36,153 nt of DNA. It comes from a virus (lineage: Duplodnaviria > Caudoviricetes). Below, one piece after another: positions 1 through 36,153 of this stretch. The stretch covers positions 1 to 36,153 of IMG/VR virus record IMGVR_UViG_3300032608_000364; one strand, 5' to 3'. Each line of letters opens with the position of its first letter. Position 1 is the stretch's first letter. Position numbers and translations under genes: made by a program. The notes under the pieces are model-generated. The model did no database searches. It was not told the DNA's origin and saw only the letters and a list, made by a program, of their open reading frames with translations.

Positions 1-647
1 AAGAATTGAGTATAAATCTTCTCGTCAGTGAGAGGCAATCCTATCGCTATCTTTCTACGCCCCATTTCAACCTTACGTTTAAAGAATAATTTCATGTCAT
101 GTCGTTTGTTTTCATCTGAATAAATGCGGTCATAATCTCTATCAGTAATTCCATTAATGACAGGATTATCATTTTCAATTTTTGCATCTTCAGCCCATAC
201 ATATCTGCCCAATTCAATACAACGTTCTGTTAATTCATTATCGCAACGTAGATGCTTATATCCTGTATGAAAGAATTCACCATCAAGAAATGGTAATAAT
301 TTTTTACTTGCCAGCCAGTGAGTAGCTAATTTATTACCATCATGATGATTGTCGTTTAACCCAACTAATCCCCATCCCTCCGGCAATGTAGCCATAGCAT
401 CAAGGGCCGCTTTTAAGAAGCCAACTTGTGGAATGACATCATCACCAATAAAACAAACCAATTCGTATTGTGCTTTTTCAACAAGCCGTTTAACCATCTG
501 AGGACAACCTATTCTATCATGGTCAACTTCTGTTACAATCTCGTAATTCTCAGATGGTATTCCAGCATGGCGTTCAATAACAGATATACAACGCTTGGCC
601 TTTTCTTCTCGAACAATGGGAATTATAATTGAGACTTTGTTATCCAT
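1..647 (-). CDS. Glycosyltransferase family 2 (GT-A) protein, runs off the left edge of the window
   Basis: Not in the ORF track. ATG at 647 reads MDNKVSIIIPIVRE...ELVCFIGDDVIP...; VSIIIP and the GDD (DxD-like) motif are typical of GT2; open to position 3. Confidence 0.75.
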   Translation of the reverse strand, partial: MDNKVSIIIPIVREEKAKRCISVIERHAGIPSENYEIVTEVDHDRIGCPQMVKRLVEKAQYELVCFIGDDVIPQVGFLKAALDAMATLPEGWGLVGLNDNHHDGNKLATHWLASKKLLPFLDGEFFHTGYKHLRCDNELTERCIELGRYVWAEDAKIENDNPVINGITDRDYDRIYSDENKRHDMKLFFKRKVEMGRRKIAIGLPLTDEKIYTQF

Positions 648-1194
648 TCTTTACAGCCTTACACCAAATATCACTCTTTGATTTGCCTTCAACAATTTCA
701 CCTTCATCTAATTCACCAGAAGCAAGTCGTCTATCTAATTGGGGAGTTCTTGCAGTAACTTCTCTACATTCTAATATTGTAAAGGCCACCTCAGTGAGAT
801 ATCTTTTTAGAATATCAAGAGTAAAAAGGTTGTGATGATAATATTCAGGCCCTCTTGTTACAGACCCTAAGATTCCAACCAATATATCAGGATTTGAATA
901 CCTTTGTTCATCTGTAGCATCAAGCCATTTCTGAATCCAAAAAAGCGCATTTGGGCATCGTATAGTTAGAGTGCCACCAGACTTTAGAATATGATACCAA
1001 TTCAGCAATGCTTCCTTGAATTCTTGTGGCAATAAATGTTCAACAGTATGACTTGTATAAATTTCATCAACATTATTGTAGCCTGATAAAGATACAATAT
1101 CAGCTTTTACATCAGCATGGTCATTATACTTATCTATATTAATCCAATTAGGCAACCTCTTAATGCCACATCCAAGATGTAATTTAATACTCAT
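640..1194 (-). CDS. Class I SAM-dependent methyltransferase (Methyltransf_11-like)
   Basis: KLHLGCG...WINIDK...DEIYTSHTVEHL...ILKSGGTL motifs. Confidence 0.85.
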   Translation of the reverse strand: MSIKLHLGCGIKRLPNWINIDKYNDHADVKADIVSLSGYNNVDEIYTSHTVEHLLPQEFKEALLNWYHILKSGGTLTIRCPNALFWIQKWLDATDEQRYSNPDILVGILGSVTRGPEYYHHNLFTLDILKRYLTEVAFTILECREVTARTPQLDRRLASGELDEGEIVEGKSKSDIWCKAVKNG

Positions 1195-3323
1195 ATTTCA
1201 ATACCTTTCTGTAAAGTTAAAATCATAGCTTTCTGTCCTGGCGTGACAGTAAGATATTCCCCAGGTTTATGACCTCTCCATTCAGATGTTAATTTTATAT
1301 TTCCCCCTGTGGCAGTTGCCTTGTACCCAGGACTACTAATCGGGAAAATTGCTTTATAACCAGGCCCACTGAATAATTTACCTTCATTTTTGATTCTATA
1401 AGCATGGTAAACATATAAGCCCTTCATGACATATCTTTTGTATCCAGCCTTATCAATTTTATAAGAATAATCATTATCAACCCCATAAAAACCATCTATA
1501 ACGCCTCCAACATCTTTCCATGCTCTCTTATGGGTTAGTATAAATAACCCACTGAACGGTGGTTCTGATGGAGGGATTTCTTCTAATGTAATATCGAATT
1601 CGTTCCATGCTTGTTCTGCAAACCTAAAATGTTCTTGAATATCATCTGTATCATTAGGGATAGAATAACTTTGCATAGGATTTCCTATCCTATTAGTAAC
1701 ACAAGTTATAAAACCAGCATCATGACCAACCTCCCTTATTGCTTGTTGGCAAATTTCATACCATTGAGGGTTACACCTAACAAGAATATCATGATCTAAT
1801 AATAACGCCCAATCTTCTACTGTTTCCATTGCCCTATTATATGCTTTTCCGAGATGTGGTCCAGGCTCATAAGGTATCCTTACATCAATAAAAGGATCAG
1901 ATTGACTTATAATATTTTTATCAATAGTTTCTGTTTGATGTGCATTTAACGTATGTATTTTAGTCCAATCACTTGATTCAATTTCGCTTATAGGATAATC
2001 TTTAAACACTACAGGGAAACTAAGTTGATCTCTTCTGCTAAATTTATATACATATTTCCACCATGTTTCACTTAAAGCGATTAATTGTTCATCTTTGTGT
2101 GCCCTTGCTATTATTCCAGTAGCATATAGACCAGCATTTTCAGGATATTCTTCATCACGATATGTATTAAGTTGTTTCTCGATTATATCAGGATCGTCTT
2201 TAGGTATTTTTTGACACATCTTGCCTTCAGCATAAATACAATCCCTTGCATAATGTTTCATTAATGCAATAGTTTTATCATTCAGTGAGGCTTTAACGTC
2301 TGGTATAATCTTAATAGTCATATTTCCATCAACCCATAGACTGTAATCGTATTCATCTAAAAATCTATGAGGACAGATTTTCACTAACCTCGCCGATCTA
2401 ACTGGATCTCCATAAACCAAAGGCTTCATTAGTCTGATCTGCCAAATATTAGATGACAATTTAGGGTTATCCGTAAAGCAGATATAATCAATATCTTTAC
2501 TATATACAGTTGGATCTTTCAATTCATCATACTTACCAAATATAGCAGTATAAATAACGGTATTATTCTTTTTGCTATCTATAAAAAATTCATTAACTTC
2601 TTTGCCCTTCATTTTCCAACAAGTTCTTGTCTTAAACCTATTATCTATTGGGTCAACAATACTTCCAAAATCAAGACAATGAACATCAGCATCTAAGTTC
2701 CATAACCGCTTTGCAATTACACGAGATGCCTGTCCTGTACAGGCCAGCACTACCTTAATATTTTTATAGTTCTGCTCTATCTCAGGCCACCATTCATCTA
2801 TTGTGCCATAAGAGTTTGTCGAAGGTGTCTCTACATATACGTCTATCTTGCCAAAGAACTTTTCCATGTTCTCTTGGCTACAACAACCGATGAACATTTT
2901 GGGCTGGTCTTTAATGTACTTTGTGATGAAATGCCTCAATATCATCGGTTTGAATACGCCTAAATAATGGAAAAGAACGGGACTAAAAAACGTTCCTGTA
3001 TCTGTCCGCTGCTCTAATATTTTGTTCAAATCGTCTTTATTGGAAAATGAAGCGAATAAACCATCTACCATCCCAGGTTCGGTTTCATATATACCACTAA
3101 CGCCCCTCATATATAGCGGGTCGTCTATCCGCAGGCCTTCACGTAACTCCAGCATAAGTTTGGGCGTACTAACTATTCTATCTTGCCCAAGAGGCCTCTT
3201 ATACTCAATATCTTCAGTTAAAAGAATATCCACATCACCAAAACGTACATAATATGCTTTAGGAGATGAGTCTAAAACAGATTCTAATTGCGCTAATGAT
3301 TTAGTTGTAGTTAATATTTTCAT
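1191..3323 (-). CDS. Multidomain glycosyltransferase (GT-D-like + DUF616-like + GT2-like)
   Basis: YVRFGD and LDFGSIVD (GT-D-like); VIYTAIFGKYDEL...YICFTDN...WVDGN...RDQLSF (DUF616-like); LLLDHD...FSGLF...FYGVDND (GT-A). Confidence 0.75.
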   Translation of the reverse strand: MKILTTTKSLAQLESVLDSSPKAYYVRFGDVDILLTEDIEYKRPLGQDRIVSTPKLMLELREGLRIDDPLYMRGVSGIYETEPGMVDGLFASFSNKDDLNKILEQRTDTGTFFSPVLFHYLGVFKPMILRHFITKYIKDQPKMFIGCCSQENMEKFFGKIDVYVETPSTNSYGTIDEWWPEIEQNYKNIKVVLACTGQASRVIAKRLWNLDADVHCLDFGSIVDPIDNRFKTRTCWKMKGKEVNEFFIDSKKNNTVIYTAIFGKYDELKDPTVYSKDIDYICFTDNPKLSSNIWQIRLMKPLVYGDPVRSARLVKICPHRFLDEYDYSLWVDGNMTIKIIPDVKASLNDKTIALMKHYARDCIYAEGKMCQKIPKDDPDIIEKQLNTYRDEEYPENAGLYATGIIARAHKDEQLIALSETWWKYVYKFSRRDQLSFPVVFKDYPISEIESSDWTKIHTLNAHQTETIDKNIISQSDPFIDVRIPYEPGPHLGKAYNRAMETVEDWALLLDHDILVRCNPQWYEICQQAIREVGHDAGFITCVTNRIGNPMQSYSIPNDTDDIQEHFRFAEQAWNEFDITLEEIPPSEPPFSGLFILTHKRAWKDVGGVIDGFYGVDNDYSYKIDKAGYKRYVMKGLYVYHAYRIKNEGKLFSGPGYKAIFPISSPGYKATATGGNIKLTSEWRGHKPGEYLTVTPGQKAMILTLQKGIEI

Positions 3324-3832
3324 ATTATATCTTTTATAAACAAAAAATCACCTGTTAAAGAAGCATAATAATCAAATCGTTCTTCCAGTCCGTCTACCAG
3401 TGCCCCCATGTGCCCCTGAATTCGCCTGGGGTTATTATTGAGGTAAACTCGGAGTCCATGAGGCCATCTTTCTTGGTGGCGTATAATATCTCCTACCCAA
3501 TAATTTCTCTCCAAGAGTGCATCATAAGTCGCATTAGATATTCTATAACCAGGTGCTTTAAATCCTTTCGTTAATTCAAGCGGTTCAATTTTATCTAAAC
3601 ATTCAAGGGCTTCCTGCTTTGTCCAAAATTCACACTCCGGCCCATCATGAAGCCAGCCATGTGGGATCATATCAATCCAGGGTATGTTTTTAATTTCCTT
3701 TATCCAGTCCGGTGAACACTTTCCAAGAATAGTAAATAAATTCACCCTTAACTGTGATACTTTATTTTTCAACTCAAACAATAAATCATACCTTGGACAA
3801 CCTTCATGAAAATCGTCAAAGCTCAGGATCAT
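3320..3832 (-). CDS. Polysaccharide deacetylase-like protein
   Basis: LSFDD, HGWLH and GFKAPGY motifs of the CE4/NodB-like fold. Confidence 0.7.
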   Translation of the reverse strand: MILSFDDFHEGCPRYDLLFELKNKVSQLRVNLFTILGKCSPDWIKEIKNIPWIDMIPHGWLHDGPECEFWTKQEALECLDKIEPLELTKGFKAPGYRISNATYDALLERNYWVGDIIRHQERWPHGLRVYLNNNPRRIQGHMGALVDGLEERFDYYASLTGDFLFIKDII

Positions 3833-4266
3833 TTTACTTTCACTCCCCTCGTGAAACCCAACGAATCATAGAACGGCCATAAAAATTGTTTTGATGTAAT
3901 TGCTATCACGGTATTTACACCCCTTGCCTTCATCATAATAAAACTTTTAAGCATCAAATATTTATAAAATCCTTTCCCCCTATGCCCTTCTTCACAGAAG
4001 GCTACATGAGGTTCTCCTGTGCCTGCCTCGACTGTAAAGAAAGAAGTGGCAATAACTCCAGCGTTATAAATAATGAAAAGTACATGAGAACCTTTTTTCA
4101 CGTCCCACTTTCGCCCTAATAAGGTTTCCCATTGGGATCTATACTCTATCGGAACATCTGCTTCATCGAAGGATATGAATTCATATCCCTCTGGAATAAC
4201 TGGAGGCATTATGTCCAGGTCATCCATATCAACCCCTAAATGGTTCCAATATTTATTTGACTGCAT
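3829..4266 (-). CDS. GNAT family acetyltransferase
   Basis: HRGKGFYK acetyl-CoA motif and FYDSLGF; start moved to ATG 4266 to reduce overlap with the upstream gene. Confidence 0.75.
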   Translation of the reverse strand: MQSNKYWNHLGVDMDDLDIMPPVIPEGYEFISFDEADVPIEYRSQWETLLGRKWDVKKGSHVLFIIYNAGVIATSFFTVEAGTGEPHVAFCEEGHRGKGFYKYLMLKSFIMMKARGVNTVIAITSKQFLWPFYDSLGFTRGVKVK

Positions 4267-4705
4267 ATAATTCGCCCTTAGTATGGATAACTTTGTTTTG
4301 TTCATAAGAACTGTTTATTACGTCCTGTAAATGGCCTTTGAATTTAGCTTTAATTCCATAAAGGTTTCTATGTGCATCATCCATATAATAAAGCCAACTA
4401 TTGATATTCCAGAATGATAAGTGGTGAGGGTCCATAAATGCGCCACGACCATCTGCCGAAGGAACAAATACAGACAGCCTACCTTCTGGTTTTAAAACTC
4501 TATATATTTCCTCAATCGCCTCAACTGTTTTACCTAAATGAATATGCTCTAAAACATCAAATGCCATAACAGCATCAAGACAGTTATCTTTAAAAGGCAA
4601 CCCTTCCTCAATATTACATATTATATCAGGATTAACCTCTGGTCTAATGTCAAGATTGATATGGTCAGATTGTGGCCTAAATCCACTACCTAAATTTAAT
4701 TTCAT
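4253..4705 (-). CDS. Class I SAM-dependent methyltransferase (Methyltransf_11-like)
   Basis: LNLGSG...LPFKDN...VLEHI...EIYRVLKPEG...DPHH. Confidence 0.85.
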   Translation of the reverse strand: MKLNLGSGFRPQSDHINLDIRPEVNPDIICNIEEGLPFKDNCLDAVMAFDVLEHIHLGKTVEAIEEIYRVLKPEGRLSVFVPSADGRGAFMDPHHLSFWNINSWLYYMDDAHRNLYGIKAKFKGHLQDVINSSYEQNKVIHTKGELYAVK

Positions 4706-4827
4706 TTTGTCGAACTACCCATAGCCACTATACGCTCTTCAAGTGCAAGTATAAGGCTATCTATCCAGAAGTCCTTATCCTTTTTAAATTTCTCTAATTT
4801 GTTTCGGAACCAATCTTCTGTTTTCAT
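4702..4827 (-). CDS. Small hypothetical protein (41 aa)
   Basis: MKTEDWFRNKLEKF...; AAGGTGG upstream; stop overlaps the next ATG (ATGA). Confidence 0.5.
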   Translation of the reverse strand: MKTEDWFRNKLEKFKKDKDFWIDSLILALEERIVAMGSSTK

Positions 4828-4836
4828 TTATCCACC

Positions 4837-5142
4837 TTATATGCTTTTCCTCTTGGTTTTCCGTGGTTTGTATTTTCTTTTAGGCTTTTTAACTTTAGGC
4901 TCAATAATTATGACTTCTGGCCCATCGACTGATAGATTGTTATACCAATCATTAGTTTCCTGTACTTCCGGTTCCTCTATAATAGGCTCAACCACTTCAG
5001 GTTCTTTAACAATAGGCTCAGGCTCTTTATATTCAATACCCTTGCATAATGTTATAAGCAGAGTCTTTTGACCAGGAGTTACATCAATGATTTCCCTGGC
5101 CTTATACCATCTCCAATTTTCTGTAAGCATTATTTTTGCCAT
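4837..5142 (-). CDS. Hypothetical protein: ~35-aa N-terminal module, EP-rich linker, basic tail
   Basis: ATG 5142 after GGAG; N-terminus is similar to the C-terminus of the 710-aa glycosyltransferase. Confidence 0.65.
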   Translation of the reverse strand: MAKIMLTENWRWYKAREIIDVTPGQKTLLITLCKGIEYKEPEPIVKEPEVVEPIIEEPEVQETNDWYNNLSVDGPEVIIIEPKVKKPKRKYKPRKTKRKSI

Positions 5143-5144
5143 TT

Positions 5145-5552
5145 TTATTTCTCCAATAATACGGTATATTCTACTGGTTGATGCCAAACACCATCCTCTG
5201 CATCCCTCATTAATGGTAGTACAAAACTACGCTCAAACTTTAAACCAGAATAACCAGTAATTGATATAATATGATCATCAAAATATGCAGATAGATATGT
5301 ATAGATATTTAGTGCTTCAGTAGACGAAGGACTACTTGAAAATATAGAGAATTGAAGCGTGAAAGTCTCATGTATCATATCACCAAACCAATATTCCGGT
5401 ATCTCTGACACCATGCTATAAACAATATATGGTAGTGTAGCGCCTTGTGGAGCTTCGGTTAAATAGAACCGCCCACCAACCGAAGTGTAAAGGCTGCCTG
5501 CGCTACCCGCTGCAAAGTATGTGTATATTGCTGTGAATAATAGTTTAATCAT
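5145..5552 (-). CDS. Tail completion/terminator protein (DUF3168, gp17-like)
   Basis: GRFYLTEAPQGATLPYIVY...LQFSIF; follows the gp10-like gene. Confidence 0.75.
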   Translation of the reverse strand: MIKLLFTAIYTYFAAGSAGSLYTSVGGRFYLTEAPQGATLPYIVYSMVSEIPEYWFGDMIHETFTLQFSIFSSSPSSTEALNIYTYLSAYFDDHIISITGYSGLKFERSFVLPLMRDAEDGVWHQPVEYTVLLEK

Positions 5553-5911
5553 CTTTCGTATTTAGCAAAAGCTCGGTCATATTCTATGGGCAATTCTGCT
5601 TTATGCTTATCCTTAGCTGGCCTCATAAATGGTTGTGCAGCCATGTGTCTTGTTTTGTGCAACCCCATCTCAACATGACTTGCGTAATACCTACCAGCCG
5701 ATTTATCACCATAAGCAATTACTCTATAGCCTCCCTCCTTACCTCCTATCTTTTTGACTTCAATACTATTCGCTAATGCACCAGTCTTTTTAGGGCAACG
5801 AGACTTTGCACTGGCAGCTATCTTTTCAGCAACTACCTTACATGCTGTATCATTTGCACCAGTAACAGCCGCTTCCAAAGGATAATCATTCCATATAATT
5901 GTCGGTTGCAT
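5549..5911 (-). CDS. HK97 gp10-family neck protein
   Basis: AKSRCPKKTGALANSI...YASHVEMG...MAAQPFMRPA. Confidence 0.85.
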   Translation of the reverse strand: MQPTIIWNDYPLEAAVTGANDTACKVVAEKIAASAKSRCPKKTGALANSIEVKKIGGKEGGYRVIAYGDKSAGRYYASHVEMGLHKTRHMAAQPFMRPAKDKHKAELPIEYDRAFAKYER

Positions 5912-6249
5912 TAAATTTCTTCCTCTGCTAAAAACTCCAGCGTAATATTTTTTTCATCATTGTTAATTATACTTCTGATATTGAAATACCTTGCACCAGC
6001 CGGATCATTAAATTTAATTCTCATGGCAGCCGTTACACCAGTTCGATATCTAATGCGAATACGATGAGTGATCTGTAGCTCCAGTTTAGCAGCTTCGAGG
6101 CGTTCAGTGGAACGTAGGGGCCATATACTTGCTCGTATGCCAGAACCGTCTGAAATTGCTGTAAAAACAATAGTTTCGCCGCCCATTCCATCAGATGTTG
6201 CTTTCCCAGATTCAATATCTATGCTATGCCGAAGCGATCCCGATCGCAT
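5911..6249 (-). CDS. Head closure protein (SPP1 gp16-like)
   Basis: MRSGSLRHSIDI...DGMGG...THRIRIRYR...MRI...FNIRSI. Confidence 0.85.
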   Translation of the reverse strand: MRSGSLRHSIDIESGKATSDGMGGETIVFTAISDGSGIRASIWPLRSTERLEAAKLELQITHRIRIRYRTGVTAAMRIKFNDPAGARYFNIRSIINNDEKNITLEFLAEEEI

Positions 6250-7291
6250 AATCCATCTCTCCCCTATGAGTATTTAAATGACAAGCTCGACATAAAGTAA
6301 TTCCATTACTAATATCAAACCTTAATTCAGGATAATCTTTAAATGCTTCGATATGATGGGCAATGATATTTCCTTTTTCACAATGTATCCCACATTCCTG
6401 GCACGTCCAATAATCTTTCACATAGACTTGGTTTCGCCATATTTTGTATTTATCATCTTTACGTAATTTATCATATATAGAAGAAAGACCACCTTTCCAG
6501 TTTGGATGGTCTACTCCCATATTTTCACCCTTTCTAAATTCAGTAGCTATACTATAATGTACTCCTTTTTTGAATTCAGTATGTGGTGCAATCCTAACAC
6601 CTTTCCTTGCTTTATGGACACATTTCCTCGAACAATATTTCTGGTTCTTGAAACTCAATTGAACAGTAAATATTTTCCCACAAGTTTCACATACCTTATT
6701 CATTCTATTTGATTCATTATAACATTTCCTCGAACAATATTTTTGTGTACCACCTTTAGAGATAAATTCCTTTCCACATTCTTGACATTTATATCCTGCC
6801 CATTTACTTATATGTCCTCGTTTCAATGTAGGGATATTATATTGTTTCAATAATCTACTAACAGAGTTAACACCAATATTTAATTCAATAGCACATTTAG
6901 CAATGGTCGATTTCTGTTCTACATATAATTCATTAAGTTTCTCTTTACTTATTTTGTCTATCAGCCTTATTGGTGGTAGTTTTTTTATAACAGGAATACG
7001 AGGCTTCCTTATAGCGACTGGACACCTACATGCTTTACTACAATATATTTGATTCCAACTTTTTATCAGGAATGCCTTATTGCATCTTTTACATAATATT
7101 TCAATTTCAAGCCTACAATATTTTGGAGTATTATTCCATCTCTCACGTCTTGACCTCACAATTCTACGACATGGTGTGCAATATATCTGTTTATATCCAC
7201 CAGTAAATGTTCCACCACATTCTTTACAAGTGAAAATACATTTTCTTGCTTGACTTTTCCTCGGAACTTCTATAAAGTTTGATTCAGCCAT
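6224..7291 (-). CDS. Free-standing HNH endonuclease with repeated CxxC...YCSxxC modules
   Basis: C-terminal TCQECG...AHHIEAF...NGITLCRACH and HPNWKGG; likely start ATG 7291 (or 7300) after GGAG. Confidence 0.85.
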   Translation of the reverse strand: MAESNFIEVPRKSQARKCIFTCKECGGTFTGGYKQIYCTPCRRIVRSRRERWNNTPKYCRLEIEILCKRCNKAFLIKSWNQIYCSKACRCPVAIRKPRIPVIKKLPPIRLIDKISKEKLNELYVEQKSTIAKCAIELNIGVNSVSRLLKQYNIPTLKRGHISKWAGYKCQECGKEFISKGGTQKYCSRKCYNESNRMNKVCETCGKIFTVQLSFKNQKYCSRKCVHKARKGVRIAPHTEFKKGVHYSIATEFRKGENMGVDHPNWKGGLSSIYDKLRKDDKYKIWRNQVYVKDYWTCQECGIHCEKGNIIAHHIEAFKDYPELRFDISNGITLCRACHLNTHRGEMDYAIGIASA

Positions 7292-7298
7292 GACACTC

Positions 7299-7394
7299 AT
7301 CTCCGTGTTAGATGGGTTATTGGTTAGAAATGGCATGGGGTTCACGCCCTGTGCCATTTCGTTATATTGTAATATATTCGCTAACATAAGTCAA
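7299..7394 (-). promoter_or_regulatory. Sigma70-type promoter + hairpin + RBS cassette, copy 1
   Basis: TTGACT-N17-TACAAT, AAATGGCA...TGCCATTT stem, then GGAGAT; near-identical copy at 27608-27703. Confidence 0.7.
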
Positions 7395-7484
7395 CTCTTT
7401 TCTTTCAGTTTCAAAATACTCTTGGGTAACCTCATTATAGGCTCTAATATTCAATCTAAGTGCCCTAATCGCCACCAGGTTGCG

Positions 7485-8288
7485 TTAGAATCCCCAGAGG
7501 CGATATGGGTATAACAAATTATCAACTGTCTTCAGTGATGTCGTAACTGTCATACCGACAATATTTTCTTCTCGATTCTCGTATAAGTCTGAAACTAAAA
7601 TTTTAATCGCCTGCCTAATAGCTTCCGGTACGCTGATTTCAGTTGATGTCCCCAAGCTCGTATAGGCCGCATTTCCTGCTGATCCCAGGAGCTTGAACGT
7701 ATCAAGATCGACCTTTTCAATCACCCAAGTTCCGTTTGCGTTTGTATTGCCTCCAACATCAATGACAACAACCCTATCGCCTGATACATATAAATGCCCT
7801 ACAATCGTAATAACAATCGGCGTAGCATTAGTGGCCCCTGTAATATCTTGCGGAGTATGCGCACCATATCCACATACGAATTGAGTTTCGATTGGATTTT
7901 CTGCGGCCAATGTATCACCAGGCCAGACCTCGCCATATTTTAAAACCACTCTCCCAGGATCGCTGTCAGTATCAGAAGTCCATTCGTCGTCTTCATCAAA
8001 AGTCGTCTGTACCGTGTCATCTGAATCTGTGAATTTAACATGCGTGACTGATCGTAATTGACCGTAAGGCAATTCAAAATAGTTGCCATCAGGCCAATTA
8101 TCCATGAACAATTTCCAGGTCTGAGTTATCAATTTACGCCTTAGAACTTCTTCAACGTAAGCTGTAGCCGCTATGATTAGACCTTGGATATAACCGTCAT
8201 CTAATGTGACAGTAACTCTCATGTGATCCTTTGCCTCGTCCAGGGACACGGGTAATTGTGCAGGCGCCGTTACGATTGTGGTTTTCAT
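7485..8288 (-). CDS. Head-tail connector (gp6/gp15-like) with an inserted beta-rich domain
   Basis: PVSLDEAKDHMRV...LITQTW...VPEAIRQAIKILVSDLYENRE...LLYPYR; about 70 extra aa after FVCGYG. Confidence 0.85.
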   Translation of the reverse strand: MKTTIVTAPAQLPVSLDEAKDHMRVTVTLDDGYIQGLIIAATAYVEEVLRRKLITQTWKLFMDNWPDGNYFELPYGQLRSVTHVKFTDSDDTVQTTFDEDDEWTSDTDSDPGRVVLKYGEVWPGDTLAAENPIETQFVCGYGAHTPQDITGATNATPIVITIVGHLYVSGDRVVVIDVGGNTNANGTWVIEKVDLDTFKLLGSAGNAAYTSLGTSTEISVPEAIRQAIKILVSDLYENREENIVGMTVTTSLKTVDNLLYPYRLWGF

Positions 8289-8298
8289 AAGTTATCCT

Positions 8299-8937
8299 TT
8301 AATATGCTGCTGTAACCGTTACCTCACGAGCAAGCGGTTTATATCTCATATTGATTGTCCATGTGCCAGTAGTCGAACCAGTGCCTATCGTTAAGCCTAT
8401 AATACCAACCGGCACTACAATCTTTCCAGCTTGCGATATGGCTGTTCCTGTTGTCGTGATGACTGCACCAGTCGCTAATGTACCAGTTATGTTTACAATA
8501 TTTCCAGCCGCTAAGCTTGCTAAAGTACCTGAAGCAGCACATAAATCAGTAGCCGCTCCATCTGTGGGATCTGCATAGAATAACAATGTCGAAGCAGTCG
8601 CATCATTTCCAGTAACACAAACAGCCAGTATATTTAAAAGCTCAATCGGCCCACCGGCAATCGTGAAGACTGTTAAGGCATTTGACATAACCGCAGCACC
8701 TGTCGCTACCGCTTTCTCTCCTTGATCGTATGCTTCCCTTAATACTTCGACCATTGATATACCGGCTGCCGGTAATGCTGATGCAGGGAAAGACGTTGGA
8801 ATACCGTTTGCACCGGCAAGGATATCATACAAGGAAACATTGCTTGGTAGTTTTGTGCCAGTAACAAAGTCTCCGTCGCCATCAACAAGATACTGACTTA
8901 ATTGGTCTACTCTATCTCTATCTTTAATGTTTGACAT
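8299..8937 (-). CDS. Putative virion structural protein
   Basis: A/G/T-rich, beta-type composition; lies in the head gene block. Confidence 0.5.
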   Translation of the reverse strand: MSNIKDRDRVDQLSQYLVDGDGDFVTGTKLPSNVSLYDILAGANGIPTSFPASALPAAGISMVEVLREAYDQGEKAVATGAAVMSNALTVFTIAGGPIELLNILAVCVTGNDATASTLLFYADPTDGAATDLCAASGTLASLAAGNIVNITGTLATGAVITTTGTAISQAGKIVVPVGIIGLTIGTGSTTGTWTINMRYKPLAREVTVTAAY

Positions 8938-8949
8938 TAGATTCTCCTT

Positions 8950-9780
8950 TTATATTATTTCTTCATACCAGGCCTTGATATTCCCGATGTTCAATCCTAC
9001 TGCTGCCATTCCTTCTGCTCTCGTGCCAAACACAAGATATTGAGCAACGTCGGGCTGTGAAGCTACATTGGTTAGAACAGTTTGATCAGTACCATTTAGT
9101 GAGAAAGTAATGCTGGCTGCCTCGACCGTGATTTTGAATTTATTCCAGTTAGTCAAAGTTGCTGTAATCGCACCAGTCACACCACCTGTCTCGGTTCCGG
9201 CTTTATCACATTTTCCATATAACACATCAGCAACTAACTGAAATCCAATTACGTTTTGCTGTGTAATATCATTAGTTTTGGCAGAACTTAACCCCATAAA
9301 GAAGTGAGTATTGTCATGACTTCCGATTGCTGTGACCGCTTGCGCTTCCCATTCCAAGACGAACCGCTCAATCATAGTGTTTGAATCACCAAAAATCCCT
9401 GGTCTAATCTGCCAACGGTACTTAGAATTAATAAAGACATCATCATCTGTATTAGCAGCGGTGTCTATGTCATAATACATATACCCGCCAGCCGTTCCAA
9501 AAGCCTCAGTACCTGCACCGTCAATAATTGTTTCCCAGGTAGTCGCTACAAGAGATTCAGTCTCCCAGAACTCCGTCAAGTAAGGCATGTCCCGACTGAC
9601 AGCAGTGTTCACCTGGCCAAGTTCAAACTTGTATTTCGACCAGAGAGTACCATCGTAAGTAATCCAGCGTAATTTTGAATCGTACTCGAGGAAAGTAGAG
9701 CCAACGGCCACGCCAGTCGGCTTTGTATCACCAGACAAACCTACCCAATTTTGGATAGATGAAATTAGTTTAACAGCCAT
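8950..9780 (-). CDS. Putative virion protein, possible lectin-like C-terminal domain
   Basis: N-terminal GLSGDTKPTG...YDGTLW module; WNKFKITV...ITFSLNG pattern. Confidence 0.5.
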   Translation of the reverse strand: MAVKLISSIQNWVGLSGDTKPTGVAVGSTFLEYDSKLRWITYDGTLWSKYKFELGQVNTAVSRDMPYLTEFWETESLVATTWETIIDGAGTEAFGTAGGYMYYDIDTAANTDDDVFINSKYRWQIRPGIFGDSNTMIERFVLEWEAQAVTAIGSHDNTHFFMGLSSAKTNDITQQNVIGFQLVADVLYGKCDKAGTETGGVTGAITATLTNWNKFKITVEAASITFSLNGTDQTVLTNVASQPDVAQYLVFGTRAEGMAAVGLNIGNIKAWYEEII

Positions 9781-9957
9781 ATCCTTTCTCCTTTGTTACT
9801 ATGAGACTGACATTATTTATACCAACAATTCCTTTTGACAAATACCAATGCCCTGTGTCCGCATAAAACTTCGGGTTGGCAGGTGTAGCAGCGACAAATG
9901 AAATAAAATCATTTGTGGAATTAGGTTTGTTTTTTATCATGGTTTATCGCTCTCCTT

Positions 9958-10128
9958 TTAAGGTTCTATGAATTTACCATTTGTAATTATACCCAGCTTG
10001 CCATTTTCCCTTATTAAATGTTCATCTATCATTTCCTCTATTACATCTGATAAATTATATAAGTTGTAATAGCTTTCGTTGATAGCGTTTAATGCTTTTA
10101 TATATTCCTCATTGATTACTAAATTCAT
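9958..10128 (-). CDS. Small hypothetical protein (56 aa)
   Basis: MNLVINEEYIKAL..., preceded by GAGG; below the track cutoff. Confidence 0.4.
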   Translation of the reverse strand: MNLVINEEYIKALNAINESYYNLYNLSDVIEEMIDEHLIRENGKLGIITNGKFIEP

Positions 10129-10135
10129 AGCAACC

Positions 10136-10294
10136 TCATTCGATTATTTTAGTCCAGTTAGTTCCATCATAAGTGATATATCTGTCCTTAGTATTGTACT
10201 CAAAGAACTCTGCCCCTACTTCCACGCCAGTTGGTTTGGTGTCAGTAGATAAACCGATATATTTTCTGATGAAATCTATTAGTTTGACTGCCAT
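10136..10294 (-). CDS. 52-aa protein paralogous to the N-terminus of 8950..9780
   Basis: MAVKLIDFIRKYIGLSTDTKPTGVEVGAEFFEYNTKDRYITYDGTNWTKIIE; GAGG upstream. Confidence 0.8.
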   Translation of the reverse strand: MAVKLIDFIRKYIGLSTDTKPTGVEVGAEFFEYNTKDRYITYDGTNWTKIIE

Positions 10295-10366
10295 TTTCAA
10301 CCTCTATAGGGAAGAGTTGCCCCTCCCCTATATTACGTTAATGCAACGATCCACTAATTAGTTTAA

Positions 10367-11440
10367 TTAACTCCGGTTTTGCCAGCAGCGTACATAATCA
10401 ACTGACATTACTCCAAGACCTGCACCACTTGCCTTATACAATCCAAGATGAGGCTGTGACTTAGCGTTTGCCGCACTTGCAACATTGGAAAAAGTCGTGC
10501 TGGCTGCTACCCTCGCACCATCAATGAAAAACTTGATATCGGTCTGAGTTGTACAGTCAATTCTAAAGATGTTATATGTTCCAGCTACAAGGGTTGTCGT
10601 TGTGGCTGCCGCTGTATCGGTGGCAGCGTCATCACTTTCACAAGTAACAATCCCGCCAGCCGGTACTTCAAAGCCTACCCTGTAAGCACTTCCCCCATCT
10701 GCCCATGCACCCCATAGGCCAAAAGAGGCGACTCCAAGCAAAGTCGGTAAAGTAGTTAACGAAAGTCTTGTCTCAAAGATAGCACCCTGAGCAATACTTA
10801 AAGCAAGCTGGTCATCCCAATGTAAGGCAGCATCCTGTTTTTGGGCATCAGCGGTTAATGAACAAAGGACATGAGCATTTACTACATCCGCAGACTTCGC
10901 AACCGTTGGAGGCGCAGCGCCCACTAACTTCTTTGCCCATTTACAACCAGATTCAACATCTGTCCCTGATGTAGTTGCTCCTAAAGTCCCAGCTCCGTCA
11001 ACTGTCATATTAGATGATGCCTCTGTGAAAACCAGGGAATTCCCTGCTGAGCCTCTAAGTACTACTGTAATAACAACAGTATCTCCGGCTCCATCAACTG
11101 CTGTAACACTCGCAAGATCGGCTGTAACTGCTGTAACTATATTAGTCACCGCAGCCGCTGCATTTGCACCGATAGTGACTTCACCAGCAATAGCACGAGC
11201 TGCCTTCCAAGTAAAAGTCTGAGTATCAATTACAAAAGTTTCATTGGCAATAGCAACTCCTGCCATCGTAATAGTACCTTGTGCTGCAATAGCAATATTA
11301 GATATTACTAAATCAGCCCCGGCAAAATCATCACCAAAACTACCTGGATACATAGCAAGTAAGGTTTCATAAGTGCTATTGTCATAGAAACATTGCTTCC
11401 CGGTGTTCATCCAATTATATTCGCAACTTGTTCTACCCAT
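10367..11440 (-). CDS. Putative virion protein, paralog of 11453..12202 with a ~110-aa insertion
   Basis: Shares YDNSTYETLLA and GTYNIFRxDCTTQTxIKFFIDGARVAASTTF with its neighbour. Confidence 0.65.
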   Translation of the reverse strand: MGRTSCEYNWMNTGKQCFYDNSTYETLLAMYPGSFGDDFAGADLVISNIAIAAQGTITMAGVAIANETFVIDTQTFTWKAARAIAGEVTIGANAAAAVTNIVTAVTADLASVTAVDGAGDTVVITVVLRGSAGNSLVFTEASSNMTVDGAGTLGATTSGTDVESGCKWAKKLVGAAPPTVAKSADVVNAHVLCSLTADAQKQDAALHWDDQLALSIAQGAIFETRLSLTTLPTLLGVASFGLWGAWADGGSAYRVGFEVPAGGIVTCESDDAATDTAAATTTTLVAGTYNIFRIDCTTQTDIKFFIDGARVAASTTFSNVASAANAKSQPHLGLYKASGAGLGVMSVDYVRCWQNRS

Positions 11441-11452
11441 TATAGCACCCCC

Positions 11453-12202
11453 TTATGATCTGTTTTGAAATATTTTTATATAGTCACAAAGCATTGTCGC
11501 TTGTGAAGTGGCAGCCGTTTTTGTGCATCCAAAATAAGGCTGCATTTTAAGATTAGCTCCAGCAGAAGCATTAGCAAAGGTCGTCGAAGCCGCCACTCTG
11601 GCACCATCAATAAAGAATTTAATGTTGGTTTGAGTTGTACAGTCAACCCTGAATATGTTATATGTTCCAGCTACCGCCGTAATACCTGTACTCGCCGAAG
11701 TATCAGTAACAGCGTCATCTTCTTCTGCGTTTATTACGCCAGCAGTTAGGATTTCAAACCCTACTCGATGCGCCGCCCCTTCTGCAACCCAAGCTCCGCC
11801 CATGCCAAATATACCTCTTGCTGTTGAAGCATCCGGTAAAACTGACATTGAAATCCGAGCCTCAAATATCAAACCTTGCGCTATTGAAAAAACGAGCTGA
11901 TCATCAAAGTCCATTTCAACGGTTTGCACTTCACTAGTATTATCAAGGTCAAGTTCTATAACTCCATTTACTGCATCAGCTAATTTAGCACAAGTAGGCG
12001 CACCAGCAGCAGAAACATCCTTATAAACCCACTTACAGCCTGATTCATCAGTGCCGAAGGGAGGAATTACAAGGTCTGCTCCAAGGAAGTCGTCATAAAA
12101 ACTGATTGGATATTGTGCTAAAAGGGTTTCATAGGTTGAATTGTCGTAAAATACTTGCCGCCCAGTGTCGTGCCATGAATATTTACAACTTGTTCTACTC
12201 AT
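11453..12202 (-). CDS. Putative virion protein, lectin-like beta-sandwich
   Basis: FYDDFLG...IFEARI...IKFFIDG...DYIKIFQ; in the head gene block. Confidence 0.6.
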   Translation of the reverse strand: MSRTSCKYSWHDTGRQVFYDNSTYETLLAQYPISFYDDFLGADLVIPPFGTDESGCKWVYKDVSAAGAPTCAKLADAVNGVIELDLDNTSEVQTVEMDFDDQLVFSIAQGLIFEARISMSVLPDASTARGIFGMGGAWVAEGAAHRVGFEILTAGVINAEEDDAVTDTSASTGITAVAGTYNIFRVDCTTQTNIKFFIDGARVAASTTFANASAGANLKMQPYFGCTKTAATSQATMLCDYIKIFQNRS

Positions 12203-12247
12203 TTTGTCTCTCCTTCACTCTTTCGAGTACCCTTTAAGGTAAAGGGA

Positions 12248-13054
12248 TTAAATTGTTTTTAATTTAGTTTTCTTCTTTTCAGGTTCTTTCTTTTCCTCTG
12301 CTAAATGATGATAGGTAACTAAAGTAGGATATAATGGTTTATCATCAAGATATTCCATTACAGTTGTATCTCCCCATTCATAAGCCTTTTCTATCCATAA
12401 TTGGTGTACATGGTCTATACAATGTTCTGCTTGAGGGATAACTTTACTGTCATTTACGAATTTCTCTTTAATAAGTAGCTCAAGTTCAAGTTGCTCTGAT
12501 GTTACTTCCCATTTATTGCTTGGGCCAACACCATGCTCCATTTCAGTACAGGCACGCTTTAAAATAATTGGAATATCAGGGCCAAGTAATTCATCTTCAT
12601 TAACAGCTTTTCTGACTATCTTATAGCATTGTAAGCCTTTCTCTAAACCACGATTATAAAAATATCCACCATAGTTACCAAAAACATGCGGTCTTATTTC
12701 AATACCACATTTACTTGGTCGATCTAATCTCTTCTGAAGTTCCTCTAATGCGAAAAGTTGTTTCAATGTCTGTGGTCTGACAACAACCTTGAAACAATCC
12801 ATACATCCTATAGGTACAAACCATTTATCTTTAGGGATATTCTTTGCTACGATATGGTCAAAGATTATATTTTTCCATAGATTACAGTCTGTTCCATAAC
12901 TTTGCTTTATAAATCGCCACGGAGTATCCCACCCAGTTGTAACATTTACTTCTACTTTGCTATCACTATCACGCAAAGATACTGATTTAGCTCTCAGAAG
13001 ATCCTTGATCGCACTTATAATATTCCTGCTCTTTATATCTTCGTAATATGACAT
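12248..13054 (-). CDS. Hypothetical protein with scattered Cys motifs
   Basis: 268-aa ORF with GAGG RBS; no family recognised. Confidence 0.6.
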   Translation of the reverse strand: MSYYEDIKSRNIISAIKDLLRAKSVSLRDSDSKVEVNVTTGWDTPWRFIKQSYGTDCNLWKNIIFDHIVAKNIPKDKWFVPIGCMDCFKVVVRPQTLKQLFALEELQKRLDRPSKCGIEIRPHVFGNYGGYFYNRGLEKGLQCYKIVRKAVNEDELLGPDIPIILKRACTEMEHGVGPSNKWEVTSEQLELELLIKEKFVNDSKVIPQAEHCIDHVHQLWIEKAYEWGDTTVMEYLDDKPLYPTLVTYHHLAEEKKEPEKKKTKLKTI

Positions 13055-13118
13055 AACTTATCCTCTCGATTAGGGTTTAAGTTATAGGTCGCCCTATTAA
13101 GAGCGACCCTAATAAGGT

Positions 13119-13589
13119 TTATGCTAATGCTGTAACTGATCTATTCTTGGAATATCTTGGCTCAAGAACTGCTACAGCGTGTAAAATACCAGCAGAAGCA
13201 GCAGCACTTAAAGCGACTGTAAGCCATTCCTCAGCATTATCAATGTCCATAGCAGAAGCATCAACTTCGACCACCAACATTTTGCTTGCATAGCTGGCAG
13301 CAGTTAAAGTCAGAGTAGCTACTGCTGTATTAGCTGCCAATACATCAGCACTCGCTGCGGCTATAGCTGCTCCACCAAGCGCATAATTGAAAGTAAGGGG
13401 GGACGTTAAAGCCGCATCGGTTGCACCACTATTGACCGTCATTACTGCGTCACCAGTAATAGCCCCAAACGTTAAAATAAAAGTTGCCCGATGATAATTT
13501 TTCATATTGATTGAGTCCATAGATACACCAGCAACATAATCCGCTGAGTTCAATACTGGAACAATCTTTTTTTCTTCTCCTAATCTCAT
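13119..13589 (-). CDS. Putative capsid decoration protein
   Basis: Ala-rich 156 aa; first structural gene after the capsid gene once the HNH is removed; AAGGAG RBS. Confidence 0.6.
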   Translation of the reverse strand: MRLGEEKKIVPVLNSADYVAGVSMDSINMKNYHRATFILTFGAITGDAVMTVNSGATDAALTSPLTFNYALGGAAIAAASADVLAANTAVATLTLTAASYASKMLVVEVDASAMDIDNAEEWLTVALSAAASAGILHAVAVLEPRYSKNRSVTALA

Positions 13590-13636
13590 AATAATTCTCC
13601 TTTAGCTGAAGCCCCCCGAAGGGGGTTGTTATAGAT

Positions 13637-14609
13637 TAACCGCTTCTTTGATATCAAAAGGCCAAACATAGCTGGAATGACCTATCAAATTTTGCACTCT
13701 TTTGCATATTCTCTATGGCTGGCAATAATTGTAAATTATCTAAAGCAAAACATTTCTTAAAATCCATCTGTTCAGGTGAATCAAAGTTGAAAGAAGACAT
13801 TGGAATAATATGATCTATGTGGAGAATATTGTTACCATTTACAAAATCATTCTTCCATGAATAGCCTTGCGGAATGGTCGATTTTAATCGTTCTATTAAA
13901 TCCTCTAAGCTATAATCAACCAATTCTTCCCAATGCCTACCAGCTTTCCTCTGCCTTATTGCTTTTCTCATAGCTGCTGCAACCCTTTTTCGGATTTTCC
14001 GCTTTTCAGGAGTGCCACCATTATAATTAGGATTGTTAGCACCTCTCAAATTTTCCGACCGCCATTTATTAAAGCAATCTGTTCCTTTACAAAAATGCTT
14101 ATTATATAAATCATCCATACAAGGTGAAATTTCAAATCCCTTTCCACAACAAGTACATGCAACTTTTATTTTACCCTTATACATTCCATTCTCTTCACCG
14201 CTTTTGATCCATGCACGATGTTCTATTCTACATTTCTCGCTACAATAGGATGTAGAATATTTCAAAGAAGGATAAACCATCTTGGTTTTATCACATCCAG
14301 GTTTTGAACATTCTACTTTGACCTTTCCACCTTTCCATGTAGGGTGATCTTTCCCAGCCCTATGAACCAAGCATCCACAACTATTAATTCTACGGCCTAA
14401 ATCACCACTTTGAACAATTTTAATTCCACCACAATCACATTTACATCCCCAAAGAGTATGACCATATTTATCTTTTGTAGACTTTTTGATTACAGTCAAA
14501 AGACCAAATCTTTGTCCTGTTAAATCTTTAAATTTTGCCATGTTTTTCCTTTGTTTAAGTAGTAAATATTCTTTTCATCATACTTACTACTATATCAAAG
14601 AAGCGGTTA
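13637..14609. repeat. 18-bp perfect inverted repeat bracketing the HNH gene
   Basis: TAACCGCTTCTTTGATAT at 13637-13654 and its reverse complement at 14592-14609. Confidence 0.9.
13654..14541 (-). CDS. Free-standing HNH endonuclease
   Basis: KDLTGQRFGLLTV...CKCDCG N-terminus; HIDHIIP...NLQLL...EN..K C-terminus. Confidence 0.85.
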   Translation of the reverse strand: MAKFKDLTGQRFGLLTVIKKSTKDKYGHTLWGCKCDCGGIKIVQSGDLGRRINSCGCLVHRAGKDHPTWKGGKVKVECSKPGCDKTKMVYPSLKYSTSYCSEKCRIEHRAWIKSGEENGMYKGKIKVACTCCGKGFEISPCMDDLYNKHFCKGTDCFNKWRSENLRGANNPNYNGGTPEKRKIRKRVAAAMRKAIRQRKAGRHWEELVDYSLEDLIERLKSTIPQGYSWKNDFVNGNNILHIDHIIPMSSFNFDSPEQMDFKKCFALDNLQLLPAIENMQKSAKFDRSFQLCLAF

Positions 14610-14617
14610 TATGTCAA
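14589..14617 (-). promoter_or_regulatory. Sigma70-type promoter upstream of the HNH gene
   Basis: TTGACA-N17-TATAGT. Confidence 0.7.
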
Positions 14618-14639
14618 TAAAATTTAAATGGTTAACTGT

Positions 14640-16258
14640 TTAACTTCTTGCCTGTAAAGTGATAAAATGACTTTGGGTATAAGTCGCTCCGCCCTTGTAG
14701 GGAGTTAAAGCGCTTGCCCTTACCGGCTGTCCGTCCAATCTCATAACAACATTTACATTCAATAAAGTTCGTTAGGCTTTATCCGTTCCTTTCGGAACTG
14801 CTGCATGTTTCCATGCAGATTAGACTATATCACCATCCCCAAAGAGGCTTCTAAATTAAGGGATGCTCTGCGCTTCCACTCACTTGAGTGTACTTCCGTT
14901 AAGGAATAGTCGTTGCACCTTCCCATTGCTGGGCTTGGCTCAGGATTGCCTTCAACATTACTTGCTAAGGTATTCCCTGAATTCACAGAGTTTTCATCAA
15001 TAGATTGCTCTATTGAGCGGCCTGTTATTCTTGACCGAAAAACGCTCTCATCATACAGGAACTGGACATGAATACTCATATCAGCTTTCACTCCACCCTT
15101 TTCAGCTAATAAATACCCGTTTTTGAAATCGCCAAGATAAATATCGCCCAAAGTTCCTAAAGTTTGACATTGTTCAATGGCCATGACGGGTCTTCCGAAC
15201 AGCGTTCCATAAGGTAACGCACTCAGGCCACCAGCAGGCATATAAACCGGAATACCACCCGTACCAACTGCGATACTCATCGTATGCAACTGAGGCTCTA
15301 AGTTCTGGTTGATTAGCCATACAGCGTTTGGCCTACTTGATGCAAACAATCTGCTCCACATCTTGATCACGTTCTGTGCCACGATTGTAGAAGCCGCTTG
15401 CCCAGTTTCCTTACCCTGAGTAACCAAACTCCCAGCGTTAAGAATACCTAAGGGTTGACCTGCGCCCGAACCATTTATTATGGCATCGTCAACCATGAAA
15501 CCAAACTCAGAGTTGAAGCCGTTACGGATAATACCTTCAAGTGCCGCAGCATCATCGAGTAATTCATCAGTGGCGTAGCAAAGCCCAATCAGCTTATTAA
15601 GCTCAAGCGTGATTTGCCTAAACTTAGGTTTGCTTTGAGTTTTAGCAGCCGCTTCGTCTTTCCAATAGCCTCTAATTCCACCTTGTCGTGATCCAGCGAT
15701 CCTGCTTGTTTCATCAACACCATTAATCTTGATCGAATTAGCATTACCTGAAATCTGAATCTTGCGACACAATGACGCCAAACGACCTGTTGCAAATACA
15801 TCAGCTAAAAGTTCCGCAGTAAAATCGGTCTGGACAAGAAATCCGCCGTCACTGGGAATCGACTCACCCATACCAGTCGCCCTTGTCTGATACAGTCTCG
15901 GATCAACACGCCTTTCAGGTAGCCCAGCGTTCATAACGGCTATAAGTTGTTCACCGAAAGAACCAAAACTGTCTCGTCTATTCTGATCAGGCATTGTAAT
16001 TGCTGATCTTGATTCAAGATCAACTTCTGGTTTGATAGGTGCATGAGCTGGTTTTGCTAACTCATCTTTCAAGTTCTGCTCACGTTCCATACTATCAACG
16101 ATAGTCCGAATCTTTTTTATACGATCTATAATTTCGTTCCTTATTTGTAACTCTTCATTCGAGGGATCTCGGTTCTCATGTATAAGAATTGTATTTAGAT
16201 CTTCATTCTTACGCATAAGGTCTCCGATATCACTTTGATACTCAGTTATTGTCTTCAT
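14640..16258 (-). CDS. HK97-fold major capsid protein, spliced (exon 1 16258-15034, exon 2 14749-14640; 444 aa)
   Basis: DGGFLV, DELLDDA, GSGAGQPLGIL, TLFGRPV. Splicing restores YDESVFR-FVMRLDGQP...SHFITLQARS, a typical capsid C-terminus. Confidence 0.93.
14750..15033 (-). ncRNA. Group I intron, 284 nt, no homing endonuclease ORF
   Basis: Exon 1 ends in U; intron ends in G; P1 CGGU/GCCG; P10 AUAACAG with exon 2 UUGUUAU; core elements GAATTCAGGGAA, AATCCTGAGC, TGCAACGACTA, GATATAGTCT. Confidence 0.92.
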
Positions 16259-17099
16259 CTTGGAATAACCTCCATTTATCTGTTTTTGGTTTTACCTTCT
16301 CAGGTTGTTTAGGGGCAATCCTTTCAGCTTTAATTAATATCTCGCTGGTAGGATCTACCTTTACCTCTATGTTGATACCTTCATCACGCTCCAAGTCGCC
16401 TGAGTGCTTGCTTCCCTGCTCCTCTTTAGGAGTGGCCACAAGCTGCTCATCATCAGAGTGAACTTCGTCCTGCTCTGTGGTTGCGCTATCAGATATTGTA
16501 GGTGCATATTTCTTTAGTACCTCAAAATCTTCTTCTGTTATTTCTTCTCCTGATCGTAATTTGTCTAATACTTCAATCAATCTTGGATCTATTTCTTGTT
16601 TTTGTTCCTGTTTTTGAAACAATGCTCTTACCTCTGCACTTGTTTCAGGATATGCAGGAAATGTTACAACACTAACATCAAAGAGATTGACTTCCTTTAA
16701 TATTCTTGTATTCTTGTTATAGTCATCATCTGATTTAATTACGTTAAATCCAAAGGACATCTGATTAACATCTCCGCGCTTCATAGACTTCATTAAATCA
16801 TTAGCCCAAGTTGTATCAGCAGGACTAATTCCAACAGCTAATCCTTTGTCATCTTCTTTGAGTTCCAATGTACCAGCCTTATTTCGGCCCAGTACATAGT
16901 TAGGATCATGATTCAATAATGCTCTCACGTCCCCCTGCTTAATAGCTCTTTTGAATGCTCCAGGTGCTATACTTTCCTTGAAGTAACCAAGGTCTGTCCA
17001 TTTATTAAACACGGCTGCATAGCCTTCAATCATTGGAAATTCGTCACTTGCAATCCTTATTTCGGCTTCCGGCATACACCGGCGTTCTATATTGTTCAT
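16242..17099 (-). CDS. HK97-family prohead protease with acidic C-terminal extension
   Basis: IEGYAAVFN...ALLNHD...MSFGF...LFDVSVVTFPAY; likely start ATG 17099. Confidence 0.92.
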   Translation of the reverse strand: MNNIERRCMPEAEIRIASDEFPMIEGYAAVFNKWTDLGYFKESIAPGAFKRAIKQGDVRALLNHDPNYVLGRNKAGTLELKEDDKGLAVGISPADTTWANDLMKSMKRGDVNQMSFGFNVIKSDDDYNKNTRILKEVNLFDVSVVTFPAYPETSAEVRALFQKQEQKQEIDPRLIEVLDKLRSGEEITEEDFEVLKKYAPTISDSATTEQDEVHSDDEQLVATPKEEQGSKHSGDLERDEGINIEVKVDPTSEILIKAERIAPKQPEKVKPKTDKWRLFQDEDNN

Positions 17100-17245
17100 T
17101 TCATTGCCCTCTTTAAAGAATTTACGTTTACTTGCCATCCTTTTTTTTATTTGTTCTTCTATCCATTTAGCTGAAAGCATCACAAAACCCCCTCTTTTCT
17201 CTTTTAATTACCCATTCAGGTACTCTCTCCATGAATGCCACTTCT

Positions 17246-17827
17246 TTACTGATTTAAAACACGATCTCGAAGAGGAATTCTGGAAATATAACCTCCAACA
17301 TCACAGCAATATCTATACGCCCATTTACCTTCTATAATCCTTGCCCTTATCTCTGACCTATCTTCGATAGTACGGCAATACCAATATGCCTCCCTACTAT
17401 TAACAATTTTGTCTCTAATCTCTGGCCTGTCTTCAACACAAAGGCAATACCAAAATGCCAAACTACTACCAACAAGTTTGTCTCTTATTTCTGGCCTGTC
17501 TTTAACATAGAAGCAATATCCGTATGCCCATCCATTATCCAGTTCTTCTACACATATTTCATCCAGACTAAGCTCTCTTACCAGCCTTATTTCTCTACAT
17601 ACCTTTTTGTCAATATCTTCAATATATTCGCCTATGGACACGGCCTCAAATACTCTCGATCCGAAATTACCAGCAGTCAAATTGGACAATGACTTATACA
17701 AATACAGTCCGTTTTTCCACATGATTAGCTCGCCTTCTATTCTAAACGTCTTATCTTTCCAGCCTTTATATGATAATTTCTTGTTATCAGGTTCTTTCAT
17801 ATCATGTGTTATCGTTTTATAGTACAT
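17246..17827 (-). CDS. Hypothetical protein with about four 23-aa repeats
   Basis: AY.YC..V.DRPEIRDK repeats with 69-nt periodicity in the DNA. Confidence 0.65.
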   Translation of the reverse strand: MYYKTITHDMKEPDNKKLSYKGWKDKTFRIEGELIMWKNGLYLYKSLSNLTAGNFGSRVFEAVSIGEYIEDIDKKVCREIRLVRELSLDEICVEELDNGWAYGYCFYVKDRPEIRDKLVGSSLAFWYCLCVEDRPEIRDKIVNSREAYWYCRTIEDRSEIRARIIEGKWAYRYCCDVGGYISRIPLRDRVLNQ

Positions 17828-17851
17828 TATGCCCTGTACCCTCTTTTAGTT

Positions 17852-18556
17852 TTATTTTATTCTCATTGCATCACAAAACCCATATTTTCTTCTTTCCAAT
17901 ATGCAACTTGGAAGACCTTTCTTCTTTGCTAAAGCATAAATAATCTTTTTTCTCGAACGACTATCAAATTTCTTCCATGTTGGAAAATAGCTTAGTAAAT
18001 TTATTAACCTAAAATCCAGATAAGGAAGAAGTACTTCTATCTGCCCACTATTTTTATCCAAAGGAATTAATTGTTGTTTTTGAAGTTTTGCTAAATAACG
18101 AAAAAAGCTTTTTTCTCCTGGTTGCTTCATGTGGTAATAATAACCACCCATTAATTCATCAATGCCATCTCCGGTAATAATCCTTTTAACTCCCAATTTC
18201 TTTAAATTATTATAAAAAGCCCTAACGATTTCATCACCTGGGAGATCTCCTTCCTCTTTAAAAGTAGGTGGGATATAAGGCATAATATGACGAATAAGTT
18301 TTACCCCAAATTTATTAGCAATAAAATGTGAATTTATCGAATCCTCATGTTCAAAACTACAAGCAATAGTATAACAAGTAATATCTTTCCCATAAATATC
18401 CACTAAATAAGAAAGCAAAAGAGCCGAATCAACTCCGCCGGATAAAGATAAAGATTGACAATCTAATTCTTTAAGAATTTTAATTATCAAAAATTCTATT
18501 TTCGACAAAGAAGCCTCTTTGCCAACCTCTTTCCAATCTGCAGGATGTGCTATCAT
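17852..18556 (-). CDS. Asparagine synthase C-terminal-like PP-loop protein
   Basis: LSGGVDS, TGDGIDELMGGY, LPYLD, R.KYGF; no N-terminal glutaminase domain. Confidence 0.8.
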   Translation of the reverse strand: MIAHPADWKEVGKEASLSKIEFLIIKILKELDCQSLSLSGGVDSALLLSYLVDIYGKDITCYTIACSFEHEDSINSHFIANKFGVKLIRHIMPYIPPTFKEEGDLPGDEIVRAFYNNLKKLGVKRIITGDGIDELMGGYYYHMKQPGEKSFFRYLAKLQKQQLIPLDKNSGQIEVLLPYLDFRLINLLSYFPTWKKFDSRSRKKIIYALAKKKGLPSCILERRKYGFCDAMRIK

Positions 18557-19056
18557 TCTAATTGCCTATTTGCACAGGGGATCGTTTGACCATCTGCCTC
18601 CGCCTCCTCGTCAGACCAATAAACATCTTGATCTTCTTCCAATCCAATTAAGCAATGTTTAAAATCACCATTTATATCCTTAATATGACCTATTTTATAA
18701 AGATTTCCTAAATGATCTACCATAAAACAATGATGGACTTCCTCTGCTCCAGTTGTTTTATCTTTATGAATATGGTGAATTAAATATTCCCAATCTTCAA
18801 ATCCAATATTTTCTTCTCTTAAAATTCTAATAAGTTTTTCATGGGATTGAATATCAAAATCTATTTTATCTTTATTTTTTTTATACATATTTAGAACTCC
18901 ACTATTGATATTTTTCTTTGATTTATCCCAAATGCTATTACATACAGCATAGCGTTGTTTATTATCTGGATATTCCTTGTTCATAATGTCTGATGATAAA
19001 CACCTGTCCATAAACTTTTTCTTAGATTCACCCTTGACAACTTTAGGCAGCGGCAT
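18553..19056 (-). CDS. Hypothetical phage protein
   Basis: MPLP...ESKKKFMDRC...EYPDNKQRYAVCNSIW N-terminus. Confidence 0.6.
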   Translation of the reverse strand: MPLPKVVKGESKKKFMDRCLSSDIMNKEYPDNKQRYAVCNSIWDKSKKNINSGVLNMYKKNKDKIDFDIQSHEKLIRILREENIGFEDWEYLIHHIHKDKTTGAEEVHHCFMVDHLGNLYKIGHIKDINGDFKHCLIGLEEDQDVYWSDEEAEADGQTIPCANRQLE

Positions 19057-19255
19057 CCCTTATCTCGTAATCCTTCGCTAATGAGTATTCTTTGTTTTTA
19101 ATTATCTTGTCAGTCAGTTTCAGTACCGATATTGATTCACTACTTGATAGATTCTTCTTCTTCAGATACATAACTAACCCAAAAGCAACATCATGTAGTT
19201 TTGTTTGTGAGTTCATAAAGGTTTTAAATCCTCCATTTTGTAATAATAAACCCAT
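19043..19255 (-). CDS. Small hypothetical protein
   Basis: ORF track; co-oriented with neighbours. Confidence 0.4.
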   Translation of the reverse strand: MGLLLQNGGFKTFMNSQTKLHDVAFGLVMYLKKKNLSSSESISVLKLTDKIIKNKEYSLAKDYEIRDAAA

Positions 19256-19358
19256 TCACCATCATGTAAGGTTAAATAACCTTTTCCCCACATCTCCATA
19301 TCCTGTTCTGTCTTTAAATAAAGCAATTTATTTTTATAAATAAATTCCATAAACCCTC

Positions 19359-21377
19359 CTATTGCGGACTTATCGAGCAGCTACACCCAATGTGAAGGGG
19401 AGGTGAAAAATGATCACCCCTAATCTTCATTCCTGTACTAACGCCTTTTGGTTGAAAATCTCCTTGACTAATAAATGGATATTCAATTCCTATCACTTTA
19501 TTATTTAAAGCAGCGCAATAAGGGCATGGTTTTGCGCTTGTATTTATCCATACTAACTTAGTAATCCCCCCTGCAATAAAAACGAATCTCGTTACTGCAT
19601 TATTTGCCCTAACTGTCTCGTTTGATGCAATTTTTTCTGGAGATTTTTCTTGCCACTCACCCACCCTTGTATCAATAGCGTCCCTCATTTCGTCCGGTTC
19701 AGTGTCCCTTAATATGGCCTGTAGTTGTCCTAAAGATGAACTTGTATGCCTTAACGAAAAAGTTTCATTATACTGCCTAATAAACTCTGCTAATTCAGGA
19801 GTCATTTCTGGTTTAACGCCTATCTCATTATTGGCTGCTCGTTCAATATCTTCTGCATATGTCATAAGTAGAGGAAACATGTCTTGTTCAATCGTTTTAC
19901 CGAATGTTTCGTAATAATTCTCCAGCCATTTACTAAATTGTGCTTTTGTTCGTTGCGTCAAGAGCTTATTGGCCGCTACTTTGACTGCCTTAGTTTCTTT
20001 TTCAACGAATCGTTGTGAGGTAGATACAAATAGTTTATGGTAGCTTTTCTGTATGCTGTTACGTTCACGTATTGAACGATATCCAGGTATAGAACGTTCT
20101 TCTTCGATGATTTCCTCTGCCACTTCTTCTGGTTCTGGTTCATTCCCGACATCGGGAATAGGCGGCGGTGGAGGCGGCGGTGCTAATGCCCTACTTAATG
20201 GCACCATATTTAACGGAACGAACTGTTCGTCACCATTTTTAGTCGGATTCATGTCCTCTTTAGCTCGAATTTCGTTGATTGTCATAGCACCAATCATGAA
20301 CATCTGATTATAGAACTTGCCCCTCGACTCAGCATCGCCCCTTAATAGCCCTTCAACTATATGCTTAAAGTAAAATTTACGGTTACGTTCTTTTGGTGAG
20401 AGTAATTGCAGGTCATACCCTTGCTCAAATCTCACTAACCAAGGCAAAACGGAATCAGTAACAAACTCGATTGCCTGATGTTCGATATTTGAGTAAGTCG
20501 AATGCGACATCTCTTTGATTTTATGAGGTGGTACATTAAACCATCGTGCTATTTCGTTGACTGAGAATACCCTGGACTCCAGGAATTGAGCATCTTCTGG
20601 GGGGATACCAAGCTGCTTCATTTCCATACCTTCTTCAAGGATAAGTAACTTATGAGACTTACCTAAACCAGAATATGTTTCCATAAGTGATTTCTGTAAA
20701 TTGTCGTATGCTTCTCCCCCTACCTTTCCAGGATGTTCAAAAACTGCCCCAGGATGCGTACCGGCTCCAAAAAACCTTGCCCCAAACTCCTCCATCGCAA
20801 GTCCGAGGCCAATTGTTTCCCTGGCATACGAAATAACTGAATATCCCTGGATACCGTCAAACCCTAATCCTGGAATATGTAACATTCTATTTCGTGGAAG
20901 TGGTATAGTTTCAGATCCGACTTTGACTTCGTATATTAATTCACCACTGATTCTTCTAATTACAACCCTGTTTGGAGGGATGGGCCATAATGCTATTACT
21001 TCTCCCATACCATTACGCTGTATCTCTGCATAACAGTTACCCCAGCCAAGCACGTGAGCAGTCATTGTTTCCCTGAATGTCATAGCAGACATTTCGGAAT
21101 TAGGAGAAAAGTGAAGTAGATTATGTAAAGGTCGCCTATCTTCTACAACATTTCCCTGATTGGCTTTCTTTCGATATAAATTAAGTGGCAATCCGCCTAT
21201 CGTGCCGGATAAAAGAGCGATTGCGTTAAATACCGCTGAATAACTAAGGGCTTTATCGTAAGTTACATTCACGCCTGCGCTGGATTGTGCCCCGATTAAG
21301 TTCCAATAAGAAGTATCCCATGCCTTTTTGTCAGTTAGGCTAAGGTTTCGTTTGAAAATATTAGTCAGTAACCCCAT
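19359..21377 (-). CDS. HK97-family portal protein fused to a minor-head (Mu gpF-like) domain
   Basis: GNCYAEI, EIARWFNVPPHKI, YSNIE, LLRGD, TINEIR; poly-Pro linker; C-terminal CPYC...PPLHIGCSC. Confidence 0.92.
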   Translation of the reverse strand: MGLLTNIFKRNLSLTDKKAWDTSYWNLIGAQSSAGVNVTYDKALSYSAVFNAIALLSGTIGGLPLNLYRKKANQGNVVEDRRPLHNLLHFSPNSEMSAMTFRETMTAHVLGWGNCYAEIQRNGMGEVIALWPIPPNRVVIRRISGELIYEVKVGSETIPLPRNRMLHIPGLGFDGIQGYSVISYARETIGLGLAMEEFGARFFGAGTHPGAVFEHPGKVGGEAYDNLQKSLMETYSGLGKSHKLLILEEGMEMKQLGIPPEDAQFLESRVFSVNEIARWFNVPPHKIKEMSHSTYSNIEHQAIEFVTDSVLPWLVRFEQGYDLQLLSPKERNRKFYFKHIVEGLLRGDAESRGKFYNQMFMIGAMTINEIRAKEDMNPTKNGDEQFVPLNMVPLSRALAPPPPPPPIPDVGNEPEPEEVAEEIIEEERSIPGYRSIRERNSIQKSYHKLFVSTSQRFVEKETKAVKVAANKLLTQRTKAQFSKWLENYYETFGKTIEQDMFPLLMTYAEDIERAANNEIGVKPEMTPELAEFIRQYNETFSLRHTSSSLGQLQAILRDTEPDEMRDAIDTRVGEWQEKSPEKIASNETVRANNAVTRFVFIAGGITKLVWINTSAKPCPYCAALNNKVIGIEYPFISQGDFQPKGVSTGMKIRGDHFSPPLHIGCSCSISPQ

Positions 21378-21539
21378 TTAGTCTCTCCCAAAGATTACGC
21401 TAACAATGCCAATAAAAAATAATAGGGCACCGATTATTATTAAGGTAGTATTAAGGCCAAAAGATAGGTAGAGGCCAGCACTTAGACATGCCAAGCCTGT
21501 GAAGGACAAAATGTCGGATAAGTCTATTTTTTTAAACAT
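21378..21539 (-). CDS. Small two-TM membrane protein (53 aa) preceding the portal
   Basis: MFKKIDLSDILSFTGLACLSAGLYL...; its stop abuts the portal ATG. Confidence 0.65.
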   Translation of the reverse strand: MFKKIDLSDILSFTGLACLSAGLYLSFGLNTTLIIIGALLFFIGIVSVIFGRD

Positions 21540-21679
21540 ATAGTTAGGTAGGTTTTGGTTGCGCCGGTTTAAAAACCAAGCGGGAGTTTGCCGGCTTCCC
21601 GCATTAAAAAGGACTATAGTCCTTACAAATGTAAGATCTTTAGGTAGGATTTAATGATTTCAAGCGGTTATGTCATTTT

Positions 21680-21979
21680 TTAGTTGTCACCCTTAGTTAT
21701 TTTGGCAATATATTGCTGACTACATGGTAGGTGGTAAGCAATTTCACGAGTTGATAATCCATCTTGATGTAGTAATAGAATTAAATTCTTTAAGGATGCA
21801 GAAGATAGTTTAGAAAAATCCATGTGGTCAAAACAAGGCTTGTTGTCAGGGAAATTATCTATCATACCATTTGATAAAATAAGTTCACCCTGAGATACGT
21901 AATCTTGATTGGCGTAAGTCTCCTCTTCTTGACTAAGTGCTTGATGTGTACTTTGTATAATAGATTTTGAATATGACAT
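21680..21979 (-). CDS. Sigma70 region 4-like HTH protein, possible late-gene regulator
   Basis: ILLLHQDGLSTREIAYHLPCSQQYIAKI; GGAGG RBS; sits upstream of the portal operon. Confidence 0.6.
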   Translation of the reverse strand: MSYSKSIIQSTHQALSQEEETYANQDYVSQGELILSNGMIDNFPDNKPCFDHMDFSKLSSASLKNLILLLHQDGLSTREIAYHLPCSQQYIAKITKGDN

Positions 21980-22116
21980 GACGCCTCCATTGAACCGAGG
22001 CCATCATTGTAAGGTAGGTCTGGTTAGTTTTCGCCAACCGTCCTTGTTTGGGTAGGTTATTTTGGCGGGTTAATTGATTATGGTCTTATGGTATCATCTC
22101 CTTTCATTGAAGATTA

Positions 22117-22336
22117 CGCATTTGGGTAGTGGGTTTCAACAAAAGACTGGCTCGCATATATATGTTGGGTTTTAAACTCTTATTAGCTCGCATTCTTATT
22201 CTGGGTTTCAATGAATTATTAGCTCGCATTGGAAACCTGAGTTTCAATTTCCATTTGGCTCGCAAACTGCTATTGGGTTTCACGGAACGGGTGGCTCGCA
22301 TTGCGACTGTGGGTTTCAAGTGCCTGCTGGCTCGCA
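22117..22336 (-). repeat. TIGR array 3: six 36-nt dual-spacer units
   Basis: TGCGAGCYA-A-TGAAACCCA-B. A/B: GCAGGCACT/CAGTCGCAA, CCCGTTCCG/ATAGCAGTT, AATGGAAAT/GGTTTCCAA, ATAATTCAT/GAATAAGAA, ATAAGAGTT/ACATATATA, GTCTTTTGT/CTACCCAAA. Confidence 0.93.
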
Positions 22337-22344
22337 TTTTATAT

Positions 22345-23439
22345 CTAACCTACATTTGCAAAACGAGATTCATCTCTCCCGACATCGGGAATCATAAACG
22401 GTTCAATCGCTTGATAAAGTTCTTGATACCGTTCAAGTTCCTTTTTAAGTTCATATATCGTTCCCTTCAGTTTAATAATTTGTTTATCTTTTGCCTTGAT
22501 TATCCTATATGCATCATTAAGCTCTTGCGATGATAGATCAATTCGTCTTTCAAAGTCCTTAACATCCAGCCTTTCTTTCTTTTCAGGTACAGGTTTACTA
22601 TATACGTGGATAATGTCTGCAATCTGCTCCCGCTTGATAGGCTTTTTAAGGACAGAGTCTTTTTTCTTGATTTCCGTTAATACGGTTTTCAGTTTCCCAA
22701 CTCCACACTTGTTCTTAATCCGAGTTATAAGCCCCGTTCCATGCTCCATAGCCTCTTTCTCAAAATTAAAATAGGCTATCCGTTTGTCATAGTAAGCATT
22801 GTATCTGATACCAAAGACATCCAGTAAGTAAACTTTGAATGGTGAGTTTTTGTACCTCGGATTTTCCTTGTACCTTTTAGTTAGCTCCAAATAAAACAGC
22901 AATTCAACTCCGGCCTTGTCATTTTCTGCTAAGGTTTTCTTGCTTTTCATGAACAAATGTTCAATCTGTGTAATACTTAACGCATTGTATTTTGTTTTTA
23001 ATGCTTTTGCATCCATGTTATTATCTCCTTTCATAACGGTTTTATTGTTTTCAGACAAATCAACAGCCCATTTCATTAAGTCACCACTAAAGTCATAGGT
23101 CTCAAATGTACCTTTCGTATAGTTCCAATGTTCAACAACTCCTATAGAAAATTCCTTTACATTAATTGGATCATAAACTCTCCACTCCCATTTAAGTGAT
23201 TGACTTTTATATTTCCAATAAGATTTTATAGGTAGTGGACACTCTAAAGTACCTATAAGGCTACCAGTTACCTTTTTTTTAATACGAAAATTAGCTTTGA
23301 GTACATCTAAATCAAAAAGATAAAGATATTGCCCAAAATAAGATATAAATTTATTCTGACTAAAATAGATACAATTATCCTTACCGTTTGGTTTCAATAC
23401 TCTTAATCTCTTATCAGAAACATGGCATAAAATTATCAT
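22345..23439 (-). CDS. Hypothetical protein between arrays 2 and 3; internal start at 23016 gives a 223-aa helical/coiled-coil protein
   Basis: AAGGAGA precedes in-frame ATG 23016 (MDAKALK...); heptad-rich C-terminus. Confidence 0.65.
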   Translation of the reverse strand: MIILCHVSDKRLRVLKPNGKDNCIYFSQNKFISYFGQYLYLFDLDVLKANFRIKKKVTGSLIGTLECPLPIKSYWKYKSQSLKWEWRVYDPINVKEFSIGVVEHWNYTKGTFETYDFSGDLMKWAVDLSENNKTVMKGDNNMDAKALKTKYNALSITQIEHLFMKSKKTLAENDKAGVELLFYLELTKRYKENPRYKNSPFKVYLLDVFGIRYNAYYDKRIAYFNFEKEAMEHGTGLITRIKNKCGVGKLKTVLTEIKKKDSVLKKPIKREQIADIIHVYSKPVPEKKERLDVKDFERRIDLSSQELNDAYRIIKAKDKQIIKLKGTIYELKKELERYQELYQAIEPFMIPDVGRDESRFANVG

Positions 23440-23454
23440 AGGATACCCATCTTT

Positions 23455-23649
23455 TTAATTTGTATATATCACATTGACCTTTTTATATGATCTTCCGTTT
23501 AAGAGAACACCCTCCCCTATTTGTTTACACTCCTTGCTTGTTAATGGTGTATCACCCTCTGGGGTTTCCATCGCAACTGCCATGAAATTGGGTTTATAAA
23601 GTTTATCTCCTTCCTCTACAAAATAACAATTGTTTATTTTTTTCATCAT
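23455..23649 (-). CDS. Small hypothetical protein directly after array 2
   Basis: AAAGGAGA RBS; 64 aa. Confidence 0.6.
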   Translation of the reverse strand: MMKKINNCYFVEEGDKLYKPNFMAVAMETPEGDTPLTSKECKQIGEGVLLNGRSYKKVNVIYTN

Positions 23650-23682
23650 AAGTCTCCTTTCGTTTAAATTGTTAATGGTTTA

Positions 23683-23902
23683 CGCATTTTTTTGATGGGT
23701 TTCAAAGCACGCCTGGCTCGCAAGCTATAAATGGGTTTCAAGTCTGCTTTGGCTCGCATGCAAAAATTGGGTTTCAAGTCTGCTTTGGCTCGCATCTTCC
23801 AAGTGGGTTTCAACCTGTACTTGGCTCGCATACTATCACTGGGTTTCAAACGAGTACTAGCTCGCATTTTGGCAGTAGGTTTCAAATGACTCATAGCTCA
23901 TG
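23683..23902 (-). repeat. TIGR array 2: six 36-nt dual-spacer units
   Basis: A/B: TGAGTCATT/CTGCCAAAA, GTACTCGTT/GTGATAGTA, AGTACAGGT/CTTGGAAGA, AAGCAGACT/ATTTTTGCA, AAGCAGACT/TTTATAGCT, GGCGTGCTT/TCAAAAAAA. Starts 4 nt after the tas stop codon. Confidence 0.93.
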
Positions 23903-23906
23903 TCAT

Positions 23907-24803
23907 TTATGCTGCCTTTTTCAATTCCTCCCAATAGTACGGCAATATCACATCGTGCCCTAAATGCTTTCCGACATACGGTTCTGTAACGGGCAAACCG
24001 TCTAACGTCCTTGCCACTTGCCAAAAGTGGCTTAAAAATAGCTTTGCCGCTTCGTTCCGTGCCGCATTATGAATATGTCCCTTTTTCCAAGGAATTTCCC
24101 TGGCATCATTCTTCTTTAAATGCTTTTCCTTCTGTTTCAACATAAAAGCCTTGTAAGGATATTCCTCGCTCTGGCGATTGAACTGATCTCCAACTTGAAA
24201 TGTTATTGTCCGGCCTTTTGTTGACCAGTCCACCTGAGTACCCTTTTTACGCTTAGGCATTTCCCCATCAACAACATGCCTTCCTAAGTAATGCCACCAA
24301 CTTGAAATATTAGCGAAGTCCTTGATTTCGATTTTATGTTGCAGGTTGCCCTCGCCTTTAACTGACTTCTGACACGCCTCGCAAAATAAAGTATTGAATT
24401 CCTTCCCTGTTTTTTCGTCAATAACAGTTTTCTTGATAAGCCCACCTTTGCAGTCTGGACATATCGTAATAAACCGATAATAATACATGATTATCAGGTT
24501 TGCCGCTATTGTTGGGCCAATCCCAGGTACTTTCTCCATCCATTCTGTCCAGATAGGCCACTGATTGAGTTCTTTTTCGATCCGTCTTGTTAGTTGGCCT
24601 CTTATGGATTCCAGACCTTGATATTTTATGGTTTGTTTGTCTTTCGACTCTATCTCGCCGTATAGAAGCGGATCGTGCTGGACTTCCGTTTCAGGGGTTA
24701 GAGATTGCAGCCGATTTTTGGTTGACGTGATCAACTTAATCAATCCCTCGTAACTCCTAACTAAGTAATTTAAATTAGTAATTGTGTCTGTTTGAATATC
24801 CAT
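23907..24803 (-). CDS. tasA: TIGR-associated Nop-domain protein (TasA-like, no nuclease domain) with zinc-ribbon insertion, 298 aa
   Basis: Coiled coil, WMEKVPGIGPTIAANLI, FANISSWWHYLG, KRKKG...WS, HIHNAARNEAAKLFLSHFW...PY...LGH (Nop/IS110 C-terminal-like); AAGGAGG before ATG 24803; flanked by arrays. Confidence 0.85.
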   Translation of the reverse strand: MDIQTDTITNLNYLVRSYEGLIKLITSTKNRLQSLTPETEVQHDPLLYGEIESKDKQTIKYQGLESIRGQLTRRIEKELNQWPIWTEWMEKVPGIGPTIAANLIIMYYYRFITICPDCKGGLIKKTVIDEKTGKEFNTLFCEACQKSVKGEGNLQHKIEIKDFANISSWWHYLGRHVVDGEMPKRKKGTQVDWSTKGRTITFQVGDQFNRQSEEYPYKAFMLKQKEKHLKKNDAREIPWKKGHIHNAARNEAAKLFLSHFWQVARTLDGLPVTEPYVGKHLGHDVILPYYWEELKKAA

Positions 24804-24838
24804 AACGCATCCTCCTTTAGGTTTAAATTGTTTTTGGT

Positions 24839-25063
24839 TAGCTCGCACTCATTAATTGGGTTTCACACGACAACTGGCTCGCATTTTCCTTAGGGGTTTC
24901 AAACCTTTAATGGCTCGCATTCCACTAATGGGTTTCAATTTCCAAATGGCTCGCAATATTATTCTGGGTTTCATCGGATCCCTGGCTCGCACTGTCCATA
25001 TGGGTTTCAGGCATAAAATGGCTCGCATCTCCGGCTTGGGTTTCAACATATCCCTGGCTCACA
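24839..25063 (-). repeat. TIGR array 1: six 36-nt dual-spacer units plus closing repeat
   Basis: A/B: GGGATATGT/AGCCGGAGA, TTTTATGCC/TATGGACAG, GGGATCCGA/GAATAATAT, TTTGGAAAT/TTAGTGGAA, TTAAAGGTT/TAAGGAAAA, GTTGTCGTG/ATTAATGAG. A degenerate seventh unit merges with the tas RBS. Confidence 0.93.
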
Positions 25064-25129
25064 AAAAAACCCCGCCGAACTCCCGTGCACGATGAAGATA
25101 ACAGTTTCATCCAGGAATCCAGCAGGGTT
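25063..25129 (-). terminator. Terminator-like long hairpin with U7 tract immediately before array 1
   Basis: AACCCTGCTGGATTCC...GGGAGTTCGGCGGGGTTTTTTT. Confidence 0.6.
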
Positions 25130-25215
25130 GATTTTTCAGTTACCCTTACAAGGGATGCTTAGGAGGTTTACATGTGGCCTCATATCCTCCCCAGTTACCT
25201 CCATCGTGCAAAACC

Positions 25216-25244
25216 AACGTATCACAGCCAAATCGAAATGTCAA
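25216..25244 (-). promoter_or_regulatory. Sigma70-type promoter of the TIGR-Tas operon
   Basis: TTGACA-N17-TACGTT with TG upstream of the -10. Confidence 0.6.
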
Positions 25245-25476
25245 GCCTTTTTTCACTTTCCTGCAATAAAAATGCTAACCCATTGATTATTCAGGTATTT
25301 CCTGATCTAAATAAATTTCAAGCTCGTATTCTGCATCTTTTAACTTTTTTTCTGCTACCTTAACGGCCCTCATTAAATGCACTATATCAGTTATTATATA
25401 GTCTTGTTCCCCTCTCCCTATACGCTCTTTAGCTTCTTCATGAAGCAGTCGTCTTTTCATCTTAATTCTCCTTATG

Positions 25477-25665
25477 TTATAGGGTTATTTCAGGTATTTT
25501 CTGCCCAAGTAGCTTGTCTAAATCCTCTTTTGCTGCCTGCAATTGCTTCTCAGTACCCTTTAAGGTAGCCTCCAGTTGCTTAATCCTGACCATCATGTCT
25601 ATCACTTCGCCCATCGCTTCATATTTCAGCTTAATGTCATCGGTAAATAATTCTTTGTATAGCAT
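25477..25665 (-). CDS. Small coiled-coil hypothetical protein
   Basis: AAGGAG RBS; heptad pattern. Confidence 0.55.
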   Translation of the reverse strand: MLYKELFTDDIKLKYEAMGEVIDMMVRIKQLEATLKGTEKQLQAAKEDLDKLLGQKIPEITL

Positions 25666-25667
25666 AG

Positions 25668-26027
25668 TTAGTCTCCTTTTAAAGTTGAGGTGTATTTTTT
25701 TATTAAAGCATCTTGCTTTTCAAATTGATTCACCCTCTCATAAAAAAAATCAAAGTGTCCAGCAAAATAATTTATATGATTTATTCTGCAAGTTTGATAT
25801 AACGTTTCTATTGGCTCTCCTTCAGGATAGTCTACAGTGAATTGCCAGTCAAAAGCTCTATAACTTGGAGTTGACCATTGTTCAAAAATATATAATTGCG
25901 CATCCATGGAAGCAATCCAATCCGTAATAATAGTCTCAAGACCCCTCTCAAGGTTCATCTCAAATCCCTTGCAAACCTTCTTAAGAGGCTCAATTAGCTC
26001 ATCAGGTAGATTTATTTTAATTTCCAT
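25668..26027 (-). CDS. Hypothetical protein, possible ribbon-helix-helix N-terminus
   Basis: MEIKINLPDELIEPLKKVC...; GAGG RBS. Confidence 0.55.
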   Translation of the reverse strand: MEIKINLPDELIEPLKKVCKGFEMNLERGLETIITDWIASMDAQLYIFEQWSTPSYRAFDWQFTVDYPEGEPIETLYQTCRINHINYFAGHFDFFYERVNQFEKQDALIKKYTSTLKGD

Positions 26028-26161
26028 AAAAAATACCTCGTTTTTTAAGTTTATCCCTTCCCCTTATGGATAATTCGTGACAAAACCCCATAATCGCTTA
26101 ATTATTTCAAGAGCTTAACTCTTCATACCCCTCCCCCCGTTCTTCCCTTATGATTTTATGC

Positions 26162-26356
26162 ATTAGATGTCTAATCCTTTAAGGCTTAATATCTAAATAC
26201 ATAAGATACCACAATAAAGCCAGTCCCCATCCAATAAATTGGCCAACCTTAGTACCATGTATGAAAGATAAGCCCATAATTATTCCAAACGTAACAATTA
26301 TAAAAATTTGCATTACCCCTATTTCCATATTTCCTCCTTTATATTAGACATCTAAT
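26162..26356. repeat. Palindrome ATTAGA-N2-TCTAAT at 26162-26175 and 26343-26356; variant at 29833-29846
   Basis: All three copies lie 0-3 nt after minus-strand stop codons. Confidence 0.6.
26179..26328 (-). CDS. Small membrane protein (49 aa)
   Basis: AAAGGAGG RBS; two hydrophobic stretches. Confidence 0.6.
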   Translation of the reverse strand: MEIGVMQIFIIVTFGIIMGLSFIHGTKVGQFIGWGLALLWYLMYLDIKP

Positions 26357-26557
26357 TTATTTCGTTGATTGAAATACAACACCGTCTTTAGTTCTGGTTT
26401 CAACCTTCTGGCATATACCATTAGAGTCGATATGTCCCCAAATTTCTGCACCTTCGACCTCTACCTTATGGTGTGCGCCAGCAAAATTGATAGGTATTGG
26501 CCAACTTTCAAATAGTTCCTTGTAGATTTTCAGTTCTGATTTAGTTCGGTATATCAA
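26357..26557 (-). CDS. Small hypothetical protein
   Basis: ORF track; co-oriented; GAGG upstream. Confidence 0.45.
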   Translation of the reverse strand: MIYRTKSELKIYKELFESWPIPINFAGAHHKVEVEGAEIWGHIDSNGICQKVETRTKDGVVFQSTK

Positions 26558-26564
26558 AAGCTTA

Positions 26565-27317
26565 TTATCCCTCTATAGAGGTCACTTTCAAGATAATGGC
26601 ATTCACCATTGTACCAGATATTTTAAAAGCTCCAGGAGGAAGGTTAATTGTCTCGAACTTATACTCCTTGACCTTATCCCAAAATGCCACCGTCTTTTTG
26701 TTTTGCCGAAACATAACCCCTACCGACATTACAGATACAAGAATACCACCTTCCTTTAAATGGAGTAAGGCTTTCAGGACATGCGAAACATCTTGCTGTT
26801 TAGTGAAAGGGGGATTCATGACAATACGATCAATAGCTACACCTATAACATATTGCAAAAAATCGCATTGATGAGTAGCAAACTTTTTATCAGCAAGAAC
26901 CTTTGCGTTCTCAGGATTCAACTCGACACATGTCACCCTACCATCCCCTGCAATTTCACGCATAGCCTCTGCAATATTGCCAGTTCCAGCCGATGGTTCG
27001 AGACATAAATGCCCGGGCCGAATTTCGGCTAATTCAATAAGCTGTTCGACTATGTTTTGAGGTGTCTCAAAGAATTGAAATTCCTTTTTAGGGTCAGTGA
27101 CCTCGCCAGTCAATAACACATTGTCAATTGCATCTGAAACAGTATATCCGAAGACATGACCTTTAAGTTTCCGGTTCCACTTTCCGCCAAGACACTCAAG
27201 GACTCTGTTGACTTCAAGGTAAACCTTGCGGTCAAGTTGACCTTCTGGTAAAAAGTATAAGTCCCCTTCGGTTTCTCCTCGCTCAATAATTTCTAAAATA
27301 TGCTGGTCTATGTTCAT
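26565..27317 (-). CDS. Amino-methyltransferase, probably DNA N6-adenine
   Basis: QFFETP, LEPSAGTG (motif I), MNPPF (motif IV), AF..SGT.V. Confidence 0.85.
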   Translation of the reverse strand: MNIDQHILEIIERGETEGDLYFLPEGQLDRKVYLEVNRVLECLGGKWNRKLKGHVFGYTVSDAIDNVLLTGEVTDPKKEFQFFETPQNIVEQLIELAEIRPGHLCLEPSAGTGNIAEAMREIAGDGRVTCVELNPENAKVLADKKFATHQCDFLQYVIGVAIDRIVMNPPFTKQQDVSHVLKALLHLKEGGILVSVMSVGVMFRQNKKTVAFWDKVKEYKFETINLPPGAFKISGTMVNAIILKVTSIEG

Positions 27318-27350
27318 TTATTATCTCCTCCATTATTTCACTATTTAACT

Positions 27351-27445
27351 TGGCTGGAATAGGATTCGAACCTATACGAGCATTACCCCTTTCTCAGTGA
27401 CAATTCATGTCCCGAGTATGCGTCTGCCAATTCCGCCACCCAGCC
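27351..27445 (-). tRNA. tRNA-Leu-like element with non-canonical anticodon arm (95 nt)
   Basis: Acceptor GGCTGGG/TCCAGCC+A; D arm TGGCGGAATTGGCAGACGC; T arm ATAGG-TTCGAAT-CCTAT; no standard 5-bp stem/7-nt loop anticodon arm. Confidence 0.65.
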
Positions 27446-27607
27446 AAGGACGTTTATCTTCAAAATGACAATATTTACAAGACTTAACAGGTATATTATG
27501 TTTTAAATGACAAATACACCACCCAAAACATTTAGAGCATTTACGATACCGTAATCTCTTTGCTTTCTTTTGCGACTTTCTTCTTAATGTTTTAAGTGTA
27601 ATATTAT

Positions 27608-27703
27608 ATCTCCTTATTAGATAGGTTAGTGGTTAAAAATGGCATAGGAGCAATTTCCTGTGCCATTTCATTATATTGTATTATATTTATCATGTTATGT
27701 CAA
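27608..27703 (-). promoter_or_regulatory. Promoter + hairpin + RBS cassette, copy 2
   Basis: TTGACA-N17-TACAAT, AAATGGCA...TGCCATTT, AAGGAGAT; colinear with 7299-7394. Confidence 0.7.
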
Positions 27704-27710
27704 GCATTTA

Positions 27711-29492
27711 TTAGGTAAAGCTAATAACTCCCCTCGTGGCGTAGACACTTGTCTGATCTTCATATCTAATCATTCTATCTAAAGCCATTATCATAGCTAC
27801 TATTCCATCAATCTTTTCTTTGGATTTCCTTTTATCTGGCTTATAATTTCCGCTCGGCCCAGTATGCACTACAACATTTGAGGCCATCCACGTGAGCACG
27901 GGATTATTTCCATGAGCTATTTTCTGGCTTAAAATTCTGATTTCTAATTCTTTTGTCGGAGGACTCATATCCCAGCCCTGAGATATTTCAATACAAAATG
28001 GTTGTTTAGGGTTTGTAGTATACTCTTGGTTCACTTTTGGCATCAAATCATAGGCATTATGGCGATCATATCCTATTTCTTTTATGTTATATTTCTTCAT
28101 TAATTCATCAATTCTATGTTTAATAAAATCATTATCGATAGCATTCCCTGGGGTGACCTCTATATACCCTTGACGTACCCAAACATCATAAGGAACTTTA
28201 TGGCTATGAACACGCTCATGAATATTATCTCCTGGTATCCAAAAAAAAGGAAGGCATTGTATTTTTTCATTCTCATTAATTGGTGTAAATAATAATACTA
28301 AAGATGTAAGATCAGATACACTTGCAAGATCAAGTCCAGCATAGCACTCACGGCCTATCAACTTCTCAGGATCGACCTCGTCATTGCATTCCCTCCACAA
28401 TCTCATATTTAACCAGGGATTTTCAGACTCCGTCCATACATCAAGGTGTTTTCTCAGGAAATTAGATAGTTCTGCTGGCATATTGCGGGCTTTAACGACT
28501 TTTTTCCTTAAATCTTCTAATTTACAGGATACTTCAAGGTTAGGGTTAGCTTTGAACCAGATAGGTTCGTCCTCCCAATTATCCCCTTCGTCAATCGTAT
28601 ATACTATTCCGAAGAACGATTCGTCTTTGAACTCGTCAGGTAGTTCCAGTAATTTTTCTGTATAGTTTTTCAGTTCGTAACAAATAGACTCTCTGTTAGT
28701 CCCAGCTGTCGTGATTCCAATCATAATTGGCTGGTCTCTGGAACCGATGCCAGTCTCTAAAACTTCCCATAATTTTCTATCAGCATGTGCGTGAACTTCA
28801 TCCACTATAGCTGTCGATACGTTTAGACCGTCCAATGTCTTGCTATCAGCTGCTAATGGCTCGAACTTTGAAGCAGTTTCGATAATATGAAGATTATCTC
28901 GAAGGATTGTGACTCTATTATTGAGGTCAGGGGAGCGCTTAATCATTTCTTTGGCATCGTTATGACAAATTTTAGCTTGGGCATGTTTAGTGGCAGCAAT
29001 ATATACTTCAGCCGCAGCTTCATTATCCTCCATAAATAGATAAATACCCAGACCGGCTACCCAAGTCGTTTTGCCATTTTTCCTAGGCACGATTATTAAT
29101 GCCTTATTAAATCGCCTAAATCCATCAGCATTCTTCCAACCGAATAAACAAGCGGTAATAAATTGCTGCCAAGGTTCAAGGTTAAACGGTTTATCATTAA
29201 ATCCACCCTTGTAGTGCTTTAGATAATCAGGGAAAAACCCAACTACCCTTGCGGCAGCTATGGGATCGAAAGAATATCCTTCCTTCGGTAGGTTTTTCAG
29301 GTCATTGAATTGTCTCTCAACTGCCAATTCGACCCATTTGCAAACATTGATTTTGCCAGAACGAACGTCATCGGCATATTGAGACCACCTATATCTCTTA
29401 TGTAGCTCACGATTTTCTTTATGAGGATTATCTTTCTTTATTTTAGCATACATATACCAGGCTTCTTCGGAAGCGTTTAGTTTTTTAGGCAT
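27711..29492 (-). CDS. terL: Terminase large subunit (HK97-like)
   Basis: LEPWQ, PRKNGKT (Walker A), IVDEVH (Walker B), ITTAG, GLDLAS, EKIDGIVA. Confidence 0.96.
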   Translation of the reverse strand: MPKKLNASEEAWYMYAKIKKDNPHKENRELHKRYRWSQYADDVRSGKINVCKWVELAVERQFNDLKNLPKEGYSFDPIAAARVVGFFPDYLKHYKGGFNDKPFNLEPWQQFITACLFGWKNADGFRRFNKALIIVPRKNGKTTWVAGLGIYLFMEDNEAAAEVYIAATKHAQAKICHNDAKEMIKRSPDLNNRVTILRDNLHIIETASKFEPLAADSKTLDGLNVSTAIVDEVHAHADRKLWEVLETGIGSRDQPIMIGITTAGTNRESICYELKNYTEKLLELPDEFKDESFFGIVYTIDEGDNWEDEPIWFKANPNLEVSCKLEDLRKKVVKARNMPAELSNFLRKHLDVWTESENPWLNMRLWRECNDEVDPEKLIGRECYAGLDLASVSDLTSLVLLFTPINENEKIQCLPFFWIPGDNIHERVHSHKVPYDVWVRQGYIEVTPGNAIDNDFIKHRIDELMKKYNIKEIGYDRHNAYDLMPKVNQEYTTNPKQPFCIEISQGWDMSPPTKELEIRILSQKIAHGNNPVLTWMASNVVVHTGPSGNYKPDKRKSKEKIDGIVAMIMALDRMIRYEDQTSVYATRGVISFT

Positions 29493-29548
29493 TTATGACT
29501 TCACCTTTCTTAGTATCATTATTTATCCTCCTAATGTGCAATGCTGGG

Positions 29549-29821
29549 TTAGATTTTTTTTACAACTATGTTAGCGTGTAGTTTAGCAATTCCTGCTTGT
29601 CCTATTCTAATTTCTTCACTAAGAGCCAACAACCTTCCAGTTTCATCGGTTTCGTCTCCCATATCCCAACCTGTTTCCCAAGCATTACCCTGACCTTTAT
29701 CTTTTGGTTGTTCAAGACATCTTGCCAACCATCCTTCATAAAAACTATTCCATCCTCTAATTTTATAAGCCATTTTTAACTCCAAAAAAATATAACCATT
29801 AAATGTTATGCTTTGATCCAT
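29549..29821 (-). CDS. Hypothetical protein
   Basis: ORF track; the start may be the internal MAYKIRG after GGAG. Confidence 0.5.
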   Translation of the reverse strand: MDQSITFNGYIFLELKMAYKIRGWNSFYEGWLARCLEQPKDKGQGNAWETGWDMGDETDETGRLLALSEEIRIGQAGIAKLHANIVVKKI

Positions 29822-29846
29822 TGATATTAGCTATTAGACATCCAAT

Positions 29847-30050
29847 TTACCCTCTTGAAATTCCTTCCCTTTCAGGACAAATACATGGTTCCCTACAATA
29901 AAGCCTTCCACAAATATCACATTGAATAATATCCTTAACATCTTCCCATTTAACCCATAATCCTTCTGGATCTTTATATGCTGTATAGGGTTGGTTTTTT
30001 AATTCTCTTCCTTGTGATGCTGCGGCTCCATGAATATTATATCGTTTCAT
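29847..30050 (-). CDS. Small Cys-containing hypothetical protein
   Basis: DPEGLWVKWEDV...CDICG...CICP. Confidence 0.55.
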   Translation of the reverse strand: MKRYNIHGAAASQGRELKNQPYTAYKDPEGLWVKWEDVKDIIQCDICGRLYCREPCICPEREGISRG

Positions 30051-30055
30051 TTCAC

Positions 30056-30253
30056 TTATCTCCCAATTTCTTTTTTACAGTTCTCATAAGCCTCTATAAA
30101 ACTGGCAATTAATCCAACAGCTAAAAATATTCCCATAGCGATACTTCCTACTATAAAAATATCCTTTGAAAATAAGATAGCTGCCCATACCAAGGAAGAA
30201 TACATAGCTCCTCCTGTAAAACATAGCCATATAAGAAGTAGGTTATTACTCAT
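30056..30253 (-). CDS. Small two-TM membrane protein
   Basis: AAGGAG RBS; hydrophobic. Confidence 0.6.
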   Translation of the reverse strand: MSNNLLLIWLCFTGGAMYSSLVWAAILFSKDIFIVGSIAMGIFLAVGLIASFIEAYENCKKEIGR

Positions 30254-30299
30254 AATATTATATCTCCTTTAAAAGTGTCGTTATTTATCATTTTTTAAA

Positions 30300-30328
30300 A
30301 TTATATTCCATTATTACAGCCTTGTCAA
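30300..30328 (-). promoter_or_regulatory. Consensus sigma70 promoter facing terL
   Basis: TTGACA-N17-TATAAT. Confidence 0.8.
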
Positions 30329-30432
30329 AGCATTTTTCGCAGGAAATAGCCGAAAAAGGCCAATCTTAAGAGCAAATCATAGTATTGGGTTTCTAATCCT
30401 TCATAATTACATTTAATCATATCTAATCGACC

Positions 30433-30461
30433 TTGACTATGTTATTATACTCCTATATATT
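30433..30461 (+). promoter_or_regulatory. Divergent sigma70-type promoter
   Basis: TTGACT-N17-TATATT upstream of AAGGAGG and ATG 30491. Confidence 0.7.
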
Positions 30462-30490
30462 GAAATCAAACAATAACAAAGGAGGGGCAA

Positions 30491-30931
30491 ATGGAAAAAC
30501 AAATAGCAAAAACCGAATTTAAAACTAGTAAAGGCGCTAATGTGGTTGTAACTGCAGAGCTGATCCTGCAAAAAACGTATTACGCCGATGGAGATAACGT
30601 CATAGTCGATTGTTGTGAGATGGGACTTGTTAGGGCTAATATTGATGGACATCCACAACAAGTTGGTTATCTAGAGTTCGCCAAACCTGTCAATTACGAT
30701 GGATTAACGATCTACGGAACTATCGGTAAGCTCGGGCTTACCGCGGAAAATTTGGTAAAAGTAAAATCTGCGATAACCGAGCTCAAAAGACATCCGGTTT
30801 GGGTCACGAAACAAGAAAAAGCTGAAAAAAATCGCCAAGAAATCCAGGCGATGGAAACCGAGCGCGACGCTCATCCAGGCTATTGCCAAAAATGTGGAAC
30901 TTATTGTTATGGGGATTGTGAGGCTAATTAA
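30491..30931 (+). CDS. Hypothetical protein with C-terminal Cys motif
   Basis: Strong RBS; ends GYCQKCGTYCYGDC. Confidence 0.75.
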   Translation: MEKQIAKTEFKTSKGANVVVTAELILQKTYYADGDNVIVDCCEMGLVRANIDGHPQQVGYLEFAKPVNYDGLTIYGTIGKLGLTAENLVKVKSAITELKRHPVWVTKQEKAEKNRQEIQAMETERDAHPGYCQKCGTYCYGDCEAN

Positions 30932-30978
30932 CCTTTTTATGGGGGCCGCGCATCCTGCACGCGGGAAAGGATAAAGAA

Positions 30979-31281
30979 ATGAAACTATGTGACGCATGTG
31001 GAAGCCCAAAAGCTTATATTGGTATAGGGGGAGCGTTCCTTTGCCGGGACTGTGAACCTATAATTAGGATTGAGATGGATATGTTACGAGCAGCCGGAAA
31101 ACCGGTGAATGTGCTCCATATCGCAAAGCGAATATATCGTGAGACCCATGATGCCGGAAACTATCTGCTTAGGGATATCCCAGACGATTTGTGGAATAAG
31201 GCTAAACATCGGGCCGTCGATGACGGTGATTCGCTTCGGGATCTAATCCTAAAAGCTATACACAGATACCTTAATATTTAA
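30979..31281 (+). CDS. Zn-finger plus ribbon-helix-helix protein
   Basis: CDAC...CRDC; YLLRDIPDDLWNKAKHRA...SLRDLILKAI (Arc-like). Confidence 0.7.
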   Translation: MKLCDACGSPKAYIGIGGAFLCRDCEPIIRIEMDMLRAAGKPVNVLHIAKRIYRETHDAGNYLLRDIPDDLWNKAKHRAVDDGDSLRDLILKAIHRYLNI

Positions 31282-31298
31282 TTGTCAAAGAACAAACT

Positions 31299-31595
31299 AT
31301 GAAAGCATTATCAATCAAGTACCCCTGGGTCACATTAATAGCCCAGGGGAAAAAGAATATCGAGATCCGCACATGGCAAACTCAATATCGTGGGCCACTT
31401 TTAATTTGTGCGTCTAAAAAACCTACATTTGACTACGCTGGTTATGCGATCTGTATTGTAGACTTAATTGATATTCGACTAAATAGAAAATGTTACCATT
31501 GGATTTTAGATAATGTCCGCCTAATCGAAAACCCTTTTCCCGTCAAGGGCCAATTAATGTTATTTGAAATTGACTTATTGCCTCCCTTCGATTAA
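31299..31595 (+). CDS. ASCH domain protein
   Basis: ALSIKYPW...GKKNIEIRTW...YRGPLLICAS...VKGQLMLF. Confidence 0.88.
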   Translation: MKALSIKYPWVTLIAQGKKNIEIRTWQTQYRGPLLICASKKPTFDYAGYAICIVDLIDIRLNRKCYHWILDNVRLIENPFPVKGQLMLFEIDLLPPFD

Positions 31596-32703
31596 TTTTT
31601 TTGCCATTTCCTTATCCATAGCAGGTCCAACAAATTCAAATACTGCACATGGCCTACATGTTTTATTGGGGTTTTGTATTGAATTAATTCCCTTCAATGT
31701 TTTCTGATATATATTAGACTTTTTAACAAGTTTTCTTGTAGGGTCTTTCAATAAAGATCTAATCAATGCAGGATGTGCCGGATAAGATCTAACCCTAAAA
31801 CCCAATGCCTTATACGCCGAACAAATCGTTTTTGTTAAAGTCCGACCCAATCCGATGCCTTGCCAATCTGATAGGGTAACTATTCTTGATATGCGCTTCA
31901 TATTCTTAACTCTTGGATTAGGGTAATGAAGTACTCCGGTAAAAGAAACTGGCCGTCCTTCAATAAATAAAGCAAAAACACCTTGCTGCTTTATTTAGTT
32001 CCGCCGTCAAATAGTGAAACGGAGCGAATAATTCCCACAACCCATATTCGACTTTTCTAATTTCGATTTCGATCTTTGGTCGCTGAAGTAACCCCCTTGG
32101 CCTTTGTTCAAAATTCATAGTGGCTGGTTCAAATATCCAATCAGGCATCAACCATTCAATAACATCATAATGGCACGTTATACCTACAAATTGACGTTTC
32201 AACTTTCTCATATATTTCTGCACTGCATAAGCGCCTATCTTGGCAACTTGTCTATCAACAACACTTGTGAATTCATCTAATACTATCGGATCTTTTAATT
32301 CTAACATTCTTCTGGCTAAATCTACCCTAAATTTTTCACCTGTTGACAAAACCTTATATGGTCTAAACCAAGCAGGGATTGTATTAAACCCTACCGCTTG
32401 ACAAACCCTTGCTACATCCCCTATAGGTAACTCACTATCAAAATCATCAATAACCGCTTTACCTTCCCAGTTAAAAATAGGATTATATTTATCCTTAAAG
32501 ACTTCCTTTCCAATGGTCGATTTCCCGCTACCAGATGGGCCTACAATTAAACCAATATTCCAATCCTCATTATCAATAGGTAATTCACCATGCCATTTAA
32601 GACTCGCTCTATCTTGTGGCGGAACATCAAACATAGCTTCCAACTGTTGACACCTTATTGAGCGACTAACCTCACTTCCTATCATAATATCAATGGACGG
32701 CAT
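31575..32703 (-). pseudogene. ABC-type ATPase-GNAT acetyltransferase fusion split by a 1-nt frameshift at 31974-31978
   Basis: GPSGSGKS, LSTGE, VLDEFTSVVDR in the first frame; RIVTLSDWQGIGLG in the second. Removing one T gives ...AARCFALFIEGRPVSFTGVLHYPNPRVKNMKRISR. Confidence 0.75.
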
Positions 32704-33218
32704 TTTAACCCCTCTTTTTTAAATTGATCAATTAACTTTGATTGATGCTCTTCACTTTCACAATCTATAATTAATTGGTATCTATAATTTTCGTCCATAG
32801 TGACTTCATCAATATCCTCTTTTGAATATGTCATTAACTTTTCAAGCTCTTCAGCACTAAATCCAATGCTCTCCATATCAAAGTCGCCAGTATCAAGCTC
32901 TGTTAATAGGCCAGTCAATTTAGGGAAGTCCCATTCGGTAAGTGCTGCCAGTTTATTATCAGCCACCATATACGCATCGGCTTTCTTGCCACTCAAAGGC
33001 AATCGGATAATAGGGATATCCTCTATGCCAATCTTTTTAGCAGCTTTCAACCTGGCATGTCCGGCTAATACAAATCCATCTTCAGACACCAGTACAGGAT
33101 TAGTCCAGCCGAACTGTCGCAGGCTCTTGTCAAGCATATCAATTGCGCTATCAGGATGGTTCCTTGGATTGCCAGGGTGCGGCTTTAAGCTACTGATTTT
33201 GACTGTTTCAATTTCCAT
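32682..33218 (-). CDS. ParB/Srx N-terminal domain protein
   Basis: LKPHPGNPR...FGWTNPVLV...LAGHARLKAA...ADNKLA. Confidence 0.88.
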   Translation of the reverse strand: MEIETVKISSLKPHPGNPRNHPDSAIDMLDKSLRQFGWTNPVLVSEDGFVLAGHARLKAAKKIGIEDIPIIRLPLSGKKADAYMVADNKLAALTEWDFPKLTGLLTELDTGDFDMESIGFSAEELEKLMTYSKEDIDEVTMDENYRYQLIIDCESEEHQSKLIDQFKKEGLKCRPLIL

Positions 33219-33330
33219 TTCTTTTTACCTTTCTTGAATATCCTGTCATAGTTATCCTTGTATTTCTTTGGCACAAGGTAAGGCTTCCAGTCTGTGAAGG
33301 GCTTATTGGATTCTGTATTAGCCATATCAT

Positions 33331-33531
33331 TTATTCCTTAACTTCATATACAGTAATCTTATTTCTAAAATATAACTTCCGGCCACAATCACAATCACTT
33401 GGCATATCTCGGTAGATCCCAAGGTTGAAATCCCACGGGCTGAATTCACGACCACATATACATTGAAGAAGTGGTAAACAGTCTCCATCATTATCATAAA
33501 ATTTAACTTGATCTGTAATGTCTTTATCCAT
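33331..33531 (-). CDS. Small Cys-containing hypothetical protein (66 aa)
   Basis: GGAG RBS before ATG 33531; CICG...CDCG. Confidence 0.6.
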   Translation of the reverse strand: MDKDITDQVKFYDNDGDCLPLLQCICGREFSPWDFNLGIYRDMPSDCDCGRKLYFRNKITVYEVKE

Positions 33532-33542
33532 GTTTATCTCCC

Positions 33543-33604
33543 TGGTGGAGGCGGGAGGAATCGAACCCCCATCCTGCCTTAGCAGTCGAACCCAAGTCAC
33601 CCCC
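33543..33604 (-). ncRNA. Miniature tmRNA-like RNA (tRNA-like domain only), 62 nt
   Basis: GGGGGTG-ACTTGGGTTCGAC-TGC TAAG GCA-GGAT-GGGGG TTCGATT CCTCC-CGCCTCC-ACCA; third acceptor pair G-U; D-loop with no stem, ending in TTCGAC. Confidence 0.8.
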
Positions 33605-33832
33605 TCATAATTCTATTAACTGCAATGTAACCGCAACAGCAACGCCTGGTTTAATATCACCGTAAGGCCATATCTCTTGTTTGACAACCACATATTCCCC
33701 AGGGAAGCCAAGCTCAGATAATATGGTTGTTCTATCTCCATTATCATATGTCTTCTGTAATTCCTCAGCTTCCTTGCTTTTAGCATTAAGAGTGATTGAT
33801 ATCGTAGCTTCTATTGGTAATAAAAATTCCAT
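33605..33832 (-). CDS. Hypothetical protein
   Basis: GGAGGGG RBS. Confidence 0.55.
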   Translation of the reverse strand: MEFLLPIEATISITLNAKSKEAEELQKTYDNGDRTTILSELGFPGEYVVVKQEIWPYGDIKPGVAVAVTLQLIEL

Positions 33833-33844
33833 TAGCCCCCTCCA

Positions 33845-34345
33845 TTATTTCACCACCCTGAACCTCTCGTTATACTGCTCCTGCTCAGTCTTAGCTTTCT
33901 TTTTAGGTACACTTACTTTAGCCATGTCAACAGGCGACAACGGTATCTTTTTCGCAAACGCTAACATCTGATCACCAGCCCTTTTAACCGCACCCTCTAA
34001 AGCCGATTCTTGCATAGCGCCGGACGGTGACTTCATGACCTGAGATGCAAGTATAGATCCAGCCTTTTCCTCTATCTTCTTGACTTCCTTCATCAAAGCT
34101 ACCCAGATAGAATAGTTCCGGCAATACCCTATGACGTTAACTAAGTTTAGATTGTTCAATAACCCTATCTCATATAACTCACCAGCTATACGATCCCACT
34201 CCTGCCTGGCCACACCATCTAAAAACTTCGGCGCCTTAGGACATACATCCGGCTTTATGGCTTCCGGTTCGTTCTCTGGTTTTCTATCATTGCGGTACGT
34301 ACCAGCTAATTTATGTAGTTGCTTCGGTTTGTGTGGTCTTGCCAT
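33845..34345 (-). CDS. terS: Terminase small subunit, P27 family
   Basis: MARPHKP..LHKLAGTYR...P.AP.FL...A..EW.RI...LSP.D. Confidence 0.88.
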   Translation of the reverse strand: MARPHKPKQLHKLAGTYRNDRKPENEPEAIKPDVCPKAPKFLDGVARQEWDRIAGELYEIGLLNNLNLVNVIGYCRNYSIWVALMKEVKKIEEKAGSILASQVMKSPSGAMQESALEGAVKRAGDQMLAFAKKIPLSPVDMAKVSVPKKKAKTEQEQYNERFRVVK

Positions 34346-34355
34346 TTGTTACCTC

Positions 34356-35066
34356 CTATGTATATTGTAATTTTAATGCTGGTTGAAATGGTGCATCCAA
34401 TTTAATATATTTACTTAAATTATCTTTAGCCCATAAAGGTTGTAAGTTCCTTAAAGCCCAACATCTTTTGAAGTCAAGGTCTTTGTAAGAAGTAAAATTG
34501 AAATGTATCTTTGGAATAACATGGTCTAAATGCCACTCACCATAATTATCCCAAGACATACCTGGTTTGAATTGCTTCTCAATATGTTTAACTAATTCTT
34601 GAAGAGTGTAATCCACTAATGATTCCCAATGACATCCATCTTTATTTCTTTTCAAAGAATAACTAATTGAATTACAAATATTATGATTCAATCTATATAC
34701 TGGGTTTTTCCTTCGTTCACAATTATACCTACGGATTGCTTCTTTTATTTCAGGCTTTAACCTATACTTATAATCATATTCACTTTTCTTCTTTTTCCCT
34801 TCAGGTGTTGAACGTCGTTTATGATCATATATACAAGCTTTCTCTTTGTATTCAATAGTTGATATATATTCACGTCGCCTCTTTATATTTTTAGGAATTG
34901 ATCGATATCTCTTCATATATTTACTGCGATTTTCTTTAACTTCAAATATTAAACTATGTTCACTTATACACTTTTTACATCTATGTTGATAACCATCTTT
35001 CCTTGTTTTATTTTTAGAATATTCACCTATTGGCTTTATTTCATTACATGTTGAACATAGTTTCAT
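34356..35066 (-). CDS. Free-standing HNH endonuclease
   Basis: CSTC...CKKC N-terminus; GMSWDNYGEWHLDHVIP...NLQPLWAKDNLSK. Confidence 0.85.
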   Translation of the reverse strand: MKLCSTCNEIKPIGEYSKNKTRKDGYQHRCKKCISEHSLIFEVKENRSKYMKRYRSIPKNIKRRREYISTIEYKEKACIYDHKRRSTPEGKKKKSEYDYKYRLKPEIKEAIRRYNCERRKNPVYRLNHNICNSISYSLKRNKDGCHWESLVDYTLQELVKHIEKQFKPGMSWDNYGEWHLDHVIPKIHFNFTSYKDLDFKRCWALRNLQPLWAKDNLSKYIKLDAPFQPALKLQYT

Positions 35067-35215
35067 TGTCTGTATATTAATTTATACCCCTATTGAGAAT
35101 TATGCCAAGAAGTGAAGGAAGCTGCATATCTCGGTGGACGAAGCCAGGCTGTAGTGATTGTTGGCCGGTATAGTTTAACATAATCTCAATCGATCCGACA
35201 TGGTTCACCACAATC

Positions 35216-35638
35216 TTAATTGCTCCCCTTTTCCATTTCATATTCTCTCCACCACTGTCGGATAATCTTTTCCCACAATGGCAACTGATCCTTCCTTCGT
35301 TTGTCATGTAGTATACGTTTGATACACTGCATTACTGGTACGTCTAATATTATGACTTCGTTCGGTCTGATCCCACAACAGGCTCTGTCTCTTTTCCTTT
35401 GTGTGGCCCCGCTTGTAATACACCAAACTGTGATGCCTTGTCGGATAGCTTGCAATAGGGCAGCGTTATGGGCAGCAAACACGGTTCGGAGTAAAATATC
35501 TGGCTTGTTGTAAACTGGCAATCCTGATAAAGAATGATACAGGCTATCAATATCAAGTATGCAATCTCTAGGTCTTATCCGTTCTTTAACATACGTTGTC
35601 TTGCCACTGGCCGGCGGCCCACATATCAAAGTCAGCAT
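35216..35638 (-). CDS. P-loop kinase/ATPase-like protein
   Basis: LICGPPASGKTTYV...LDID; likely start ATG 35638. Confidence 0.75.
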   Translation of the reverse strand: MLTLICGPPASGKTTYVKERIRPRDCILDIDSLYHSLSGLPVYNKPDILLRTVFAAHNAALLQAIRQGITVWCITSGATQRKRDRACCGIRPNEVIILDVPVMQCIKRILHDKRRKDQLPLWEKIIRQWWREYEMEKGSN

Positions 35639-35991
35639 AATAAGTTTTCCCTGCCTGAATGTTTGAAGCCATGACATCGTTTACATAGTGATTGTAAATT
35701 ATCTATTGCCATCGGATCACCGCCTTCCTCTGTGGGTACAATATGGTCCACGAGTTGAGTTTCTGTAATCAACCCCTCTGTCTGGCACATTTCACATAAT
35801 GGGTGCTGTCTTCTGTACCATGCCCTCAATTTCTTCCATCTTGCTGTACCATAGAACGGTATACTGGCCTTTTCCTGGCCATAATTCCTCTTTTGCTTAT
35901 TCAGGTGCTCGTGCTTCTCACAATAAGGGCCTTTTCGTGTAGTTAAAGGACAGCCAGGTGCGTTACAACTTTTGCCTGTACGATATGGCAT
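35632..35991 (-). CDS. Terminase-associated HNH endonuclease (HK97 gp74-like)
   Basis: FYGTARWKKLR...PLCEMC...VDHIVP...NLQSLCKRCH..KH. Confidence 0.9.
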   Translation of the reverse strand: MPYRTGKSCNAPGCPLTTRKGPYCEKHEHLNKQKRNYGQEKASIPFYGTARWKKLRAWYRRQHPLCEMCQTEGLITETQLVDHIVPTEEGGDPMAIDNLQSLCKRCHGFKHSGRENLLC

Positions 35992-36153
35992 TATCAATTT
36001 CCCCTTTCAACCTTAATTCCTTGAGCAATATCTTCTATCTTTCCTAACATGATAGAATTCCTGCCTGCAATTCTTATTTTCACATATTAGCTTGTGTAAT
36101 GTTCTATTTGACATACCCCCCCTATATACCCTTTTTTGGGGAAATCCCAGAAT

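Follow-up and report, generated by a model that had tools for sequence, protein, structure and literature searches.

What does a Tas protein without a nuclease do in a phage genome, and what might a four-cysteine insertion in its Nop region contribute? These questions are raised by a locus on a 36,153-nt stretch of viral DNA (Duplodnaviria; Caudoviricetes; IMG/VR record IMGVR_UViG_3300032608_000364), hereafter the window, by which the whole stretch is meant. The window belongs to a tailed phage with genes for the large terminase (27711-29492), portal (19359-21377), protease, major head and connector proteins, and a cassette of tasA, guide arrays and a partner gene sits between the terminase and the portal. 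Also present are HNH or endonuclease VII genes amid the head and packaging genes (13654-14541, 6224-7387, 34356-35066, 35632-35997), a DNA methyltransferase-like gene (26565-27317) and an asparagine-synthase-like gene (17852-18556). Sequencing runs containing most of the stretch carry a freshwater metagenome label and come from one study, with no RNA dataset among the runs listed. Relatives occur in nine genome records, mostly under titles of Deltaproteobacteria, Smithella or Desulfobacterales-related organisms, assignments that may reflect faulty binning.

The TasA protein and its guide arrays

The tasA gene occupies 23907..24803 on the minus strand and encodes 298 residues from an ATG at 24803, preceded at 7 nt by a GGAGGA read directly from the sequence, to a stop at 23907; the GTG at 24848 chosen by the ORF caller was rejected because it falls within array 1. 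The product is composed of a coiled coil (residues 5-79), a helix-hairpin-helix (about 83-108), the cysteine insert, a wedge loop (about 174-194) and a C-terminal end of Nop helices bearing the guide-processing pair Y276/H283. With phmmer, TasA matched TaTasR (9MTY) at E 2.9e-25 in two blocks (residues 69-105 to 155-191 and 160-294 to 196-324), and its sequence match to SpTasH (E 3.3e-4) followed the same two-block pattern, skipping residues 106-159. The AlphaFold2 model (pLDDT 93.9) adopts the Nop fold, with the insert modelled as strands, and superimposes on TaTasR with Z 21.4 and rmsd 2.6 over 201 aligned residues and on SpTasH (21KL) with Z 19.2.

In the structural alignment, TasA from residues 5-6 onward corresponds to 9MTY from residue 110 and to 21KL from residue 66. 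Because the coiled-coil helix begins at residue 5 in the model, a RuvC or HNH domain would have no room, and TasA as modelled is without a nuclease domain; the preliminary description, which had recognized no RuvC/DEDD or HNH motif, was correct on this point. The N-terminal RuvC or HNH domain that marks TasR or TasH is thus missing, and the IS110 DEDD RuvC-like family (PF01548) matched TasA only at profile positions 118-149 of 155 with E 0.077. Among relatives sharing the insert, N-terminal leaders are mostly shorter than 20 aa, and the longest leaders inspected contained no recognisable nuclease. The guide-processing residues are well conserved (Y276 in 115 and H283 in 107 of 120 aligned proteins) and align to SpTasH Y289/H296. 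With the coiled coil and Nop domain of dual-repeat TIGR-Tas proteins also in place, the product of 24803-23907 is a dual-repeat TIGR-TasA by every testable feature. TasA had a single phage match, confined to the core, and no plasmid match.

Three dual-repeat arrays of six units each lie on the minus strand: array 1 at 24839..25063, array 2 at 23678..23902, beginning 5 nt past the tasA stop, and array 3 at 22112..22336, beginning 9 nt past the partner stop. Together these supply 18 guides with UG and CCA boxes and a 36-nt period, each unit comprising a 9-nt edge repeat (TGCGAGCCA), a 9-nt spacer A, a 9-nt loop repeat (TGAAACCCA) and a 9-nt spacer B; edge and loop repeats were assigned from the truncated first and last repeats, after the procedure outlined in the available text of PMC12045711. 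Across 83 non-redundant loci, arrays lie within 2.5 kb of tas in 69, and in 42 of the 46 with flanks exceeding 600 nt. Repeats of 9 nt at an 18-nt half period were found in 68 loci, with a scan that assumed the period, and a free-period scan gave only 18. The 713 guides from these 68 loci have no spacer pair in common, and a relative in sequencing run X5 retains both genes (97 and 38 differences) with arrays that do not align; spacers therefore turn over. Within array 2 (23722-23803), adjacent units carry the same spacer A and different spacers B, a hint of duplication or recombination as arrays grow. In a number of loci (L001, L005, L007, L041, L060, L073, L075, L091, L101 and others) CGA closes the edge repeat and CCA the loop repeat, with G in 26% of the 713 edge repeats vs about 0% of loop repeats; the boxes of the two repeats are described as almost always covarying in the part of PMC12045711 available to us.

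Upstream of the cassette, a long minus-strand hairpin with a U run (25062-25139; -37.3 kcal/mol, z -4.4) abuts the first repeat of array 1 and could be a terminator or attenuator; 1 of 55 upstream flanks showed such a hairpin. Farther upstream on the same strand (25216-25244), a perfect TTGACA stands 17 nt from a weak -10 element, a pair that the promoter scan did not list; the scan for promoters and terminators performed at chance level.

The cysteine insert and the ribbon clade

The insert (24324..24488, minus; residues about 106-160) consists of a beta stalk and a predicted C4 zinc ribbon, with strands modelled at 109-114, 121-128, 135-141, 146-148 and 156-160. Its cysteines, C115/C118 (24450-24461, minus) and C141/C144 (24372-24383, minus), read exactly CPDC-X22-CEAC. 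The preliminary description had placed this motif within an insertion between the GIGP hairpin and the F...S.WW.YLG motif, as proved to be the case: 54 residues of TasA stand where TaTasR has 4 (between residues 191 and 196), a net insert of about 50 aa, and the GIG-to-F distance is 69 residues vs 18-19 in ordinary Tas proteins. The insert precedes the wedge loop (G210-K230 in TaTasR) in the segment called CTD1. A homologue search returned 168 proteins among 641 candidates, and in the alignment of 120 of these 168 (the query and 119 relatives, at 45-70% identity) the four cysteines and G152 are invariant in 120/120, so the insert is not a chance feature. The spacing between the knuckles varies from 8 to 25 residues and is mostly 12, hence X22 is not a conserved feature. 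Two cysteine knuckles and a beta hairpin, the architecture of a C4 zinc ribbon, are borne out by the cysteine conservation and the modelled strands, and on this basis the insert is predicted to bind zinc; ribbon-family Pfam matches in clade members are weak (e.g., Zn_ribbon_6 in 7/120). In four clade members (P0148, P0150, P0158 and P0166, the last at L047), extra cysteine pairs are found in the wedge loop or coiled-coil tip.

How far this feature extends among Tas proteins was assessed with an unindexed search whose results fell into 1,485 clusters at 50% identity; of these, 62 reached E 1e-30 or better. A census of the best 150 of the 1,485 clusters plus the query, a sample ranked toward the query and so giving no prevalence, contained 62 ribbon-bearing proteins, 60 with the 18-19-residue linker, 17 with other long inserts and 12 fragments. 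A tree built on core columns alone, without the insert, unites 61 ribbon proteins with P0138, a mis-scored member whose ribbon has a long tip, in one clade of 62 tips. FastTree support on either side of the root was 0.845 and 0.954, and a 69-row subsample recovered the clade in 30/30 cases with an SH-aLRT of only 45.3, the first split being the long-branch member P0170; support for the clade is accordingly moderate only. These alignments indicate that the ribbon marks one clade and is not general to TasA; FpTasA, TaTasR and SpTasH are without it. The suggestion that the protein represents a distinct TasA subtype was thus upheld, at the moderate support just given; for the extra DNA- or partner-binding module that was also suggested, the clade-confined neighbouring gene described below is a candidate partner.

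The same slot has been used by other lineages and is an insertion hot spot. P0230, outside the ribbon clade, carries a separate cysteine insert there, and zinc ribbons, as predicted from such cysteine patterns, entered TasA more than once. Three non-ribbon Tas proteins (P0175, P0186, P0198) contain in-frame translated guide-array-like repeats at this position. That unrelated inserts, even in-frame guide arrays, share the slot suggests a tolerant surface loop; we conclude that the clade is real and that the slot is tolerant. Elsewhere in the protein, a separate TasA group in Table S1 of PMC12045711 (node36774), a source available to us in part, shows an apparent double cysteine ribbon at the tip of the coiled coil, acquired independently. 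On one viral contig (L039), a ribbon Tas occurs along with a distant Tas-like gene that has no ribbon (5020-5934 and 9965-10855).

The partner gene and the possible functions of the cassette

The partner gene (22345..23016, minus) encodes 223 aa from an ATG at 23016 with AAGGAG upstream. An ATG at 23439 was rejected as the start; homologues begin at 23016, and contigs in runs X3, X5 and X8 skip the intervening stretch, joining array 2 straight to 23024-23034. This stretch, at 23017..23649 (minus) between array 2 and the partner, is a lineage-specific insertion, absent from homologues and skipped by some contigs; it includes a 64-aa ORF (23455-23649, minus) plus 141 codons in the reading frame of the partner.

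With the clade profile, 147 loci were fetched in addition to the window; 140 contain a clade Tas and fall into the 83 groups at 90% identity. A gene of 200-225 aa recurs beside tas at more than 100 bits in 58 of the 83 groups, and beside 31 of the 33 clade loci flanked on each side by 1.5 kb, in every case on the tas strand (51 downstream, 7 upstream), most commonly in the layout tas-array-partner-array; it was found in 0/74 non-ribbon Tas loci. The linkage is kept at median identities of 47% for Tas and 28% for the partner, and it survives reversed gene order and differing phage neighbourhoods. Distances in the Tas and partner trees correlate (Mantel rho 0.65 over 55 pairs; best of 999 shuffles 0.27), as shared descent alone would also predict, and since ribbon and partner map to one clade, their co-occurrence amounts to a single evolutionary event. 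The partner is not essential, as three loci (L031, L045, L051) have none despite long downstream flanks; a fourth (L047) has only a 42.6-bit piece. Partner-seeded viral scans gave 19 and 15 loci, mostly on contigs already found; of five new contigs, three have a clade Tas (one without a match to the cysteine pattern) and two start with the partner. Searches of 401 genomes gave strong matches in the two seed genomes only and are therefore not independent. In P0176, the N-terminal part of Tas is fused to a tail resembling the partner coiled coil, perhaps through deletion or misassembly between arrays; a search for longer fused forms of the partner found none, which is weak evidence.

The partner is modelled with high confidence (pLDDT 94.5) as all-helical, with a helical domain (residues about 1-140), a 55-residue coiled coil (about 151-206) and no beta strand, and it is of no known family. 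A faint likeness to DUF3102 / Plasmid_parti_N was detected (Atlas 0.91 at rank 6, BFVD E 0.14); PF11300 (DUF3102) was not among the 25 of 74 Pfam families listed for 44 partner members, had no match in the partner-bearing genome G004, and the family was found in 0/201 genomes searched. The fold matched nothing in the PDB at E 0.001 or better, VIA matches covered the coiled coil only, and a PDB sequence search returned only coiled coils and weak Pumilio-repeat matches. The partner had no match in 50,697 GenBank phage records and no ParB family among its listed Pfam or PHROG matches, and a ParZ-like identity was looked up and dropped, nothing linking the partner to ParZ. A complex prediction of TasA with partner residues 1-145 scored 0.00 and was counted neither way.

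That tasA across the clade lies nearly always beside guide arrays and the partner points to a two-protein, RNA-guided DNA-blocking system as its likely setting. Our preferred reading, to which we give an even chance of being correct, is that the nuclease-free TasA of this cassette binds guide-matched DNA and, without cutting it, blocks its use, the ribbon serving as a structural arm and a docking surface for the partner. Its starting points are established: a Nop fold, no nuclease domain, three dual-repeat arrays, the Y/H pair, a clade-restricted insert and a linked partner. By analogy with TaTasR, SpTasH and FpTasA, a TasA dimer would cut the array transcript into 36-nt guides, whose spacers A and B would pair with opposite strands of an 18-bp site, and by analogy with MbTasA, binding to DNA would repress transcription. 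The insert would exit the Nop domain immediately ahead of the position that corresponds to TaTasR R198, a box D contact, and the ribbon would occupy the place left by the nuclease, on the face against which RuvC packs in PateTasR and which bears hairpin B in PlTasA. The least secure step concerns the partner: this basic helical protein, with its long coiled coil, might form dimers, bind DNA and extend the block or make it more stable, the DNA binding being suggested by the same faint Atlas and BFVD matches. As spacers are replaced quickly, likely targets would be competing phages or host genes. Against this reading stand the variability of the ribbon tip (8 to 25 residues), the tolerance of the slot, the single event behind the co-occurrence of ribbon and partner, the few loci that have no partner and, as given below, the finding of no canonical target for any guide.

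Several other readings deserve consideration. The ribbon and the partner may act separately: TasA might bind and repress alone, with the ribbon stabilising the fold or touching unwound DNA, as would fit the guide contacts described for PlTasA hairpin B in the same slot (in the portion of bioRxiv 10.64898/2026.08.11.744272 available to us), while the partner separately regulates transcription of the cassette or promotes spacer turnover. We regard this as possible but on balance unlikely. Arrays flank the partner in most layouts, spacers turn over fast and TIGR systems are without known adaptation machinery as far as the available literature describes; however, most TIGR loci have arrays and no partner, which rules out a general acquisition factor, and no conserved operator-like motif was found at the cassette ends (55 upstream and 44 downstream flanks). 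It is very unlikely, in our estimate, that the clade ancestor picked up the partner once, as a hitch-hiker since kept by linkage, with the ribbon a neutral elaboration. The single origin of the clade would be accommodated, and small unrelated genes do lodge between arrays, as at 23017-23649 in the window, but the cysteines are invariant, and the partner persists on either side of tas at its low median identity whereas other small neighbour genes occur in at most 6 of 83 loci each. Least probable of all is a cryptic nuclease or recombinase activity supplied by the ribbon or partner: the insert is close to the surface that RuvC occupies in TasR, and R, E, Y and C residues are conserved in the partner, yet neither HNH nor an acidic cluster is conserved in the insert, no column is invariant across 44 partner sequences, and no Pfam or PHROG nuclease family is common to the partner's members.

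The guides themselves bear on a further alternative. From the rule of an 8-nt 3' overhang, we derived the canonical target as spacer A joined at its end to spacer B in reverse complement. Against three control geometries, no canonical excess was found for the window guides in 3.2 Mb of loci (both strands counted), or for the 713 guides in the non-redundant loci or in 1.18 of the 3.2 Mb of genome G001. An exact-match test spanning twelve geometry cells gave 0 canonical 18-nt matches over 5.5 million distinct 18-mers, and the same-strand geometry (A then B) gave 3 real exact matches vs about 0.19 per cell in shuffles. A fourth same-strand match (L004) was dropped as a duplication inside its own array, and the L102 match was rejected as a promoter target because it falls within an ORF. 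One guide of L060 (6332-6376), its spacers set end to end, matches exactly within a Cas12a gene (PF22222, E 2.7e-39) at L416:17807-17824 (G001:C120); the match is exact in 2 of 301 genomes of the target's order, and five one-mismatch matches fall in unrelated genes. The ribbon clade might thus read both spacers contiguously on one strand and silence host defence genes such as cas12a, a reading to which we assign little probability: twelve cells were tested, there is no excess at 1-2 mismatches, no other guide matches that cas12a above shuffles, guide and target come from different genome records, none of the 15 guides carried by the G001 phage is matched exactly in the 1.18 of 3.2 Mb of that genome, and same-strand reading contradicts the solved structures. 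The absence of an excess at 1-2 mismatches and of a second match makes the cas12a match a weak lead only. The 65 CRISPR spacer entries of G001, partly duplicated, had no match in ribbon-clade loci. Joined to our preferred reading, these elements would yield a two-component TIGR effector in which the ribbon, in place of the nuclease, forms a docking arm for a dedicated partner of a new family. Such a complex would silence rival phages or genes of host defence such as cas12a and might read both spacers on one strand; this fuller version is unlikely.

Comparison with known systems

A literature search found nothing further on an accessory gene or ParB with TIGR Tas, and the word "zinc" does not occur in the main texts of the TIGR papers searched. 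Five clade motifs searched against 9,182 rows of Table S1 of PMC12045711 retrieved no member, with a working positive control, a result that is suggestive only because the motifs would catch 84/120 close and 22/62 distant homologues; the clade may already be catalogued in the remaining Table S1 rows, fig. S14 or TIGRSafari.

In operons of tasA and tasParB, as presented in the available text of PMC12045711, TasA is likewise accompanied by a second gene, with arrays around and between the two and a partner predicted to dimerise through its C terminus, and a ParB-like associate is the only accessory of TIGR systems reported in the TIGR literature available to us. Those systems are described with repeats of 10 nt and with a partner that HHpred matches to ParB domains, CTPases among them, whereas repeats here are 9 nt and the partner model is all-helical; the partner is probably, though not certainly, distinct from TasParB. 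MbTasA and inactive TasR repressors (bioRxiv 10.64898/2026.09.09.750476, available in part) provide the precedent for nuclease-free, RNA-guided DNA binding, and it is from these that repression by the ribbon TasA would follow; the TasA repression reported there concerns stem-loop systems, outside the ribbon clade, and these repressors differ in having stem-loop guides and no Y/H loop. PlTasA hairpin B is an insertion in the same slot, beside box D (L198-R209 lies between the HhH helix and the TVSQLW motif, as counted on the Table S1 sequence), and differs, in the available account, in being 12 residues long, without cysteines and part of a stem-loop system.

The clade bears on the natural role of nuclease-free TasA and on the existence of TIGR accessory proteins. 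It offers a compact test case composed of a 298-aa TasA, canonical guides, one removable C4 module and a tightly linked 223-aa gene; ribbon and partner can be deleted separately, and the outcome would reveal a two-protein effector guided by RNA or else give a first way into the study of array turnover. A slot that tolerates large inserts may also be useful in engineering compact DNA-binding fusions.

With TaTasR (9MTY) and SpTasH (21KL, 9W03), the window TasA shares the coiled coil and Nop core, wedge loop and Y/H pair, but it has no RuvC or HNH domain and carries an insert between the equivalents of TaTasR residues 191 and 196. Its array repeats match those of TaTIGR and ParTIGR. A close counterpart is FpTasA, a dual-repeat TIGR-TasA (Faure et al. 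2025, PMC12045711) that is, in the available text, also a solo Nop protein in a phage context, with arrays flanking the gene, 36-nt dual-spacer units and UG/CCA boxes. FpTasA is described there as being without accessory domains or clear protein associations, and dual-repeat Tas proteins are said, in the part of bioRxiv 10.64898/2026.09.09.750476 available to us, to keep a compact core with minimal variation. The ribbon clade is an exception to that compact core, and what is new in it relative to known dual-repeat TIGR-TasA systems is the C4 insert of about 50 aa before the wedge loop together with a linked, clade-specific partner gene.
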